Origin: Sedimentisphaerales bacterium
GTDB taxonomy: Bacteria > Planctomycetota > Phycisphaerae > Sedimentisphaerales > Anaerobacaceae
Direction: 5' to 3'
Assembly: GCA_963708075.1 (NCBI GenBank)
Contig: OY970194.1
Coordinates: 1,280,001 to 1,344,000, forward strand
Length of the DNA: 64,000 nucleotides
Of the stretch, positions 1 to 64,000 are shown in pieces. How positions within the stretch are numbered: the first letter of the stretch is position 1; the number at the start of each line of letters is the position of its first letter. The position numbers and the translations under genes were made by a program. A model generated the notes under the pieces. That model searched no databases and had not been told where the DNA came from. It saw only the letters and a program-made list of their open reading frames with translations.

Positions 1-208
1 ACAGTTCTTCTTGAGCGTCGTAAGGACCGCCCCAGATATACTGGAAGCCTCCCTCGCGCGATTCGTATGGGCATACATTCGTCGGATCGTCATAGTGGGT
101 TAAGAACCAAGCCTTCATAATCTTCTTCTGTTCCTCCGGCTCTGCCTCAGCGAGGTGGTCTGGGTCGAATCTCGGGGCGTCATCTTCGAAAAAGGACATC
201 TGTGACAT
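1..208 (-). CDS. Partial gene running off the window; N-terminus resembles HEPN/RES N-terminal domain 1 (HEPN_RES_NTD1)
   Basis: Not in the ORF track. Manual translation from ATG 208 (GAGG RBS): MSQMSFFEDD...KAWFLTHYDDPTNVCPYESREGGFQYIWGGPYDAQEEL; the PYESREGG-x-QYIWGGPYDA motif recalls this domain. Confidence 0.7.
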   Translation of the reverse strand, partial: MSQMSFFEDDAPRFDPDHLAEAEPEEQKKIMKAWFLTHYDDPTNVCPYESREGGFQYIWGGPYDAQEEL

Positions 209-295
209 ATCTTCCTCTTTCAGTTCTCTGGATATGAGATCAGTTTATAGCCGGCACCCCGGCATAGTCATGTAGCGGGCAGGTCCTCATTGTGC

Positions 296-1062
296 TCATG
301 CGGCGACCTCATCCATGAAGTGTCTAATGCCTTTGAGCATTTGCTCCACATCCGTACGACTGAACTGGTCAAACTGACCGTGTGCTGCGTTGTTACGTAT
401 GTCTGCCAGTACAGTTGCTTGGCCTTCAACTGGTTGTAGACGCCAGCTTTCTTGAGGTCATCAATCATCACATTCATCTTCTTGTTCTCGCCATTTTCCT
501 TCACGGTTGGTATGGACGGGTTTTGTCCCTTGCACAAGTCTCTCAGTATCTTTTCAAGTACCGCCCCGGCGAGCACGGCTCCGGGCACGTGGTCAAATTC
601 GCCCTGTTGCCCTTCAGACAAGAGGCGTTCGGCCTGTCCCATATAGTCTGCCGCAAATTCTCTCTCAATTTGGCCGATCAAATCACCAAGGAAGCCATTT
701 TCATAATCTGCTCTAAGGCCCTTTAGAGTGCCTATCCCCCAATCGAAGTGCCCAGGACAAATGCGAATATTCCGAAAGCCCTCAACATCATTCCTATGGG
801 CACTTTCCGCGGGGAGGATCTGATCTAAGAGCGATGCACAGGAGGTGCGCCAAGCCATAAAGGGTTGGGGAGCAAGTTCGTAATGGTCTGGTAGTCTCTG
901 CCGGGGACCAAGTCCGCCAAATGAGTCGTATTGGGTGTGGATAAAACTCTCACGATAACCACCCGGAACGGTGCGCATCTGTTGATAAAGGGTCTCTCCC
1001 TGTGCTATGAGTTCGTCGAATCGAGCTAAGTGTTTTTTTCTCAACTCAAGTGGAAGCAGCAT
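296..1062 (-). CDS. HEPN (DUF4145-like) domain protein, frameshifted at ~406
   Basis: ORF 268..1086 gives AVLAGAVLEKILRDLC...LKKAGVYNQLKAKQLYW. The adjacent frame continues ADIRNNAAHGQFDQFSRTDVEQMLKGIRHFMDEVAA* (HEPN RxxxxH motif, stop at 296-298). Confidence 0.75.
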
Positions 1063-1443
1063 TTTATGGTCCTCACCAGCCTTCAACGAGCAGCTCTTGA
1101 ACTGACGCCATTATACCCTCTAGTCGTGTACGCTAATCACAGGATTTGAGTGAATTGTCGGCTCTGCGCTGCAAGTGGCTGTAATCTAAAGAAAGGGGAC
1201 GGTGTCAGGTGTCTATTCGGAAGACCACTGGGCTGTAATTCCGGGGACATCCATGAGCAAGCCGTTGTCAGGCGTGCCCTGGGCTTGTCGAAGGGACGGT
1301 CGCGGGATTCTTTCGCGGGAGTCCCACACATCTATTCGGTGTCGCCCGACTAAAGACTCGGGGACGTGAGTCTCCGGGCCGCAGAGAGTTGCCAATGTTG
1401 TCGGGGCGTGGTCGGAAAGCGGTGGCGGCCTGCATGGCTCTTT

Positions 1444-1545
1444 GTAGGGTGAGCGTCCGCGCTCGCCCATTCTGAGGATTCACCACGGACCAGATGAGGT
1501 GCAAGGGCCACAGGCAACGGGGACGAGCGGGGACGCTCGTCCTAC
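1444..1545. repeat. Inverted pair of GTAG-type REP hairpins
   Basis: GTAG-GGTGAGCG-TCCG-CGCTCGCCC at 1444-1468; on the minus strand GTAG-GACGAGCG-TCCC-CGCTCGTCCC at 1520-1545. Confidence 0.75.
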
Positions 1546-1880
1546 GCGGAGATCGGAATCCGCCACCGAAGGCCGGCCGCAGCCTTTTGTCACTACTTGA
1601 CAAAAGTCATGGAACATTTTGCCTGCATGGAACGTCTTTAATACATGGTGAGATGACCATGTCTCATTGGGCGCAGCGACGCCCGGGCCGGCCCGGCGGC
1701 CACGGTCAATCGTATATCACGAATCGTTAATCGTAGATGTCCTGAGGGAACGTGAAATCCCAGCCGGCCGGCGGCATAGGTTCGATGCCCACTGCTGTCA
1801 AGCAAGGCCAGTCGCCGATATCCCGGAAAGTCTATAGGCAAGCTTCGCTTGACGATGCCGCCCCGTGGGGGGCAGCTATT

Positions 1881-2463
1881 GCGCCAAACAAAGCCAATTG
1901 GAGCAGCCTGGGTCCGTTTGTAGTGTGCCCGTAAGGGCATCAAGGGAAGAAACGCCTTACGGCGTCACTACGAACGAGGATGTGAAACAAAGCCAATTCG
2001 TGATGGAGGAAGGTGGGCCCTTGGGATTGCGGATTGCGGTTGAAGGACGGAAGACTGTCTCGTCGGGCTACGCAATGACAGCACAGGCGAATATGCGAAA
2101 CAAAGCCAAATTCGGGAGATATGGGGTATCTGGGGAAGAATCGGTATCGTGTCTGGCACGGGGCGGAATGTGCGAAACAAAGCCAATATGGCCTTGCCGA
2201 GCGGGCTACAGGCGGTGTGCAAAACAAAGCCAATTTGGGGCCGGGGGCCCTTGGATTGCGGATTTCGGAATGCGGATTGAAGACGAGGACCGCGGTTGCA
2301 GTGATGCCCTCGTGCGGCGTGCGGAACAAAGCCAATCCGGGGGAAGGAGTATCGAGTCTGAAGTGTGAAGTGTCAAATAGCACCCCCGCCCGCAGGGGTG
2401 ATCCCAGCCGAGGGCGGCTGGGCCACATGGTGGCTGACTCGACGTGCCGAACAAAGCCAATTT
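1881..2463 (+). repeat. Array of 7 (A/G)AACAAAGCCAA core repeats with variable modular spacers (not CRISPR)
   Basis: Cores start at 1886, 1985, 2098, 2175, 2222, 2324, 2449; extended consensus RTGCG-AAACAAAGCCAA-TTY. Confidence 0.9.
1920..1971. repeat. GTAG-type REP doublet inside the first array spacer
   Basis: GTAGTGTGCCC-GTAA-GGGCAT ... ACGCC-TTAC-GGCGTCACTAC; near-identical inverted copy at 53762-53812. Confidence 0.8.
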
Positions 2464-2519
2464 CCCAGGCCGGTTCGTGCGCGAGCCGGGTATACCCGAT
2501 GAGCGGCGGGGGATGGCGT

Positions 2520-3446
2520 CTATTGCAGGTAGTTCAGGATGCCGGCGGCTATGGCTTGGGCCAGGCGGGTTTGAAAGGTGTTGTCCTGGAGGCGGCGGGC
2601 GTCCAGGGGGTTGGAGAGGTAGCCCGTTTCGATGAGGATGGCGGGACAGCTTGTCAGCACGAGGACTTTGTAGTCGGCTTCGCGGATGCCGCGGGTGTCT
2701 GAACCCGTGCCGGCCATCTTCGCGCTGACGGCCCGGGCCGCCTCGTAGGCATCGCGCGACGCGTCCCTGGCCACATACAGAGTGAAGCCGCTGATGCTGC
2801 GGTCGGGGACCGAATCGGCGTGGATGCTCACGAACAGATCGGTGTCACGGCGGTTGGCGATCTCCGCCCGTTCTTCCAGTTCGATGAAGCGGTCGTCCTG
2901 CCGGGTCATGACCACGTTGATGCCCTGTTGCGCCAGCAACGCCGCGACCTTTGTGGCCACCTGCAGAGTGATGTGCTTCTCATAGCGCCCGGCGACCATG
3001 GAGCCAGGGTCTTTTCCGCCGTGACCCGCGTCAACGACGACAATGGCAGTGCCGGGCTTGGGGCGAGGGCGTGCCGCCACAGGCGGCTGCTCCGGTCCAG
3101 GGATGCGCAGGTACGGCTGGATCGTCGCGACGAGCGTCTCGGGAACGTAAACGGTAGTGCCGACCCTGCGAGTCTCGCCGACGGGGCCGATGGCCTTGCC
3201 GTTCACGAAGAACCGTCCATCCGCTTGTATGAAGATCAGCACGGTATTGGCGGCGTTCTTGAGGACAACGAACGTCTCGGCCCGCTCCTGGATACGAAGT
3301 CTCAGCCGGGCGGCCAGCTCATCGATGGTGACGGTCTGCTCCTTGACGGTCACGCTGACCGCAGGCCGCTGCTGCGGCTGCTGGCAGCCACCGACCGCCA
3401 GGACCACACCCGTAAGAATGGTGAGCAGTCTGGTTCTTGAACTCAT
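2520..3446 (-). CDS. N-acetylmuramoyl-L-alanine amidase (Amidase_3), lipoprotein
   Basis: Lipobox-like VGGC; motifs VVDAGHGGKDPG, EK, FVSIHAD, PAILIETGYLSN. Confidence 0.92.
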   Translation of the reverse strand: MSSRTRLLTILTGVVLAVGGCQQPQQRPAVSVTVKEQTVTIDELAARLRLRIQERAETFVVLKNAANTVLIFIQADGRFFVNGKAIGPVGETRRVGTTVYVPETLVATIQPYLRIPGPEQPPVAARPRPKPGTAIVVVDAGHGGKDPGSMVAGRYEKHITLQVATKVAALLAQQGINVVMTRQDDRFIELEERAEIANRRDTDLFVSIHADSVPDRSISGFTLYVARDASRDAYEAARAVSAKMAGTGSDTRGIREADYKVLVLTSCPAILIETGYLSNPLDARRLQDNTFQTRLAQAIAAGILNYLQ

Positions 3447-3504
3447 AATAGAGTTTTTATCGGATATTGGGCCGTGAAATGTTTAGACTTTCTGGCGACA
3501 ATTC

Positions 3505-3927
3505 TCACGCGCAGGCCGGGCACAGGCCTTCCAGCCGGACTTGTTGACGGCTGATGACGAAGCCTTTGTCGGCAACCCTGGCCATGGGCAGCGAGATATC
3601 CGTGAGGCAGTGGGTGACGCCGCAGCTCGTGCATGTAAAATGCGGGTGGCACTGGTGTTCCGTGCAGTGGTCGGCCAGCTCGAAATACCACGCCCGCTTA
3701 TACGTGAACGCGCGGTGGACCAGTCCCGCCTCGACCAGCGATTCCAGCGTGCGGTAGACAGTGACCTTATTGAAGGTTTTCTCCATTGATGGAGGAGCGA
3801 TCTGATCCTGCCGAAGGGGCCTGGCTGTTTCCATGAGGGCCCGCAGAATGGCGATCCTCGCTTCCGTGCAATACAGCTTTGCGTGTTTCAGCATCTCCCG
3901 GGCCTTATTGTCAAGTCGTGTGATCAT
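3505..3927 (-). CDS. Fur family transcriptional regulator (Zur-like)
   Basis: TEARIAIL, NKVTVYRTL, HPHFTCTSCG and C-terminal GLCPAC. Confidence 0.9.
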   Translation of the reverse strand: MITRLDNKAREMLKHAKLYCTEARIAILRALMETARPLRQDQIAPPSMEKTFNKVTVYRTLESLVEAGLVHRAFTYKRAWYFELADHCTEHQCHPHFTCTSCGVTHCLTDISLPMARVADKGFVISRQQVRLEGLCPACA

Positions 3928-4643
3928 GCCGGGATCTCCACAGAGTGCTCATGGTCGAGGTGCAGGTGAGGCGAGCGAACGAAGAACATGGGAAAGATGA
4001 TATCGCTGAAGCAGCAAGGCAGCCAGACCGCGATGAACAGGACGACGAAAGCTCCGAGCAACAGCACGGGCGACAATTCCCGATGCGTGTTCATGAGGAT
4101 ATGGAAGGAGGACGCCCACGTGCTGACGAGGATATGGCCGGCATGGGGGAGCTTCGTTCGAGGCCGGCACCACGCAATGAGCACGCCCAGAATCGCCGCC
4201 GGGTTGACCAGGTACCACTCCTCGATAAATCCCAGATGTATCTCGGGTCTGCCGGATTCGGCTTCGTGACCGTGACCCGCCTCCTGGTCATCCGCATGGC
4301 TGTGCACCTTCGCCTCAGTCGGCACAGACACTCCGAGCAGGCTCTCTCCGAAGTATGGCAGAACGGAATCGCTGAGCGTGGCGGTCCCGACAGCCCCGAT
4401 GTAACCGACGAGCAGGACAACAAAAAAGCCTTTTCCCTTTTCGTACAGCCTGTACAGCGACGCGGTCACGGTCGCCGCCAGAATCACGTGGAGGGGATGA
4501 AAGACCCTGAACAGCCCGTGGGATACCTCCGTCGGGGCCTTGGCAAACAAAAGCATGGCCAGGATTCCCGTAGCGGCCCCGAAAAGCGTAAACGGGGCGT
4601 GCTCCCTGAGTTCTGTCACGATCCCATGTGCTCTCGTATGCAT
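3924..4643 (-). CDS. Multi-pass membrane protein with His-rich loop, putative metal (Zn) transporter
   Basis: Several hydrophobic segments; HSHADDQEAGHGHE loop; HPLH, PHAGH and PCCFSD motifs; GAGGAG RBS; 4-nt overlap with the fur gene. Confidence 0.7.
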   Translation of the reverse strand: MHTRAHGIVTELREHAPFTLFGAATGILAMLLFAKAPTEVSHGLFRVFHPLHVILAATVTASLYRLYEKGKGFFVVLLVGYIGAVGTATLSDSVLPYFGESLLGVSVPTEAKVHSHADDQEAGHGHEAESGRPEIHLGFIEEWYLVNPAAILGVLIAWCRPRTKLPHAGHILVSTWASSFHILMNTHRELSPVLLLGAFVVLFIAVWLPCCFSDIIFPMFFVRSPHLHLDHEHSVEIPA

Positions 4644-4712
4644 TTCTATGTACTCCTCAGCGTCCGATAGATTCACATCCGTGCATCCACTGTACACAGC
4701 GATTCCATAATT

Positions 4713-4727
4713 TGCAACTCAGTTGCA
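4713..4727. promoter_or_regulatory. Palindromic Fur-family (Zur-type) operator
   Basis: TGCAAC-TCA-GTTGCA about 70 nt upstream of the membrane-protein/fur operon; resembles the ATGCAACnnnGTTGCAT Zur motif described for Deltaproteobacteria. Confidence 0.65.
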
Positions 4728-4956
4728 GATTTTATAACGGGCTTCTATTTTATAGACTTTATGTGCAGCTATGTGCCCGCTCATTCCGATGATGTCCGGG
4801 GCGTGGCCTATGCGCGTGGCTGACAGGGCTCATGCGAGCATAAGTACAATGCCTCGCGGGAGTTGCGTACAGCCGGTTCCGACGGTGGTGTACGATCGGA
4901 ATGAGAAAGCATGTGTCCGGGACCCGTGTCCCGGCACTTTTTGAAAGAGAACAACT

Positions 4957-5670
4957 GTGCTCGAAACACTGGAAAAGTCACTGATCGAATCGCCTGTTTC
5001 TGCCCTATTCGTCATATTCTGGATCGGGGCCGTAACCTCGCTCAGCTCGTGCACGGCGATCCGGCTGCCGATTGTGCTGGGGTATATTGGGGCCACGGTC
5101 CACTCCAGGAAACGCTCACTGCTCCTGACTGTGCTCTTTTTCCTCGGGCTGGTGGTCAGCTATGTGTTGATCGGGGCAGCCGCAGCATCTGTGGCCGGGA
5201 TGGTGCAACGATTGCTCAACACCAGCAAAGAGATCTTCTGGGTATCCGGCGCACTGCTGTTCGTCGCCGGCGCCTTGATTTCAGGCTTGATAGGTCCCGG
5301 TCTGCTGCCCGGCCGCTGCCGGCGTATCGGCGTTTGGCTGGACCGGACGCGCGGGCTAGGTGCTTTTGCCTTCGGGCTGATCTTCGGCCTGCTCACGATG
5401 CCCGCCTGTCCGCTCTGCGGTGCGGGTCTGATCGTGCTTGCAGGGATCGTGGCGGACAAGGGGCTGTCCTCGTACGGGCTCGCCATGTTTGCCAGTTTCG
5501 CACTTGGTCAGGCTCTGCCCGTCGTTGCTCTTGGGGTGCTGACCACAATTGTCGGCCCGGGGCTGGTGAATTGGGTACGGACGCGCCTGTGCTCTGCCGA
5601 GCAGCATGCCCAGTTGTTTTGCGGCAACCTGCTGATGGTCCTCGGCATCTACTTCATCGTCGTGGGTTAG
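4957..5670 (+). CDS. ccdA: Cytochrome c biogenesis CcdA/DsbD transmembrane domain protein
   Basis: About six TM helices, SLSSCT..P and PACPLC cysteines. Confidence 0.75.
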   Translation: MLETLEKSLIESPVSALFVIFWIGAVTSLSSCTAIRLPIVLGYIGATVHSRKRSLLLTVLFFLGLVVSYVLIGAAAASVAGMVQRLLNTSKEIFWVSGALLFVAGALISGLIGPGLLPGRCRRIGVWLDRTRGLGAFAFGLIFGLLTMPACPLCGAGLIVLAGIVADKGLSSYGLAMFASFALGQALPVVALGVLTTIVGPGLVNWVRTRLCSAEQHAQLFCGNLLMVLGIYFIVVG

Positions 5671-5677
5671 GTGGAAT

Positions 5678-6301
5678 ATGGAAAACGGCCAAGTGATCGG
5701 TTCGAGGCGAAAGACCTGTCCAAACGGCTACAGGGAGCTCGCGGCGAAGGGATCGTACAGCGTCATCTTCATCGTGCTGGCCCTATTCATCCTTCGGCCG
5801 GTCATGGTCAACCACATGATCAGCCGAGCCGACGCTTACTCTGCGTACGGCATGCTTCAGGAATGCCGGCGGGAGTGCAACAAAGCCCTCTTGCTCGACA
5901 ACGACAACAGCGAGGCATGGTGCCGCATGGCTCGTCTTTATCGCACCGAGGGCGATCTGGATATGGCCTACGGAGCCTATCTCAATGCCGCGCAGGCCGA
6001 TGCCACAAACAAACCGGCCCATTTCGAACTGGGCATGCTGTATGTCCAGGACCATCTCTATAAAGAGGCGATTCCCTATTTCGATCAGGTGCGAAAGCTC
6101 GGGCCGGACAAGCCGCAGATCATCCAGCGGGGGGGCTTCCCGTACCACAAATCGTCGCTGGATATACTGGCTATGTGCTACGAGAAAGCCGGAGATATCG
6201 CCAAGGCGGAGTTCACCCTGGAGGAAATCAGGGTGTTCTACCCGGACTACGCGAAACCTGATACCCGGCTGGACGAGTTGAAACAACGCCAGCAGGAGTA
6301 A
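5678..6301 (+). CDS. Membrane-anchored tetratricopeptide repeat protein
   Basis: N-terminal TM; TPR-like segments such as AHFELGMLYVQDHLYKEAIPYFDQV. Confidence 0.8.
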   Translation: MENGQVIGSRRKTCPNGYRELAAKGSYSVIFIVLALFILRPVMVNHMISRADAYSAYGMLQECRRECNKALLLDNDNSEAWCRMARLYRTEGDLDMAYGAYLNAAQADATNKPAHFELGMLYVQDHLYKEAIPYFDQVRKLGPDKPQIIQRGGFPYHKSSLDILAMCYEKAGDIAKAEFTLEEIRVFYPDYAKPDTRLDELKQRQQE

Positions 6302-6526
6302 CCCGCCCGGAGATCCGGCGGCATCCTGGGCAGCGTCCACCCCGCATATTGCGGGCCTCTCCCACCTTCGGCCCCTTCATCCCCCGGCGGCTTTTATCCC
6401 GGAAAGGCGTTGCGTCCACGTGACCAAGCGGTAAACTCTTTCGTAGTATAGAGTAGGGATCGGCCCGGTCCGCTTTCGATGATAGTGGGCGGTCGCAAGC
6501 GGCGATCTGAGAGAAGGCTTTTACTC

Positions 6527-7522
6527 ATGAAGGTGTTGACGGTACGAGCGGACTTTGCACAGGCCCGGAAGGGCTGCGTGCTGACGATAGGCAACTTCGA
6601 TGGCGTTCACGTGGGCCATCAGGAGATTCTTCAGACCGCCCGCCAACTGGCCAAGGACAGTGGCACGGAGATGGCGGTGATGACGTTCGAGCCGCACCCG
6701 GTGGCCATATTGCACCCGGAGAAGGCTCTTGGTGTGCTGACCCCTCTGTCGCTCAAGCTGCACCTGCTGAAAGACTACGCCGATCACTGCATCATCGTCC
6801 TGGAGGACAATCGCGAGTTGCTCAAGCTGTCGCCGCAGGACTTCGTCGATGAATTTCTCATGGCGACCCTCAAGCCTTCTGTCATCGTGGAAGGCGATGA
6901 TTTCAACTTCGGAGCGGGCAGAGCGGGCGATGTGAACACACTGATGCGGCTTGGAAATGAGAGAGGTTTCCGTGTGGTCGTGGTGCCGCCGAAGCAGATC
7001 GAGCTCGCCACGAATCAGAAGGTCCGGGTTTCGAGCACGATCATCCGCTACATGATCGAAGGCGGGCACGTCGCAGACGCGGCAGAGGCCCTGTCGCGGC
7101 CGTACAAACTCATCGGACCAGTCGAACGAGGATGGGGACGGGGACGTAAATTGGGCTTTCCCACGTTGAATATGCAGAAGCCCAGGCAGATCATCCCGGC
7201 TGAAGGCGTGTACGCGGGCTGCGTCGAACTCGCCGACGGGGAGGAACAGCTTTTGCAGGAGCAACAGCGTCGGCCGGCGGTGTTCAGCATCGGCCAGGCA
7301 AGGACGTTTGGGGATCAACACCCACTGTTGATCGAGGCCCATTTGTTGGCGGAGATCGTAGGAGATATGACGGGCAAGTGGATGGCAATGGACTTCCTGC
7401 AGCGGCTGCGCAGCCAGCACAAATTCAACACGCCGCAGGAGCTTGTTGCACAAATTGAAAAGGATTGCGAGGCTGCGAGGCAGATCCTCCAGGCCCACGG
7501 ATGCGTGTGTGAGAACAAATAG
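6527..7522 (+). CDS. ribF: Bifunctional riboflavin kinase/FAD synthetase
   Basis: TIGNFDGVHVGHQ, VSSTIIR, GRKLGFPTLN, GVYA, IEAHL. Confidence 0.95.
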   Translation: MKVLTVRADFAQARKGCVLTIGNFDGVHVGHQEILQTARQLAKDSGTEMAVMTFEPHPVAILHPEKALGVLTPLSLKLHLLKDYADHCIIVLEDNRELLKLSPQDFVDEFLMATLKPSVIVEGDDFNFGAGRAGDVNTLMRLGNERGFRVVVVPPKQIELATNQKVRVSSTIIRYMIEGGHVADAAEALSRPYKLIGPVERGWGRGRKLGFPTLNMQKPRQIIPAEGVYAGCVELADGEEQLLQEQQRRPAVFSIGQARTFGDQHPLLIEAHLLAEIVGDMTGKWMAMDFLQRLRSQHKFNTPQELVAQIEKDCEAARQILQAHGCVCENK

Positions 7523-7585
7523 CCCGGTCCGGGTGCCTGGTTGGAAGGACTGCCCTGAGTTGCAGGTCTCTCGAGGTATAGGTTG

Positions 7586-8936
7586 ATGTTCACATATGGA
7601 CTGATCGTCATCATTGCCATGTTGGCGCTCAATGCCGTTTTTGCGGCATACGAGATGGGACTCGCGTCAATTTCCAGGGCGCGGCTGGCCATTCTGCTGA
7701 GTGAAAAGAAAAGAGGAGCGGCGGACGCAGCCTTCATGAAGGACCGCATGGAGGCGAGCCTGGCCGTCGTCCAGGTCGGCATTACGGTGGTCGGGTCCGT
7801 AGCGGCGGCGACCGGCGGGGCCGGTGTCACTCAAAGGCTCGCCCCTTACGTACAGCAGGAGTGGGGCCTGTCACGGATCTCCGCGGACGTGCTGGTGCTC
7901 GCGCTGCTGGTCATCCCGCTCACATACATCACGATCGTATTCGCCGAGCTTGTTCCCAAGATGGTGGCGTTGCATAACAACGAATGGATCGTGCTGCGAC
8001 TGTCGCCAGCCATGAGGATTCTCTCGCAGGTGGCGCACCCGGTCATCTTTGTGATCGAATGCACGGTCAAGGCCGTAGTGAACCTGTTGCCCCGGCAGAC
8101 TCGGGCGGACGCCGGGACCCGGGGCCAGTGGCTCCACGAGCTGCGGGCCGCGCTCTCGCTGGCCCGGACGTCAAAGCTGCTCGGCGAGCGGGAGGAGAAG
8201 ATCGTGCTCTCGGCGGCCCACCTGTCGACCCGGCCCGTCCGCGACATCGTCATCCCGGCCAAAGACGTATCGATGATTTACGTCGGAAGCCCCCTGATGG
8301 ACGCGCTCGTCCAGGCGCACATGGATATGCATACCCGCTTTCCCGTGTGCACGCGGCAGAACGATCCGCAGAGCGTCGAAGCCTATGTGAACTTCAAGGA
8401 TATCATCGCCGCCATGCGGGTGAATCCGAAGGACCCGAGCATCAAGGGGATATCGAGAACCGATCCTGAGAGTTCAGGAAGACATGGTGCTGTCGCAGCT
8501 CCTGGAGATGATGATCCAGCAGAAGACACACATCGTGCTCGTGGTCTCGAAGGAAGGCGCTGTTCTGGGAATGGTGACCCTGGAGGACGTGCTGGAGGAG
8601 TTGGTGGGTGAGATCGAGGATGAGTTCGATCGTCTGCCGGCGCACGTGCATCCGATTGGCGGGGCGTGGATCGTGGGCGGCGGGGTCTCCATGAACATCG
8701 TCGCCGCTACCGTGGGGATCGCCTGGCCGGCCAGGACCGACGGCGGCCGTGTGCCCAGCCTGGCTGAATGGTCCGTGCAGCATGCGCCCCCGGACTTCAA
8801 GGGCGGCGAAGCCTTCGAAAGTGACGGGCTGCGAGTCGTCGCACGCAAGTTCCGCAGGAAGAGACTGATGGAGGCGACGGTCAGTCCCGCCGGACGGAAC
8901 GCTCCGCCTCAGGGCGACCCGAATAGTGCTGCGTAA
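7586..8936 (+). CDS. CNNM/hemolysin-family (DUF21-CBS-CorC) transporter, frameshifted at ~8459
   Basis: FAAYEMGLAS, FAELVPK and HTRFPV in ORF 7583..8611; GMVTLEDVLEELVGEIEDEFD in ORF 8484..8936. Removing one A at 8459 joins them as ISRPILRVQEDM. Confidence 0.85.
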
Positions 8937-8968
8937 CCGCTGTCCAAGGATAGGAAAAGGAGAAGAAG

Positions 8969-9244
8969 ATGCAGGAAGCAAAGAGAGCTGCGCACGTCAT
9001 CCTCGGCGTTCACATCACGGATCGGGTGTTGCACGTCCCCGCAATTCAAGATTTGTTCACGGAGTACGGCTGCAGCATCAAGACCCGACTGGGCCTGCAC
9101 GAGGCATCGAACGAGTTCTGCTCGCCGAACGGGCTGATCCTGCTCGAAATGACCGGTCCCGAAGGGCCCATCGAGGAGTTGGCCGGGAAACTCGCAGCCG
9201 TTCACGGTGTGGAAGTCCAAAAGATGATCTTCGAGCATCCGTAA
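8969..9244 (+). CDS. Small ACT-like protein (TM1266/hydrogenase-regulator-like)
   Basis: AGGAGA RBS; conserved-looking EYGCSIKTRLGLH and C-terminal VQKMIF. Confidence 0.65.
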   Translation: MQEAKRAAHVILGVHITDRVLHVPAIQDLFTEYGCSIKTRLGLHEASNEFCSPNGLILLEMTGPEGPIEELAGKLAAVHGVEVQKMIFEHP

Positions 9245-9262
9245 CAGGGTGGAAAGGTTTGC

Positions 9263-10267
9263 ATGACAAGAGAGGCTGTATATCAGCAGGCCGTTGCGCT
9301 GATAGAGAGATCGAACACTATCCTGGTGACGACGCACACGAGGCCGGATGGCGACGCGTGTGGGTGCGTCGCCGCAATCTCCGAGGTGCTGAGGAACACC
9401 GGCAAGAAGGTCCTGCCGTTGCTGCTTTCACCCCTGCCGCAGTGGTATGCGTTCGTATTCACCGAGAAGGTCCCGGTCCTCGGCAAAGACGTTCAGCCTG
9501 ATGATTTGACTCGGGGAGCGTTCGCCGATGTTGATCTCGTGATCATCGCCGACACCGGCAGCTACAGTCAACTGACGGGGCTTGAAAACTACCTCAGGCA
9601 ATCGGGCAAGCCGGTGCTGGTGATCGACCATCATGTCACCTCGGACAAGCTGGGACAGGTCGAGATTGCCGACCAGACGGCCGGGGCGGCGGGGCTCGTG
9701 CTATACGATTTTCTCACGTACGCCCGCTGGCCGATCACGCCCACGGCGGCTCAGGCTCTCTTTGTCGCCATCGCCACAGACACGGGCTGGTTTCAGCTCA
9801 GTAATACCGACAGTCGAGTGTACTGCAGTTGCGCAGAGCTTGTCGATCTCGGTGTCAAGCCGACGGAGCTTTATAAGAAGTTGTACCAGGATTTCTCCCA
9901 CGAGCGTTTCCACCTGATGGTCCGGATGCTGAACACACTCGAGTTGCACCTGGACGGCCGCTATGCCTCGCAGCAGATTCTCCTGGAGGACTTCGCGAAG
10001 ACCGGGGCGGCGCACCAGGACACGGAGAACCTGATCAATGAGTGTCAGCGCATCGGGTCCGTGAGGGTCGCCGCGCTGTTCGTTGAGCACAAAGACGGAC
10101 GAGTGCGATGCTCGTTGCGCAGCCGCGGCGAAGTGGACGTAAGTGACCTCGCCGTCAAGTTCGGCGGCGGCGGCCACAAAATGGCCGCGGGGACCTTTCT
10201 GCCCGGCCCGATGGAAAACGCCAAGCGACTGATCCTCGATGAGGTCGCTCGCAGACTGGGCCCATGA
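9263..10267 (+). CDS. nrnA: DHH/DHHA1 family phosphoesterase (oligoribonuclease/PAP phosphatase NrnA-like)
   Basis: HTRPDGDA, IDHH, TDTGWF, SLRS, GGGGHKMAAG. Confidence 0.9.
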   Translation: MTREAVYQQAVALIERSNTILVTTHTRPDGDACGCVAAISEVLRNTGKKVLPLLLSPLPQWYAFVFTEKVPVLGKDVQPDDLTRGAFADVDLVIIADTGSYSQLTGLENYLRQSGKPVLVIDHHVTSDKLGQVEIADQTAGAAGLVLYDFLTYARWPITPTAAQALFVAIATDTGWFQLSNTDSRVYCSCAELVDLGVKPTELYKKLYQDFSHERFHLMVRMLNTLELHLDGRYASQQILLEDFAKTGAAHQDTENLINECQRIGSVRVAALFVEHKDGRVRCSLRSRGEVDVSDLAVKFGGGGHKMAAGTFLPGPMENAKRLILDEVARRLGP

Positions 10268-10282
10268 ATGGAGTCTTGTGAA

Positions 10283-11299
10283 ATGGAGATCGGGAGAAGA
10301 GCAACTCTTTGGCTGCTGTCGAGTGTCCTGTTGTTGTTCGTCGGCTGCAAAGAGAAGGACCCGGGCACTGCCGGCGCGGACAGGCAGTACATGATTGCGA
10401 CGGTCGTCAAGCTCGATGGAATCGCCTGGTTCGACCGGATGAAGGAAGGGGTCAAGAGGTTCGCCCAGGATACCGGGCACCGCTGCCTGCAACTCGGGCC
10501 CTCGCAGGCCGACGCCGCACTGCAGGTGCAGATCATCGAGGACTTGATCGCCCAGGGTGTCAACGCGATTTGCGTCGTGCCGTTTTCCGTGGAGGCCGTG
10601 GAGCCGGTGCTGAAGAAGGCCAGAGACCACGGGATTGTCGTGGTCTGTCACGAGGCGTCCAACCAGGTCAACGCGGACGCGATCATCGAGGCCTTCGATA
10701 ACGCGGCGTATGGCGCGCACCTCATGGACCACCTGGCCCGCTCTATGAGCGGACAGGGCGAGTATGCGGTCTTCGTCGGCAGTCTCACGTCCAAGTCGCA
10801 CAACGAGTGGATCGACGCCGCAATCGCCAGGCAGAGACAGGACTATCCGAAGATGGTCCTCGTTACAGAGCGAATTGAAGAATACGACAATCAGAATATC
10901 GCCTACGAGAAGACCAAGGAGCTGATCAGAGCATACCCGAATCTGCGGGGCATCCAGGGCAGCGCCTCGACCACGGCGGCGGGCGCGGGGCTGGCCGTCG
11001 AGGAGAAAGGCCTGCAGGACAAGATCGCCGTGATCGGCACCGGCCTGGTTTCGCAGTGCGGCCCGTATCTCAAAGGCGGCGGCGCCAAGCTCATCAGCTT
11101 CTGGGACCCGGCGGACGCCGGCTACGTAATGAACAAGCTGGCCGTGATGCTCCTGGAGCACAAGGAGCTCGCCGACGGGATGGACCTCGGGGCTGAGGGC
11201 TACCACGCGGTGCGCAGGGACCCGGAAAAGTCCAATCTCTTCTACGGCTCCGCCTGGGTCGATGTCACGAAGCAGAACATGGACGCCTACAACTTCTGA
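10283..11299 (+). CDS. Sugar/AI-2-type ABC transporter substrate-binding lipoprotein
   Basis: Lipobox FVGC; Peripla_BP_4 features such as ATVVK...WFDRM, QVQIIEDLIAQGV, WDP. Confidence 0.9.
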   Translation: MEIGRRATLWLLSSVLLLFVGCKEKDPGTAGADRQYMIATVVKLDGIAWFDRMKEGVKRFAQDTGHRCLQLGPSQADAALQVQIIEDLIAQGVNAICVVPFSVEAVEPVLKKARDHGIVVVCHEASNQVNADAIIEAFDNAAYGAHLMDHLARSMSGQGEYAVFVGSLTSKSHNEWIDAAIARQRQDYPKMVLVTERIEEYDNQNIAYEKTKELIRAYPNLRGIQGSASTTAAGAGLAVEEKGLQDKIAVIGTGLVSQCGPYLKGGGAKLISFWDPADAGYVMNKLAVMLLEHKELADGMDLGAEGYHAVRRDPEKSNLFYGSAWVDVTKQNMDAYNF

Positions 11300-11310
11300 G
11301 TGAGCGGCGA

Positions 11311-12810
11311 ATGAAGGATGCCTTCCTCGATGCCCGGCATATCAGCAAACGGTTCGGCGGCGTGCACGCGCTGCGGGACGTCTCGCTGACAATCGGGCGA
11401 GGCGAGGTTCACTGCCTCGCCGGGGAGAACGGCAGCGGCAAATCGACGCTCATCAAAATCATCGCGGGCGCCTGCCGGCCGGATGAGGGCGAGATCGTTA
11501 TCAACAGGCGGAGTGTGGGACACCTTCGTCCCATCGACGCGGTCCGCGAGGGAATCCAGGTGATTTATCAGGACTTGTCCCTGTTCCCGAATTTGACGGT
11601 GGCCGAGAACCTGGCAATCAACTCGCTGATGGAATGCAGATGCCGCTGGGCAACACCACGACGCATTCACCGTGTTGCTTCGGAGGCTATCGCACGATTG
11701 GGTGTTGCGATCGACCTGCGGAAAGAGGTGGCCGGGATTTCCGTCGCCGAGCGACAGCTCGTGGCCATTGCCAAAGCCTTGCTCCAGGACGCGCGGCTCA
11801 TCATTATGGACGAGCCTACGACCGCCCTGACGCACCGGGAGATCGAATCGCTGTTTCGTATCATAAGGAATCTCCAGGCTCGCGGCGTCTCGACCCTCTT
11901 CGTCAGCCACAAGCTCACGGAGGTCCTGGAGATCAGCGAGAAAATCACCGTCCTGCGCAACGGAGGCAAAGCAGCGGAGGGCGACACTTCGAGCTTTGAC
12001 TATGGCACGCTCGTACACTACATGACGGGCCGGGAGATACGCAGACCCGAGCCTGTGCCTCTGTGCCAGGGCACGCGTGGTTTGCCTCTGTTGCGCGTGC
12101 AAGGCCTCTGTCTCCGCGATGCCTTCAATGACGTGAGCTTCGATTTGCGGCCTGGTGAGGTCTTGGGAATCGCCGGCCTGCTCGGATCGGGCAGAACTGA
12201 ACTGGCAACGTCCCTGTTCGGTCTAATGACAGCAGATACCGGCACAATCGAAATCAACGGTGAGACGGTGCAGTCCGGCAGTGTGCAGGATGCCATGGCG
12301 AGAGGGATCGCCTATATCCCCGAAGATCGATTGACAGAGGGATTGTTCCTGGAGCAATCAATCGAGCGGAACATATCCGCGGCCAACCTGGAATCCTTTG
12401 CTCGCTGGGGCGGCCGGCTGGACTTCGGTCGCATGCGGGAGATTGTCCGCAAGTGGATGTCGGCTTTGAGCATCGCCGCACCCTCGGTAGCCCTGCCCGT
12501 GCAGAGCCTCTCCGGCGGCAATCAGCAGAAAGTCGTCCTCGCCAAATGGCTGGCGGGCAAGGCCGGAATCCTGATTCTGAACGGTCCGACGGTCGGTGTG
12601 GACGTCGGCGCCAAGGTCGAGATTCACAGCAAGCTCATGGAACTCGCCCGCAAGGGGATGGGGATCATCATTATTTCCGACGATCTGCCCGAGCTGGCGA
12701 GCCTGTGCGGGCGCGTCCTCGTCATGCACCGGGGCCGAATTGTCGATGAGCTTGCAATGGCCCAAGAGAACGAGAGCACATTGGCCGCCCGGCTGAGCGA
12801 ATTGGAGTAG
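11311..12810 (+). CDS. Sugar ABC transporter ATP-binding protein (two ABC domains)
   Basis: GENGSGKS, DEPT, PEDR, LSGGNQQK. Confidence 0.95.
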   Translation: MKDAFLDARHISKRFGGVHALRDVSLTIGRGEVHCLAGENGSGKSTLIKIIAGACRPDEGEIVINRRSVGHLRPIDAVREGIQVIYQDLSLFPNLTVAENLAINSLMECRCRWATPRRIHRVASEAIARLGVAIDLRKEVAGISVAERQLVAIAKALLQDARLIIMDEPTTALTHREIESLFRIIRNLQARGVSTLFVSHKLTEVLEISEKITVLRNGGKAAEGDTSSFDYGTLVHYMTGREIRRPEPVPLCQGTRGLPLLRVQGLCLRDAFNDVSFDLRPGEVLGIAGLLGSGRTELATSLFGLMTADTGTIEINGETVQSGSVQDAMARGIAYIPEDRLTEGLFLEQSIERNISAANLESFARWGGRLDFGRMREIVRKWMSALSIAAPSVALPVQSLSGGNQQKVVLAKWLAGKAGILILNGPTVGVDVGAKVEIHSKLMELARKGMGIIIISDDLPELASLCGRVLVMHRGRIVDELAMAQENESTLAARLSELE

Positions 12811-12815
12811 GCCTC

Positions 12816-13817
12816 GTGGAACGCCTGTCGAGAATCCTGCATAGACACGAGCTTTACCTCGCCGCCGTGCTTGTGCTGCTGGCCTCGATCATCGCTCTCA
12901 TCAACCCGGCGTTCCTCTCGCTGTCGAATCTCTTCGACCTGTGCAAGAGCAGCACGGTGCTGGGGATCTTCGCGCTGGGCGTGCTCATCGTCCTGCTTTC
13001 CGGCGGGATCGACATCTCGTTCACGGCCATCGCGGCATTGAGCATGTATGTCACGAGCAAGGTCCTCCCGGCGGCAGATTCCTCGGGCTCGGTCGTCGTG
13101 GCATTTATGATCGCGGGATGTCTCGGCCTTCTATTGGGCCTGTTCAACGCTTTCTTCATCTCCTGCTATCACCTGCCGACCTTGATCGTCACGCTGGGTT
13201 CCGCGAGCGTGTTTCGCGGCTTTCTGCTGGCCTTCATCGGCACAAAGATCGTGACGAGCCTGCCGGCGGGCATGGTGGATTTCTCCAGGCTGTCCCTATT
13301 CACGAGCACGCTGCCCGGCGGCGAGACGATTGGACTATCCGCATCGTTTCTCCTGTTTATCGGCGCGGCCGTAGTGGTCTGGACGCTGCTGCAGTACACG
13401 GTGCTTGGTAAAGGCATTTACGCCCTCGGAGGCAATCCCGAAGCAGCCGAGCGGGCGGGGTTCAATATCGCGCGCCTGCAATTCTTCATTTACGGGCTCG
13501 TCGGTTTTCTCTCCGGCATGGCGGGCCTGACTCACGCTTGCATGATGCGAAACGCCAATCCATTCGACCTCGTGGGCACGGAACTGGTCGTCATTGCAGC
13601 GGTCGTCCTCGGCGGCGCTTCCATCACGGGCGGGCGCGGGACCGTCATCGGCACGGTGCTCGGCGTCTTCCTGCTCGTCACTATCAACAACAGCCTCATT
13701 CTGCTGGGTATCCCTTCGTACTGGCAGAAAGTGCTGGTCGGTCTTGTGATCGTCGTCAGCACCGGCATCACCGCCCGCCGAAACCCGCGGGCTTTGCAGG
13801 GAGTTGTGGCAAGTTGA
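12816..13817 (+). CDS. Sugar ABC transporter permease
   Basis: GGIDISF, IYALGGN, IAAVVLGGASITGGRG. Confidence 0.93.
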   Translation: MERLSRILHRHELYLAAVLVLLASIIALINPAFLSLSNLFDLCKSSTVLGIFALGVLIVLLSGGIDISFTAIAALSMYVTSKVLPAADSSGSVVVAFMIAGCLGLLLGLFNAFFISCYHLPTLIVTLGSASVFRGFLLAFIGTKIVTSLPAGMVDFSRLSLFTSTLPGGETIGLSASFLLFIGAAVVVWTLLQYTVLGKGIYALGGNPEAAERAGFNIARLQFFIYGLVGFLSGMAGLTHACMMRNANPFDLVGTELVVIAAVVLGGASITGGRGTVIGTVLGVFLLVTINNSLILLGIPSYWQKVLVGLVIVVSTGITARRNPRALQGVVAS

Positions 13818-14893
13818 GCGATGCACGTGACAACGTGAGCCTGCGAAACGGTTCGGCTTCTCTCCTGGGTCGGCTCCAGCAGTGGCTGCCCACGGAAGGG
13901 GCGACCCTGCGTCTGCTCATCATTACAATCGCCGTGCTTACCATCATGAGCCTGCTCAATCCCGGCAGGTTCCTGACCTATCGCAACTTTTCCTCCATGT
14001 GCTTTCAGTTCCCGGAGCTGGGGATCTTCGCGCTGGCCGTCATGCTTTCGCTGGTCACCGGCGGCATCGACCTGTCCGTGATCAGCATCGGCAATCTCAC
14101 TGGGCTCTTGGCCGCCTTGATCCTGGCGCGCACCACGGCCTCCGATCTGTCCGCCCCCATGCTTGCCATGTACATGGTCGTGGCAATCGTCGCCGCGCTG
14201 GCCGCAGGCGCCCTCTGCGGATGGATCAACGGCGTCCTGATCTCCCGTTTCGCCATCACGCCCATCCTCGCGACCCTGGGAACGATGCAGTTGTTCATGG
14301 GCGTTGCCCTTGTGCTCACGAAGGGGCACGCGATTGCCGGTTACCCCAAAGCAGTTCAGTTCATCGGCAACGGCACGCTCGCAGGTGTCCCCGTGCCGCT
14401 GCTCATCTTCCTGCTCCTGGTGTGCCTCGTGCACGTGATGCTGAGTCGGACCCGGCTCGGCCTGCACCTGTACCTTGTGGGCACGAACCCCGTGGCCGCC
14501 CGCTTCTCCGGCCTCGACGTCCGCCGGCTGCTGAGCAGGACGTATCTCCTGACCGCGCTGCTGTCCACGGTCGCCGGCCTCGTGATCATCTCGCGCACGA
14601 ACTCCGCCAAGGCGGACTACGGCAGCTCCTACCTGCTTCAGGCCGTCCTCGTAGCCATCCTCGGCGGCGTGAACCCTCGCGGCGGCTTCGGCTCCGCCTG
14701 GGGCATCCTGCTGGCTGTCCTCTCGCTGCAGTTCCTCTCCAGCGGGCTGAACATGCTGCAACTGAACGAGACCGTCGGCCCGTACATCAACAATTTCACC
14801 AAGGAGTTCACCTGGGGCGCACTGCTGCTCGCCGTGATGGTCCTCGGTCACTACAGCAACCGCCCCCGAGCAGGCTACTCCGGCCGGCAGTAA
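13814..14893 (+). CDS. Sugar ABC transporter permease (second subunit)
   Basis: GGIDLSV, VGTNPVAARFSG, LGGVNPRGGFG; TTG start at 13814 inferred from the 4-nt overlap and RBS. Confidence 0.9.
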   Translation: MSDARDNVSLRNGSASLLGRLQQWLPTEGATLRLLIITIAVLTIMSLLNPGRFLTYRNFSSMCFQFPELGIFALAVMLSLVTGGIDLSVISIGNLTGLLAALILARTTASDLSAPMLAMYMVVAIVAALAAGALCGWINGVLISRFAITPILATLGTMQLFMGVALVLTKGHAIAGYPKAVQFIGNGTLAGVPVPLLIFLLLVCLVHVMLSRTRLGLHLYLVGTNPVAARFSGLDVRRLLSRTYLLTALLSTVAGLVIISRTNSAKADYGSSYLLQAVLVAILGGVNPRGGFGSAWGILLAVLSLQFLSSGLNMLQLNETVGPYINNFTKEFTWGALLLAVMVLGHYSNRPRAGYSGRQ

Positions 14894-15468
14894 GTGGGCC
14901 GCTCACCATTCTTGTTGGGGGCGAAGGCCTCCTGAAGAAGCTGCTGTCCGAGCCTGCTGTCGGCGGGGATCCAGAGCTTGTCATCGACTTTCCGGATCAT
15001 TCTGCCCTTACCCCATTTCCTGGCGGCACTGGCACTGTCCCGCCGCTTCGGCAATTTGGCCAGGATCTCCGGGGAAGTCGTCGTTTCGAGGAAGCCGATG
15101 AATCGCTCCGATTCGTTCGGTTCGTAAACGTAGGTCAGGACATACGCCCGGACACCGGCGGGCGTGCCGTCGGGCAAGGGCCCGGAAGGCGTGTCGATGG
15201 GCGGAGCGAGGCCTTTCTCGGCCGTGAACAGCTTGCCCGTATTGAGGTCGTAGTACCACTCCTTCTCGATGGTTACTATGGGGAGCGGCTTGTCGGGGAT
15301 CAGCAGCCAGATGACGATCGCCAGGAGCAGCATGACCGAGGCCGCCGCAACGGAGAATACGACGGTCGGATACTCATTGATCCATCCTCGCAGCGTCGGC
15401 AGCCCGAGCCGTTCGCTCAGCCGTTCCCATCTCCACCGAAGCTCGATCTTCACCCAGTCAGGCAGCAT
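14875..15468 (-). CDS. Hypothetical membrane-anchored protein
   Basis: One TM followed by WYYDLNTGKLF...PPIDTPSG; lies directly downstream of the prepilin-type gene. Confidence 0.7.
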   Translation of the reverse strand: MLPDWVKIELRWRWERLSERLGLPTLRGWINEYPTVVFSVAAASVMLLLAIVIWLLIPDKPLPIVTIEKEWYYDLNTGKLFTAEKGLAPPIDTPSGPLPDGTPAGVRAYVLTYVYEPNESERFIGFLETTTSPEILAKLPKRRDSASAARKWGKGRMIRKVDDKLWIPADSRLGQQLLQEAFAPNKNGERPTYCRPE

Positions 15469-15522
15469 ATGAAGTCACTCTTATCGCTGTATAAACGCGC
15501 CATGGGTCGCCAAAAGCATCTG

Positions 15523-16323
15523 CTATTCGCGCTTGCCCTCCAGCAACTGGACCATACGTTCCAGGTCCGGATTGTACTCGGAGGCATCCGCCGGATCGAT
15601 TGCGTACTCTGCCAGCAGGATCGTCCGCGGGTCCCGATATCTCCAGTATTCGCAATGACCATCCGCCAACGAGATATTGCATCCGTCGCTGTGGCGCGCG
15701 CTGATGTTGCGGCTGTTGCTGACAAACCACTCGGGTGCCGCCGCGTCCATCTCTCTGACGGCGCAGAACGACCCTTCCATCCACAGCGTGCGGCACGCGC
15801 CGTCGATGAAGACGAGCCGTTCGCTGGCTCGGGTGACTTCGCTCCACCCGCGGAATGGCCTGATGTTGTTGCTCTCGTGGCCGTACCCCTGGCCGTTCAT
15901 GGCTCGCGAGATCGCATAGCTGCGAAGCTGCTCCGTGATATCGCTCTTGCACTTGTAGAGTCCGAGCGTCTCTCCCGTGTAGGGCCACAGGATCCCGGCC
16001 ATGATCGCCTCCGCCGTGCCACCGATCTCGTTGCCCGGCATGACCGGCCCGTCCGCCACCCAGTGGCAGTCCGGCGGCACGTCCCAGCCCGTATCCGCCG
16101 AGCACAGCCGGTCGTCGTTCTCCAACGCGTACATCAGCCAGCACTGCGTCAGGCTCCGCATGTTGGACAGGCACATTACGCGTTTGCCCTGTTCCCGTGC
16201 CCGCGTCAACGACGGCAGTGTGATCGACATCAGCAGGCAGATAATGGAAATGACCACCAGAAGTTCCATGAGCGTGAACCCGCACAACATGTCCTTGGAC
16301 TGCCGTGCGCCTCGCCTGTCCAT
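15523..16323 (-). CDS. Prepilin-type N-terminal methylation / H-X9-DG (DUF1559-like) protein
   Basis: GFTLMELLVVISII...PSLTRARE...CLSN and RHSDGCNISLADGH; start may be 16365. Confidence 0.9.
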   Translation of the reverse strand: MDRRGARQSKDMLCGFTLMELLVVISIICLLMSITLPSLTRAREQGKRVMCLSNMRSLTQCWLMYALENDDRLCSADTGWDVPPDCHWVADGPVMPGNEIGGTAEAIMAGILWPYTGETLGLYKCKSDITEQLRSYAISRAMNGQGYGHESNNIRPFRGWSEVTRASERLVFIDGACRTLWMEGSFCAVREMDAAAPEWFVSNSRNISARHSDGCNISLADGHCEYWRYRDPRTILLAEYAIDPADASEYNPDLERMVQLLEGKRE

Positions 16324-16927
16324 AGTTCCCGCCCAACCGAACCTGGAAACAAATCCCTCAGCCATGTCTCTTAGTATATCCCCGCTCACCTGCCCGGGCA
16401 AGTGGAATCGGCTCACCACAGGACCGCGACGGGGACAACTTGTCCCGCATTGTGACAAGTGGTAAAGCAACGTATGAGTTCCAGGTGTCATTTGCCTGGT
16501 AGTGGAGACAGAACCGTGCCCGAGCCGGCTACTCGAACGGGCTGCTGATCTACAGATGGATCGACGATAATTTCCTGCTCTACAGTTGCGGGGCGGATTT
16601 CGATGATGACGGAGGAGTGCCGAGCAAATGGGGCGAAGGCAAGGGAGGGGCGACCAGGGCTTCTGGCCTGTCCAGGATAGGGATTGAGACGATGCACGCT
16701 CCAGCAGCCAACAAGCTACGTCTCTTCCCTATGGGGATTAGGCAAGTTACTTATTCCTTCTTGGTGGATGGTCCGGCTATTCTGCTGACAATTCTCATCG
16801 CGGTTATGCCGGTTGTACGCGGATTCAGCGGCATCGCCTGTGCAGGGCAGGCATCCCGCGGGTCCAGATTCTCGTGTCCGTGATGATCTTTATCGTTTCC
16901 CTGTCTTGAGCTTTGGAAGGAGTCCTT

Positions 16928-17518
16928 ATGAGAGCTATCGTATGGGCATGCATGTTGGTGGCCGCAGGAATGTTGTGCCTGACCGGCTGTAAGACCGCTC
17001 CCAAGACGGTCGAGGCAAGGTCTGACTTGGGCCAGACAGTTCGCCAGACGATCAATCTCGCCCGTCAGACGGACCCCGGCATCCAGGGATTCATCGACAG
17101 CTCCGCCGGCTATGCCGTTTTCCCCACCGTGGGCAAAGGGGCCGTCGGAGTTGGCGGTGCGTTCGGCCGGGGTGAGTTGATCCAGGGCGGCAAGATGGTC
17201 GGCTATTGCTCACTGACCCAGGCCAGCGTCGGACTCGCTCTGGGAGGCCAGTCGTACAGTGAATTGGTCTTCTTTGAGACTCCCGCAGCCTTGGAGAAGT
17301 TCAAGTCAGGCGACTACACTTTTTCCGCCCAGGTTTCCGCGGTGGCGCTCAAGTCCGGTGCCTCGGCCAATGCCAAGTATGCTGACGGTGTGGCAGTCTT
17401 CACGATGGGCGAGGCGGGCCTGATGGTCGAGGCCTCCGTCGGAGGACAGAAATTCAGCTTCCAGCCGGTCGCCGTGGCACGGGATGTGTCGGCGCAACCT
17501 GCGACGACCCCTCAATGA
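16928..17518 (+). CDS. YSC84/SYLF lipid-binding domain lipoprotein
   Basis: Lipobox LTGC; GYAVFPTVGKG..GGAFGRG, GLMVEASVGGQKF. Confidence 0.85.
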   Translation: MRAIVWACMLVAAGMLCLTGCKTAPKTVEARSDLGQTVRQTINLARQTDPGIQGFIDSSAGYAVFPTVGKGAVGVGGAFGRGELIQGGKMVGYCSLTQASVGLALGGQSYSELVFFETPAALEKFKSGDYTFSAQVSAVALKSGASANAKYADGVAVFTMGEAGLMVEASVGGQKFSFQPVAVARDVSAQPATTPQ

Positions 17519-17611
17519 TAGCCGCCGGCCTTTCCTGCGTCATGTAACGCACCTGGCGTTTTTAATCGGGACATCTGCCCCTGCGGTTGATATCCTGCAT
17601 CCACAGAGCGT

Positions 17612-18028
17612 ATGCCCTTCTTGGGCATGCAGGACAAGCAAGGGCAGATGTGGGGATGTCTCGTGGACGGCACAGGTGGACGTGACGATCAGATATCGCA
17701 GACTGGCGATTCCGTATGGCGGTGCAACTTCTGTCAGCGGCAAATCCGCGAGGGCTTGTTGCTATGTCCGTTCTGTGGTCGGCGGATCAGCTCTGCCAAT
17801 GGGCCGCAGAGGAGATGGTACCATTCCAGATACGCTGTCATGATGAGCATAGCCACTCTTGGCCCATTCGCTCTGCCGATACTCTGGTCCAATCCCCGCT
17901 ACACAGTCCGCACGAAGGTCACCATCACAGTCCTGACTCTCGCGCTGACGGTCCTGCTCGTCTGCATCCTGGTGATGGTATGTGCTCGGCTGATGGAGCA
18001 ACTCAGGCAATTGACGACCGCGTACTAG
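17612..18028 (+). CDS. Hypothetical zinc-ribbon membrane protein
   Basis: CNFC...CPFCG followed by two TM segments (GPFALPILW). Confidence 0.6.
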   Translation: MPFLGMQDKQGQMWGCLVDGTGGRDDQISQTGDSVWRCNFCQRQIREGLLLCPFCGRRISSANGPQRRWYHSRYAVMMSIATLGPFALPILWSNPRYTVRTKVTITVLTLALTVLLVCILVMVCARLMEQLRQLTTAY

Positions 18029-18172
18029 GTCCGCCCGATCCATTGTGTCCGTCGACATGGATTTCGACCGCTCCTCGTCGTCTGCCGCACCTGCGACCCC
18101 ACAGCAGATCGTTGCTCGGCGAAAGAAGAAATTTGCCTGCCATCGCCAATCACAGTAGATAGTGGTACCTTT

Positions 18173-18247
18173 CGGGGCGTGGCGCAGTTTGGCTAGCGCG
18201 CTTGCATGGGGTGCAAGAGGTCGGTGATTCAAGTCCACTCGCCCCGA
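18173..18247 (+). tRNA. tRNA-Pro(GGG)
   Basis: Acceptor CGGGGCG/CGCCCCG-A; anticodon arm CTTGC-ATGGGGT-GCAAG; TTCAAGT loop; CCA not encoded. Confidence 0.93.
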
Positions 18248-18534
18248 TTTTCCTTCTGTCGAGAGTAGAGCGGGGAAATTGTTTCTGACTGGCATGGTCC
18301 TTGGGCAATTTGAGGGTATTTCCCATGTAATGAGGGATTTGCCTATTTGCTCCTGCTGCTGATACCTTACAGTGGATGATAGACCAGCGACAGGATAGAC
18401 GGGAGGGCCAACAACTACCGAGTGAGCGGGGGATGTCTCTCCTCCACCTTGGTCATGGCCAGCCTGCCTCCAGTTGTGTAGTTGACTGGCTTGGGAACCC
18501 GGGGTCCGGTCGCTCGTGGGGGGTATGAAGCGAG

Positions 18535-20014
18535 ATGAACAGAAAGCTTCTACGTACCTTCGCACCATCAGTGAGCATTCGCACCTTGGTCGCATTATGG
18601 GCCGGCAGCGTGTTTCTTGCCTGGGCTATTCTGGTTGTTGCCTGGATCGTGGCCAAGGGCGAATTTGGCCGCCTTTCTCAGCGGATGGCAGTTGACGGGA
18701 GAGCGTTGGGCATGGCCCGCGAGCTCGAACTGGCCGTGCTCGCGGAAAGACGCGCGGACTTGCTCTGGCAGACCACGGGCGACGATCAGTTCCGGGAGGC
18801 GCAGAGATGCATACGGGACCATTGCGGAAGGGGTCACCGACAGTCTGAAATCGTATGTGCATACAGAGCAGGGCCGGGGACTCCTGGTGGAAGCCCGCGA
18901 GAGACTGAAGGTCCTCCACAGTCAGTCCGGATTGCCGACTCTACCGCCCCCGGAGTCTCTGACGCAGACGGCGGATGAGTTGCTGACGGCAGCCAGAGGG
19001 CTCAGTCTGCACATGCGGAGCCACATGGAGCAGACAGTCCAAGTGGCCAATCGCCGGCAGAGGGCCATCAGTACGTGGATGCTCGGGTTGTCGGCCGGCA
19101 CGGCCATTCTACTGTTTGTCGGCGCACACAGCATCATCCACCGGGTGGCGTATCCCGCATTAGCACTGACGAAGGCGGCCGATGCTTTCGGCAGGGGGGA
19201 CTTCTTCGCCAGGGCCCCGATCCTGCACGATGATGAGCTGGGAGCGCTGGCGAGGACCTTCAACAATATGGCCAACGACATCGCTGATCGCGAGAGCCAT
19301 CGGCTGCAATTCGTCGCCACGGTGGCCCACGACCTGAAGAATCCCGTGCTCACCATCGAGTTGGCCGGCCGGATCCTGGGCGACTCCGCCCCGAGCGAGG
19401 AGCAGCGTCCGTACGTTGATGCCGTGATCGACGAGGCGAGTCGCCTGAAGGTGACGCTGCGCGACCTCATGGACGATCTGCAGGTGGCCAGCGGCTATCT
19501 TTCGATCCGCAGGGCTGACGTGGAGCTGGGTTCGGTGGTCCGGCAACTGGTTGAAACACAGGCCAAGGCTGTCACGGATCACGAGTTCGTCATCGAGACA
19601 CAGGAGTGCACGGTGCTCGGCGATGCGAGGAGACTCGAACGGGTCATATCGAACCTGGTCTCCAACGCCGTCAAGTACAGTCCGTCCAACACGCGGGTTA
19701 CGGTCAGGGTGGAGAAGCAGGAATCGGCGGTGGTGCTGTCCGTCTCCGATGAGGGGCCGGGCATCGCGGCGGAGGATCTGCGGGCGATCTTCCAGCCCTT
19801 CGGCCGGGGTCGAGCCGCCGATGCTCTGGCTGACGGCACCGGAATCGGACTGTACGTCGTCAAGCAGATCGTCGAAGCCCACGAGGGTCAAATCGAGGTG
19901 CACAGCGAGCCCGGGCATGGCGCGACGTTTCTGGTCAAGCTGCCTCTGACCGAGGCGGGCCGAGAAGCAAGAGAACTCCACGCCCTGGGCAGCCGTGAGC
20001 AGAGCGGTCCATAG
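18535..20014 (+). CDS. HAMP-domain sensor histidine kinase, frameshifted at ~18799
   Basis: TM1 in ORF 18535..18978. TM2, HAMP (DELGALARTFNNM), H-box AHDLKNP, N-box NLVSNAVKYS and G-boxes in ORF 18617..20014. Removing one G joins them as QFRE-RRDAYG. Confidence 0.85.
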
Positions 20015-20191
20015 AGCCATGCCTGCGCCGAGTGAAAACAGAGTGTCCCGCCGGCCGTCGTTCAGTGTCTGTGAAAACAACCCGGCACGGTGCCTAAAAA
20101 CCTGCACAGACACGTCGTTCACGCCTTTGGAATCCAAGCTTGCTTTTCCAGGTTGCCATGCTGACAATGGGGCAAGGTAACAGTCCGCATT

Positions 20192-21376
20192 ATGGAGCAA
20201 CACGGTGGAAAGATGGAGGTAAGCCTGATGAGCATCGTTGGTGGCACGTTCATCGAGCGACACGTGACCGCTCGCGATGAAGGATGGTCGGTTCTGTGCC
20301 TTTTGGCTTTCTTGGCCATTGTGAGTCCGATGCGGGCAGCGTCACAAGGGATGCCGGCGATCCGGATCTCTGAAGATGGGCGCGGCTTCGTCCATGAGGG
20401 CGACGGCCGGTCTTTTGCGGCGTGGGGATTCAACTACGACCACGACGAGAAGGGGCGGCTGCTGGAGGACTACTGGGCGGCTGAGTGGCCCAAGGTGGAG
20501 GGGGACTTTCGCGAAATGAAGGAACTCGGGGCCAACGTGGTGCGCGTCCACCTTCAAGTCGGCAAGTTCATGCGGCAGGCGGATGCGCCGAACGATGTCT
20601 CGTTGGACCGGCTCGCCCGTCTCGTGGAGTTGGCCGAGCGCCTGCACCTGTACCTGGACGTGACGGGCCTGGCATGTTACCACAAGGCCGATACACCGGC
20701 GTGGTATGATCCGCTGCCGGAAGGAGCTCGCTGGGATGTGCAGGCCCGCTTCTGGGAGGCGATCGCAGGGCGGTGTGCGACGAGTCCCGCCATTTTCTGC
20801 TATGATCTGATGAACGAGCCGATCCTGCCTGGTGATAAGAAGGAGACGGATTGGCTCACGGGCGAGCTCGGCGGCAAGTACTTCGTCCAGCGTATCACGC
20901 TCGACCTCGCGGGACGCACGCAGCAACAGGTGGCCAAGGCCTGGGTGGATCGGCTCGTCACCGCGATTCGAAAGCAGGACAATCGCCACCTGGTGACGGT
21001 CGGGGTGATCCCCTGGGTCCAGGTCTTCCCCAAGGCCAAGCCGCTGTTCTACTCCAAGGAGGTGGCGGAGAAGCTCGATTTCGCGAGCGTACACTTCTAC
21101 CCGGACAGCGGAAAGGTCGATTGGGCGCTTACGGCGCTTGCCGCCTACGACATCGGCAAGCCCCTTGTCATTGAGGAGATGTTTCCACTCAAGTGCAGCG
21201 TGGGGGAGTTGGAGGCTTTCATTGACGGTTCGCGGAAGATCGCCGACGGCTGGATTGGCTTCTACTGGGGTAAGACACTTGAGGAATACCGCGGATCGAA
21301 GGAGTTGTCGGATGCCATCACGGCCGGCTGGCTGGAGTTCTTCAAGCGAAAAACCGAGGCGATCAATCCGCGATAG
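20192..21376 (+). CDS. Glycoside hydrolase family 5 (cellulase-family) protein, secreted
   Basis: GANVVRVHL, YDLMNEP (acid/base), VHFY, KPLVIEE (nucleophile); start uncertain. Confidence 0.85.
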   Translation: MEQHGGKMEVSLMSIVGGTFIERHVTARDEGWSVLCLLAFLAIVSPMRAASQGMPAIRISEDGRGFVHEGDGRSFAAWGFNYDHDEKGRLLEDYWAAEWPKVEGDFREMKELGANVVRVHLQVGKFMRQADAPNDVSLDRLARLVELAERLHLYLDVTGLACYHKADTPAWYDPLPEGARWDVQARFWEAIAGRCATSPAIFCYDLMNEPILPGDKKETDWLTGELGGKYFVQRITLDLAGRTQQQVAKAWVDRLVTAIRKQDNRHLVTVGVIPWVQVFPKAKPLFYSKEVAEKLDFASVHFYPDSGKVDWALTALAAYDIGKPLVIEEMFPLKCSVGELEAFIDGSRKIADGWIGFYWGKTLEEYRGSKELSDAITAGWLEFFKRKTEAINPR

Positions 21377-21379
21377 TGC

Positions 21380-21904
21380 ATGAATCGGAACGTGGAAATC
21401 AAGGCGAAGGTCGCTGACCTCGCGGCTATACAGAAGAAGGTCGAGCAGCTCGCCGACAAAAGGCCCGTCGTGCTTGAACAAGAGGACACGTTCTTTCATT
21501 GCCTGGAAGGTCGGCTCAAGCTCAGGTGTTTTCGCGACGGCACACCGGCGGAGTTGATCGCCTACCGGCGGGGGGATGCGGCGGGACCGAAGGAGTCGCG
21601 CTACGTCATCTATCGCACGTCCGACCCGCAAGGGCTCCTGGCCGTGCTGTCGGCGGCACTGGGAGTCCGGGTCGTGGTCCGCAAACGCCGCACACTCTAT
21701 CTCATCGGCCCCACCAGAGTGCATCTGGACCAAGTTGAAGGACTCGGCCAGTTCGTCGAGCTGGAGGTCGTTTTGCAGCCGGGTCAAGCTGTCGCCGATG
21801 GTGTCACCGTCGCTCATGACATCATGGCCAGGCTGGGCATCCCACAAGACCAGCTCGTTGAGAAAGCCTATGTGGACCTCCTGCAAGAGGCTCAGCCTGA
21901 GTGA
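21380..21904 (+). CDS. CYTH domain protein (class IV adenylate cyclase-like)
   Basis: NVEIKA, QEDTFF, RLKLR, VHLDQVEGLGQFVELEV. Confidence 0.92.
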   Translation: MNRNVEIKAKVADLAAIQKKVEQLADKRPVVLEQEDTFFHCLEGRLKLRCFRDGTPAELIAYRRGDAAGPKESRYVIYRTSDPQGLLAVLSAALGVRVVVRKRRTLYLIGPTRVHLDQVEGLGQFVELEVVLQPGQAVADGVTVAHDIMARLGIPQDQLVEKAYVDLLQEAQPE

Positions 21905-21937
21905 CGTTGCCAACTGCCACAACTGTTCGGCAGACGG

Positions 21938-22753
21938 CTACCTGATCTCGGTGGGGCCGGAACCCTCCGGAGGCGGGCGGTTGCCCAAAGCATCATCGCT
22001 GGTCCATCGTAATTGCGGCAGGTCCTCCTGCCTGACGAACGCGACATGGCCGTCCACGAAAAGTACGTTGCAGCCCTCGCCCTGATGGTTTTCGACCGTG
22101 AGGATCTTCGGACCGCCCGCCTGATTCCAGCCGGGAGAGGTCTCGTACAGCAGAACCATATCCGGCGGGGCGCTGGTCCCGAGTCCTTCCACGGATCTGT
22201 TCATCGCGTAGTTGGAAGGCCCGTCGTTGCTGCCTTTGCAGCGGAAAGCCGTCGGGCGGACACCGGTGCGTTCGCTGAGAAGGTCGCACCAGTTCGAAGG
22301 GGTGGGGAACTGGCCGTTATGGTCCCCGGCATAGGCATGCATGGCATTGCCAAGGCTCACGAGGTTCTGGCCACAGGTCACTCGGAGGGCGAGCAGATGG
22401 ACCCTGGCCAGCGCCGGCATCAGAATGCCCATGGCCAGTGCGACCAGGGGCAGGACGACAATGGGCAGGGCGATACCGGCGACGGCCATGCCGATGCCTT
22501 TCAACCGTCCGTTCGAGTGGCTGATCTTCACGAGGGCGACGATACCGGCAACGACAGCCGGCAGCATGGTGAGCATACACGTGAATGGGCTCAGAATCCC
22601 CAGCACCAGCGCCGCGATGGCCCAGCCGGAGGTTTGCGGCCTCGTCATGGGGCCGGCAGGGGTCTGTGGAACGGCAACCGCCATAATCTGCCCACACGCG
22701 CTGCACAATCTCGCACTATCAGCGTTCAACGCTCCGCATTTTGGACAATACAT
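21938..22753 (-). CDS. Zinc-ribbon + DUF4190 + H-X9-DG domain protein
   Basis: MYCPKCG...CSACG; TSGWAIAALVLGI...GIGMAVAG; NHQGEGCNVLFVDGH. Confidence 0.85.
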   Translation of the reverse strand: MYCPKCGALNADSARLCSACGQIMAVAVPQTPAGPMTRPQTSGWAIAALVLGILSPFTCMLTMLPAVVAGIVALVKISHSNGRLKGIGMAVAGIALPIVVLPLVALAMGILMPALARVHLLALRVTCGQNLVSLGNAMHAYAGDHNGQFPTPSNWCDLLSERTGVRPTAFRCKGSNDGPSNYAMNRSVEGLGTSAPPDMVLLYETSPGWNQAGGPKILTVENHQGEGCNVLFVDGHVAFVRQEDLPQLRWTSDDALGNRPPPEGSGPTEIR

Positions 22754-22934
22754 GCTGAGTCTCCTTCAACCAACTGGATCGCACACCGCTTTTTGCATCC
22801 TTCGCCGGCCGCACCTTCAGTGACGGCATTATCCATGACGCAACGGCGTAAATCAAATGCAAAACGCAGTGGGTGTTTGACAAGACGACTCATTGCCGCT
22901 AATGTGACGGGCAGTCGTCCTGGAGCGCCGAGTG

Positions 22935-23831
22935 ATGCCCCTATGGAACAACATAGCGGAACTGATGGACTACTACATCCCTTCGCTGCCCTCGGACTAC
23001 TGGCTCGACATCCACCGGGGGTGTAACCTGAGATGTATCATGTGTCCCCAGTCCAAGGGGCTGCGACCCCGGCCAACGAGCATGACGCTTGAGATGTTCA
23101 GGGGCATTGTTGACGAGGTGTGCGAGACCCGGCCCCTGATCAGGCTGTACTTGTCCGGTGAGCCCCTGCTTCATGACGGTCTGCTGGAGATGATTGAATA
23201 TGCCGGGGCGAGAGACTGCGAGACCGCGGTCCACACGAATGCGACCCTGCTCACTCAGGAGATGTCGGAAAAGCTGCTTTCGTCACGACTGACTTATCTG
23301 TCATTCTCGTTCGATGGATGTTCTGCGGAGGTGTATGAGCGGTTGCGCCCGCCTGCGAAATTCGCCGAGGTAGAATCGAATATCCGGCGGTACCTCGACC
23401 TGCGACGGCAGGGCGGGCGCGGCGGTCCCTATACGGCCATCGAGATCATCCGCATGCGCGAGACAGATGAGCTACTGCACGACTTTGTGAACCGGTGGGA
23501 GACCAGTGGGATCGATGACGTGCGGATTGCAGCGTACATGGCGTGGCACGGCTTGGTGGAGGACAGGCGGGTGGAAGGTGCGCCCGATGGGGCCGGATAC
23601 AATCCCTGTGCCGCTCCGTTTGCTCACGGCTGCATTCTGTCCGATGGAACGGTCGTGCCTTGCTGCCTCGATGTCAATGGTGAAATGCCCCTGGGAAATG
23701 TCACCGACAAGAAGTTCCGGGACATATGGATGGACGATGGCTACCGGCGCCTGCGCCTCGCGATGTTGACGGGGACCGTGTCGCCCGGCTGCATCTGCGA
23801 TAGCTGCAACAACATCTTCCGCGAGGCATAG
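22935..23831 (+). CDS. Radical SAM/SPASM domain protein
   Basis: CNLRCIMC, GEPLL, HTNATLL, C...DGTVVPCC..LGN, CDSC. Confidence 0.9.
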   Translation: MPLWNNIAELMDYYIPSLPSDYWLDIHRGCNLRCIMCPQSKGLRPRPTSMTLEMFRGIVDEVCETRPLIRLYLSGEPLLHDGLLEMIEYAGARDCETAVHTNATLLTQEMSEKLLSSRLTYLSFSFDGCSAEVYERLRPPAKFAEVESNIRRYLDLRRQGGRGGPYTAIEIIRMRETDELLHDFVNRWETSGIDDVRIAAYMAWHGLVEDRRVEGAPDGAGYNPCAAPFAHGCILSDGTVVPCCLDVNGEMPLGNVTDKKFRDIWMDDGYRRLRLAMLTGTVSPGCICDSCNNIFREA

Positions 23832-23956
23832 CCGGAGGATTATGCTCGAATGCTGTCCCCTGTCGTGATAGTATACCGGCTCTCGGTACTCGATGGACGT
23901 GAAGGACGCTTGGAGCATACGAAGACATTCGTTCAGGCTGAAAGGAGGCAGAGAAC

Positions 23957-25060
23957 ATGAGATTTGTGCGGCTGATGCTTGTGGTCTTGCTGGCGGCCAG
24001 CTCTTGCCGGTCGGCGGGGGAGGGCGATCGGGTCATCATTCGCAGCGCCCCGCGGGTGCAGTTCCCGGGGGTCGTGCATGAGGGCGGTAATCCCCAAGAG
24101 CCGGGGGACATCGACTGCAGCAGTCCGGCCCACTGGGATGACGGAACGATGTACATGTTCTATTCGACCGGGCATCCGTTTCGTTCACAGGGCCTGGACC
24201 TGCTCCACTTGAGCCGGCCGTCGCAACGGACGACATTTGACAACGAAGCCACGTGGAAGATGGGGGCACGGTGGATCGAGGCGACGCACAAGGCGCAGGA
24301 CGGCACGCTGTACATGTGGTATCACAACGAGCCGCCGCTGCCGGGCGGCAAGACGGCCCCGCGGATCGGGGAGATGGTTTCGATGGACAACGGCCTGCAT
24401 TGGCGGGACCTGGGGATCATCGTCGAGGCCCCGGCGGGCTCGAACAACGAAGCCTCGGCCAACTATTATTTCGTCGGCGGCAACGGGGATTTCACAGTCA
24501 TTGCAGACCGTAAGAACGAGTATCTCTACTGCTACACAAGCACCTACAATAAGGACATCACCGAGCAGGGCGTGGCGGTCGCGCGGATGCGGTATGAGGA
24601 CCGCGATGCTCCGACAGGCAAGGTATTCAAGTGGTACAAGGGCGCGTGGACGGAGGCTGGCCTCGGCGGGCACGTGACGCCTATCTTCACTGTGCGGACC
24701 GACTGGCACGAGCCCGACGCCGATGCATTCTGGGGCCCATCGATTCACTGGAACACCCACCTCAAGACCTGGGTGATGCTCCTGAACCGGGCCAAGGACA
24801 AGGATTGGGTGCAGGAGGGCATCTATGTGAGCTTCAATCCGAGCCTTGGCGACCCCACCGGCTGGACCCCGCCTGCAAAGATCCTCGACGCCGCAGAGCT
24901 GGAGAAATCGAAATGGTACCCGCAGGTCGTCGGGCTCGATGCATCGAAACGCGAAACGGACAAACTAGCCGGCAAAACGGCAAGACTCTTCGTCGCAGGC
25001 GTATCGAAGTGGGAAATCACGTTCCTCCGCTCCGGTGAGCAGACGCTCGCCGCACCCTGA
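23957..25060 (+). CDS. Secreted hypothetical protein, possibly a beta-propeller glycoside hydrolase-like fold
   Basis: GGAGG RBS, signal peptide, LYMWYHNE, SMDNGLHW, WGPSIHWN. Confidence 0.65.
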   Translation: MRFVRLMLVVLLAASSCRSAGEGDRVIIRSAPRVQFPGVVHEGGNPQEPGDIDCSSPAHWDDGTMYMFYSTGHPFRSQGLDLLHLSRPSQRTTFDNEATWKMGARWIEATHKAQDGTLYMWYHNEPPLPGGKTAPRIGEMVSMDNGLHWRDLGIIVEAPAGSNNEASANYYFVGGNGDFTVIADRKNEYLYCYTSTYNKDITEQGVAVARMRYEDRDAPTGKVFKWYKGAWTEAGLGGHVTPIFTVRTDWHEPDADAFWGPSIHWNTHLKTWVMLLNRAKDKDWVQEGIYVSFNPSLGDPTGWTPPAKILDAAELEKSKWYPQVVGLDASKRETDKLAGKTARLFVAGVSKWEITFLRSGEQTLAAP

Positions 25061-25113
25061 TGTGCCTCTCGTGGAGTCTTGGGACTGGTGCTCGCAACAC
25101 AAGGGTTTCGGAT

Positions 25114-25185
25114 TGGGCCCGGTAGGATTTGAACCTACAACCAAGGGATTATGAGTCCCCTGCTCTACCGTTGAGCTACGAGCCC
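25114..25185 (-). tRNA. tRNA-Ile2(CAT) (lysidine-type; tRNA-Met not excluded)
   Basis: Reverse complement GGGCTCGTAGCTCAACGGTAGAGCA-GGGGA-CTCATAA-TCCCT-TGGTT-GTAGG-TTCAAAT-CCTAC-CGGGCCCA; G1-C72 pair argues against initiator tRNA. Confidence 0.9.
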
Positions 25186-25326
25186 ACTGGTTTTTCACGC
25201 CAAGTGATTCGCACGTGGACACCATAAATCTACATCTGGATGGGGATTATGACAAGTGTTTTCGGCGATCTGTGCATTGACCGGGGCGTCCGATTCGTCT
25301 ATACATGAGCAGAAGGGTCATAGAAG

Positions 25327-26358
25327 ATGAAAGCAATTCACCGTCAAAAGCCGGTCTTGTGCGTGGCTCTCGGCAGCACGCTCCTGTATCTGATCATGGG
25401 CTCGGCCTGCGCCGATTCGGGTAATCCGTCCGAGCAGGGGCGCGGGTCGGCAGGGCAGTGGAGCCGGGTTGAACTCGTGGATCACTATTCCTTTGCAGGC
25501 AGCCTGCTGGAGGATACAGACCTCAGCGGCATCGCGTGCATCTCCGACAAAAGCTGCCTTGTAGGTGCTGACGAGGGCCGGGCGGTCCAGATGGTCGAGC
25601 TGTCGCGCGCGGCGAAGATGCTCAAGGTTGTGAGGACGGTCCCGCTCCTGCAATCGGGTAAGGAGGTCGACATCGAGGCCATCGCCGCGGAGGGCGACTC
25701 ATACTATATCATCGGCTCGCATGGCATCTCCAAAAAGGAGGGCGAACAGCAGTCAAACCGGTTCAGGATCTTCCGGCTGAAGGTGGATCGTGCGACGGGC
25801 AGGCCAGCGGGCGTGGATGCGGCAAGCTTGTCCGGTATCCTGCGTGCGGATGCGGTCCTGGGCGAGCACTTCCAGATGCCTCTCCAGCAGAGCGGGGTGA
25901 ACATCGAGGGCCTGGCCGTGCGGAATGGCCGATTGTTCGTGGGGTTCCGAGGGCCGAATCTGGACGGCTTTGCGTTCGTCATGGAAATCGCAGCGGCGGA
26001 CGTTTTCGATAGCAAGCCAAAGCCGCAGTACACGCTCCATCGACTTCGTCTTGGCAAGGGACTCGGCATCCGCGAGATCGTCGCTGCCAGGAGCGGTTTC
26101 CTGATCATTGCGGGCAATGCCGGCTCCGAGCCTTCGGAGAAGTACACGGACTCGGAGAACTACGAGGAAGATCGCGACTATTCACTGATCCTGTGGGACG
26201 GCAAAGGCTCCGAGGTCCACCGGATCGGCCCACTACCGAATCCGCCGGGCAAGGCGGAGGCCATGACGATCCTGGACGAATCCGCAAGCGAGGTCACGGT
26301 GCTGATCCTCTTCGACGGCCCCAAAGGAGGCCAGCCCTCGGTCTATCGCATCTCTTGA
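25327..26358 (+). CDS. DUF3616-like secreted beta-propeller protein
   Basis: DLSGIA, ADE, DIEAIA, GSHG, NIEGLA..GFRGP, GIR, KAEA motifs. Confidence 0.75.
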   Translation: MKAIHRQKPVLCVALGSTLLYLIMGSACADSGNPSEQGRGSAGQWSRVELVDHYSFAGSLLEDTDLSGIACISDKSCLVGADEGRAVQMVELSRAAKMLKVVRTVPLLQSGKEVDIEAIAAEGDSYYIIGSHGISKKEGEQQSNRFRIFRLKVDRATGRPAGVDAASLSGILRADAVLGEHFQMPLQQSGVNIEGLAVRNGRLFVGFRGPNLDGFAFVMEIAAADVFDSKPKPQYTLHRLRLGKGLGIREIVAARSGFLIIAGNAGSEPSEKYTDSENYEEDRDYSLILWDGKGSEVHRIGPLPNPPGKAEAMTILDESASEVTVLILFDGPKGGQPSVYRIS

Positions 26359-26390
26359 TGCCTGCACGATTTGCTGGGCAGGGACGTGGT

Positions 26391-27584
26391 TCAGCCCACT
26401 CGGTGAGTGAAAATGCGCTTCCAGTCGAGCTCGACGCCCATTCCCGGTGTCTGCGGGATGGTCACTCGGCCCTGGTCGTCGCAGGTGGGTTCCGGCGTGG
26501 CCCTGCCGGGCAGGATGTAGGACTCCTGCGAGGGCGAGGGGAATCCGAAGTACTCGATCAGCGATGGCTCGGTGGCGGCGATGAGCTGCAGATGAGGATA
26601 ACTGTCGGGGCCGACATTGGGCAATTCCAGCGGGATCCCGGCCGCTTCGCACGCTGAGGCCAGCTCGACGCAAGCTGTGAGGCCTCCGTGGAGAGCATCC
26701 ATGCAGGCGATGTCACAGGCTTTGGCCGCGATCCAGAGAACACGGGCGGGATAGGAATCCGGATTGGCCGCCGGCGTGCAGATTGGCGTTCTCACCTGTG
26801 CCGCCAGCGACGCGTACCGGTCCCGCCATCCATCGTCCTCAGGCATCGGGGATTCGTACCATCTGTACGCAAGGTCATCGAGAAGCCGCCCGACGCGCAG
26901 CGCCTCGTCGAACGTGTACGTGCGTGAGCCGCCCGCCATGCAAGTGAAGTCGGGTCCCACAGCGTCCCGAACAGCCTTGTACACGGCCATGTCGCGGTCG
27001 GGGGATGCGACGTACGGCTGGACCTTGCAGGCAGGGATGCCTTTCTCCTTGCATGTCACTGCATACGCCGCATATGCCTCCGGGGCACCAAGATTGAACC
27101 CCGTGTTCGCGTACACCGGGACATTTTGCCTGCGTGTCCCAAGCAGTGCGTGAGCCGGTTTGCCCTCCAGTCGCCCGCGCAGGTCCCAGAGGGCGACATC
27201 CACGGCCGCCAGCGAGCCGAGCGGGATGCCCTGTTCATAGAGCTGGCGCCAGACTACCTTGTGCTCGGCGGTGCTTCGCCCAAGCAGGATGTTCCTGATG
27301 AGTTCGATGCCGGCATGGTCGGGCATCGTCGAGCCTGTGAAATCGGCCCAGCCCTGGACCCCGTTCGTACCCGTGATTCGGACGGCACACCGGCGCTCCG
27401 GCTGATTGTCCGGCTGCCGGCGGCCCGTCTCATATAGGACCCATTCAATGTTCGAGATGCGCGAGGAGTCTTCTACACCGATGACAAACAGTGAGCGTGC
27501 CGGGGCGCTGTCACCCACCAGAAGAAAAGCGCCCGCCGAACCCAGGGTTTTCAGGAACGATCTTCGATTCATCATCGTGAACAT
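26391..27584 (-). CDS. Tat-exported mandelate racemase/muconate lactonizing enzyme family protein (degenerate active site)
   Basis: NRRSFLK Tat motif; AAVDVALWDLRGR...LLG, VRDAVGPD, PGMGVELD. Confidence 0.85.
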   Translation of the reverse strand: MFTMMNRRSFLKTLGSAGAFLLVGDSAPARSLFVIGVEDSSRISNIEWVLYETGRRQPDNQPERRCAVRITGTNGVQGWADFTGSTMPDHAGIELIRNILLGRSTAEHKVVWRQLYEQGIPLGSLAAVDVALWDLRGRLEGKPAHALLGTRRQNVPVYANTGFNLGAPEAYAAYAVTCKEKGIPACKVQPYVASPDRDMAVYKAVRDAVGPDFTCMAGGSRTYTFDEALRVGRLLDDLAYRWYESPMPEDDGWRDRYASLAAQVRTPICTPAANPDSYPARVLWIAAKACDIACMDALHGGLTACVELASACEAAGIPLELPNVGPDSYPHLQLIAATEPSLIEYFGFPSPSQESYILPGRATPEPTCDDQGRVTIPQTPGMGVELDWKRIFTHRVG

Positions 27585-27866
27585 GCAACGGCCCCAACCG
27601 ATCCCGTTCGCCCTCACGGCCGCAACTGCATGCTCCTCCCATTATCCGTTCTCTCCGCCCCCTCGAAGCGAAAGGGCGTTGTGACGGAGGACCCACCCTT
27701 TCCTTATATATTGTACAGGGGACATGCCACAAACGCAAGCTCTATTGTGACTATTCGGGGACATGGGCCGATAATGTGTGCCTGTGGGTCACAGTGGCCA
27801 AGTAGGAGTGCAACGGGCTCGCAGACAAGCCAAATCGCCAGCGGCGGATCCTGATCTGGTGCAGCC

Positions 27867-29066
27867 TCAGGCGGCCCCGGCGGGGGTGAGCGCCGAACAG
27901 CGAGTCCTCAAGTTATCGAGAATGTTCATGTAGTTGATGTACGAATCGTAGGGTGAATCGTACGGATTGAAGTACTTGTGCACGTCACCGTCGGCAAACC
28001 ACTTCGTACACATGTAATAGAGATGGTCGGACGTCTGAAGCTTCCGCCAACGTTCCAGGATGCCCGGGTCACCGGACGCCTTGACTGTGGACTCGAGCCT
28101 GTACAGTTCTCGGATCGCGCTGTGCTGCATGGCGTTGCCCAGCCACGCGGAGAGATCCCGCTCGATGTCGGCCCAACTGACATAGTAGGGCACATCGACC
28201 GCATCGACAGCCTCATAGGCGGCAGCCGCCTCGCTCGGCGTCTTGAAGTCGTTGTCCGGGTGCTTGAGGACCTCGACGGGCAGGTGCCGGAGGAACTCGA
28301 AGATGCCGGTGTCCTCCCATTGATGTTCGCCGAAGGTCTCGTAGTCGATGAACAGGTTGACCACGTAGCCATTCCCATTGACCGCGTTGATCCACTGAGC
28401 GAACTTGTCCGCCCCCAGCGGCCATTCGCTCCAGCCCCGGTTGGAGAAGCGGAACGCGATGTCGTCGCTGAGCCTATAGTTCTTCAAGAGCAGCTTCAGC
28501 TTGGAGCAGTTGGGAGGCCTGTAGACGTAATTGGGACTTCGATAGCCGAGGATGTGATCGGCCCCTTCCGCCAGAATCGCATCGAATCCACCGATTCGCT
28601 CGACCGCCTGCGCGATGGAGTTGTTGTAGATCAGCTCGGTGTTTCGGAACACGCGGGGCGTTTGGCCGAATAGATCATACATCAGTTGCCGGTGGGCCTG
28701 GACCTGCTCGGCGAATTCACGGGGGGAATACAGGTAGCTGAGGCTGTGGTGATAGGTTTCGCACAGGAACTCGACGCATCCCGTGTCGGCAAGCGCGTGG
28801 AAACTGTCCAGCACCTTGGGGGCATACTCTTTCAACTGCTCCAGCAGGACGCCCGTCAGACTGTAACTGATCTTGAACTGGCCGTGGTGCTGGCGGATCA
28901 GATCGAGAAACAGCCTGTTCGCAGGCAGGTAGCATTTCTTCGCCACCTTTCTGCAGATTTCCGCGTTCTTGTGGGTGTCGAAGTAGTCGTTTCCCGAATC
29001 GAAGATCGTGTAGTGCCGGAGCCTGTACGGCTGATGCACCTGGAAATAGAAACAAACGGACGCCAT
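27867..29066 (-). CDS. Glycoside hydrolase family 57 (alpha-amylase type)
   Basis: FQVHQP, ETYHHSL, FRNTEL, DYETFGEHQ, TSDHLYYM. Confidence 0.93.
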   Translation of the reverse strand: MASVCFYFQVHQPYRLRHYTIFDSGNDYFDTHKNAEICRKVAKKCYLPANRLFLDLIRQHHGQFKISYSLTGVLLEQLKEYAPKVLDSFHALADTGCVEFLCETYHHSLSYLYSPREFAEQVQAHRQLMYDLFGQTPRVFRNTELIYNNSIAQAVERIGGFDAILAEGADHILGYRSPNYVYRPPNCSKLKLLLKNYRLSDDIAFRFSNRGWSEWPLGADKFAQWINAVNGNGYVVNLFIDYETFGEHQWEDTGIFEFLRHLPVEVLKHPDNDFKTPSEAAAAYEAVDAVDVPYYVSWADIERDLSAWLGNAMQHSAIRELYRLESTVKASGDPGILERWRKLQTSDHLYYMCTKWFADGDVHKYFNPYDSPYDSYINYMNILDNLRTRCSALTPAGAA

Positions 29067-29090
29067 CAGTACCTCCAGACCATGAAACGC

Positions 29091-30362
29091 TTACATCATG
29101 CTCATGGCCTTATGATAAATCTCGCCGACTCGTGCCGCGGAATCCTCCCAGCGGAATCGCAGCGCCTCTTTCCTGCCTTCGATGCGAAGCATCTCCTGCA
29201 GAGGCGGATATCGCAGGACGGCCACCATCTTGTTGGCCATTTCGTTGATATCCCAGAAATCGACCTTCAGGGCATTGCGGAATGTCTCCGCGATGCCGCT
29301 CGTTTTACTCATCAGCACGGGCACATTGTGCTGCAAGGCTTCCAGCGGAGCGATGCCGAACGGCTCGGAGACCGAGGGCATCACGTACAAGTCGGCCATC
29401 TGGTAGGCACGGTCGACGTCGGCGCCTCGCAGGAATCGGGTGAAGAAGACCTTGTGGCCGATGCCGAGGTTTGCCGCCAGTTCGATACTCCGGTAGAGCA
29501 TGTCGCCGTCGCCGGCCATGACGAACTTGACGTTGCCCATCTTCTCCAGGACTCTCTTTGCTGCGAAGAGGAAGTACTCGGGACCTTTCTGCATGGTCAC
29601 GCGGCCGAGGAACAGGACAGTCTTGTCCGGCCCCACCCGCGGGAGAGAGGCTTCCACATGACCATTGAAATCGATCCCGTTGTATACAACTTCGATCTTT
29701 TCCGGCGGTACGCCGTAGCGGTTGATGATGATGTTTCGGGTATAGTTGCTGACCGCGATGACTGCCGTGGCCGCATGCATGCCCTGACGCTCGATGTCGT
29801 AGACATACTGGTTCACATGCTCTCCGCTGCGGTCGAACTCGGTGGAGTGCACCTGCACGACCAGCGGCTTACCCGTCATGGTTGCCACCGCGATCCCGGC
29901 CGGGAACGTCATCCAGTCATGGGCATGGATGACATCAAACTCTTCGCTCTCGGCCACCTTCATCACCTGGACCGCGTAGCGATGGACCTCCGCGCATACA
30001 TCGGGGCCGTAGATGGCCCGCTGCTCTTCGGACGCTTCCAGCGTTGCACTCGAGGCCTGCGTTTTCACCTGACGCCAGTGCGCGGCTCCATAGGATTCGC
30101 CTGGCGTGTAGGGAACCAGGGTCGATGGGATGGGTCTCAGGCGGACATGGCGCATTCCGGTCTGGTAGTACTCGGATCCCTCCACACCCGACGATGATTC
30201 CTGGCCCGCTGCAAACCGAATCGGCATGGCGCGGGGAAGGACAAAGGTCACCGGCATGCCCAGGCGATCCATTGCCTTGGTCAACCCATAGCAGGCTGTG
30301 CCGAGTCCTCCGCTAATGAACGGCGGGAACTCCCAGCCGAGCATGAGCGTCCTTGTCTTCAT
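29091..30362 (-). CDS. Glycosyltransferase family 4 (glycogen synthase-like)
   Basis: GWEFPPFISGGLG, IHAHDW, HSTEFDR, QKGP, EPFGIAPLEA. Confidence 0.92.
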   Translation of the reverse strand: MKTRTLMLGWEFPPFISGGLGTACYGLTKAMDRLGMPVTFVLPRAMPIRFAAGQESSSGVEGSEYYQTGMRHVRLRPIPSTLVPYTPGESYGAAHWRQVKTQASSATLEASEEQRAIYGPDVCAEVHRYAVQVMKVAESEEFDVIHAHDWMTFPAGIAVATMTGKPLVVQVHSTEFDRSGEHVNQYVYDIERQGMHAATAVIAVSNYTRNIIINRYGVPPEKIEVVYNGIDFNGHVEASLPRVGPDKTVLFLGRVTMQKGPEYFLFAAKRVLEKMGNVKFVMAGDGDMLYRSIELAANLGIGHKVFFTRFLRGADVDRAYQMADLYVMPSVSEPFGIAPLEALQHNVPVLMSKTSGIAETFRNALKVDFWDINEMANKMVAVLRYPPLQEMLRIEGRKEALRFRWEDSAARVGEIYHKAMSMM

Positions 30363-30534
30363 GAGTCGTTCCTCCCTGCCTAGCACTACCGGACCCAAAG
30401 CCATTTCGTATCATAGTATGCGCCTTGGTCGCCTACCGGGTTCATTTGCGACTGAAATGCTTCTTAATTGCTATCGTCGCAGGTACTGACAATCACAAGA
30501 GTACCACATATGCGGGATGGGTCAAGAGGATTGT

Positions 30535-30738
30535 TCAGACAATCTGCACATCTTTGGCGAATTTCCTGAGCCACTGTCCGTCACAACCTACCCTGCTACA
30601 TGTGTACCACACAAACAGAGCCCGGCCTTCGGCCAGCCGGTCCGCTTCCGTCATGATTGCCCCGCACTCGGGGCAGCACTGTTCGCTATTCAACTGCCGG
30701 AGTTCACTCTCTGTTGCCCGCCGCTCCAGGGTGTTCAT
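30535..30738 (-). CDS. Small Cys-rich (zinc-finger-like) hypothetical protein
   Basis: AAGGAG RBS; CCPECG...WYTCSRVGC. Confidence 0.6.
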   Translation of the reverse strand: MNTLERRATESELRQLNSEQCCPECGAIMTEADRLAEGRALFVWYTCSRVGCDGQWLRKFAKDVQIV

Positions 30739-31211
30739 GTACTACTCCTTGTGTCACACGGGTCTGGACCCGCCACTGTGTGCCATGTGATGCCCCACCC
30801 GGTTTGTCGACCTGTTGCAAATCATATGAAGGTCAAGGTACATTAAACAGGCAAAGAGGAAAATAGGTAGAATGCTTAATCTTGTGGCAGGAAAAATCGC
30901 ACGTCCCCTGTTAGAACCTTATGGCGAGAGGGGCAAAGTCCCCGGCTTCACATTACCGGCTGCCCGGGGATATCCATATTAACTATCGGCCGGAGGAGGG
31001 CGTGACGGTGCCACTTTACAAACGTGTGCTCACTACACGACGTAGACCGTGATTCGCGCAAACGGTTTCTCCTCGAGCTGTTTCCCAACGCTTTAGGTGC
31101 TTTCCTTACGGAGAAGTTTTGCATCCTGACGGCGCAGCCGCGTAAAGAGAATAACAGGAGGGAGTATAGGCTTGATTCATCAGACACATGTGATAATGGG
31201 AAGGAGAAACG

Positions 31212-32264
31212 ATGAACGATCAGACTGTGAGGATTTTGGGCTCAGAGGCAGACGGCTTGCTCCGTCATGAGTGCCGGACCGTGTCGAAGGACAAGCTGCA
31301 CCTGCCCCGGCCGACTTTCATCGATGATGTCATGTCGGCCTCGGACAGATCACCTGCCGTCTTGCGAAATCTCCAGACGACGTTCAATCACGGCAGGCTC
31401 GGGGGGACGGGGTATCTGTCCATACTCCCGGTAGATCAAGGAATCGAGCATTCCGCCGGAGCGTCCTTTGCGCCTGCCCCTGAGTACTTTGACCCGGAGA
31501 ACATCGTCAAGCTCGCCGTCGAGGGCCAGTGCAATGCTGTCGCCTCCACCCTGGGCGTGCTGGGGGCTGTCAGCCGCAGGTACGCCCACAAGATCCCGTT
31601 CATTGTCAAGATCAACCACAACGAGCTGTTGAGCTATCCCAACACCTATGACCAGCGGCTCTTTGGCTCTGTGGACCAGGCGTTCGGGATGGGGGCCGTG
31701 GCCGCCGGCGCAACGATCTATTTCGGCTCCCCGGAGTCCAGGCGGCAGATCGAGGAAATCTCGGAGGCGTTCGAGCGTGCGCATGAGCTGGGCCTGTTCA
31801 CCGTGCTATGGGCATACCTGCGGAATGAGCACTTTGAGAAAGATGGCGTGAGCTATGAGACCTCCGCGGATCTGACCGGGCAGGCGAACCACCTGGCGGT
31901 GACCATCGAGGCCGATATCGTCAAGCAGAAGCAGCCGACCAATAACGGCGGGTACAAGGCTATCGGTTTTGGGAAGACGCATCGTGATGTGTACGAGAAA
32001 CTCACATCCGATCACCCCATCGACCTGACGCGCTACCAGGTGGTGAACTGCTACATGGGAAGGATTCCCCTGATCAACTCCGGCGGGCCCTCCGGCAAGG
32101 ACGATTTGCAGCAGGCCGTCAAGACAGCCGTGATTAACAAGCGGGCGGGCGGCACGGGCCTGATCACGGGCCGTAAAGCCTTTCAACGGCCGATGGCGGA
32201 AGGTGTGCGGTTGCTCAACGCCGTCCAGGACGTGTACTTGGACAAGGAAATCACGGTGGCCTGA
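31212..32264 (+). CDS. fbaB: Class I fructose-bisphosphate aldolase (DhnA type)
   Basis: [38 protein letters not shown]. Confidence 0.95.
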
Positions 32265-32346
32265 GTTTCAAGCCCCAGCCTGTCAAGGTGTTCTCCACGT
32301 TGTTGTGCATTCAAAACTTCACCTTGACAGGGGTGATTTCAAGTCC

Positions 32347-33477
32347 CTATGTTTCCTCAAGATCGATCTTGAGGTCCAGGAACTTCAGCATGTCCTTGAG
32401 AGTGATGACCCCGACCAGACGGTCTCCGTCGACCACCATGAGCCTGCTGCGGCCGGTCCTGTTCATCAGGGACAGTGCCCTCATGGCGTCAGTGTCGGGA
32501 GAGATCGTGGTGTCGATCGAACATGGAACGAGCACGTCCTGCACGTGCAGCGTATTCCATTGCTCCCTCGGTATGTTCTTCACCTCGTTGGAAGTGATGC
32601 AGCCGGTGAGGGTGCCTTCTGCTGAAACAGGGAACATCTTGTAATGGTACTTATAGAAGTAGTCATCCACCAACTCGCGAATGGAGGTTGAGGGCGGCAC
32701 GGTGACAGGGTCCGGCTGCATGAAATGGGCAATGGTTTCGCCGCTGAGGGCATTGCGGACGAGGACCTGGCGGTAGGATGTCAGCGCAGCCCCCCGGATG
32801 AACATGCCGATCAGGAAGTACCAGATGCCTGTGATGAAGCCGCCGCTGATGAAGCTGAGCAGCCCGATGACGATGAGGAACATGCCAAATCCCGAGCCGA
32901 TGGCCGAGGCGACTCGTGTGGCCCAACGGATGTTGCCTTTGGCGAACCAGAGAATAGATCGCAGCACCCGGCCGCCATCGAGAGGGAAGGCGGGCAGCAT
33001 ATTGAAAGCGGCAAGTACGAGGTTGAGCCAGCCGAGATACACGAGCACGCCGTTGATCGGCTCAGGCCAGCCGATGACTCCTCCAACTCTGAAGATAAGC
33101 AGGAAGATAATACCCAATATGACGCTCGACACGGGGCCGGCAATCGCCATCAGCAGCTCCGTCTTGGCATTTTCCGGCTCCTCTTCCATTTCCGCCACGC
33201 CGCCGAAAATGAAGAGCGTGATCCCCTTCATCGGCAGGCCAAAGCGCCTTGCGACAATGGAATGCCAGAATTCGTGGAAGACAATGGATAGGAACAAGCC
33301 GATCGCTCCGGCAGCCCCCATCCACCAGTATGTCGCTGTGGAATAGTTGCCGAACCACACGGGGAACAGCCCTCGCGCCAGGGACCATGTGACCAGTACG
33401 GCGAGGAACAGCCATGTGAAGTCAATGCTGACGTCGAAGCCGAGGATGGTGAACAGATGGATCTTTTTGCCGAACAT
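32347..33477 (-). CDS. Site-2 protease (M50) with CBS domains
   Basis: HEFWH, FNMLPAFPLDGGR, C-terminal CBS pair. Confidence 0.93.
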   Translation of the reverse strand: MFGKKIHLFTILGFDVSIDFTWLFLAVLVTWSLARGLFPVWFGNYSTATYWWMGAAGAIGLFLSIVFHEFWHSIVARRFGLPMKGITLFIFGGVAEMEEEPENAKTELLMAIAGPVSSVILGIIFLLIFRVGGVIGWPEPINGVLVYLGWLNLVLAAFNMLPAFPLDGGRVLRSILWFAKGNIRWATRVASAIGSGFGMFLIVIGLLSFISGGFITGIWYFLIGMFIRGAALTSYRQVLVRNALSGETIAHFMQPDPVTVPPSTSIRELVDDYFYKYHYKMFPVSAEGTLTGCITSNEVKNIPREQWNTLHVQDVLVPCSIDTTISPDTDAMRALSLMNRTGRSRLMVVDGDRLVGVITLKDMLKFLDLKIDLEET

Positions 33478-33705
33478 GTGCGTTTCTCCTGAAATTCGCC
33501 GCAATACAGTACTTATAGGCCGGTGCGCCCCGTCCGGAACGTAGAGAAAGCCTCAGTTGGGAACGCGTAAATGCCTATATGTAGGCACGTGGGGATATGT
33601 GCGTTTTTTCCCGCTCGCAGCGATGCGGCAATCGTATTAGATGAGGATACGGATACCTTCGGGGGTCCGGCAGAATATGACAAGTGACTGATTGAGGGGT
33701 AACGC

Positions 33706-34035
33706 ATGTTTGAGACACTGGATAGGTTGATGTTGGCGAGCCTGGGCGCTCTGTCCATGACGCGCGAACGGGCGGAGAAGATGTTCGACGACTATGTCAG
33801 CCGGGGGCAGGCGGAACGGGACACCCGCGGTGGCTTTGTCAAGGAGGTGATGGACAGTGCCGAAAAGACCCGGCTGGAGCTTGAGAGGCTGGTATCCGAC
33901 CAGGTCCGCCAGACGATGAAGAGCCTCCAGGTGGCCACGCAGGAGGATATCCAGCGAATCGAGCGGGAGATGGCCACGAAGGCCGACACCCTGCGGATCG
34001 AATTGAAGCTGGATCAGCTTCTGGCGAAGGAGTAG
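33706..34035 (+). CDS. Phasin-family / PHA-granule-associated small protein
   Basis: LASLGALSMTRERAEK..LV..G and ATQEDI motifs; coupled to a UbiB kinase. Confidence 0.7.
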   Translation: MFETLDRLMLASLGALSMTRERAEKMFDDYVSRGQAERDTRGGFVKEVMDSAEKTRLELERLVSDQVRQTMKSLQVATQEDIQRIEREMATKADTLRIELKLDQLLAKE

Positions 34036-34041
34036 CGATCC

Positions 34042-35736
34042 TTGTGCGCGGTGCAGGCTCCCTTCAGGGGCCGCTTGGATCGTCTGCGGCGCTATCGGCG
34101 TATCCTGGCGGTGTTCACGAAGTACGGTCTTGAGGAAATGGCCGATGCGATGCGGTCCAGGGTCTTCATTCGCCTGGGGCAGAGGGCGGGCTCCCTGCGT
34201 GCCAGGTTTGCCGTGGAAGGCCGAAGCCGCCCGGAACGGGTGCGACAGGCCTTGCAGGAGCTTGGACCCACGTTCATCAAGTTCGGGCAACTGCTCAGCA
34301 CACGCCCCGATATCGTTTCCCCGGAGTATATCCGCGAACTGGAGCGTCTCCAGGACCAGGTGAACCCGGAGGACCCGCAGGAAATCCGTGCGGAAGTGGA
34401 AAAGCAGCTCGGAGGCAAGCTGGAGGACATCTTCAGCTATTTCGATCCCGAGCCGCTGGCCGCCGGCAGCATTGCCCAGGTCCATCTCGCCCGCACGAAG
34501 GAGGGACAGGAAGTGGCCGTCAAGGTCAGGCGGCCGGGCATCGTCGAGCTGATTCGGACGGACCGGCAGATCCTCGAAGAGCTTGCCGGCGTCATCAAAT
34601 CGATGTTCTTCGAGCGTGAGACCATCGACCCGCGGGAGATGGTGCGGGAACTCGGCGAAGCCATGTCCCGGGAAACCGATCTGACGAATGAGCGGCGGAA
34701 TCAACTACGCTTTCTCAAGTCGTTCGAGCATGACCCGAATATCCACATCCCCATAGTGTATGGGGACTATTGCAGCGACGGCGTGCTGACAACGGAGTAC
34801 GTCCAGGGGGTCAAGCCGGGAGATCCCGAGGACCTCGCTGAGAAAGGATTCGATGTCAAGCTGATCGCCAAGCGGGCGACGGACTTCGTCTTCGAGCAGA
34901 TTTTCGAGTTGGGCTTTTTTCACACGGACCCCCATCCGGGCAATTTCTTCGTGCTGCCGGGCAACGTGCTGGCCCCGATCGACTTCGGCCAGGTGGCGAC
35001 CCTGTCCTCGCGTGACAAGTGGCTCTTCGATCAAATCGTGCTGGCCGTGGTGGACAACGAGCCCAGGCGGATTGTCGATGCCTTTGAGCGTGAGAACATG
35101 ATGCAGGACCAGACCGACGTCGGCAAGCTCACCGTCGATGTTGAGCAGATTGTCGGGGCATACTGGAATCTGCCGCTGAAGGAGATTCCATTCCGGACGG
35201 TGGTCCTCAAGGTGTTCGACGTCTTTCGCACGCATTACGTCCGGCCGCCGTCCGGGTTTGTTCTGACACTCAAGAGCCTGATGACCATCGAGAGTTTCGC
35301 GCGGTCGATGGACCCGGACTTCAACATCATTGAGGCGCTGCGGCCATACGCCCGGCGCACCGCGCTTCGGACCCTGGAGCCCAAGCACGTATTTCACCAG
35401 TTGCGCAAAGCCCTTGAGGACGCCGGCGATCTTGCAGGAAGGGTCCCCAAGGACCTGAATACCATCCTTGCCAAGCTTCGACAGGGGAGATTCGAGCTTC
35501 GCGTTCATCACGAGCACCTGGAGGCTCTGACCAAGACCCTGGACAAGAGCTCCAACCGCATCAGTTTCGCATTGATCATCGCCGCACTGCTGGTGGCATC
35601 GAGCCTGCTGGTAGCGCAGGAGGGGACAGTCCTCGGCCTGTTTGACCTTCAATCGATGGGCATCTTCGGCTATATTATAGCCGCCATTATCGGCGCGTGG
35701 CTGCTGATATCCATCATCCGCAGCGGCAAGCTGTGA
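34042..35736 (+). CDS. AarF/UbiB (ABC1) family kinase
   Basis: LGPTFIKFGQLLSTRPD, AAGSIAQVH, VKVRRP, FHTDPHPGN, IDFG, two C-terminal TMs. Confidence 0.93.
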   Translation: MCAVQAPFRGRLDRLRRYRRILAVFTKYGLEEMADAMRSRVFIRLGQRAGSLRARFAVEGRSRPERVRQALQELGPTFIKFGQLLSTRPDIVSPEYIRELERLQDQVNPEDPQEIRAEVEKQLGGKLEDIFSYFDPEPLAAGSIAQVHLARTKEGQEVAVKVRRPGIVELIRTDRQILEELAGVIKSMFFERETIDPREMVRELGEAMSRETDLTNERRNQLRFLKSFEHDPNIHIPIVYGDYCSDGVLTTEYVQGVKPGDPEDLAEKGFDVKLIAKRATDFVFEQIFELGFFHTDPHPGNFFVLPGNVLAPIDFGQVATLSSRDKWLFDQIVLAVVDNEPRRIVDAFERENMMQDQTDVGKLTVDVEQIVGAYWNLPLKEIPFRTVVLKVFDVFRTHYVRPPSGFVLTLKSLMTIESFARSMDPDFNIIEALRPYARRTALRTLEPKHVFHQLRKALEDAGDLAGRVPKDLNTILAKLRQGRFELRVHHEHLEALTKTLDKSSNRISFALIIAALLVASSLLVAQEGTVLGLFDLQSMGIFGYIIAAIIGAWLLISIIRSGKL

Positions 35737-35768
35737 CCATCATCGAGAACTGGTGAAAGGCGGCGACT

Positions 35769-37199
35769 ATGCGAGTGACTGGTAGGATGGGCTTTAGCCC
35801 ATGCGGTTGTTTGGCGATTGCGGCGGTTCTTCTGACGGTCTATGGCTCCTCAAAAGCCCAGGATAGTCAGCGGATGGGGCCCCTGGCGGTACATCCGCAG
35901 AACCTTCGCTATTTTCAGAATACGGCCACGAAAGAGGCCGTTTATCTTACCGGCTCGCATACTTGGGCGAACCTGGTGGATATCGGCCCGTCGGACCCGC
36001 CGCCGCAGTTCGACTTCGACAAGTACATCGATTGGATGGCGAAGCTCAACCACAACTTCATGCGGATGTGGACCTGGGAGCTTGTCTCGTGGGACACCAA
36101 GGCCAATGGGGAGGGCAAACACCATACGTCTGCCCCGCAGCCCTACGCTCGGACCGGGCCGGGAAATGCCCTCGATGGCAAGCCCCAATTCGACCTGCTG
36201 CAATACGATCCAGTGTACTTCGAGCGACTTGCCAAACGTGTGGCAGCCGCCCGCGAGCATGGTATCTATGTCTCCGTGATGCTCTTCGAAGGCTGGGGCC
36301 TGCAATTCTCGCCCGGCGCCTGGGAGGGGCATCCTTTCAATCCCAAGAACAACATCAACGGCATCGACGGGGACACCAATCACGACGGCAAGGGCGTCGA
36401 GGTTCATGAGTTGGGTAATCAGACTGTCACGGACATCCAGCAGTTGTACGTGCGCAAGGTCGTCGATACGATCAACGGCTTCGACAACGTCCTGTACGAA
36501 ATCTCCAACGAGAACCACCCGCCCTCGACCCAATGGCAGTACCAGGTGATCCGATTCATCAAGGAATATGAGAAAACCAAGCCCAACCAGCATCCGGTTG
36601 GCATGACCTTCCAGTACCAGGGCGGGACGAACCAGGCCCTGTTCGACAGCCCGGCCGATTGGGTCTCGCCGAACCCGGACGGCGGCTACCGCGACGACCC
36701 GCCTGCGACCGATGGCCGCAAGGTCATTCTCAACGACACCGACCACCTCTGGGGCATCGGCGGTAGCCAGGGGTGGGTCTGGAAGGGTTTCACGCGCGGG
36801 TACAACGTGCTGTTCATGGACCCCTACGATGGCGAGGTCCTCGGCCAACCTCTTGACCCGAAGTGGGACCCCGTTCGTCGGAGCATGGGGTACACGCTGC
36901 AATACGCCCGCAAGATGGACTTGGCGCAGGCCCGTCCAACTCCGGAGGTCGCATCCACAAAGCACTGTCTCGCCAATCCCGGCAAGCAATACCTGGTGTA
37001 CAGGCCCGCAGGCCAAACCGGTCCGGTCACCGTAAAGCTGGAGCGCGGGACTTACAGGCATGAATGGTTCGATCCGGGCAGCGGCAAACAAGCTTCTGTC
37101 GGCACGACGACTGCTGCGGACGGCGATACCCAATTCCCATGTCCGTTCGAAGGTGACGCGGCGTTATTCCTGGCACGGGTGGGGGAAAGCGGTTACTGA
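35769..37199 (+). CDS. Secreted TIM-barrel glycoside-hydrolase-like protein (DUF6298-like) with C-terminal collagen-binding-like domain
   Basis: Signal peptide; LTGSHTW, YEISNE, NDTDHLWG, EWFDPGSG. Confidence 0.7.
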   Translation: MRVTGRMGFSPCGCLAIAAVLLTVYGSSKAQDSQRMGPLAVHPQNLRYFQNTATKEAVYLTGSHTWANLVDIGPSDPPPQFDFDKYIDWMAKLNHNFMRMWTWELVSWDTKANGEGKHHTSAPQPYARTGPGNALDGKPQFDLLQYDPVYFERLAKRVAAAREHGIYVSVMLFEGWGLQFSPGAWEGHPFNPKNNINGIDGDTNHDGKGVEVHELGNQTVTDIQQLYVRKVVDTINGFDNVLYEISNENHPPSTQWQYQVIRFIKEYEKTKPNQHPVGMTFQYQGGTNQALFDSPADWVSPNPDGGYRDDPPATDGRKVILNDTDHLWGIGGSQGWVWKGFTRGYNVLFMDPYDGEVLGQPLDPKWDPVRRSMGYTLQYARKMDLAQARPTPEVASTKHCLANPGKQYLVYRPAGQTGPVTVKLERGTYRHEWFDPGSGKQASVGTTTAADGDTQFPCPFEGDAALFLARVGESGY

Positions 37200-37308
37200 C
37201 TCGCCGCACAGAGTTCTCCGGTGACCCGGAAGCGTTTTTGACACTACGGGCGAGGCGAAGTAAGATATAGACACCATCTACTTCTAACGCTCTTGAAAGG
37301 GCAGTGGT

Positions 37309-40300
37309 ATGGATCGCACGCGAATCGCCGGACTGCTATGTGTTCTGACCCTCCTGATATCTGGACCCGCTCTCGCTCGCACCGTAACCGTAAAGGAAGT
37401 CATCGATGCGGCGGGCGCCAATCGCGGGATTTGTGTAGTGCTCGGCCAGCCCGGGTGCGATCTGGCTCTCGACTTGGCGAGACAGACTGAATTCCTGATC
37501 TACACGCAGCTTCCGGAGGCGAAGGATTTCGAATCGGCCTGCGGCAAGGCCGAAGAGGCAGGCTACTATGGAAGCCGGATCTTCCTCGCCAAAGGCGGGC
37601 AAAGACTGCACATGGCCGACAACATAGCCGACGTAGTCGTGGTGCTCGATGCCAAGGATTTCTCACAGGAGGAGACACTTCGAGTGCTTCGGCCCGACGG
37701 CAAGGCCATCCTCAGCGATCGAACCGTCGTCAAGCCGGTCCCTCAGGGCCTGGATGATTGGAGTCACCCATACCATGGGCCGGACAACAATCCGCAGTCG
37801 AACGACAAGGTTGTCGTCGCCCCCTATCTGACGCAGTTCTTCGCGGAGCCGCGGTACGCGCCGCTGCCCCAGGTGGCCGTGGCCTCCGCCGGTCGTGTGT
37901 TCAAGGCCTTCGGCCACGTCGCATTCAAAGTGCGCGAGGAGCCGTTCTTGAACAAGCTCGTCGCCTTCAACGGGTACAACGGCACGATCCTGTGGCAGCG
38001 GAACCTGGCTGAGGGCGTCATGATCCATCGAAATACGATGATTGCCACGCCCACAACGCTGTACGTCGGGGATGACAAATCATGCAAGCTGATCGATACA
38101 GCGACCGGCCTGCTGCAGGGTGAGATTGCCCCGCCGGCCGATGTGGCGGGCGGCACGTTCTGGAAGTGGATGGCCCTCGAAGGCAATGTCCTGTATGCGA
38201 TGATGGGTGAGCAGGAGCAGCGTGACTCGACGAAGAAATGGAAATCCGACCGGCACGGGTGGCCCTGGGATCCGATTTCCGAGGGCTGGAACCAGCCGGA
38301 GAACCCCTGGGGCTTCGGTCGAAACGTCCTGGCGATTGACCTCAAGACAAGGAATGTGCTCTGGAGCCATCGCGAGCAGGAGCCCATCGACGGCCGGGCC
38401 ATCTGCATGAAGAATGGACGGATCTACGTCTTTGCGTTCGGCAAGTACCTTGCATGCCTCGATGCGAAGACCGGCAATGATCTCTGGCGCATGACGCCGG
38501 GCAATGCCCCGAAGCTCTTTGCTTCGCTTGGCGAGTACCAGAATCGCCAGGACTGGCGGACGAACTGGCGCACCACCTGTTATCTCAAGTGCAGCGACAA
38601 AGCCTTGTATTTCGCCGGGCCGCCTATCGGCAAGCTTCTGGCGGTCTCCACACAGGACGGGAGGATCCTCTGGGAACATCCCTACGGCAACTTCCAGCTT
38701 GTCCTGCGGGATGACGGCCTGTACGGCATCAGCGGCCAAATCGATGAGGCCCCAAGCATGAAATTCGATCCGCTGACCGGCAAGGTGCTGGCGGAGATCA
38801 CCAAACCCCGCCGGGCCTGCACCCGCCCGACAGGCGCCGCCGATGCGATTTTCTTCCGGGCCGAAGATGGCTCGGTGCGATTGGACATGGCGTCGCTGCG
38901 GCCGCAGTGGATCTCGCCGATGCGTCCCGCGTGCCAGGAAGGCGTGACCGTCACTAACGGGCTCCTGTACTGGTGGCCATCCGTATGCGATTGCCAGTTG
39001 ACCCTGTATGGCGTCACGTGCCTGGGGCCCGCGGGGGATTTCGATTTCACGCCCGAGATCACGCAGGTCGACCGGTTGGAGAAGGCCGGCGGCTCAGCGG
39101 CGAACGTTGCCGGTTTGCCCATCTCGCCGGGCGACTGGCCCACCTTCCGGGCGAACAATGCCTGCAGTGCGGCCGTGCCTGCGGTGGTTGCTGTAAAACC
39201 GAAGCTGCTCTGGCAGTCCGCGCCTCTATCCTCGACAGTCCCCGGCCTGCCTCGCATGAGTCCGCCTGTCACTGCCGGCGGCCTCGTTTTCGTCGGCGGG
39301 ACGGACGGGATCGTTCACGCCTTCGACGCCGCCACGGGCAAGACCCGCTGGAAGGCCCGCACCGGCGGCGCCATCCGCATGCCGCCGACGATCTGGGAAG
39401 GGCGGGCCTTTGTGGGCTCGGGCGACGGTTGGCTGTATTCCTTTGAGGCGGCGACCGGTCGGCAGCTTTGGCGGTTCCGTGCCGCTCCGGCCGAACGCGT
39501 GATTCCCGTCTACGGCACGCTTATGTCCACGTGGCCCGTCGCCGGCGGGGTCCTGGTGGATAACGGCGTTCTCTACACGGCCGCCGGGATCGCCAACTAC
39601 GATGGCACGTACCTGTACGCCCTGGATGCGCGGACCGGTCAGGTGAAATGGCACAACGGCACCTCCGGCCACCTCGACACAGACGCCCGCACGGGCGTGA
39701 GCCTGCAGGGGCATCTGCTGCTGCACGGCGGAAAGCTCTACCTGGCGGGCGGCTCATCCATTTCGCCCGCTGCGTACGACGCGGCGACCGGGCGATGCCT
39801 GAACGACGGCAAGGACCTGGCCAATTGCCTCTCGCGAAGTCCCCGAGGTTGGGAGTTGTCCCTCCTGGCTGACCAAGTTGTCGCTTGTGGCAAGCCCTTC
39901 TATGGCCACCCGGCGTACGGCGTCTACGACAACTCGGTGTTCAACAGGGTGTTCATCGCTCCGATGGGCGATCAAACCGTGGCGTGGGCCGCCGATTTCA
40001 ACGTGCACAAGGTCATGGGATTCAAGAACTTCGACTGGCAAGGGCTCGCTGCCAAGGTGGCCAAGTCAGAGAACCGCTTTGTGGTTGACTGGGACAAGAT
40101 TGCTCCCTCGACCAAGCCTGCCTGGTCCGTGCAGTTTGAAAAGGCCCACGCGATGGCGGCTTGCAAGAATGTTGTTGTGTTGGCCACGGATACGGAACTG
40201 GTGGCCTTGAACCTGGCCGATGGGAGTGTGCAATGGAAACAGCCTTTGCCTCAGCCGCCGGTCGCGTGGGGACTCGCCGTCGATAATGCAGGCAGGGCGG

Positions 40301-40359
40301 TGGTGACTCTTGTGGACGGGAAAGTCGTTTGTTTTGGCCAGGGCCCGGGAGCAATTTAG
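37309..40359 (+). CDS. Large PQQ-like beta-propeller repeat protein with methyltransferase-like domain
   Basis: Signal peptide; RVLRPDG; repeated DAxTGxxxW blades; RRACTR, RPAC and CDC motifs. Confidence 0.85.
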   Translation: MDRTRIAGLLCVLTLLISGPALARTVTVKEVIDAAGANRGICVVLGQPGCDLALDLARQTEFLIYTQLPEAKDFESACGKAEEAGYYGSRIFLAKGGQRLHMADNIADVVVVLDAKDFSQEETLRVLRPDGKAILSDRTVVKPVPQGLDDWSHPYHGPDNNPQSNDKVVVAPYLTQFFAEPRYAPLPQVAVASAGRVFKAFGHVAFKVREEPFLNKLVAFNGYNGTILWQRNLAEGVMIHRNTMIATPTTLYVGDDKSCKLIDTATGLLQGEIAPPADVAGGTFWKWMALEGNVLYAMMGEQEQRDSTKKWKSDRHGWPWDPISEGWNQPENPWGFGRNVLAIDLKTRNVLWSHREQEPIDGRAICMKNGRIYVFAFGKYLACLDAKTGNDLWRMTPGNAPKLFASLGEYQNRQDWRTNWRTTCYLKCSDKALYFAGPPIGKLLAVSTQDGRILWEHPYGNFQLVLRDDGLYGISGQIDEAPSMKFDPLTGKVLAEITKPRRACTRPTGAADAIFFRAEDGSVRLDMASLRPQWISPMRPACQEGVTVTNGLLYWWPSVCDCQLTLYGVTCLGPAGDFDFTPEITQVDRLEKAGGSAANVAGLPISPGDWPTFRANNACSAAVPAVVAVKPKLLWQSAPLSSTVPGLPRMSPPVTAGGLVFVGGTDGIVHAFDAATGKTRWKARTGGAIRMPPTIWEGRAFVGSGDGWLYSFEAATGRQLWRFRAAPAERVIPVYGTLMSTWPVAGGVLVDNGVLYTAAGIANYDGTYLYALDARTGQVKWHNGTSGHLDTDARTGVSLQGHLLLHGGKLYLAGGSSISPAAYDAATGRCLNDGKDLANCLSRSPRGWELSLLADQVVACGKPFYGHPAYGVYDNSVFNRVFIAPMGDQTVAWAADFNVHKVMGFKNFDWQGLAAKVAKSENRFVVDWDKIAPSTKPAWSVQFEKAHAMAACKNVVVLATDTELVALNLADGSVQWKQPLPQPPVAWGLAVDNAGRAVVTLVDGKVVCFGQGPGAI

Positions 40360-40363
40360 CGCA

Positions 40364-41524
40364 ATGAGACTGCATCTGCCTTTTGTGATTGTCTTGGGCT
40401 GCCTGGCGCTCCATGTGCAGCCTGCCTATGGTTGCCGATACAATGTCCGTGAGGTCGGCTTCATCGACGTGGGTGTGGAGGCGTACCGTCTTTTTGTGTA
40501 CCTGCCGCAGGACGTTTCGCCGGATGAGACGACACGTCTGAAAGAGACGGTCGATGTCGCCCTGATTGACAGCAACATCCGATTTGAGCCGGTCGTGGTC
40601 GGCGCGGACGTGAACCATCCAGCCATGGAATTCGTTGTCACTCACGCGATCACGAGTTTTCCAGCCGCCGTCCTGGTTTCGCCGGATGGCCAGTCGCGGC
40701 CGCTGAACCTGGCGGTGGCCGGCGGTTCTCTCGGGCAGGCGGTTTCCTCCGCTCTGGACTACGTGCTGCATTCGCCGATACGCCAGGAGATTCTTGAGAA
40801 AGCGGCTGAGTGCTACGGTGTCGTGTTATTGATCGAAGGGCCGGAGCCGCAGAGCAACTCGAAGGCGCGTGAGGTTGTGTCAACAGCAATCGGCCGCATA
40901 CGCGAGCAGTTGGATCTCCTGCCCAAGCCCATCGCCCGGCCGCCGGAGATTGTCACACTCGATCACCAATCGCTGGATCGCGAGCGGGTGTTGCTGTGGA
41001 GCCTCAGCCTCAAGCCGCAGGACATCAATGAGCCGTGTGCGGCGGTTCTCTACGGCCGGGGACGGTGGATCGGGCCATTGTTCAAGGGTGGCAGACTCAC
41101 CGCCGACCCTTTGACCGAGATGCTTCTTGTCATCGGGTCCGACTGCGAGTGCGGCCTGGACCACCGGTTTCTGCAGGGCACGATGCTGCCCGTCCGCTGG
41201 GATGAAGGACTCCGGGAGAAAATGGTGAAAAGCCTCGGCTTCGATCCCGAGGACCCGATGGTGAAGATGGAGATGGTTTCCATCGTGCGCCGCGGCATGG
41301 GCGGATTCGACGGCATGGACATGCCGCTCGGCTATCGCGAGATACAAGTCGGCGGTGACGCCTCTGACGACGAGATTCCAGAAGAATCGCCCGCTTCTAC
41401 TCCGAATTCCGCACTCCGCACTCCGCACTCGGAGTTCAACATTCTCGCCGTCTCCCTCGGCGGCATGGCCGCGCTCGTTGGTCTGGCATCTGTGGTGATT
41501 GTCTTGAGGGCCAGAAGAACATGA
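40364..41524 (+). CDS. Hypothetical exported protein with C-terminal TM anchor
   Basis: Signal peptide, CRYNVR, YGRGR, DCECG, C-terminal hydrophobic helix plus RARR. Confidence 0.75.
   Translation: MRLHLPFVIVLGCLALHVQPAYGCRYNVREVGFIDVGVEAYRLFVYLPQDVSPDETTRLKETVDVALIDSNIRFEPVVVGADVNHPAMEFVVTHAITSFPAAVLVSPDGQSRPLNLAVAGGSLGQAVSSALDYVLHSPIRQEILEKAAECYGVVLLIEGPEPQSNSKAREVVSTAIGRIREQLDLLPKPIARPPEIVTLDHQSLDRERVLLWSLSLKPQDINEPCAAVLYGRGRWIGPLFKGGRLTADPLTEMLLVIGSDCECGLDHRFLQGTMLPVRWDEGLREKMVKSLGFDPEDPMVKMEMVSIVRRGMGGFDGMDMPLGYREIQVGGDASDDEIPEESPASTPNSALRTPHSEFNILAVSLGGMAALVGLASVVIVLRARRT
41401..41428 (+). repeat. Heptamer tract TCCG(A/C)A(T/C) x4 inside a coding linker
   Basis: TCCGAAT TCCGCAC TCCGCAC TCCGCAC. 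Confidence 0.75.
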
Positions 41525-44500
41525 GAAGATTCACGCCGCTCGCGGGCCTTTGCCTGCTGATGGTGCTTGGGCGCTCGACGTATTGTCAGGACTGGCCCAC
41601 CTACATGCACGACAATTTCAGGAGCGGCGTGACAGAGGCACAGCTCGAGTTGCCCCTGGAATGCGCGTGGACATTCAAGACGCTGTACCCGCCATCGCCG
41701 GCGTGGCCCGGCCCTGCCAAGCAGGATTTCTTCCACGACCATTTCGACCTGCGGCCCGTCGAGAACCTACGACTGGGTCTTCCATGTGATCGCGCAGGCA
41801 GACACCATTTACTTCGGCTCCTCTTCCCAGGACAAGATTTACGCGCTGGACGCCGGCAGCGGAAAGGTTCGCTGGACATTCGTCACCAATGGGCCCGTGC
41901 GATTTGCCCCGGTGTTCTCGGATGGGCGGATTTACGCAGGCTCGGACGACGGCTATGTGTACTGCCTGTCCGGCGATGACGGCTCGCTGATCTGGAAGCG
42001 CCGCGTGGCATCCGATGAGCGGCTGATCCCCGGAAACGGGCGCCTGATCTCGCTGTGGCCGATCCGGACCGGCTTGGTCGTTGAGGATGGGGTCGTCTAC
42101 GGCACCGCCGGTCTGTTCCCCGAGCAGGGAACGTATCTGGCGGCGCTCGACGCCTGGACCGGCTCCGTGAAATACCGTCAGCGGCTGGAGATCCTGCCGC
42201 AGGGCTATATGCTCGCCTCCGCTCGGCGGCTGTACGTGCCGACCGGACGGACCAATCCTGCGATCTTCTCCCGCGAGCAGGGAACGATGGAGGGACAACT
42301 GCCGAGTGCGGGCGGCGCCTATGCGCTGCTGACCGAAGATGTTCTTGTGACCGGTCCGGGGCGTGGGCCCAAGATGCTCCAGGGCGACGACATAGAGACA
42401 AAGGACGGCATCGCCACGTTCAGCGGGCTTCGCATGGCCGTTCAAGGGGCCGTGGCGTATATGCAGTCCGAGCGGCAATTGTCGGCGTTCGATCGCGGGC
42501 GGTATCTGGAACTCTCGCGGCAGCGCACGAAACTGGACCGGACGCGAAGCGAGACGAAGAAGTCGCTCGAAAAGATGCCGGAAGGCCGGCCGGAGGCCGA
42601 GCAGGCCAAACGCCAGATCAAGGACTTGACTGCTCAAATCAGTCAACTCGATGCGCAGGTGAAGGCCTGCTATCTCTGGACTGTGGAGTGCATTTATCCA
42701 TTCGCCATGGTCATGGCCGGCGAGACTCTGTTCCTGGGCGGCGATAACATGGTTGCGGCCGTCGATAGCGCGAAGGGCGATGTGGTCTGGACGGGCCGCG
42801 TTCAGGGACGGGCATATGGATTGTGCGTCGCCAATGGCGCGCTGTACGTCAGCACGGATGCGGGAAAGGTCCATTGTTTCCGCCACGGCACCGGCGACGG
42901 CGAGCCGAGAATGATTGCCGAGGCGGTCTCCACAGGTGGATATCCGCAGGATGGGCTCACAAAGAGATACGAAGCGGCGGCGGATTACATCCTTCAGCAA
43001 ATCCCGCAGGCAAAGGGATACTGCCTGGTTCTCGACTGTGGCGAAGGCCGGCTGGCGTGCGAGTTGGCCCGGCGAAGCAAATTGAGGATTGTCGGTGTCG
43101 TGCCGGATGTTGATGCGGCGGACAAGGCTCGTAAGCTTCTCGATCGCGCCGGATTCGCCGGCCGGGTCACCGTTCATCCCTCTGCTGATGGCCGATTACC
43201 TTTCACGAGCTACTTCGCGAACGCCGTGGTCTCAGACGGAACGCTCCGCGGCGGGCAATATCCGGACAATCCTCGTGAGATCATGAGAGTCCTGCGGCCG
43301 CACGGCGGCGTGCTCCTCCTCGGTGCACCTGCGGACTCCGGGGAGCAGATGCAGCGGTGGGGCCAGGCCTTCTCTCCACAATGGAAGACTGTGGATCAGG
43401 ACGGCGTCACATGGGGTCGTCTCGAAAGAGGCGGTCTTGACGGCTCAGGAGAGTGGACGCACCAGTACTCCGAGCCGGGTAACAGTGCCTGCAGCGGCGA
43501 CAAGCTCGTCGAAGGCCCGCTCACGATCCAATGGTTCGGCGAGCCCGGCCCGCGCGACATGCTCGACCGGCACCATCGCACCATCGCGCCGTTATGCAAG
43601 GACGGACGGCTGTTTGTGCCGGGCGATTGCATGGTGTTCGGCGTCGATGCGTACAACGGGACAATCCTGTGGCGGACCGACGTGCCGGACTCACGCAGGC
43701 TTGGGACGTTCCTCGATTGCGGGAGTATGGCCGTCGATGATCGCATGCTGTACGTCGCCGCCGAAGACGGTTGTCATGCATTGGATGTGCGAACCGGTCG
43801 GCAGGAGCGGGTCTTCGCCACGCCGCAACTGGCCGGCGACGAAGCACGCAGGTGGGGGTACGTCGCTTATGATGGCTCCATGCTCTTTGGCTCCGGCTGC
43901 AAGAGGGAGGCCTCCTATCGGGAAACGAGCTACGCTGCCGATTATGCCTTGTGGTACCGCAACATGAAGCTGGTGACCAGCGACTATCTGTTCGCCAGAG
44001 ACAAGGCTGCCGACACCCTCGCATGGACGTACCGAGATGGCGTCATCCTCAACACGACGATCACTGCAGCGGCGGGACGGATCTACTTTGTGGAGACGCA
44101 CAGCCCGGCGGCGCTGGCGGACAAGGCCGGCCGCCTGCCCGTCAAGACCCTGTTTGCCGGCGGCGAGCAGTACCTGGTGGCCCTGGACCAGAAGACCGGC
44201 AAGCCCGTCTTCAAAAAGAAGATCGACGTCAGTCATTTCGAGGAGCCGGTGTACCTGACTTTTGGCGAGGGTGTATTGCTGCTGAGTGGCTCACGCCTCT
44301 TCAACGAGTCGGTGCGGTACTACTACGACGCCTATGACGCAACCACGGCGGAAGAACTCTGGCACACGGACCATAACAGCGAGTTGGCTATCGATGGCGG
44401 GCACGGCGAGTACAATCGGCAGCCTACCATCATTGGCAACACCGCTTATGCCTGGCCCTACGCGTACGACCTCCGCAGTGGAAAGCGGGTCGAGGCGTGG

Positions 44501-44764
44501 AAGTTCGAACGCCGGGGCCACGGCTGCGGGAACATTTCCGCCTCGGCCCAGTGCCTGTTCTGGTGGGGCGGCAATCCGTGGATGTATGACTTCGGACCGC
44601 AGGGTGGGCCGACACGCCTCAATACCGTCTCCAGGCCGGGATGCTGGATCAACATGATCCCTGCTGGCGGACTCCTGCTGATCCCGGAGGCCAGCTCGGG
44701 TTGTACCTGCGGCTTTTCGCTGCAAACCTCCCTTGCCTACATTCCCGAGAATAGTCTAAAATAG
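41521..44764 (+). CDS. Large PQQ-like beta-propeller repeat protein with methyltransferase-like domain, frameshifted at ~41765
   Basis: Signal peptide and DWPTYMHD in ORF 41521..41979; the rest in ORF 41786..44764. Removing one A gives VETYDWVFHVIAQ. Confidence 0.85.
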
Positions 44765-44815
44765 CGGCTGGCAGATTCGTTAACGGTGCGTGTTCGACGT
44801 TAGGTGGCAGATCGC

Positions 44816-45961
44816 ATGTCTATTGCCCGAATGGTTTTCAAAGAGATTTGGCACCGCAAGGTCAATTTCCTGCTTGCGGTCCTCGCTGTGACCACGGCGG
44901 CGGCGTTCTTCGTGGCCTTTCGCACGGCGGCCGGCGCCTCCGAGCGGGAGACGGCCCGCGTCATGCTGTCGATGGGGTACAACCTGCATATTATCGCCAA
45001 ACAGGCGAGCGCGGACGCCTTTCTCGTGACGGGAATTCCGGACAAGACGATGCCCGAAACATACCTGGATGCGCTGGCTGCTCAGCGCAGCATCTCCTAC
45101 AATCACGTGCTGGCGACGCTCGACGGCAGGATGACCTGGCGGGGCATCGACATCATCCTGACCGGTCTGTCGCCCGAGGTGGGTCCCCCGAGCGAGAAGA
45201 AACCGCCGCTGACGTTCAAAGTCCAGCCAGGGACCGCGTACGTGGGCCATCGCATAGCGGGATCGCTCGGGATTCAGAAGGGCGATGTGATTGTCCTCAA
45301 CGACAAGGAATTGAAGGTCGAGCGGTGCCTTGCCGAGTCCGGCGGCGTGGACGACATGCGAATCCAGTGCAGCCTGGCTGATGCTCAGATGATTCTCGGG
45401 TGGCCGGGACAGATCTCGCAAATCAAGGCGGTGGATTGCCTCTGCTTCGCGAAAGGCGACCCGGTCGAGATTCTGAGGAAGGAGCTGGGTTCCGCTCTGC
45501 CGGAGGCACAGGTGTTTCAGGCCACGTCCCTCGCGACGGCTCGCACCAAGCAACGGCAGATGATCCAGAATCTCTTTGCCGTGATGTTGCCGTTCGTCCT
45601 GGCGGCGTGCGGCGTGTGGATCGCCGTGCTGGCCGTCACGAATGTGCGGGACAGGCGGCAGGAGATTGGTCTGCTGCGTGCCCTGGGATACGACACCGGC
45701 AGTATCCTGCGTCTATTTCTTGGCAAGGCCGTGCTGGTGGGTTTGTTCGGCGCTGCTACAGGTTTCCTGCTGGGCACCGGTCTGGGGCTTCAGTTCGGGC
45801 CTCGCGTGTTCGAGGTTACGGCCCAGGTCATGCTGCGGCCGGAACTCTCTCTGCTCGCCTTCTCCTGTATCCTCGCGCCGTTGTTCGCCGTCATCGCCAG
45901 CCTTGTCCCCGCTGTGGTCGCCGCGACGTACGATCCCGCCGCAACGCTGAGGGAGGAATAA
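44816..45961 (+). CDS. FtsX/MacB-like ABC transporter permease
   Basis: N-terminal TM, periplasmic domain, NVRDRRQEIGLLRALG, three C-terminal TMs, DPAATLREE. Confidence 0.9.
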   Translation: MSIARMVFKEIWHRKVNFLLAVLAVTTAAAFFVAFRTAAGASERETARVMLSMGYNLHIIAKQASADAFLVTGIPDKTMPETYLDALAAQRSISYNHVLATLDGRMTWRGIDIILTGLSPEVGPPSEKKPPLTFKVQPGTAYVGHRIAGSLGIQKGDVIVLNDKELKVERCLAESGGVDDMRIQCSLADAQMILGWPGQISQIKAVDCLCFAKGDPVEILRKELGSALPEAQVFQATSLATARTKQRQMIQNLFAVMLPFVLAACGVWIAVLAVTNVRDRRQEIGLLRALGYDTGSILRLFLGKAVLVGLFGAATGFLLGTGLGLQFGPRVFEVTAQVMLRPELSLLAFSCILAPLFAVIASLVPAVVAATYDPAATLREE

Positions 45962-45963
45962 AG

Positions 45964-46624
45964 ATGCCTAGTCCTTGAGAACCTCGGCAAAACGTACCGG
46001 ACGCGAATTCACAGAGTAAAGGCCCTCGACGGTGTCAGCCTGCAGATCGACAAGGGCGAGTTTGTCGTCGTCTGCGGGCCCAGCGGCAGCGGCAAAACCA
46101 CGCTGCTGATGATGATCGCCGCCATGCTCCACCCGAGCCGGGGCTCGGTCCGGTTCGACGACAAGGATATCTACAGGATGAGCGGCCCGGACCGCGCGCA
46201 ATTCAGGGCCAACAACATCGGCTTTGTATTTCAGATGTTCCATCTGGTGCCGTACCTGAGCGTTCTGGAGAATGTTCTCGTGGCCGGCGGAGCCGTTGGA
46301 AAGACCGACAGGACGCGAGCGAAAGAGCTTCTGCAGCAGCTCGGGCTTCAGCACCGCATCCGGCACCGACCGGCCGAGCTCAGCGCAGGTGAAAGACAGC
46401 GGGCCGCCATCGCGCGGGCCCTGCTGAATCGGCCGAAGCTGATTCTCGCCGACGAGCCCACGGGCAATCTCGATCCGGAAAACGCCGGCGGCGTTCTCAA
46501 GCACCTGCATGAATTCCAGCAGGCCGGCGGCACGGTTATCATTGCGACACATGGCCCCGCTGCCGGCGAGTTCGCCACCCGGACCATCCACCTGCGCGAC
46601 GGAGTGATCGAAAACCGCGCGTGA
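45964..46624 (+). CDS. LolD/MacB-type ABC ATP-binding protein, frameshift just after the start codon (~45967)
   Basis: ATG 45964 with GAGG RBS, then after one extra C: LVLENLGKTY...GPSGSGKTTLL, LSAGE, ADEPTGNLD. The track start 46109 lacks Walker A. Confidence 0.88.
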
Positions 46625-46628
46625 TCGA

Positions 46629-48056
46629 TCAGTTCGTGTACCGCACTGTGCCGGACTCGTCTACCTGGTAGCCCCACTTCCCGACGTAATCCGAGCCGGA
46701 GAGGAAATCGTCGTTGGTTTCCTTCAGCCTTCTTGAGAGGAGAGCCTCCAGATTCGCCTGCAAGGTGGCGTGTTCAGGCTTGTTGCATAGATTGTCCAGT
46801 TGGCAGGGGTCTTTGCCATTGTCGAACAGCAGCCAGGGCCCCTTGAGGTCGCGGACGTATGTGTGTCGGCGGGTCCGCACGCCGCGGTACTCCCGGCCGC
46901 CTCTCGCTCGCGTCCACTGTCCGAACGGCGCGGGGCAGCAGATCAATGCGGCATTGTCGGGCACGGGCGACTTGCCGGTCAGGACTGGGGCGAAATCAGT
47001 GCCTTGGACAGTCCCGGGAATAGTGATGCTGCTGAGACCCAGCAGCGTGGGCATGATATCCGGCGTGTTGATCGGGATGTCAATGGTCCTGCCTTGCCTG
47101 CCGAGCAGTGCGGGGTAACGTAACAGGAATGGCACAAGGATGGACTCATCCCATGGCTGCTGCTTGTTCTGGCCGCCATGAGAGTAGAGCATGTCCCCGT
47201 GATCCGAGGTAAAGACGAAGATCGTGTCCTCCTCGATTCGGGTGTCGCGCAGTGTCTGAAGGAGATCGCCAACGCAGTCGTCAAGAGCGGCGATATGGGC
47301 ATAATAGCCGACGAGAGCTTGCCGGGCCTTCTCCTTGTCCGCCTCGGGCACATTCGAGCGCAACGTGATTGTCTCAGGCTTAAAGAGTTGCCTGTACCTC
47401 TCCGGGGCGGTCTCGTACGGCGAGTGAGGCGGGCCCCAGGACAGAAACAGGATGAACGGCGGTCCGCCCGCACGTTCGCGGATGTACCGCTGCGCATCGT
47501 GGGTCTGGGCGATGGCGTCATAGCCCTCCCATTTCAGCTTGACGTCCTCATCGCCATAGTAGAACGAGTTGTTATAGGCGTGGGTGCAGCCCAGAACCTT
47601 CCAGAACTCGAACCCCTGTCGCCGCTCGCGCGGGATGAACGCGCTTCGCTGGTTGCCGTCGAGGTGCCATTTGCCGATGTAGCCGGTCTTATAACCGGCC
47701 CGCTGATACACCTCCGCAATGGACACGGCATCGTCCTTCAGCCGTACGTCATTCAGGAATACGCCGTGAGTCAGAGGGTACTGTCCCGTCAGCAGGCTGG
47801 CACGATAGGGGCTGCACACTGGGCAGCACGACACGGCATTCTTGAAGTTGATGCTCTCGGCTGCAAGCCGATCCAGGTTGGGCGTTCGCACGTCCTTATT
47901 GCCGGCGTATCCGGTCGCCTCCGCCCGCCACTGGTCCGCAAAGACGAAGACCAGGTTGGGTCTTCGCTGCGGGGTTCCGGCCCGATTCTGCTGTGGGCCT
48001 AACAGAAGCGATGCCGCACCAAGCCCGGCTGCTTTCAACAATTCCCTTCTTCGCAT
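46629..48056 (-). CDS. Tat-exported sulfatase (Cys type)
   Basis: MRRRELLK; PNLVFVFADQ, CSPYRASLLTG, GKWHL, TSDHG. Confidence 0.95.
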   Translation of the reverse strand: MRRRELLKAAGLGAASLLLGPQQNRAGTPQRRPNLVFVFADQWRAEATGYAGNKDVRTPNLDRLAAESINFKNAVSCCPVCSPYRASLLTGQYPLTHGVFLNDVRLKDDAVSIAEVYQRAGYKTGYIGKWHLDGNQRSAFIPRERRQGFEFWKVLGCTHAYNNSFYYGDEDVKLKWEGYDAIAQTHDAQRYIRERAGGPPFILFLSWGPPHSPYETAPERYRQLFKPETITLRSNVPEADKEKARQALVGYYAHIAALDDCVGDLLQTLRDTRIEEDTIFVFTSDHGDMLYSHGGQNKQQPWDESILVPFLLRYPALLGRQGRTIDIPINTPDIMPTLLGLSSITIPGTVQGTDFAPVLTGKSPVPDNAALICCPAPFGQWTRARGGREYRGVRTRRHTYVRDLKGPWLLFDNGKDPCQLDNLCNKPEHATLQANLEALLSRRLKETNDDFLSGSDYVGKWGYQVDESGTVRYTN

Positions 48057-48082
48057 ACTCTCTCCAGTCAGACCCTCCACAC

Positions 48083-48107
48083 GGGCGAGTGTGAAACCCG
48101 CCCCTAC
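48083..48107 (-). repeat. Single GTAG-type REP hairpin
   Basis: Minus strand GTAG-GGGCGGGT-TTCAC-ACTCGCCC. Confidence 0.6.
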
Positions 48108-48237
48108 ATCACGAGGATTATACCTGGCGGGGGGCAACGGCGATATCTCGGACCTGTATCGAGTCGGTTGACGGAGTGTCGCGTTCCCACTACACTGATT
48201 CGTGGAGCGTGGATCTGACTTTTGTGAGGTTCGTCAC

Positions 48238-49566
48238 ATGGAATTGTCGCGGTTGCTGGGAACGAGTTTCCGCTGTGCCTGTGGAAGGGTGCATGAGGTG
48301 CCGGTCAGGAAGCTTCTGTATGAGGCCGGTGCTGTCGGTGCTCTGCCTGAAATCCTCGGCCGGAACGGCAGAGCGGCCGTTGTCGCCGATGTGCGCACGT
48401 GGGATGTCTGCGCGGCAAGAGTACATGACGCGCTGAAGCAGGCAGGGTTTGGGGTCTCCAGAGTCATTGTCCCCGACAGGGCCAAAGGCGGGCCGATATG
48501 TGACGACACGACGGTTCAGTGGCTTCTCGGACAATTGCGTGGCATACAGCCTGAGATTGTGGTCGCCGTCGGCAGCGGCGTTGTCAATGACCTCAGCAAG
48601 TGGGCGTCGTTCGAGATGCGGATTCCTTACGTCGTTGTGGCGACAGCGGCATCGATGAATGGCTACTCGGCCGCCAACGTGGCGCCGACGATCGGGGGCG
48701 TGAAGATGCTCATCGAGGCCCGGCCGCCGGTGGCTGTGATTGCCGAGCCGGCCGTCATTGAGCAGGCGCCACACGAGATGACCACGGCAGGCTTCGGCGA
48801 CACGATTGCCAAGTTCCAGAGCAACGCTGATTGGATCACGAATAAGCTCCTGCTTGGCGAGTACTATTGCGACTTCTGCGCGGGGATCGCCGCCAGTTTG
48901 GAGCCTCTGTACCTGGCCCGGCCGGAGGATATCGGGGATGGCAAGCGGGAGGCGGTGAAGGGCTTGTTCGAGGCCTTGTTCTGGACTGGCCTGGCCATGA
49001 CGCTGGTAGGCACAAGCGCCCCGGCCAGCGGCGGTGAGCACCTGCTCAGCCATACGCTGGACATGTGGGCGGGAGCCTGTGGCGGCACTCATGACCTGCA
49101 TGGCCGGCAGGTGGGAATCGGAACGTTGCTCTCCGCTGCTCTTTATGAGCGCGTTCTTGCTGTCGATAGCCCCTCGCCCAGAGATTTGCCGCCCCGGATC
49201 GATGAGGCGTTCTGGGGAGTGCCGGCTGTGGTGGCGGCGGTCGCGAAACAGTACGAGGCCAAGAGGCAACCCCTGGAAGTGATCCGGCAAAGGATCGCAA
49301 GCGGGCAGTCGTGGGACCAGCTACGGATGGAACTGGCGGCGACGGTGAAGAGTCCCAAGACGATCCGGGATTGGCTCAAGCGTGCCGGCGGTGCGGTTTC
49401 CGTACGCGACATTGGCTGCTCGCGCGAGCAGATCAAGGCCGCCATCCTGCACATGCACGAGATCCGCAAGCGGCCCACAATCGTAGACCTGGCCTGGCTC
49501 GTCGGCATCCTGCCCGATGCCGTCGACGATCTGATCGATCAGTGGCTGACCGGCGACGGCGGATGA
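48238..49566 (+). CDS. sn-glycerol-1-phosphate dehydrogenase (AraM/EgsA family)
   Basis: CACGRVH, GSGVVNDLSK, TAASMNGY, GFGD, SGGEHLLSH, HGRQVG. Confidence 0.88.
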   Translation: MELSRLLGTSFRCACGRVHEVPVRKLLYEAGAVGALPEILGRNGRAAVVADVRTWDVCAARVHDALKQAGFGVSRVIVPDRAKGGPICDDTTVQWLLGQLRGIQPEIVVAVGSGVVNDLSKWASFEMRIPYVVVATAASMNGYSAANVAPTIGGVKMLIEARPPVAVIAEPAVIEQAPHEMTTAGFGDTIAKFQSNADWITNKLLLGEYYCDFCAGIAASLEPLYLARPEDIGDGKREAVKGLFEALFWTGLAMTLVGTSAPASGGEHLLSHTLDMWAGACGGTHDLHGRQVGIGTLLSAALYERVLAVDSPSPRDLPPRIDEAFWGVPAVVAAVAKQYEAKRQPLEVIRQRIASGQSWDQLRMELAATVKSPKTIRDWLKRAGGAVSVRDIGCSREQIKAAILHMHEIRKRPTIVDLAWLVGILPDAVDDLIDQWLTGDGG

Positions 49567-49579
49567 CGATACGCGTTCG

Positions 49580-49927
49580 CTATCCGTAGACGAAAGTTTT
49601 GTGCTCGAGAGACTCCTGGGCGGCGGTCTTGTCCGCGACGAACTGAAGAAGCTTGTATAGTCCCACCCGCCTGAAGATAGCCATGATACTGGGCGGAACG
49701 GAGCACAGGATCAGTTGCCGTCCCGTCGTGCTGAGCAGCCGGTTCAGGATAATCAGGCCACAGATCGTCACCGAGGACATGGTTTCGACCCGCGTGAAAT
49801 CCACGACGACGTGGCGGTTTACCCTGGGGGTGGTCAATCGTGCGGCGGTTTCCAACTCACTACTCCGATCCGGCTCCTGGGGCAGAGTGATAAGAAGGAC
49901 AGTTTCAGTGAGGTTGTGAAGAGCCAT
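49580..49927 (-). CDS. STAS domain protein (anti-sigma factor antagonist)
   Basis: VVVDFTRVETMSS...LILCSV..IFRRVGL. Confidence 0.85.
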   Translation of the reverse strand: MALHNLTETVLLITLPQEPDRSSELETAARLTTPRVNRHVVVDFTRVETMSSVTICGLIILNRLLSTTGRQLILCSVPPSIMAIFRRVGLYKLLQFVADKTAAQESLEHKTFVYG

Positions 49928-50185
49928 GAGACATCTCGATTCCAGTGAGCGGCATTATACCGCGCCGTGCAGGTTCGTCCGAACGCCATTACTTCGGATT
50001 GCCGCCCTCATGTAAAATATAACCCGGCTGATGCAAAATCCAAATTCGCCGCGAGCGAAATGCGCATCTTTTGGGACGCCTGTTGCCTGAACTTGCCCGA
50101 TTGGCCGTTGCAGGTCATTGCGGCCGACGGTACACTGGCCGCTCCGGCGTCAAACGGTTAGGGTTGGACGCTTGCAGGGTCCGAT

Positions 50186-50731
50186 ATGCTTAAGTTCATT
50201 ACTGACAAGCAAATATATGAAGAGGTCGTCTGTGCGATGATTCCCAGGGCCAAGCGGATGCTCTGGCTGGCTACCGCTGATCTTAAGGACCTCCACGTGC
50301 ACAAGCACGGCAGAATGGTCCCTTTTCTGGAGGTTCTGTCGGACCTGGTTCGCGGCAACGTGGAAATCCGGCTGCTTCACGCCAAGGAGCCCGGACCGAT
50401 CTTCCGCAGGGATTTCGACAAGTATCCGAGCCTCGCGAAAGGGCTGGAGCGGATGCTCTGCCCTCGGGTCCACATCAAGTGCGCCGTGGTGGATGGCGAA
50501 TGTGCCTATGCCGGCAGCGCCAATCTGACGGGAGCAGGCATCGGGGCCAAGAGCGATCGCCGGCGCAATTTCGAATCAGGGATCGTAACGACCGATCCGG
50601 CTGTCATCGGCCTGATCATGGAGCAATTCGATGGAATCTGGAGGGGGTCACACTGCCGGGAATGCGACAGAAAGGAATTCTGTGATGAGCACGCAGGTAT
50701 CTTGTCCACCCGGAGAGGAGAAAACGCGTAG
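50186..50731 (+). CDS. Single-domain phospholipase D-like (HKD) protein
   Basis: HIKCAVVD..GSANLT..NFESG; C-terminal CRECDRKEFC. Confidence 0.85.
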   Translation: MLKFITDKQIYEEVVCAMIPRAKRMLWLATADLKDLHVHKHGRMVPFLEVLSDLVRGNVEIRLLHAKEPGPIFRRDFDKYPSLAKGLERMLCPRVHIKCAVVDGECAYAGSANLTGAGIGAKSDRRRNFESGIVTTDPAVIGLIMEQFDGIWRGSHCRECDRKEFCDEHAGILSTRRGENA

Positions 50732-51239
50732 TGAAGCTCAGGGCCGGGTCAAATGCTATGGCTACCTGGACATAGAGACAACGGGCCTCAGTCGTAGCTA
50801 CTGCGATCTCACGGTAGTAGGGGTGGCGGTAATGCGCGGAGCACAACAGCAGTTCATGCAGCTTTATGGCGATCAGATCAACGCCGAGGCTGTGCTGGGC
50901 CTGCTGGAGGGTGTGGATGAGTTCTATACGTACAACGGCAGCCGGTTCGATCTGCCCTTCCTCCAGCAGAGGCTGGGCCTGGACATACGCCGCAAGTACG
51001 CACATACGGACCTGATGTACAAGTGCTGGCTCAAGAACCTCAAGGGCGGCCTGAAAGTCGTCGAGGCGCGCCTGGGCATAGAGCGGCGGCTCCAGGACAT
51101 GAATGGACTCATGGCGGTTCGCCTGTGGTGGGAATATGTCAACAACAATGATATCCAGGCCCTGCGGACGCTGCTGGAGTACAATAAAGAGGACGTTGTC
51201 AACCTCCATGTTCTGCGGGAGAAACTTGGCGTGAAGTAG
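50685..51239 (+). CDS. RNase_H_2 / YprB-like DEDD exonuclease
   Basis: YLDIETTGL, TYNGSRFDLPFL, GGLKVVE, YNKEDV. Confidence 0.88.
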   Translation: MSTQVSCPPGEEKTRSEAQGRVKCYGYLDIETTGLSRSYCDLTVVGVAVMRGAQQQFMQLYGDQINAEAVLGLLEGVDEFYTYNGSRFDLPFLQQRLGLDIRRKYAHTDLMYKCWLKNLKGGLKVVEARLGIERRLQDMNGLMAVRLWWEYVNNNDIQALRTLLEYNKEDVVNLHVLREKLGVK

Positions 51240-51262
51240 ACGCCTACTGTGGTGCATCGCGT

Positions 51263-52264
51263 ATGCTGAACCGGGTGCAACTCAATCGCGGAACGCACGG
51301 CCATATCCGCGTGCTGATCTATGGCGGTGGGGCGGTAGGTCTGGGCATCGCGAGCTGCCTGCTCCATGCGGGCAACGAGGTGGATATCCTCGCAAGGCCG
51401 CAGACGGTCGCCGCCCTGGAGAGGGAGGGGCTGACGCGGACGGGGATCTTCGGCGATGTCCATGCCAAGCCCGGGGCGTTTCGCTGCTACTGCTCGTTGC
51501 AGGAAGCGTGCAGCGGACCGTATGATTTCGTGCTGATTTGCACAAAATCGTTCGATTCGCCTTCCGTTGCAGAAGACCTTGGCCGACAGCGAGCGTGCAC
51601 GAATAGCACCGCGAAACTTGTGTTGTTCCAGAACGGCTGGGGCAATGCCGAGGTCTTCGCCGCCCGGTTCGACAAAGACCGCATCTTCAACGCGCGAGTC
51701 ATCACGGGGTTTCACAAGCATCAGCCCAACGAGGTGGAGATCACGGTTCACGCCGACAGCATCCACATCGGCAGCCTCTTCGGTGTGGACCCCGGCGCTG
51801 TGGAGAGTCTGTGTCATGCCATCAGCGCGGGCGGGATCCCCTGCGAGAAGACCGATGCGATCGAGAAGGACCTGTGGGCGAAGATGCTGTACAACTGCGC
51901 CCTGAATCCGCTCGGAGCAATCCTCGGCGTGCCTTATGGAGTTCTGGCCGAGCATGCGCCGACGCGACAATTGATGGACAAGATCGTCGAAGAGGTTTTC
52001 GCAGTCATGGCGGCCAGTGGTTACAGGACACACTGGCAGCAGGCCCAGGACTTCCTGAAGGTCTTCTACGAGCGATTGGTTCCCGACACCGCCGATCACA
52101 GGTCTTCCATGCTCCAGGACCTCACAGCGGGCAAGCGTACGGAGATCGACGCGTTGAACGGGGCCGTCATCCGGCTGGCGAACGAGCACGGACTCCAAAC
52201 CCCGTACAACGGCGCCGTCTATCGCCTGATCCGGTTCCTTGAGAGCCGCCCCGGCACCGAGTGA
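51263..52264 (+). CDS. panE: 2-dehydropantoate (ketopantoate) reductase
   Basis: GGGAVG, CTKSFD, FQNG, WAKMLYN, SSMLQD, TEIDALNG. Confidence 0.93.
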   Translation: MLNRVQLNRGTHGHIRVLIYGGGAVGLGIASCLLHAGNEVDILARPQTVAALEREGLTRTGIFGDVHAKPGAFRCYCSLQEACSGPYDFVLICTKSFDSPSVAEDLGRQRACTNSTAKLVLFQNGWGNAEVFAARFDKDRIFNARVITGFHKHQPNEVEITVHADSIHIGSLFGVDPGAVESLCHAISAGGIPCEKTDAIEKDLWAKMLYNCALNPLGAILGVPYGVLAEHAPTRQLMDKIVEEVFAVMAASGYRTHWQQAQDFLKVFYERLVPDTADHRSSMLQDLTAGKRTEIDALNGAVIRLANEHGLQTPYNGAVYRLIRFLESRPGTE

Positions 52265-52277
52265 GAAGGCCGACCGG

Positions 52278-53113
52278 GAATTGGCTTTGTTTTGCACAGC
52301 CGGCTCTTTGGCAGGACCGCCCGGCTTGCTGGTTCGATCTTTCCCAAATGCCCCACACGTCCCAAGTTTGGCTTTGTTCCGCATGGCGTGGCGGGCCTCC
52401 AGATTGCCCCATGCAAATTGGCTTTGTTTCACACCCCATGCCTCCCGGCCATTCGGTAGGGTGGGCTCTGCCCACCGCGGGTCCATCGGCGGGAATTGGC
52501 TTCGTTTCTGACCCGGTTCCAACGCATCACTTCTCTCGTAACCTCCTTTCAGGTCAATAGTTAGCGTCGCCACGACCGTCCATTGAATTGGCTTTGTTTG
52601 TCACAGTGGCTCTCACGTTCTTCAATCCGCATTCTGCAATCCGAAATCCGCAACCCCGGGGCTCCTGCCCCGAAATTGGCTTTGTTTGGCAGGGCCGGTC
52701 GTCGCTCCGGGCCGTCTCTGACCGCCTGTTCTCCACATATCACATGTCCCCCAAATTTGGCTTTGTTTCGCACAGTCGCCTCCTGTCGAACCGTCCCGCA
52801 TGCAATACCAATTCTCCCCCAAATATCCCATCCATCCCAGGTTTGGCTTTGTTTTGCGCAACAAGCCGCGCTCGTAGTGACGCCGTAAGGCGTTCGTGGC
52901 GAGGGCCCTTGTCTTCCTCCTATGGAGATTGGCTTTGTTTCGCATCATCGACCAATCAAGCATAACCCCTTTCTCACATAGGATTTCGGCTGATTCCGGT
53001 CCATGTGAATTGGCTTTGTTTCGCACAGCGTACTCCTTGCCTTCAATTCGCATTCCGCAATCCGAAATCCGCAATCGCAGGGCCCTTGGCCCCGAATTGG
53101 CTTTGTTTCGCAT
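52278..53113 (-). repeat. Array of 11 AAACAAAGCCAA core repeats (read TTGGCTTTGTTT on +) with modular spacers (not CRISPR)
   Basis: Cores start on + at 52281, 52368, 52418, 52496 (variant TTGGCTTCGTTT), 52588, 52676, 52757, 52843, 52929, 53010, 53097. Confidence 0.92.
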
Positions 53114-53169
53114 GACCCGGCGCCCGCTGACGCTGATGTGTGCCTGACCGGTCCCCGGCAGACCTTCGG

Positions 53170-53568
53170 GGGTGTGGTCGGAATTCGGTGGCGGCGTGTA
53201 GCTGCCGTGTGCGGACCGGGCCTCTTTCGTCCCTTACGGGACTGGCTTCTATCCTTGACCTCGGTTTCCCAGCGATGAATCGCTGGGCTATTCTCTATCG
53301 CCCTCCGGGCTTGGACGGCACCCGGACGGATCGATCACCATCCCGCAGGTGTTGCAGCTACTCTCTATCGCCCTGCGGGCGTGGACTGCGCTCCAGTCCT
53401 CTTGCGTCGGTCCATCCGCCCCACAGGGGCGATCGACAATAGCCCACCGTTTCAACGGTGGGTACCGATAGCCAATCCTATCCCAGAGCCCCGCAGGGGC
53501 GAAAGAAGACTGGGGGCGCTCCTTTGTCCGGCGGAATCGGAATCCGCCACCGAATGCCGACCGCACCC
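53170..53568. repeat. Nested inverted-repeat composite element (MITE/REP-like)
   Basis: 53170-53194 is the inverse of 53544-53568 (23/25). The triple-hairpin unit 53224-53310 is the inverse of 53418-53505. Confidence 0.75.
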
Positions 53569-53761
53569 GACCTTCGGAATCTTTGATTTTTGATGTTTGA
53601 TTTTTGACTTGCCCATGGCTCATACGGGCGTGCCCACAGATCGGCGATACTTGGTCGTAGGACCATATACTAGAGACGCTCGCCGAGCCGGATTGTTCCA
53701 GGAATTTCTGTTGAATAGTGAAATACTTCAGACCTTTTTGCGGTCCTGACCCCGTCTGTTT

Positions 53762-53812
53762 GTAGTGACGCCGCAAGGCGTCTCCTGGATGATGCCCTTG
53801 CGGGCACACTAC
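53762..53812. repeat. GTAG-type REP doublet
   Basis: GTAGTGACGCC-GCAA-GGCGT ... ATGCCC-TTGC-GGGCACACTAC; homologous to 1920-1971. Confidence 0.8.
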
Positions 53813-54182
53813 AAGCGCACCGGCCAAGCCTGTCTCCTGTCCTCCGCCAGAATCCATCTGCCACGTCGGGCAACCTGCCGGTGGATGAGTTTTGCGCGTT
53901 GGGGTCACCAGCATGATAGATCGCTCGCGCAGGCGCCAAGCAACGCCTGGAACAGGGCTCCAGCCCGAGCCATGCTGGAGGCCAAAAGCGGCAAACTCCC
54001 GTCGCGAAGCGACGGAACCGACAGGCCCGCCTCATGACTCTGGGCACAGGCAATCCGCCCGGCCTCGCCCGGACCAGGTCCTGCTCACCTGTCACGACTC
54101 GCTAATCTCTTGTCACGCCGGGACCTCCTGCCTTTCTATCCTGGGGCCTGTCCGGAGAGGGGGAGAAGTGGTCCGGGCGCTC

Positions 54183-54204
54183 GTAGGGTGGGTCCTTGAC
54201 CCAC
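54183..54204 (+). repeat. GTAG-type REP hairpin
   Basis: GTAG-GGTGGGTC-CTT-GACCCAC; similar to GTAG-GGTGGGC-TCT-GCCCACC at 52456-52476. Confidence 0.65.
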
Positions 54205-54459
54205 GCGGTTATCTTCCTGGAATCCTCGCCCGCCCGCTTGACCCGCCCGGCCGGACAAGCTACAATAGCGGATGACAGTTGGAGCGAATCGCATGGTGGC
54301 AGTGCACGAGACGGACAGAATTAGGAACTTGCCCGGTATGCGTGGGGCAGCGCCCGGTCCATGCTGACGGGCGGGATGCGACGAAATAAGCCGTCCCCCA
54401 GAGTCCGTGAACCAAAAAAGTACCGTACCCGTTTAATTCCCCGGAACTTCCCGAGATAG

Positions 54460-55128
54460 TCACAGCCTGCTCCTGTCCTTTTCTGCTTGCAGGGCGTTCT
54501 CGATCTTTGATAGCTCTTGGTGTGAGTACTCTACCCTGTGGTCGATCTTACCGTTGTCCCCCTGCAACATGTGTCCGATGGTAACAGGCCCAACAGTCCA
54601 CTCGGAATACCATGTGCCGACACCCATGGCTATCCCTGTGCCCCATCGCTCTGGATCTTCGCGATAGGAAGTGGACTGCCAGATTCTCTTGGACTCCACC
54701 GGTTCACCATACTTCTCTCTGAGTTTTGCCTCAATGACTTCAAACTCGGTACAATACCAATTCGCATTTGAATGCTGTGTCAGAAATGAATAGCGCCCTC
54801 GAACGAATGTGTCAGATGCGAAAAGGTAAATGCAGCCTACCTCCAGACCGCCAATGCTGTCGTGAAACCCCATTCCCTTCTCGTTCTCATACATTGGCTC
54901 ACGTGCCTCGGCCTCTTTGATTCTTGCCCTACTGGCACCCCAGGGCACACCCCGGAAAAGGATGGTGTTCGGCTCAGCAACCGCCTTGGCTGCCCAAGTT
55001 CCATCGGTGTAGAGGATAACCCTCATCCCTGAAAATGTGATTGCCTCCTCTCGAACCGTCTTCTCTGTGTCAGCGACGGTGACCATCGTGAGCGACAAGA
55101 CACACAGGCAAATGGCTACGCGAGTCAT
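54460..55128 (-). CDS. Hypothetical secreted protein
   Basis: Signal peptide; VILYTDGTW, FRGVPWG, LREKYGEP; AT-richer codon usage. Confidence 0.7.
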   Translation of the reverse strand: MTRVAICLCVLSLTMVTVADTEKTVREEAITFSGMRVILYTDGTWAAKAVAEPNTILFRGVPWGASRARIKEAEAREPMYENEKGMGFHDSIGGLEVGCIYLFASDTFVRGRYSFLTQHSNANWYCTEFEVIEAKLREKYGEPVESKRIWQSTSYREDPERWGTGIAMGVGTWYSEWTVGPVTIGHMLQGDNGKIDHRVEYSHQELSKIENALQAEKDRSRL

Positions 55129-55191
55129 GCATTCTGCTCCTTCCCTCGTCATTTCGTATTTCCCAGCGGGCACGATGCAGAAGGGCACCCG

Positions 55192-56115
55192 CTACTTTGC
55201 GTAGAACGGCTCTATTTCAGGTGGTTGGTATGTAGCGTACTCAACTCCGTCCGCTACGGTCATAAGCCCTCTCAGGCTTTCGCGGGCACCCTCTACCTCG
55301 TGGAGTTTCGGCATATGAAGGTCGAATGGCATCTGTGGGGAGATGCCAATAACCTGAGTCAACATTGCCCGAATAAACGCGCTGTCATGGTCAGGACACA
55401 CTATGGCCGACTCGCCAGCGGCTCGGGCGAAGTAGTAATTGAGGACATGAGCCTCACCCCTTTCCAATTGCATGGCTGTATGCGAAGGATTGCCGGGCGT
55501 TATGTCCTCATAAGGATTCCAGTCATCTGGCATAGAGCAGGCGACGAAGCAGCACCGAGGACTGAGCGGGTAGTAGAGGACTGACTTAGGCGATATTAGA
55601 AAACCGGTCACGTATACGGGATTATCTGTTCTGATGAAGAAGTCATCAGGGTGCGCAACCAAGATGGTCCAGTCTCTTCCAGCAACCTCGCGAAGGTCCA
55701 GGCACTCCTCGCAGCCGACACGATCATGCGATGGTTGCTCCCTTACACCTGTGAGTTGCTTTGCAGTCTCCTCGTAGCGCATGAACGTTGGCGTACGCAC
55801 AAACTGGGAACGAAGGAACTGCGACCACTTAAGACGCGATTGTGCATCTAGTGACCGCCCGCGGAGCAGTGCGTCATAGATGAGCGATGCAGGGGTCTCC
55901 AACTCGTGGTGGAGCGCATATTCGACACGATCCGTGTACAGTCTGCGCAGGCGACCCCACTGCCTCCACCCGTTCGCGGTCTGACTCACTCTCCCCTTGT
56001 GATAGTCACGATAATAACAGACATAGTGTTTGTTCGCCGCCCAGTGCTCGTTCGCAAACGCAGGAGAGAAATGGTTGTTATTAACTCGAGGCCACCGCGA
56101 GTTGCACGCACACAT
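55192..56115 (-). CDS. DUF4238-like protein
   Basis: N-terminal NNHFSP, QFVRTP, FIRTDNPV, YYPLSP; start uncertain. Confidence 0.6.
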   Translation of the reverse strand: MCACNSRWPRVNNNHFSPAFANEHWAANKHYVCYYRDYHKGRVSQTANGWRQWGRLRRLYTDRVEYALHHELETPASLIYDALLRGRSLDAQSRLKWSQFLRSQFVRTPTFMRYEETAKQLTGVREQPSHDRVGCEECLDLREVAGRDWTILVAHPDDFFIRTDNPVYVTGFLISPKSVLYYPLSPRCCFVACSMPDDWNPYEDITPGNPSHTAMQLERGEAHVLNYYFARAAGESAIVCPDHDSAFIRAMLTQVIGISPQMPFDLHMPKLHEVEGARESLRGLMTVADGVEYATYQPPEIEPFYAK

Positions 56116-56392
56116 TTCTGTTCTTCTCCCAACAGTTACTTGAATTGGGGACAACCGCCGAGTGTCGCCTTGCTCTGTCCTGTTTTACCCGACACTTGGA
56201 CTGGCACAACCATCCAACTCATCTTGACCTCAGCGGGTGCGCCCAACGTAGCGGAACCGCCAACCACTTCGTCGCCGCTTCATCAAGTATCACGAAATGG
56301 GTCGAGGGAGGCAAGAGAAAACGCAGGGCAGCCCGGCGTGGAAATTCGAAATTCCAGGCCGGGGAGGAAGGAGGGGCGGATCTGGCGGATCT

Positions 56393-56437
56393 GGGGACAC
56401 AATACTTAATTCTCCACGAAGTAAGTAATGTGTCCTC
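56393..56437. repeat. Inverted repeat with GGGGACAC end
   Basis: GGGGACACAATACTTA ... TAAGTAATGTGTCCTC (14/16). Confidence 0.65.
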
Positions 56438-56552
56438 GGAATCCCTTTTGAGGCCGGGGCACGCGTGGTAGAATAGTGCATGCGGTACGGACGACCCAAT
56501 GCAATACGCCAACGGAGTGCGGAGAAGAAACACGGTTTCGGAGGACAGAGAG

Positions 56553-57324
56553 ATGAAAGCAATTTATTGGCAGGCCTTTATTCCGCTTATGGCCATTCTG
56601 GCTGTCGCCCCAATTGCTCAGGGCAAGCTGTCGCGCATTCGAGACCCTTGCTGGCACGTTCGAAGTCGGTGGCAGCGTGTATATCGACGACATTTGGGCA
56701 GCCGAATACCCGGAGTTGAATCTGCCATACTCCGACGGTTTTCACGTGGTCGATAGTCAACCGGTATCTGGCTCAGCTCAATACGTATTGCCCGGAACCG
56801 TGGTTCCCTTGGAGGGCGTCTTCTGTGAGGCGAGCTATGAGAGAATCGCCACCATTTATGAGCATGGAGTAATGGTGTTCAGCGACGAGGGTTCTGGGGG
56901 CGTGGCAATTAGCGATTATCTCTTTCGACCACGGCATTCCTCTGTCTATGAAGTGACCTTCAGCGGCTTCTTGACCCCAGTGGGAATGCACATACCGCAC
57001 GATTGGTTCGAATTGTATCTGACCGATACAACTACCGGCGAGGCTCTCATCGATGTCCGTGGGCCGTTCCACGGGCCATGGGCCGAACTATTCAGTTACT
57101 CTTGGGATACAGAGCACGAAGAGACGTTCAAGTTCCGTTTCTTCGATTCACACACGTATCGCCTGAAGATGCTGATTCAACCCTTCTCTACTTTGTGGGA
57201 CAATCCCAGCATAGGCGGTGAAATGAACGTATCAATGAAGCCAATTCCTGCTCCTGGCGCGGCCCTACTTGGTACTCTCGGTGTCAGTCTCGTTGCATGG
57301 CTGCGCAAGCGTCACAGCTTATAG
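56553..57324 (+). CDS. PEP-CTERM-like (IPAP variant) surface protein, frameshifted at ~56620-56640
   Basis: GGAGG RBS and signal peptide MKAIYWQAFIPLMAILAVAPIAQ in one frame; body and IPAPGAALLGTLGVSLVAWLRKR sorting signal in ORF 56614..57324. Confidence 0.8.
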
Positions 57325-57540
57325 AAGACATCTTACCAGCGAGACCTCAGTACAGGACCGCCGCCGGGATGGCAGTGCTGTCTCGTCTGTGAAGGGAAGA
57401 AAAGAAGGGGTCAAGAAGCTTTGGATTTAGGTGTCGCCAGGAGCTGGCACAGCTTTGGAGAGGATTCGGGGTCAACTCTCGGCGCTTGACGGTCGGCACG
57501 GACTGTCCGAGGTCGGGGTGGGAAGCCGGTCCATAATTGA

Positions 57541-57674
57541 TGATGGATGATTGTTGATTGATGATTGGGAGGAAGAAAGAGGGTATCGCGCAAAGACGCA
57601 GAGAGCGCCAAGAAACGACGAAACGCAGGAGCCTTCTTGAACGGTTTCCTTGGCGTGCTTGGCGTCTTGGTGCG
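57541..57674. repeat. Heptamer tract plus 9-mer-based inverted repeat
   Basis: TGATGGA TGATTGT TGATTGA TGATTGG; then TCGCGCAAAGACGCAGAGAGCGCCAAG ... CTTGGCGTGCTTGGCGTCTTGGTGCGA. Confidence 0.7.
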
Positions 57675-57712
57675 AGGTAATCACGGTTCCGGCTGGAAGC
57701 CGGGCTGGGCAG

Positions 57713-57952
57713 TCATGGTCTATGCGCTCGGGTCCGACGTTGGCTGTCAGAGGACAAGAGCTTCTTGCGAGTTTTCGGGCCGACCTTTTCGGGCACGACG
57801 GTCTCGGCACACAACGGAGCGAGCAGAGGGTCGCGGAGGACCTCCTCGTGGGTCCTTTGCCGCTTTTGTGCCCAGGTCAAGGCCGCATCTTCTTCATCGA
57901 TCTGTGTTCGCCGCTGGCGCATCCATGCCACGGCGTCAAATCTCTTCTTCAT
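57713..57952 (-). CDS. Small protein, putative antitoxin partner of the PIN gene
   Basis: MKKRFDAVAWMRQRR...; overlaps the PIN gene end by 17 nt. Confidence 0.6.
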   Translation of the reverse strand: MKKRFDAVAWMRQRRTQIDEEDAALTWAQKRQRTHEEVLRDPLLAPLCAETVVPEKVGPKTRKKLLSSDSQRRTRAHRP

Positions 57953-58406
57953 TGAGCAGCATCTCCTTTGGAGAGCGGATTTCTATCGGCCGATAGCCCT
58001 TCTCCATGCTTACGGCATTGAACAACCGTATTCTACCAAGATTGACGATGTGTTTGAAGTTCCAACTCACCAGGACATCACACTCGCTCACCACGGCCAG
58101 AGCTACGTGCAGGCAATCCGCACGGCTTCCGGGCCCGACGATCCGGTGTTCCAGATAGGCTTCTGCCAAGGCGTAGGCTTCGTCGTTATCCGCCAGGAGG
58201 ATCCGGTGCTCTTGCGGTACTTCCGGCGGTCGTCTACGGACCCGTTCGGGGGCACCCGCCAATTCGCGGAGCGTGTGTTCGGACAGAACCATCACATATC
58301 GGCCTTCGATGAAAAGCCGCCACAAGGTCAGACTGTCTTCGGCAAACTCGACATCGTCACAACCGCCGACGACAGAGGCATCGACATAGACCAGCATCTT
58401 CTTCAT
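57936..58406 (-). CDS. PIN domain protein (VapC-like toxin)
   Basis: C-terminal part of track ORF 57936..59216, from ATG 58406: VYVDASV, RELAGAP, DCLHVA, SWNFKHIVN. Confidence 0.85.
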   Translation of the reverse strand: MKKMLVYVDASVVGGCDDVEFAEDSLTLWRLFIEGRYVMVLSEHTLRELAGAPERVRRRPPEVPQEHRILLADNDEAYALAEAYLEHRIVGPGSRADCLHVALAVVSECDVLVSWNFKHIVNLGRIRLFNAVSMEKGYRPIEIRSPKEMLLNEEEI

Positions 58407-58533
58407 CTGCCTGCTCACAGTCCATACTGTACGCCACCTTGGAGCGGTCTGCAAGAGTCTGCCACTGTGTTTCGGATTTCCTGCTTTGTGCTTTCTTGCT
58501 GGTGTGTCCTGTGTACTGCGGCGTGGGATGGCG

Positions 58534-58539
58534 TATAAT
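58534..58539 (+). promoter_or_regulatory. Candidate sigma70 -10 box for mutS2
   Basis: Perfect TATAAT about 85 nt upstream of the start codon. Confidence 0.4.
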
Positions 58540-58622
58540 GGCGCCGGAAGTATGGTTGTGGAACAGGTTGATATACGCGGCGTGCGGGGCGGCTTGGCCC
58601 GGCGGCTGCGGGATCGGGGCCG

Positions 58623-60722
58623 ATGGCAGGCAGAAGAATAGACGAACATACGCTGAGAGTGCTCGAATTCGAGGATGTGAAGAACCTTCTGGCGTCGTTT
58701 GCGGCCAGTGATTTGGGCCGGGACGCGGCAAGGGCGCTGTATCCGTCGGTCGATCTGCGATGGGCGAAGGCGCGCGTCGCGGAGACGGCCGAGTTGGGGG
58801 CGGTGCTGGAGCGTGGCGAACGGGTGCCGATGGCCGGCCTGCGCGATATCCGGCCGACGCTCAAGGAGTTCGGCAAGAAGCAAACGGTGCTTGAGCCTGC
58901 CCAGTTGCTTGAGATTTCCGACACGCTGGCGGCCAGCGGCAGGCTGAGGCTGTTCCTCACGAATCTGGAGCCATCGCAGAGCAGCCACCTGCACGCTATG
59001 GGCGAGAAACTCGGCGATTTTCAGGCCATCGTGGATGAGGTCAGCCGGTGCATCGGCGGCGATAAGCGCGTGCGCGACGACGCTTCGGATAAGCTCAAGG
59101 AGATCCGCCGCAAGATGGCGGAGTTGAGCGAAGCCATCCACCATCGGTTTTTGAGTATTGTCTCTTCGCCTTCGCTGCGTCGGGCGGTCGAGAACGACAA
59201 TTTCCTGCTGCGTCACGGCCGGCCCGTCGTCGCGCTAAAAGCCAATTACCGCACCGCTTTGCGAGGCACGGTTCTGGATCGTTCGAACACCGGGGCCACC
59301 CTGTACGTCGAGCCGGACGAGCTGGTCGAGTTGAGCAACGAGATGGAGGACGCGGTCTTCGAGGAGAAGAAGGAGATCGGCCGCATCCTGTGGCTCCTCA
59401 CGAAGATGGTCCTCGATCAGCAGGAGGCTATCCTTGACAGCGTAAAGACGCTCGCCCTGGTTGATTTGACCTATGCGAAGGCGAGATTCGGTATCGCCTA
59501 CGGTATGCACCCGCCGGACCTCAATCCCGGTGCTTCGCTGCAGCTTCGCCAGGCCCGGCATCCTCTGCTGCTGCATGTGGCAAGCCGGCAAAAGGGGTGC
59601 GAGGTGCGCGAGCTGACCGATGAGATCGTGCCCATCGACGCCCGTCTGGGCGAGGACTTCGACCTGCTCCTGATCACCGGGCCCAACACCGGCGGCAAGA
59701 CCGTGGTTCTCAAGACCATCGGCCTGCTGACCGTCATGGCCCAGAGCGGCATGCACATCCCGGCCCTCGCGGGATCGCAGGTCTCCGTCTTTCGGCAGGT
59801 CTATGCGGATATCGGCGACGAGCAGAGCATCGAGCAGAGCCTGAGCACGTTCTCCGCCCACATGCGACAAGTCGTCAAGATTCTGAACGAGACGAACGAC
59901 GGCACGCTGGTCCTGCTCGACGAGCTTGGTGCGGGGACCGACCCAATCGAGGGGGCTGTATTGGCCACGGCTGTGCTGGACAAGCTGCTCGAAAAAGGCG
60001 CGAAGGTCGTGGTGACCACCCATCTGGGGCAACTCAAGTCCTACGCCTACAGCACGCCGCGGGCACAGAACGCCTCGGTGCAGTTCGATAGCGAAACCCT
60101 GGAGCCCACGTTTCGATTGATGATCGGTACGCCGGGCAGCAGCAATGCGCTGGTCATCGCCAAACGCCTGGGCATGCCCAACTCCGTCATCGTCGAGGCG
60201 AGCTCCTCGCTGGAAAAGGAATCCGACGGTACCTCTGATCTGATCAACCAGATTCAGGCGACCCGCGAAGATTCCGAGCGCAAACGCTCCGAGGCCCAGT
60301 CGATGCTCGACGAGGCCAAGGCAGTGCGCTCCGAGGCCGCCGAGAGACTGCAGCAAGTGGAAGAGGAAGGCCGGCGGCTTAAGGAGCAGGCAGACCAGGA
60401 GATCGACGATTCCATGCGGGCGGTTCGCCGCGTGATCGATGAGTTCGCCGCCGAGATGCAAAACGCCCCGAGCCTGTGGCAGCAGAAGGCCCAGGGGTTG
60501 GTCGAGAAGACAGCCGAACTTGCGGCCGGGACGCCCCTGGCGACGCGCCATGCAGCCTTCATCGAGACCCTGCACAGGGGCGACAGCGTCTACGTGATTC
60601 CCTTCCGGCGCGAAGGCATCGTGGAACGCGTGCGCAAGAAGCGGGGGACAATCGAGGTCTTCGTCGACAGCAAGCAGGTCGAGGTACCCTTCGCAGAAGT
60701 CTCAAAACCGCAGCAGGCGTAA
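58623..60722 (+). CDS. mutS2: MutS2 family ATPase lacking the C-terminal Smr domain
   Basis: TLRVLEF, SNTGATLYVEP, ARHPLL, TGPNTGGKT, QSLSTFS, LLDELGAGTDP, coiled coil, KOW-like end. Confidence 0.9.
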   Translation: MAGRRIDEHTLRVLEFEDVKNLLASFAASDLGRDAARALYPSVDLRWAKARVAETAELGAVLERGERVPMAGLRDIRPTLKEFGKKQTVLEPAQLLEISDTLAASGRLRLFLTNLEPSQSSHLHAMGEKLGDFQAIVDEVSRCIGGDKRVRDDASDKLKEIRRKMAELSEAIHHRFLSIVSSPSLRRAVENDNFLLRHGRPVVALKANYRTALRGTVLDRSNTGATLYVEPDELVELSNEMEDAVFEEKKEIGRILWLLTKMVLDQQEAILDSVKTLALVDLTYAKARFGIAYGMHPPDLNPGASLQLRQARHPLLLHVASRQKGCEVRELTDEIVPIDARLGEDFDLLLITGPNTGGKTVVLKTIGLLTVMAQSGMHIPALAGSQVSVFRQVYADIGDEQSIEQSLSTFSAHMRQVVKILNETNDGTLVLLDELGAGTDPIEGAVLATAVLDKLLEKGAKVVVTTHLGQLKSYAYSTPRAQNASVQFDSETLEPTFRLMIGTPGSSNALVIAKRLGMPNSVIVEASSSLEKESDGTSDLINQIQATREDSERKRSEAQSMLDEAKAVRSEAAERLQQVEEEGRRLKEQADQEIDDSMRAVRRVIDEFAAEMQNAPSLWQQKAQGLVEKTAELAAGTPLATRHAAFIETLHRGDSVYVIPFRREGIVERVRKKRGTIEVFVDSKQVEVPFAEVSKPQQA

Positions 60723-60728
60723 CGAACG

Positions 60729-61886
60729 TCACACCATCGCTTTGCTGAGTATTTCAAGGAGTTCGTCGTCGCGCAGCTCGATGGGATTGCCCTTCATGCT
60801 ACTGGCCTTCTTTGCCTGGGCGACGACGGCAGGCAGGTCTTCCCTTCGCAAGCCGTACTCGCTCAATCCGGGCAGGCCGAACCCAGCGCATAACTCCTGA
60901 ATCCAGGAGACAGCGTCGGACGCCTGGGCGGCGGGTTTGCCGGTCAGGATTCTCGCGGCCTCATCGAAGCGGGCCCGGGCCGGTGAGTCGAAGGATCGGG
61001 ACTGCAAGGCCCATACGTTCGCCTCAATGACGTAGGGCAGAAGCTTGCCGCAGATAACGCCGTGGGGCGCATTTGTCATGCCTCCCAGTGGGCCTGCAAA
61101 CCCGTGCACGGCGCCGAGGGCAGCGTTGGCCAGTGCAAGACCGCTGAAGAGACTGGCTATTGCCATATCCTCGCGCGCCTGGGCATCGTTCCCATCCCGG
61201 AACGCACGTTGCAGGGACCGGCCGATCCGTTGCAGGCCCTCGCGGCAGACGCCGTCTGTCATCGGATTGGCTTTGTTTGAAACGAATGGCTCGATGAGTT
61301 GAGTGAGGGCATCCAAGCCGGTGCTGGCGGTCAGCTTCGGCGGCATGGAATGGGTCAGCAGCGGATCGACCAGGGCCACCCGGGGCAGCAGAAGGGGGCT
61401 TCGCATGCTGACTTTTACCCGGTGCTCGGGGACAAGGAGGACCGCGTTGCGCGTGACCTCGGCCCCCGTTCCCGCCGTCGTCGGCACAGCGATGTACGGG
61501 ACCGGCTCGCCCTGCAGAGGTTTACCCTTGCCGACGACCTCAAGATAATCGAGCAGTTCCCCCTCGTTTTTCAGCATGGCAGCAACGACCTTGCCTGTAT
61601 CGATGACGCTGCCGCCGCCGATGGCGATCACGACCTGGCTCTGGGCCCATCGCGCCGACACGACAGCCGCCTGGGCCATCTCCGTCGTGGGTTCCCCGAC
61701 GACATGGAAGACTTCGGGCACGACCGCCACGCAAGCAAGTTGATCGAGGATTCGACCGAAGCGGTGCGGATCGCTCCCCAGCATGAGGAACACCCGGTTG
61801 CCAAACGCGACGGCTATCTCGGCCAACTGGTCTGCGGCACCCGGGCCAAAGATGATCCTGTCGGCAGTAGAGAATTCGAATCTCAT
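60729..61886 (-). CDS. Iron-containing alcohol dehydrogenase
   Basis: GGGSVIDTGK, PTTAGTGAEVT, LGAVHG, PHG. Confidence 0.93.
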   Translation of the reverse strand: MRFEFSTADRIIFGPGAADQLAEIAVAFGNRVFLMLGSDPHRFGRILDQLACVAVVPEVFHVVGEPTTEMAQAAVVSARWAQSQVVIAIGGGSVIDTGKVVAAMLKNEGELLDYLEVVGKGKPLQGEPVPYIAVPTTAGTGAEVTRNAVLLVPEHRVKVSMRSPLLLPRVALVDPLLTHSMPPKLTASTGLDALTQLIEPFVSNKANPMTDGVCREGLQRIGRSLQRAFRDGNDAQAREDMAIASLFSGLALANAALGAVHGFAGPLGGMTNAPHGVICGKLLPYVIEANVWALQSRSFDSPARARFDEAARILTGKPAAQASDAVSWIQELCAGFGLPGLSEYGLRREDLPAVVAQAKKASSMKGNPIELRDDELLEILSKAMV

Positions 61887-61898
61887 GGAGCGGACCAC

Positions 61899-62219
61899 CT
61901 ATTTCCCCGAGTAATCCCAGCCCTGCTCGCCCGGAAAAACGTTGGCGTACTTCATGCTGCTCCGCGGTTCGGCCATCATGCTCTCCACGGTGTCACGCCA
62001 CTTCTTATAGTGGGCCGTCTCCTTGTGCTTGGCGGGGTCGTTCGGCGTGCGGTAGACCTCGACGAGGACGAACCGCGTGGGGTCGTCCTGTTGTTGAATG
62101 ACATCGAACCTGGCAACCCCCGGCTCCTTCACACTCTGTTTTGCGTTCTCGGCGCTGGCGGCTCGGAACGCCTCCACCTGGTCCGTCTTGACGTGCACGT
62201 GCACATGAACGATCAGCAT
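61899..62219 (-). CDS. ABM family / putative quinol monooxygenase (LsrG-like)
   Basis: [27 protein letters not shown]. Confidence 0.88.
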
Positions 62220-62504
62220 ACCTGTCTCCTTACCGGAAATGAGTCTTCAGCAGTGTAGCACACGCTCAGCGTACACGCAACCGTACCTCTCGATTCGTCG
62301 GTGGACAGGACAAACGGACTGTTCCTCCTTTCCGTCAGTGGGTCGACAGGCTGTGTACATTCTGCTCCTGTTGACCCAAGTGAGAGGCGTTCGTCGTTGA
62401 CAATGCATCGCACTTTCGTTATGTTCTTACATGCGGATGTTGGGCTTTTTGCGGTATGGCCGCGGGGAATCATGGTTGGTATCGGGAAAGGCAGAGCAGC
62501 GAGT

Positions 62505-63464
62505 GTGGCGATTCTGGCAGGGATAGATGAGGCGGGTTTCGGGCCATTGCTGGGACCGCTCCTTGTGTCATGTGACGCGTTTTCTGTCGAGCCGGCGCTG
62601 CTGGGGGCGGATCTGTGGCAGGTCTTCAAACGCAGTGTCGGGATGACCCGGAAGCGCCTTTCCGGCCGTCTGCTCATTGCCGACAGCAAGAAGGCCTACA
62701 ACAGGGCCGAAGGGCTTGGACACCTGGAACGGACGTCGCTGGCTGTGCTTCAGGCGATGGGCAAGGAGACGCAAGATCTCGCGTCTCTACTGAGCGTCCT
62801 GTGCCCGGATTGCCTGCCGCGACTGGCGGAGTACGCTTGGTATGGGGGCTTACGGGATCGTCCTCTGGCGACTGGGCATGCGGATGCGAGGATCGCGGCA
62901 AAGGTTTTCGCCGACGACCTCCAATCTCATGGGGCCAGGCTGGTACACCTGCGAAGCTGCTGCCTCGATGTCATGCACTACAACAAGTTGATCGACACGG
63001 TGAAGAACAAATCGCAGGTCCTGTACATCACCACGACCCGGCTGATTCAGAATCTGCTGGATGAATTTCCGCGGGAGGATGTCCACGTGCTGATCGACCG
63101 GCAGGGCGGACGGGCGCATTACCGGGAGCATCTGCTTCGCAGCTTTCCCGGCATGGACCTGAAGATCGTGCATGAAGACGAGAATCGCAGCGTCTATGAG
63201 CTGCGAGGCGCCTCCCGTATGCTTCGCCTGACGTTCGAGGTCAAGGGGGATGATCGGTACCTGCCGGTGTCGCTGGCCTCCATGGTCAGCAAGTATGTCC
63301 GGGAGTTGCTGATGGAGTGCATGAACGACTACTTTGTCCATTTGGACGCGGGCCTGCGGCCGACGGCGGGGTACTGGCAGGACGGCCAGCGATTTCTCAA
63401 AGATTTGCAATCTCGCCTGCCGACTCTTAAGATAGACGACCGCCAGTTGGTCCGGTGCCGGTAA
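62505..63464 (+). CDS. Ribonuclease HII-like protein
   Basis: GIDEAGFGPLLGPL, DSKK, DRQGGR, VSLASMVSKYVRE, GY; GTG start inferred. Confidence 0.82.
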   Translation: MAILAGIDEAGFGPLLGPLLVSCDAFSVEPALLGADLWQVFKRSVGMTRKRLSGRLLIADSKKAYNRAEGLGHLERTSLAVLQAMGKETQDLASLLSVLCPDCLPRLAEYAWYGGLRDRPLATGHADARIAAKVFADDLQSHGARLVHLRSCCLDVMHYNKLIDTVKNKSQVLYITTTRLIQNLLDEFPREDVHVLIDRQGGRAHYREHLLRSFPGMDLKIVHEDENRSVYELRGASRMLRLTFEVKGDDRYLPVSLASMVSKYVRELLMECMNDYFVHLDAGLRPTAGYWQDGQRFLKDLQSRLPTLKIDDRQLVRCR

Positions 63465-63466
63465 TC

Positions 63467-63558
63467 TGATTTTGGTTTGTGATTTTTGATTGCTGATTTG
63501 AAGAGGCGGATCCGGGGTGTTTCCCAAATCAACAATCAAACATCAACAATCAGCAATC
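63467..63558. repeat. Inverted pair of heptamer tracts (possible hairpin/terminator)
   Basis: GATTTTT GATTGCT GATTTGA arm and AACAATC AAACATC AACAATC AGCAATC arm. Confidence 0.7.
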
Positions 63559-63573
63559 GTACGAGGATCTGTG

Positions 63574-64000
63574 ATGCAGCAGCGTAGCGAACAATCGTGG
63601 TTCACGACAGTCTCGCTGGGTATCATCGCCGTCGTGGCGTTGGCGGCGGCACTGGTCTATACGCGGACGATCATGATTCCCTTCGTCGTGGCGGTGTTCA
63701 TCGTCGCGCTGGTCGCGCCGATCCAGGACTTCCAAGTCAGGCGTCTGAGACTGCCTCGCTTCATCGCCACCATCGTGACGTTGCTCTTTGTCCTCTTCGT
63801 GATGGCTGTGGTGTCTGTCTTTGTCGTGCAGGCGATCCGGACGATTGCGTCCACGGCAGGCGAATACAGCACCAGCTTCGCCAAGATGGCGAACAAACTC
63901 CTCAAGCCGATCGAGTATGTGTACAAGCGGGAGGAGCCGAAGCCCGAGCCTCCGGCGTCATCCGATGATCCGAACTCGAAATCCGCCGTGACGCACGAGG
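63574..64000 (+). CDS. AI-2E (PerM) family transporter, partial
   Basis: Manual translation MQQRSEQSWFTTVSLGIIAVVALAAALVYTRTIMIPFVVAVFIVALVAP...RLPRFIATIVT; open to the window end. Confidence 0.8.
   Translation, partial: MQQRSEQSWFTTVSLGIIAVVALAAALVYTRTIMIPFVVAVFIVALVAPIQDFQVRRLRLPRFIATIVTLLFVLFVMAVVSVFVVQAIRTIASTAGEYSTSFAKMANKLLKPIEYVYKREEPKPEPPASSDDPNSKSAVTHE

Follow-up and report, generated by a model that had tools for sequence, protein, structure and literature searches.

Locus and array

The window, by which we mean the whole 64-kb stretch of DNA analysed here, derives from a genome assembled as one contig (7.5 Mb, 60% GC, 92.8% complete), and near its left end a leader and a seven-core array lie between two accessory genes and a host amidase gene (Table 1). 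The seven cores were found on one strand at positions and spacings (99, 113, 77, 47, 102 and 125 nt) identical to those in an earlier note made from the DNA letters alone; five are exact, and the last two carry G in place of the first A. At up to one mismatch the window holds 19 core matches against 0.08 expected (100 shuffles, maximum 1), seven of them in this array, 11 on the minus strand at 52281-53108 and one in a coding gene at 61267. The extended form RTGCG-core-TTY that the note had proposed is approximately right for this genome's arrays, whose consensus (in percent) reads T80 G92 C75 G81 A95 before the core and T89 T72 after it. The note knew of no described function for the repeat. 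Rfam, with its CRISPR repeat families, gave no match over the array.

The note had also seen no cas, reverse transcriptase (RT) or transposase gene nearby and had set CRISPR aside, and wider searches agreed with it: Cas1 (PF01867) is absent from the genome, with the control positive in 7 of 14 genomes; none of the genome's 13 Y1-transposase and four tyrosine-recombinase matches lies inside the window; the sole RT match is about 90 kb off; and the periods are irregular and the spacers recurrent. A lone core about 0.5 kb past that single RT match is all that ties it to the arrays, and the link was dropped. The RT itself, a solitary 519-aa protein (L152:4260-5816; G000:C1 about 1191260-1192815), sits among small hypothetical genes just upstream of an apparent rRNA operon and is perhaps of the defence type.

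Table 1. Features around the seven-core array and the second array, in window coordinates
Feature	Position	Strand	Remark
Second accessory gene (306 aa), 5' part	1..208	-	phosphomannose isomerase gene next, outside window
272-aa accessory gene upstream of leader	268..1086	-	no Pfam or PADLOC match
REP-like pair (1444-1545) and dispersed repeat (1556-1584)	1444..1584	.	where other copies carry palindromic D site
Leader homologous to gene-copy leaders	1585..1745	+	nhmmer, model positions 47-206, E 9e-21
Short leader hairpin	1645..1660	+	same position as hairpin in other leaders
RBS-like site and GTG start of 60-aa ORF (1752-1934)	1744..1934	+	~180-aa domain absent (no tblastn match)
REP-like palindrome just ahead of core 1	1837..1864	+	family with over 300 genome matches
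Seven-core array, six units between	1886..2460	+	core starts 1886, 1985, 2098, 2175, 2222, 2324, 2449
Unit 1: inverted pair of GTAG-type REP-like sequences	1920..1971	+	blast test
Unit 2: heptamer repeats of commonest unit family	2024..2035	+	assigned from motif
Unit 3: purine-rich unit family	2114..2135	+	also in window's second array
Unit 5: heptamer-repeat unit	2234..2323	+	16 related units in other arrays
Unit 6: heptamer repeats and palindrome 2400-2422	2336..2448	+	5 related units in other arrays
Host N-acetylmuramoyl-L-alanine amidase gene	2520..3446	-	end ~60 nt past last core
Second gene-less array, same family	52281..53108	-	11 cores, two D-site units
Leader of second array	53570..53729	-	E 2.5e-25

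Around the second array, two inverted Rfam Acido-Lenti-1 matches occupy the leader region (53268-53311, plus strand, and 53417-53462, minus strand), and an insert similar to this pair lies inside a unit of another array. Downstream of it, at 50186-51239, overlapping genes for PLD-like and RNase H-like nucleases stand beside a ketopantoate reductase gene; upstream, in a lower-GC stretch at 54-58 kb, a PIN-like toxin and small antitoxin pair, recognised by eye, follows a MutS2 gene (57765-58400).

A leader-gene-array element

A genome-wide scan with a slightly relaxed core, a check that the note had called for, gave 299 matches, which make up 41 single-orientation arrays of 2-13 cores and 29 singletons; the repeat is 12-20 nt long and its periods run from about 33 to over 300 nt. 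One gene, in eight intact copies and a frameshifted one, precedes nine of the arrays; every one of its nine loci is followed by an array, and the other 32 arrays are gene-less. Strand relative to replication is mixed, 22 of the 32 gene-less arrays being lagging and six of the nine gene-bearing ones leading. The layout of the element is a palindromic D site, a promoter and leader, a gene for a helical protein of about 180 aa, and one to many cores, and the leader itself consists of a promoter-like stretch, a hairpin, a heptamer stretch and an RBS. The array at 1886-2460 does not stand alone: it forms the 3' end of such an element, made up of leader, gene and array, from which the gene has been lost at this locus. 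The leader, the recurring spacer families and the gene family were absent from the note. Its readings that the array is not CRISPR and that the ORFs over it are by-products were supported, and protein binding or a site-specific process, among the functions it offered, fits best.

The leader model was built from six gene-copy leaders, the remaining three gene copies carrying a different one, and in nhmmer searches of the genome it matched 12 of the 32 gene-less arrays in addition to its six source copies. A consensus promoter scan found no plus-strand promoter in the leader at 1585-1745; leaders of one clade have near-consensus sigma-70 promoters, as read from their sequences. Judged by its position, the GTG at 1752 would be the place where the element's gene begins, and in several gene-less arrays the decayed first 10-30 codons of the gene can be seen by eye ahead of the first core. 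Because the gene's leader is kept and the gene is absent, the array at 1886-2460 is very probably a gene-less derivative of a gene-bearing element. The dispersed repeat ahead of its leader (1556-1584) also occurs behind the last core of several gene-bearing copies. Searches of the open-licence PMC and bioRxiv literature gave no description of the element (supplements, outside that scope, could list such repeats), which is apparently undescribed.

Phylogenetic profiling, likewise suggested in the note, found this gene to co-occur with the core. Of 80 homologue loci in other genomes, 62 have the core downstream of the gene, and none has a match in the 1.5 kb upstream; there are 137 same-strand matches, of which 57 fall within the ORF and 80 past the stop codon, in all three frames, and 12 opposite-strand matches. 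Among 151 genomes of the class, all nine with at least eight cores carry the gene and the 132 gene-less genomes hold at most four cores (the loci and genomes compared are kin, so these counts are not independent); 10 of the 19 gene-bearing genomes also have at most four cores of the searched form. A gene match is present in 17 of 18 relatives within the genus, with exact-core counts of 0 to 305, a spread that arises partly because some lineages use a variant core. An exception is the relative G156, where 15 cores go with a gene match of just 23 residues in an assembly of 1450 contigs. A core-derived peptide was present in only 25 of 115 more distant homologues, and so the tie may not cover the whole family. 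In the clade of loci L129-L148 (genomes G154, G158, G160, G164 and G165), the direct array is replaced by a variable repeat region between two cores, an inverted one at about +630 and a direct one 120-400 nt farther on.

The core is, as these comparisons indicate, a nucleotide signal tied to the gene, since it is read in all three frames, is found downstream of the gene at 62 of the 80 loci and upstream at none, and reaches eight or more copies only with it. It is near-invariant across the 41 arrays while the units diverge, and we think it rather probable that it serves as a site that the element's own protein would bind.

The protein family and its phage-like module

The gene product has a conserved domain of about 180 aa, which is predicted to be all-helical (pLDDT 87) with long antiparallel helices. 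Invariant residues are an N-terminal NxxNxxKSTGP...N motif together with E48, P66, W83, R84 and R87, and H36 and Y155 are invariant or nearly so, H36 being the only histidine of this kind. The domain has no match in Pfam, NCBIfam or PHROGs, even at E ≤ 1, and a scan of 49 family members gave only scattered weak matches, each in a single member; no solved relative was found by sequence (best E 0.57), and Foldseek searches of the PDB and of viral models gave nothing at E ≤ 0.001. A VIA fold search returned generic coiled coils (best Z 8.3, rmsd 4.8, 101 aligned), the N-terminal half gave only generic helical matches (best Z 5.4), and the ESM Atlas offered only unnamed clusters at 0.96-0.97, with named ones below 0.8; such empty family and fold searches do not demonstrate a new fold. 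A homodimer prediction scored 0.02 and counts for neither side.

The family is large. A profile search reached 46,167 clusters at 50% identity with E ≤ 0.001 (30,179 with E ≤ 1e-10), some of which may share with it just the N-terminal module, and homologue records come from Planctomycetota, Acidobacteriota, proteobacteria and actinobacteria, with the nearest loci in Phycisphaerae or Sedimentisphaerales. One genome can hold up to about 20 dispersed gene matches, and within a genome the copies share only about 72-96% identity, which sets them apart from IS copies that have moved recently. At 36 gene loci, 103 neighbouring ORFs were scanned of 131 listed, and they proved to be unrelated genes with no conserved partner and no terminase, integrase, cas or RT among them; one IS66 and one Y1 transposase were present. 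A subfamily (P0285-P0370) ends in a conserved PPP-x-A-x-DVDVSG-like peptide, found by regular expression in 32 of 374 proteins, and mostly lacks core-derived peptides.

The 43 N-terminal columns of the protein match a module of phage proteins (hhalign 99.4%), and nothing aligns beyond them. Eleven of 17 viral loci code for a protein that has this module, and nothing else, in common with the element's protein, and at the one viral locus tested, genes for the terminase large subunit (TerL) and portal stand next to it. One phage module protein passes Pfam Terminase_4 and three match below the cut-off; the putative large subunits beside the phage module proteins went unrecognised by Pfam, and a plasmid match carries the annotation HGGxSTG-domain protein. 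The element's protein matched no phage record, none of 49 family members has a Terminase_4 match, and the genome has no Terminase_6N match. The phage small-terminase-like proteins of loci L117-L127 have a conserved C-x3-C-x4-C...C cluster between the STGP module and the Terminase_4-like part, and these proteins match only the unannotated PHROG 26872. From the match to proteins that are small terminase subunits (TerS) by position, we infer that the 43-column module may bind DNA. As described in sections of PMC4856287, TerS combines a domain for DNA binding with an antiparallel coiled coil and a beta extension at the C-terminus; the lambda protein attaches to repeated sites that lie around an IHF bend, cosB being R3-I1-R2. 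It is plausible, because of the module shared with phage small terminases and the organisation of TerS, that the protein would bind the cores and synapse them.

Units and the D site

Relatives in other arrays were found for 147 of the 246 core-to-core units in the genome, and 87% of the 1082 alignments between related units start in register with the core (within 5 nt). Of 66 full-length unit pairs between arrays, 23 have a neighbouring unit in common as well and the other 43 have none; within-array duplication affects 16 units. GTAG-type REP-like palindromes and heptamer repeats occur in the units, for the most part in a fixed orientation, and GTAG repeats are known from Planctomycetes (PMC3733652, in part). 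In the array at 1886-2460 the blast test found relatives for three of the six units; unit 1 has related units in two other arrays and 41 matches outside arrays, and unit 2 has no full-length relative that passes the test. A metagenome scan added 87 array loci. Between orthologous arrays with similar flanks (17 pairs sharing the downstream host gene, one of which proved not to be orthologous), the number of units differed, for example 14 against 10, 7 against 4, 0 against 6 and 12 against 5, as did unit content, and near-identical strain pairs (98-100%) had the same cores. Core-bounded units thus recur in register and turn over.

The D site is a palindrome, TAA-N4-TTK-N5-CAA-N4-TTA, whose start lies 33-35 nt after a core and, as a rule, 56-57 nt before the next, a spacing seen at 18 sites of this genome and at loci of other genomes. 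It also lies upstream of many leaders (perfect in only 5 of 73 loci) and is absent from the array at 1886-2460. Compared with the IHF consensus WATCARNNNNTTR (PMC9820253, in the part available), 17 right and 16 left arms of the 18 sites have 3-4 mismatches of 9, where about 9% of random positions have four or fewer and the choice of D sites for AA/TT biases the comparison. Three IHF/HU-family genes are present in the genome, all below NCBIfam cut-offs. About 90 D-like sites lie away from arrays, and one of these (G000:C1:5191650) is no more than about 70 nt from the minimum of the cumulative GC skew, where the replication origin is likely to be. Because of these sites, including the one beside the skew minimum, D is probably the site of a host architectural protein. 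A reading of D as a tyrosine-recombinase core was set aside, as no such gene is near and D-like sites occur genome-wide.

Polarity and the insertion hotspot

The 80 nt past the last core match interior units in only four of 41 arrays, against 163 of 246 for interior units, and the last core of gene-less arrays acts like a right-hand boundary; in seven related copies the shared sequence runs on for about 150 nt past it. In 35 of 39 arrays (p 5e-9, two overlapping neighbours left out), composition is more unusual in the 2 kb ahead of the leader than in the 2 kb on the downstream side, and the effect fades within about 2 kb and is gone beyond. No such bias was seen with two REP controls, with one heptamer control or with gene starts that follow long gaps (control counts 142/299, 62/165, 73/129 and 624/1174), and another heptamer control is also asymmetric, more weakly (67/97). 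When 37 arrays of relatives (those with enough flank, 11 near-duplicates removed) were compared with this genome, the right flank alone was shared in 22, the left alone in one, both in five and neither in nine. At 20 arrays, Pfam matched 21 of 29 ORFs on the downstream side and 21 of 51 on the upstream side, where transposases and genes of restriction-, STAND- and TIR-like types are among them. The arrays are polar, with conserved host DNA past the last core and atypical accessory DNA upstream.

The amidase-phosphomannose isomerase gap measures 3248 nt here and contains the array, its leader and the two accessory genes, of which the 272-aa one is absent from the 11 relatives' loci examined; it is 27 nt in the relative G151 and 784-1244 nt in four other relatives, one with its own two-core unit in the opposite direction and three with core-free inserts. 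At six of these 11 loci the isomerase was not seen. The site is a hotspot with or without the element, and the core-free inserts in three of the four relatives mean that it may predate the element. Searches for an empty site resolved to the base pair, for a target duplication and for terminal inverted repeats found none of them: inspection by eye of copy ends gave no inverted repeats; at 25 relatives' loci the right flank matched this genome without a clean left junction; an exact flank search in metagenomes gave nothing; Logan contigs from four DNA runs held the locus in pieces, none spanning, with joints derived from repeats; and the search for empty sites within the genome gave only a 1.5-kb near-identical repeat. 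This repeat (1552 bp, 99.7% identical, at G000:C1:861341-862892 and 2879561-2881110) encodes a UPF0236-family ORF, is probably an IS, and is inserted about 20 nt past the last core of one array.

Interpretation

We give an even chance to the reading that this is a polar selfish element of an undescribed kind, whose core is at once the site of its own protein and a site of DNA rearrangement, and the core-directed rearrangement or mobility, taken by itself, is just as evenly balanced. The N-terminal module, common to phage small terminase subunits, would bind the core as double-stranded DNA; the long helical hairpin would oligomerise and bring cores together; and an IHF/HU-type host protein would bend the DNA at the D site and help the cores to synapse. 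Strand exchange at or beside the cores, by the protein's own chemistry or by a recruited nuclease, would then fix the right end, move and duplicate units, and bring or attract accessory genes on the loosely defined left side, and gene-less copies such as the one at 1886-2460 would be served in trans by intact ones. Against this reading stand the absence of a resolved empty site, gene copies that are not near-identical, and a protein in which no catalytic family or fold is recognisable. Only tentatively do we extend this reading to a new class of mobile element, in which the all-helical protein with its phage-terminase module would itself be the transposase or recombinase that acts on the core and builds polar, integron-like platforms for cassette shuffling, with accessory genes gathered on one side.

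The same module that suggests core binding would also suit a hijack of packaging, in which a freed small-terminase-like protein treats the cores as pac- or cosB-like sites and the large terminase of a helper phage packages the element and its upstream neighbours in one direction, to recombine into recipients partly at resident cores. The module is common to phage proteins beside TerL and portal, the small helical N-terminal part and long antiparallel helices of the model resemble the three-part TerS, core-D-core is like the R3-I1-R2 of lambda cosB (PMC4856287, in the sections cited above), and the accessory DNA is one-sided. Nevertheless, only 43 columns align and the C-terminal half does not, Terminase_6N is missing from the genome and from the 103 neighbours, the atypical stretch of about 2 kb falls far below a headful, and new insertion sites would not follow from packaging alone; we consider this reading unlikely. 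A process at the RNA level seems to us no more probable than packaging. A transcript from the leader promoter would expose unpaired, A-rich cores to the element's or a host protein as a sponge, a processing signal or a control of read-through into the next gene, in keeping with the strict single orientation of the cores, the near-consensus sigma-70 promoters of one clade, the largely unpaired state of the cores of the array at 1886-2460 in the centroid fold and the next host ORF being on the same strand at 25 of 32 gene-less arrays; but the array region has no folding advantage over shuffles (z 0.29), orthologous loci do not keep the same unit content, the array at 1886-2460 is followed by a convergent gene, and the fixed D-core spacing and the upstream accessory DNA point to a process at the DNA level.

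Passive debris, which we rate as improbable to the same degree, would need no dedicated process: decaying tails of a multicopy gene, lying in pre-existing hotspots, would collect REP and heptamer repeats that slippage or homologous recombination shuffles, with the 16-20 bp core only a microhomology. The 94 of 246 units that match repeats outside arrays, the tandem unit copies in six arrays, the core-free inserts at the hotspot in relatives and the divergence of the gene copies all agree with it, yet it sits badly with a core that is near-invariant in 41 arrays while the units diverge and that is kept downstream of homologues across phyla, often past the stop codon, and it leaves unexplained both the up to about 20 dispersed matches per genome of a solitary gene and an array polarity missing from the REP controls. 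It is far less probable still that the array at 1886-2460 encodes a real repeat protein, as ORF 1865-2368 or 2121-2702. These overlapping ORFs have no Pfam match, no plus-strand frame is open through all seven cores, the ORF from the leader's start stops just past core 1, and only 14 of 96 frames are open in the gene-less arrays, in line with the note's view that the stacked ORFs are by-products of a stop-free core. Gene-bearing copies differ in that one frame is stop-free through the array in eight of nine, against 69 stops in the 16 other frames of those eight, and seven of nine end in a related C-terminal peptide, although the frame in which the core is read changes within single proteins. 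Because the array is kept translatable in these copies, a real repeat-tailed protein probably exists at gene-bearing loci, where the array would be translated as a variable linker, and not at 1886-2460.

Returning to the polar element acting through its cores, an unexplained repeat is now tied to a large family of unannotated proteins, and with a candidate substrate the family can be tested using a single protein and a short oligonucleotide. Should the protein itself rearrange DNA, it would, judged by family and fold searches, be a recombinase or transposase that belongs to none of the DDE, HUH, serine and tyrosine families, and if the new class of mobile element is real, an unannotated family of tens of thousands of clusters would gain a function. 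Even on weaker readings, the arrays mark one-sided hotspots at which Planctomycetota gain genes, and they account for many spurious 'hypothetical proteins' that contain KQSQ, TKPI or NKAN repeats.

Comparison with known systems

The arrays differ from classical IS and MITEs, with no terminal inverted repeats or target duplication seen and copies about 72-96% identical. Passages of PMC3733652 describe REP/BIME as intergenic mosaic clusters with tandem reiteration of units together with flanking DNA, and the arrays resemble REP/BIME/REPIN in their mosaic intergenic clusters and in the GTAG-type palindromes inside many units. The organising repeat here, however, is non-palindromic, directional and tied to its own leader, and the REP-like palindromes are passengers inside units; REP sites also lack polarity, and the associated gene here is not a Y1 transposase like RAYT. 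The genome has 13 Y1 matches; RAYT-like ORFs lie upstream of two of 41 arrays, with none near the array at 1886-2460. To phage TerS and lambda cosB the likeness is in the N-terminal module, the long antiparallel helices and the repeated sites that flank a possible IHF-type site, whereas the bacterial copies are many per chromosome, adjoin no TerL, portal or other phage gene, and have C-terminal halves that do not align; with regard to P27/Terminase_4-type proteins, neither a Terminase_4 domain in 49 members nor TerL among 103 neighbours was found.

A leader followed by same-strand repeats, variable spacers and fast turnover also recalls CRISPR, but the repeat is only 12-20 nt, the periods range from about 33 to over 300 nt (47-125 in the array at 1886-2460), the spacers are families of the genome's own repeats (147 of 246 units recurring elsewhere), and no cas gene stands among the 103 neighbours. 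Integron cassette arrays consist of site-delimited units, with accessory genes at a platform, palindromic attC sites and a tyrosine integrase. Units here are likewise delimited by sites and apparently gained, lost and reordered, and accessory genes gather beside them, but the delimiter is not a palindromic attC, the units hold no genes, and none of the four PF00589 matches in the genome is beside an array. As far as the text of PMC13181058 covers them, IS91/ISCR elements have one gene and unlike ends, make no target duplication and capture DNA on one side when the loose end is overrun, and the element described here shares with them the single gene and the absence of a seen target duplication, and may share the two unlike ends and the capture of DNA on one side. 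The enzyme of IS91/ISCR is an HUH (Y2/Y1) transposase, in contrast to an all-helical protein without HUH motif or family match (no Pfam or NCBIfam match at E ≤ 1, one conserved His), and arrays of repeated ends are not described for IS91/ISCR in the same portion of PMC13181058; as to the ends, the polarity fits, no junction was resolved, and the seven copies share their stretch past the last core. By analogy, the element would work somewhat like the one-ended transposition of IS91/ISCR combined with the platform of an integron, as a member of neither.

Follow-up and report, generated by a model that had tools for sequence, protein, structure and literature searches.

The window, the 64,000-nucleotide stretch of DNA analysed here, contains two arrays in which a short conserved core alternates with variable spacers. 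Our best explanation, in which belief and doubt are evenly balanced, is that a leader-gene-array element, dispersed in Phycisphaerae-type planctomycetes, gave rise to both arrays as copies without the gene, with cassettes reshuffled at identical cores and REP insertions adding mosaicism. The larger element to which the arrays belong was unseen by a preliminary description of the same DNA.

The core, TGCGAAACAAAGCCAAT, gave 299 pattern matches in 70 clusters in the host genome (7.5 Mb in a single contig, 93% complete), and 41 clusters held at least two matches. None of the 70 clusters mixed strands, each array having a single polarity. Spacer statistics were computed for the 38 clusters with at least three relaxed cores (30 gene-less and 8 gene-linked, with 247 spacers), and the 32 of 70 clusters with fewer relaxed cores were excluded from them. 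By a crude open reading frame caller, on which the gene context is based, 29 of 38 arrays had the gene after the last core on their own strand, and a TATAAT-like box was often present no more than 100 bp away. No replichore bias was seen (16 versus 22 arrays). A lone core was also found within an Fe-ADH open reading frame of the window (61267-61278, minus strand).

Array 1 (1886..2460, plus strand) is gene-less and has seven cores, at 1886, 1985, 2098, 2175, 2222, 2324 and 2449. A K-family REP-like hairpin (1846..1863, plus strand), of which there are 308 copies genome-wide, lies directly ahead of the first core. The six spacers, read on the plus strand, are a J module (1899..1984; motifs at 1918-1930 and 1952-1971, with a REP-like hairpin and a CTAC end), an H module (1997..2097; GGATTGC-type heptamers at 2024-2037), a B module that follows an AAA variant of the core (2111..2174), a short spacer belonging to no family (2188..2221), a second H module (2235..2323; heptamers at 2253-2273) and a chimera of F heptamers (2359-2369) and a P hairpin (2403-2422) that occupies 2337..2448. 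Array 2 (52281..53108, minus strand), likewise gene-less, has eleven cores. Within it are an IHF-like S palindrome, TAA-N19-TTA, in a 92-bp unit (52539..52563), a second S palindrome in an 81-bp unit (52963..52987, minus strand) and a J hairpin inside a chimeric D2+J spacer (52874..52893, minus strand). Between array 2 and its leader there is an inverted pair of hairpins that match the Rfam family Acido-Lenti-1 (53268..53311 and 53417..53462). A similar block lies inside a spacer of 375 bp in another array, near genome position 3465000, and Acido-Lenti-1 may itself be a REP-like repeat.

According to the preliminary description, the spacers of array 1 come from a small shared library of modules in shuffled order. 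Its module A, which is our family H, was located after cores 2 and 5 as claimed, and the inverted recurrences at 52620-52675 and 53041-53096 gave local scores of 57 and 67 with the copy after core 5, against maxima of 34 and 32 in 500 shuffles. Module B, after core 3, recurs as described at 52769-52842 (score 45, shuffle maximum 29). Two looser copies of B held up less well: the one at 52688-52756 is marginal (32 versus 28) and the one at 52293-52367 scored below its shuffles (29 versus 32). By eye both have a B-like start, and the AAA core variant precedes both. The REP of spacer 1 does recur at 52874, with 27 of 29 bases identical, and the order of modules differs between the arrays as reported, being J-H-B-x-H-P in array 1 and H-S-D-B-x-H-S-G-x-x in array 2.

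Recurrence of modules extends across the genome. Spacers matching one in another array above the 99th percentile of a dinucleotide-shuffle null numbered 172 of 247, and the best cross-array score had a median of 53, compared with 27 for the shuffles. Clustering of the inter-core segments, which had been proposed as a check, yielded about ten families (5-37 members) that hold 167 of the 247 spacers; a further 12 occur in pairs and 68 join no family. Modules are therefore shared between arrays, as proposed, but do not form a closed set, and what had been called a library is largely the genome's own dispersed-repeat pool.

Spacer order in the gene-less arrays is near-random, though not wholly so. 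The mutual information between neighbours was 0.63, compared with 0.74 +/- 0.08 after shuffling (81 pairs in 30 gene-less arrays), and the family of a unit did not predict that of the next. Among 85 adjacent spacer pairs with best matches in other arrays, 8 had both matches in the same partner array and just 1 was colinear, which speaks against the arrays being colinear copies of one ancestral element. Mantel tests of module pairs were not significant in nine of ten cases, the exception being a weak correlation of H and S similarity (rho 0.35, p 0.011). Three departures from random order were found: H occupies the first position in 14 of 30 gene-less arrays, where 4.8 would be expected; S has close to one copy per array (19 copies in 18 arrays, p 0.008); and S follows T four times (1.0 expected, uncorrected p 0.008). 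The earlier statement that the arrays are unlike simple tandem duplications needs qualifying, since some gene-linked arrays contain local tandem duplications such as KKKK and KGKG.

The core and the module that follows it behave as a unit, as had been inferred. Of nine B modules, eight come after the AAA variant of the core, and 822 of 1097 cross-array alignments span exactly one core. Alignments started at cores in 70% of cases versus 20%, an excess that is biased by the identity of the cores. The proposal that recombination takes place at the core is favoured by orthologous arrays of two relatives, G007 and G013, which differ by one exact 96-bp core-to-core unit; paralogous arrays within G013 also show whole-unit differences. 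Crossovers are, however, found within modules as well. The D REP, which belongs to this genome and is absent in four relatives, lies inside six spacers with different host modules. It therefore appears that mosaicism also arises within units and that the library is open to new repeats, and, with REPs inside modules, the core cannot be the sole crossover point. Units range from 32 to 375 bp, the shortest being 32-38 bp. Helical phasing of cores was ambiguous: a period of about 10 bp appeared in unclustered spacers (p 3e-4), and 9 and 13 bp scored equally overall.

Spacers have a common layout, consisting of a core, an arm of about 20 bp, a payload and a second arm. The payload mostly starts 16-23 bp past the core and mostly ends 16-30 bp ahead of the next one; the D REP ends 16-19 bp ahead of the next core in all 6 cases. 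The majority of payloads are REP hairpins or 7-mer repeats of kinds that are dispersed elsewhere in this genome. BLAST matches outside arrays were obtained for the spacer centres of H (35/37), K (19/19), J (21/24), D (11/14), R (6/6), P (5/5) and G (15/25). Payloads of S (0/19), B (0/9) and T (1/9) were almost without such matches, and 73 of the 80 spacers beyond the ten families had none. Payload polarity, expressed as sense to antisense, was 84:1 for H, 15:2 for K, 11:0 for G, 9:0 for J and 6:0 for D; F heptamers are exceptional and occur on both strands (13:7).

The REP-like payloads terminate with CTAC or CCAC, which on the opposite strand correspond to the GTAG and GTGG tags described for REPs in PMC3733652. 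The genome has 13 matches to Y1 transposases, with the K REP within 1.5 kb of five of them, and 104 of 293 K copies outside arrays form inverted pairs. Payloads and repeat pools were compared across five genomes, using four motifs. Of the D REP, this genome contains 45 exact copies, six of them in arrays and in one orientation, and the four relatives contain none; one module motif of G013 is absent here and present in G005, G007 and G013; and two other motifs are common to four of the five genomes. When the spacers of G013 were compared with those of this genome, 51 of 57 fell below the family threshold.

Conserved leaders were found at 28 loci. The type I leader consists of TGCAAC-N16/17-CGTCT, AAATC heptamers and a ribosome-binding site, and is present at 18 loci, 12 gene-less and 6 gene-linked; a type II leader, of TTGACA type, was seen at 10 of 13 hand-picked candidates. 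Both arrays of the window have type I leaders. That of array 1 contains a promoter-like TGGAAC-N17-CGTCT (1610..1637, plus strand), and that of array 2 (53592..53700, minus strand) a promoter-like site at 53674-53700 and AAATC-type heptamers at 53592-53603. Type I leaders presumably resemble promoters of ECF sigma factors. Sigma-70 region 2 gave 79 matches in the genome, and there are therefore many candidate ECF factors for this leader.

Eight arrays have an intact open reading frame ahead of the first core. A ninth copy, at genome positions 4778158-4780560, is split: the gene is frameshifted and its array is apparently interrupted by about 1.3 kb of transposase-like DNA, the terminal module following the second part. 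Several gene-less loci retain, by eye, a ribosome-binding site and first codons resembling those of the gene, directly after which the first core begins; this suggests internal deletion. Non-autonomous deletion derivatives of the MITE type are a general concept in mobile DNA. The gene-less copies are like them in retaining the leader and the 3′ array and in outnumbering gene-bearing copies by 30 to 8; they differ in that neither terminal inverted repeats nor a target duplication was seen, and no domain of a transposase either.

The linked gene is present, usually in several copies, in 16 of 18 relatives in the genus, and its family has 23,376 representatives (E up to 0.001, 50% clustering). 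A core was found downstream of the gene and on the same strand at 64 of 83 homolog loci, compared with 1 of 83 upstream controls, and the loci with a downstream core include Planctomycetota, Acidobacteriota and Alphaproteobacteria. The core is read in all three frames, and at 15 of 62 loci a stop codon precedes the first core. The core is therefore a cis site and not a peptide.

The first 180 residues of the linked protein are predicted to form helices with a long hairpin (pLDDT 85). The protein had no match in Pfam, NCBIfam, PHROGs or PADLOC, Foldseek returned nothing at E 0.001 from PDB and BFVD, and a PDB sequence search gave nothing significant. Matches in the ESM Atlas were to unnamed clusters only, two of them with viral members. 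VIA fold matches (best Z 8.9) were generic helical hairpins, among them ISCro4 (Z 8.0) and TasH (Z 7.7) coiled coils, and were not counted. Residues 3-46 did match eight phage proteins (profile match 99.1%, E 1.7e-18, 44 columns). The phage genes that share this N-terminal motif lie ahead of terL and portal genes; at six loci tested, a terL match was directly downstream in four, and PF05119 was passed by one. Beyond the 44-residue motif no homology to the phage proteins was detected, and no core was present at any of 10 phage loci checked. In one terminase-small-subunit-like group from viral contigs, four invariant cysteines lie between the N-terminal motif and a PF05119-like end, and the best match of this group is phrog_26872, of unknown function.

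A 25-bp imperfect palindrome, YAA-N19-TTA, termed S, lies 18-23 bp past a core. The core-S-core unit of about 90-92 bp is present in 21 of 24 genomes of the genus, and a stricter form of the palindrome at this spacing gave 232 genome matches (127 intergenic), versus 99-169 (40-61 intergenic) at six other spacings. S palindromes also lie upstream of most type I leaders. Half sites of the form AA-N4-TTA are present, with C before AA in only 22% of 41 sites, so that the likeness to the IHF consensus is partial. Relative G006 has 27 core-S-core units and gave no gene match in an assembly that is 92% complete and in 1450 contigs. The core-S-core unit is likely to be bent by an IHF-like protein. Repeated sites flank an IHF site in the cosB-type layout of phage lambda, and the elements resemble terminase small subunits (PF05119) and cosB both in the 44-residue motif and in having repeated sites on either side of an IHF-like site. 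Unlike a terminase small subunit gene, the linked gene is multi-copy and chromosomal and stands alone before arrays, with no neighbouring terL or portal; the genome has no match to the terminase large subunit family PF03237.

Array sites were compared with those of relatives. Array 1 ends close to a host amidase gene (PF01520; 2520..3446, minus strand), the stop codon of which is about 58 bp from the last core. None of 17 relatives examined has an array abutting the end of this gene; in G007 there are cores about 1 kb from it, in the other orientation. Upstream of array 1 is a low-GC open reading frame of 272 residues (268-1086, minus strand) without Pfam or PADLOC match, which is likely to be foreign. 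The last core of array 2 is about 15 bp from the stop of the host panE gene (51263..52264, plus strand). Here panE and mutS2 are separated by an insertion of about 6.3 kb (52265..58622) comprising array 2, its leader and unrelated open reading frames, whereas in 13 relatives the two genes overlap at stop and start and there is no insertion. G007 and G013 carry a gene and an array between panE and mutS2, and in G005 the start of the gene is at a contig end; the array at this position in the window lacks the gene and faces the opposite way relative to those of G007 and G013. Short inserts without cores occupy the site in G011 and G031. At sites where mutS2 no longer adjoins panE, it is preceded by a TATAAT-like box of its own. 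The unrelated open reading frames (54460-58540) include a DUF4238 protein (55192-56154), several have no Pfam or PADLOC match, and the stretch at about 57900-58400 resembles, by eye, a small toxin-antitoxin-type pair.

Most array sites are not common to relatives at species distance, and site occupancy is lineage-specific. The leader-gene-array element is probably mobile. No target-site duplication or precise insertion junction was seen in these comparisons, and the genus offered no close sister (best DNA identity 76%, with one short piece at 82%); a metagenome scan with the amidase found distant relatives only (best 48%). The sole reverse transcriptase match of the genome (genome positions 1191250-1192815), of 522 residues with a YADD motif, lies in a low-GC island. 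After this island comes a mosaic of co-oriented repeats that has one core, near genome position 1193000. This enzyme was considered as a partner of the arrays and rejected as incidental. It does not track the arrays, having relatives in 2 of 23 other genomes of the genus, and in this respect the arrays are unlike retroelements and DGRs.

Among the alternatives, the one that survives best, though we consider it unlikely, is that the arrays are a passive sink for repeats, akin to BIMEs or NIMEs. The core would then be functionless or a general host-protein site and the gene a passenger, and slippage and REP traffic would shape the arrays without selection. Co-oriented mosaics that lack cores do exist (of 32 neighbouring repeat pairs outside arrays, 25 share an orientation), the mosaic near 1193000 has but one core, array sites are insertion hot spots with unrelated open reading frames, and TnpA-REP makes BIME variability in vitro, according to PMC3333891. 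Weighing more heavily, in our judgement, are the association of the core with one gene family across loci of three phyla, the fixed geometry of the S unit in 21 of 24 genomes, the tight payload offsets and the leaders conserved at 28 loci.

Less probable is an RNA array, in which the leader would drive a transcript whose A-rich cores are protein-binding or processing sites and whose payloads act as guides or decoys against dispersed repeats. The two kinds of promoter-like leader face into the arrays, payload polarity is strict, the A-tracts of the core are mostly unpaired in folds (0.6-0.9), and payloads match many genomic sites at 85-100% identity, all of which such a transcript would accommodate; it accords poorly with the remaining evidence. 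The preliminary description had suggested covariation as a sign of RNA structure, and none was found around the core (maximum mutual information 0.14 bits, 285 cores). A core hairpin was likewise rejected: the core is asymmetric, pairing is not conserved, and the top mutual-information pairs are not complementary. Unit lengths vary from 32 to 375 bp, there is no Cas1 match in this 93% complete genome, the most conserved unit is a fixed-length palindrome, which fits a DNA site, and the single reverse transcriptase is as sparsely distributed as noted above.

A further reading, to which we give less credence again, treats the gene-less arrays as pilS-like donor libraries of silent cassettes for a hypervariable C-terminal tail. 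Seven of the eight gene-linked arrays are open in the frame of the gene across all cores, versus a permutation mean of 1.7 (none of 5000 permutations reached 7), but the test overstates the case because the gene-linked copies are related. Six of 30 gene-less arrays have any open frame. A terminal His-rich peptide of the type R-x-R-x-A-Y/W-H-x-H is shared by 39 of 322 homologs after differently ordered modules, and in the DNA encoding it the variable columns fall at 10 third, 6 first and 3 second positions (6 copies); the peptide is, however, absent from 283 of the 322. At 27 of 62 other loci the frame stops ahead of the last core. The families also differ: the gene-linked arrays of this genome have K, G and J only, while H, S, B, T, R, P and D abound in the gene-less ones. 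No SEC-C tail was present at 15 distant homolog loci. An integron-like system, in which a dedicated site-specific recombinase excises and reinserts core-bounded cassettes, is very improbable: the exact unit difference between G007 and G013, the leader-proximal bias of H and the promoter-like leader are in its favour, but the best match in a search for IntI was far below the cut-off (82 versus 265 bits), the core is asymmetric and has no conserved hairpin, chimeras within spacers are common, and the linked protein is predicted to be all-helical and matches no family.

Several known systems share features with the arrays. The arrays work like NIME arrays without being NIME. In PMC1797815, NIMEs are described as dRS3 repeats alternating with RS elements, syntenic between strains and reported only in Neisseria, with a proposed role as recombination substrates for a hypothetical recombinase. 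As in that account, a short conserved repeat is combined here with many spacer families of about 50-150 bp in dispersed arrays of variable unit number, which take in other repeats. As to synteny with variation in unit number, the genomes compared here stand at species distance; among them one orthologous pair of arrays from two relatives differs by a single unit, and most sites are not shared. The dRS3 repeat of the same account is a 20-bp inverted repeat, whereas the core here is asymmetric and arrays have a single polarity, and it is to the present arrays that the leader, linked gene, fixed IHF-like unit and in-frame tail belong.

Likeness to REP/BIME and REPIN-RAYT systems lies in the GTAG-type payload hairpins and the 13 Y1 matches, and holds for the payloads, not the core. 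BIMEs, for which IHF binding and mosaic variation have been reported, consist of inverted REP pairs and linkers, as described in PMC3333891 and PMC3733652; the arrays have co-oriented single REPs, many families and a non-REP core. With CRISPR, TIGR and VIPR arrays they share a leader and a conserved repeat that alternates with variable segments. Those systems have fixed periods (60-79, 18 and 5 nt) and a cognate effector, according to bioRxiv 10.64898/2026.10.21.760802. The earlier distinction from CRISPR was borne out, units here being 32-375 bp, spacers being reused and Cas1 having no match. Unlike integrons and CALINs, the arrays have no IntI over the cut-off in the genome, no attC-like conserved hairpin at the core and no such Rfam match in the window. 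In the mainly open-access literature searched, we found no description of this element.

Under the preferred explanation, that of gene-less copies of a leader-gene-array element, the core would be a DNA site to which the protein encoded by the element likely binds, using the N-terminus that resembles terminase small subunits. Cassettes are likely to be reshuffled by short-homology recombination at identical cores, which would thus double as protein-binding sites and crossover points, and exchange between loci would be by host recombination or slippage. Gene-less copies probably originated when the DNA between about codon 10 and the first core was deleted, and spread afterwards. Host repeat traffic would fill the payload slot, with REP payloads likely supplied by Y1 (HUH) transposases. 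In one subclade, which includes the gene-linked copies of this genome, the same shuffling would rewrite the in-frame protein tail.

A more far-reaching reading, which we regard as doubtful, is that the elements represent a new selfish or domesticated class, in which a protein with a TerS motif would assemble on IHF-bent arrays of its own core sites at some 40 chromosomal places. The arrays would be packaging or transfer start points, or nucleoid anchors; host repeats would be sampled at fixed distances from the core and the tail rewritten in one clade. If that were true, this would be an element that moves or organises chromosomes and belongs to neither the transposase nor the integrase class. 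The array described here is similar to NIME but has a gene linked to it, a leader, an IHF-like unit of fixed form and a cassette grammar that can be measured, and it therefore provides a protein and a site to test. Read-through of such arrays is the likely origin of many 'hypothetical proteins' that contain KQSQ, ETKP or NKAN repeats, and a very large unannotated protein family is for the first time connected with a cis element and with phage packaging proteins.

Follow-up and report, generated by a model that had tools for sequence, protein, structure and literature searches.

The array of 11 direct repeats in the window, a 64,000-nucleotide stretch of a Sedimentisphaerales bacterium genome, is, judging from the leader beside it, a gene-less derivative of a mobile-looking element built around a single gene, here called STGP. 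It is probably the right-hand part of an internally deleted selfish element whose own protein recognises the end motif, with the repeat core serving as the end or landing site of that element. The family that joins this gene to this motif is apparently undescribed, a provisional assessment based on failed membership tests and on literature searches. In the openly available full text of articles, nothing was found on the peptide motif, the core sequence, HGGxSTG or Sedimentisphaerales repeats.

On the + strand, the cores of the array start at positions 52281, 52368, 52418, 52496, 52588, 52676, 52757, 52843, 52929, 53010 and 53097, giving periods of 87, 50, 78, 92, 88, 81, 86, 86, 81 and 87 nt. 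Nine of the 11 contain the exact 12-mer TTGGCTTTGTTT, and the other two carry one change each. A preliminary description of this DNA had reported the same cores and periods, which are reproduced exactly, together with REP hairpins near 52456 and 52874 and heptamers in the spacers, which are present as claimed. These hairpins and the AATCCGC-type heptamers have from 5 to 75 matches outside arrays, and six of the ten spacers have no outside match. The description of the period as near-regular fits this array but not the genome, in which 246 periods range from 32 to 375 nt, and the preliminary account missed both the strand on which the element reads and the leader (Table 1). The leader-nearest core lies at 53097-53108, and at the far end only 14 nt separate the last core from the stop codon of panE. 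Contigs from sequencing run X1, which may be the source sample, span 52254-52497 and 52806-53002 with zero differences, so the array is not an assembly artefact.

Table 1. Features of the gene-less element and its surroundings, in window positions
Feature	Position	Strand	Remarks
Array 1, apparent second gene-less element of the same family	1584..2460	+	7 cores, 1886-2460; leader 1584-1743, E 2.1e-22
panE, ketopantoate reductase (PanE/ApbA), flanking host gene	51263..52264	+	
Islet, 6.4 kb, between panE and mutS2	52265..58622	.	Contains the element plus four unrelated ORFs
Array of 11 direct repeats	52278..53113	- (element sense)	Each repeat approximately GTGCGAAACAAAGCCAATT on the sense strand
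REP-like hairpin in spacer	52455..52478	.	5 matches outside arrays
Two-core module, 92-bp period	52496..52599	-	TAA-N-TTA quasi-palindrome 52539-52563; putatively IHF-like
REP-like repeat in spacer	52874..52893	.	Second copy at 53762
Second, degenerate quasi-palindrome copy	52963..52987	.	Within an 81-bp unit type recurring in 4 arrays
Probable decayed first STGP codons fused to first core	53109..53160	-	Assigned by eye against other gene-less heads
Unrelated 399-bp MITE inserted into the leader	53161..53577	.	25-bp inverted ends, 9-bp target duplication
Leader; homologue of the 5' region in intact STGP genes	53570..53728	-	nhmmer E 2.9e-23
mutS2, flanking host gene	58623..60722	+	

The leader ties the array to the gene. 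It contains an ECF-type promoter-like site (TGGAAC-N16-CGTC at 53700-53675), heptamer repeats and the start of a ribosome-binding region. The leader profile was built mostly from the gene-bearing copies of the host genome. Across that genome, 24 of 33 gene-less arrays have the leader on the side where the gene would lie and one of 33 has it on the far side (E ≤ 0.05, a threshold at which heptamers can give weak matches). The preliminary description had named array 1 and the present array together as the best candidate for an undescribed system in the window; by their leader matches, both appear to be gene-less copies of a single family. The short stretch between leader and array, 53109-53160, gives no match to the coding-region HMM.

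The MITE that interrupts the leader has its inverted ends at 53170-53194 and 53544-53568 and the two copies of its target duplication at 53161-53169 and 53569-53577. It belongs to a family separate from the STGP element, with 145 end matches genome-wide, 8-9-bp target duplications and lengths that cluster at about 181, 329, 399 and 468 bp, many of its members carrying Acido-Lenti-1-like hairpins. Both Rfam matches to Acido-Lenti-1 in the window copy (53268-53311 and 53417-53462) are arms of the MITE inverted repeat, so that in this setting the motif has the appearance of a mobile DNA repeat and not of an independent sRNA. A 1547-bp copy elsewhere in the host genome (G000:C1:5257106-5258652) has two ORFs that may represent a split transposase. 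The idea that the inverted ends of this MITE carry the STGP element was considered and abandoned, as one subgroup terminates in a single MITE end for which no left partner was found.

The islet that holds the element is missing from 13 of 21 relatives, in which panE and mutS2 abut. None of the 21 has cores in the window orientation within the DNA fetched after panE, and three (G013, G007 and G005) carry an intact STGP gene in the opposite orientation at the panE junction. The cargo of the islet (54460-58400) includes a 242-aa protein of no known kind, a DUF4238 protein and two further ORFs. The islet ORF at 56614-57324 presumably has a PEP-CTERM-like tail (no NCBIfam match), and we take the ORF at about 57939-58400 on the - strand to be PIN-like (no NCBIfam match). 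Upstream of panE, at 50186-51239, lie two adjacent genes, one encoding a PLD-like protein and the other an RNase H-like exonuclease.

The host genome (7.5 Mb in one contig, 60% GC) contains 248 exact and 319 near-exact cores; an order-3 Markov model predicts 0.33 exact copies, so the core is not a product of chance. Of these, 288 are grouped into 42 arrays of 2-13 units and 31 are singletons, one of which lies in the window at 61267, in the 3' region near an iron-alcohol-dehydrogenase-like ORF. Each array keeps to one strand. The full repeat measures about 20-25 nt, of which the 13-bp core is directional and non-palindromic, and spacers range from 13 to 356 nt. A coding repeat was rejected, as the core occurs in all three frames and is therefore kept as a nucleic acid, and so was a replichore-oriented motif, as both core orientations are found on both replichores.

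Conservation is concentrated in the core, which scores 0.98 against 0.79 for spacers in 127 homologous unit pairs from different arrays; cores were picked at no more than one mismatch, and a further decayed core-like match is present in only 7 of 246 units. As this array is missing from the window site in all 21 relatives, the comparison draws on paralogous arrays plus a single orthologous pair. The preliminary description had proposed selection on both core and spacing, and had named a core no better conserved than its spacers across orthologous arrays as the sign of neutral duplication. The first half of the proposal is supported in these arrays, which do not show that sign. The second is not supported in general, as periods vary widely and show no 10.5-bp helical phasing (Rayleigh p 0.15 for 179 non-redundant periods), and only a 90-92-bp module is fixed. 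A scan of ten periods gave p 0.025 at 11 and 0.002 at 9.5, values that are not counted as support. The 87-nt period is common mainly because particular units have been copied.

Spacers consist of modules that recur between arrays in varied order, and one unit type is found five times in a row. Among spacers of at least 25 nt, 113 of 225 match repeats outside arrays, compared with 61 of 225 intergenic controls, and only 17 are covered to 80% by such repeats (controls 29); spacers thus contain REP hairpins and heptamers but are not clean captures of them. In one case, the sequence immediately preceding the first core is repeated at the end of the first spacer. When units from different arrays are aligned, their similarity breaks off at the core in 135 of 204 pairs, compared with 10 of 62 for a point inside spacers. 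Core-plus-spacer units are gained, lost and reshuffled whole, with their joints at the core.

Such mosaics of short modules, with REP-like hairpins in spacers and Y1 transposases in the genome, resemble REP/BIME sequences and their RAYT transposases. A BIME-like mosaic would grow neutrally by slippage and gene conversion, its core being the site of a host protein and its association with the gene merely historical. The excess of REP and heptamer matches in spacers, the five-fold tandem unit and 13 Y1 transposase matches in the genome are consistent with this reading, as is the near confinement of dense arrays to the host genus (elsewhere in the phylum, 2 of 200 genomes have them). It is nonetheless improbable. 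Unlike REPs, cores are not palindromes, strictly share one orientation within an array and go with another gene and its leader, which the gene-less arrays still carry, and REPs are passengers in some spacers only. Core pairs occur in all 18 same-genus genomes tested, but their number varies from 2 to about 690, unlike that of a site the host needs. In three phyla, moreover, it is the same gene that the core is found behind.

Nine arrays of the host genome sit at the 3' end of this gene, the name of which comes from KSTGPRT in the start of its product (NRRNAxKSTGPRT). All nine loci have 2-9 sense-strand cores, starting 610-770 nt after the ATG. In the genus, a core lies downstream of the gene in 74 of 77 loci and upstream in one (the 77 being those of 82 non-redundant loci with at least 1.2 kb of downstream DNA). 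A sense core is also present in 58 of 80 loci of other genomes, among them 11 of 23 outside Planctomycetota (Acidobacteriota, Alphaproteobacteria and others); the strict sense core is absent from 22 of the 80, several of which are cut short or variant-bearing. The linkage of gene and core thus holds across at least three phyla. Two Acidobacteriota genomes have 114 and 125 cores together with 7 and 18 STGP gene matches, some of them shortened. Spread of the gene is patchy, as a single query finds it in 1 of 80 other Planctomycetota genomes. Inverted cores also occur in some subfamilies. In one (L211-L214, L226, L032-L044), an inverted core precedes the sense cores and encloses 130-380 nt; it lies in frame 0 in 14 of 16 cases. 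A full-length STGP relative (L104:5899-6894) is found without a strict core in a satellite-like contig, flanked by a primase-polymerase gene and a DNA methyltransferase / type III restriction gene.

The STGP protein is about 175 aa long, with a conserved part of 179 residues, and its relatives fill 23,820 clusters at 50% identity; gene calls made for this analysis come from a rough hexamer model. No Pfam family matches 148 members above chance, no NCBIfam family matches three members, and searches of PHROG and of PDB sequences gave no match. The predicted structure is confident and all-helical (pLDDT 87.5). Fold searches with it return generic coiled coils only (best Z 8.1, rmsd 6.0, 102 residues aligned), a result that includes no enzyme fold, neither assigns the protein to the ring-forming helical hairpin fold of small terminases nor sets it apart from that fold, and excludes no family. 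In the ESM Atlas, unnamed clusters score 0.95-0.97 and the nearest named ones, SEC-C clusters, 0.79, which is a lead only. The gene is absent from curated phage records, and a plasmid search gives four partial matches.

STGP paralogues are under purifying selection, with dN/dS of 0.18-0.26 in the closest pairs and a median of 0.40 over 1705 pairs. Selection is stronger in codons 2-45 (median 0.23) than in codons 46-95 (0.59). The preliminary description had called for a factor that recognises the core, and the STGP protein, as a putative binder, is a clear candidate. In 73 of 91 loci, its reading frame runs past the first core without a stop codon, compared with 39 and 36 loci for the two alternative frames, and its C-terminal tail is arbitrary read-through. 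This open frame suggests that the protein would probably bind the core in cis. It would also explain recurring 'hypothetical proteins' with KQSQ, ETKP or NKAN as read-through of the core motif.

The N-terminal part of STGP has counterparts in phages. Viral-contig proteins (L108-L159) with the same N-terminal motif, STGP..EGK..N..KHG, and a cysteine-rich segment lie directly upstream of large terminases of about 600 aa. They match no PHROG or Pfam family (two were tested in Pfam) and are probable unannotated small terminases, named TerS here by gene position only. Some TerS-position proteins match the NCBIfam HGGxSTG domain NF041373, and STGP itself does not. Small terminases of P22, SPP1 and lambda have their cognate packaging sites in or beside the small terminase gene, and the TerS of SaPI redirects the packaging of a helper phage. 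By analogy, STGP may be a small-terminase-like protein, its cores and IHF-like site a pac- or cos-like signal, and its element a hijacker that diverts a helper large terminase and spreads by transduction. The first 45 or so residues of STGP do align with TerS-position proteins (hhalign 99.4%, 48 columns), and large terminases account for 13 of the 34 scanned ORFs (of 54 listed, from 62 viral loci) downstream of the viral-contig relatives. Direct repeats with an IHF site between them also recall cosB of lambda. Several findings make packaging hijack an unlikely explanation. Residues 46-179 of STGP do not align with TerS-position proteins (probability <1%), and the C-terminal tail is arbitrary. 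The core is found in only one TerS-position phage locus, anywhere in the fetched DNA, and downstream cores are absent. Unlike phage TerS genes, the STGP gene is chromosomal and multi-copy, with no terminase or capsid genes close by and no large terminase recurring beside its chromosomal copies. Finally, transduction alone would not make tens of new sites in one genome.

The one fixed spacing among the arrays belongs to a two-core module. With a period of 90-92 nt, it places a TAA-N17-TTA quasi-palindrome 42-43 nt from the start of one core and 23-24 nt from the next; the window copy has 43 and 24 nt. Eight of the 12 listed quasi-palindrome units have this period, and the remainder measure 77-90 nt. 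Beside STGP genes, no period is commoner than 90 nt (38 of 202), and units of this length contain the palindrome; the module recurs in a genome of another class. The IHF consensus is given as WATCAAnnnnTTR (PMC10380432), and in AT-rich lineages the right half of the quasi-palindrome reads like it. An IHF-like match lies within 45 nt after 4 of 16 cores outside Planctomycetota, compared with 11 of 2534 background windows, and the host genome has three HU/IHF-family genes. The conserved module of about 90 bp thus appears to contain an IHF-like site, to which IHF may bind.

This geometry bears on whether the core works as RNA. Type III toxin-antitoxin systems, in which repeats precede the gene, use repeat RNA as antitoxin or sponge, and CsrB-type RNAs act as decoys. 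In a similar way, leader promoters might transcribe the array, the core RNA might sequester STGP, and gene-less arrays might be kept as decoys. Gene-less arrays retain promoter-like sites and are longer (median 7, maximum 13 units) than gene-bearing ones (median 6, maximum 9), and the cores lie on the sense strand with the frame open into the array. Such a sponge is still unlikely, as the array folds no better than shuffled sequence (z -0.12) and Rfam matches are confined to the MITE, with none on cores. Repeats lie downstream of the STGP gene, not upstream as in type III systems, and no Pfam or Rfam match was found that would indicate a ToxN/CptN/TenpN endoribonuclease gene. The fixed core-palindrome-core arrangement points to double-stranded DNA, and an RNA product would leave the polymorphism of sites unexplained.

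Elements occupy different sites in related genomes. Four relatives have 64 STGP loci, and the gene downstream allowed 49 of these to be placed on the host genome; the latter has no core at 46 of these sites and gene-less arrays in the same orientation at the other three. A tree of 80 STGP gene 5' ends groups copies mostly by genome rather than by site. Of 15 copies at six shared sites, one pair (L237/L255) is clearly closest to its same-site partner, and one further case is ambiguous. At one shared site, three unrelated copies end equidistant from the same host promoter; at a second, junctions lie about 40 nt apart, which shows that base-exact targeting is not the rule at every site. Neither a target duplication nor an inverted left end was seen among copies whose best pairs are 91-95% identical, too old for exact mapping of the element ends.

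Of the orthologous elements L237 and L255, from G013 and G007, one has an additional core-plus-spacer unit of exactly 96 bp at the first core. This difference, along with a leader that has a promoter and IHF-like sites, recalls a CRISPR-like or guide-RNA memory that would take up each new spacer at the core closest to the gene. Like integron and CRISPR arrays, the present ones combine a leader, direct sites between exchangeable modules, possible proximal gain and sites for a bending protein. A memory function is largely refuted and very improbable. The genome, 92.8% complete, has no cas1 (PF01867) match; spacers vary from 13 to 356 nt, recur within and between arrays, and consist of host repeats or of sequence copied from the tail of the element itself. 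No array spacer matches any of 50,697 phage records, the only phage protospacer candidates being chance matches to a heptamer outside the array. The spacer search proposed in the preliminary description yields host matches but no match in these phage records, and the naming of the array there as non-CRISPR is supported. Integrons differ as well, as STGP spacers are non-coding and of host-repeat origin and come without attC hairpin or integrase, and no IntI-type tyrosine recombinase recurs beside STGP in 162 loci.

The element works most like an insertion sequence with MITE-type non-autonomous derivatives, an analogy that fails at the transposase. It resembles that class in having one gene, many copies per genome, polymorphic sites, deleted copies that keep their ends and a gene under purifying selection. 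It differs in its end motif, which is direct, present 1-13 times and on one side, and in that a catalytic domain of the DDE, HUH, tyrosine, serine or IS110 kind was not found. Terminal inverted repeats and target duplications were not seen either, in a set of copies with no very recent members. Across the 162 loci, the surroundings of the gene show no recurring transposase, recombinase or reverse transcriptase.

Under the preferred reading of a deleted selfish element, the full element would consist of a quasi-palindrome and promoter, the STGP gene and one or more directional cores, AAAC(A/G)AA(C/G)CCAATT. STGP would bind the core through its basic N-terminal arm, shared with the phage proteins in small-terminase position, and an IHF or HU protein may bend the 90-bp module to make the core a point of strand exchange or landing. 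Incoming copies would join at resident cores, and older gene copies would be deleted back to a core. The leftover gene tails, having collected REP hairpins and heptamers, would become spacers, and ordinary slippage between cores would duplicate units. Strands may be cut by a host or helper enzyme, or by STGP itself. Two observations would also fit simpler processes, as joints at the core are expected from ordinary recombination within a shared repeat of 20-25 bp, and grouping by genome from gene conversion of old insertions.

A more far-reaching version, in which STGP with IHF itself cuts or exchanges DNA at the 13-bp core, homes into resident cores and builds the modular arrays, is tentative and rather doubtful. 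If true, it would define a new class of mobile element with a chemistry unlike DDE, HUH, tyrosine, serine and IS110 enzymes, spanning a family of more than 20,000 clusters. The element changes places between genomes though no known mobilising enzyme travels along, and its core links a very large unannotated protein family with one particular DNA motif. Use as a genetic tool is conceivable as well, given a protein so small and a landing site that is short and directional.

In the arrays of the host genome and the loci of its relatives, the last core is often followed, 20-130 nt downstream, by a host promoter. A -10-like box, a pattern chosen after viewing the data, is found within 200 nt of 14 of 42 arrays and 120 of 1000 intergenic controls. 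Heptamers in the leader and spacers resemble the TAACTGA direct repeats described just upstream of start codons (MacGregor 2015, PMC4679880), a paper on heptamers alone, in whose abstract a 13-bp core, gene or array of the STGP kind does not appear. The host genome also has other, very abundant intergenic repeats, among them several families of heptamers and REP-like families with as many as about 275 copies.
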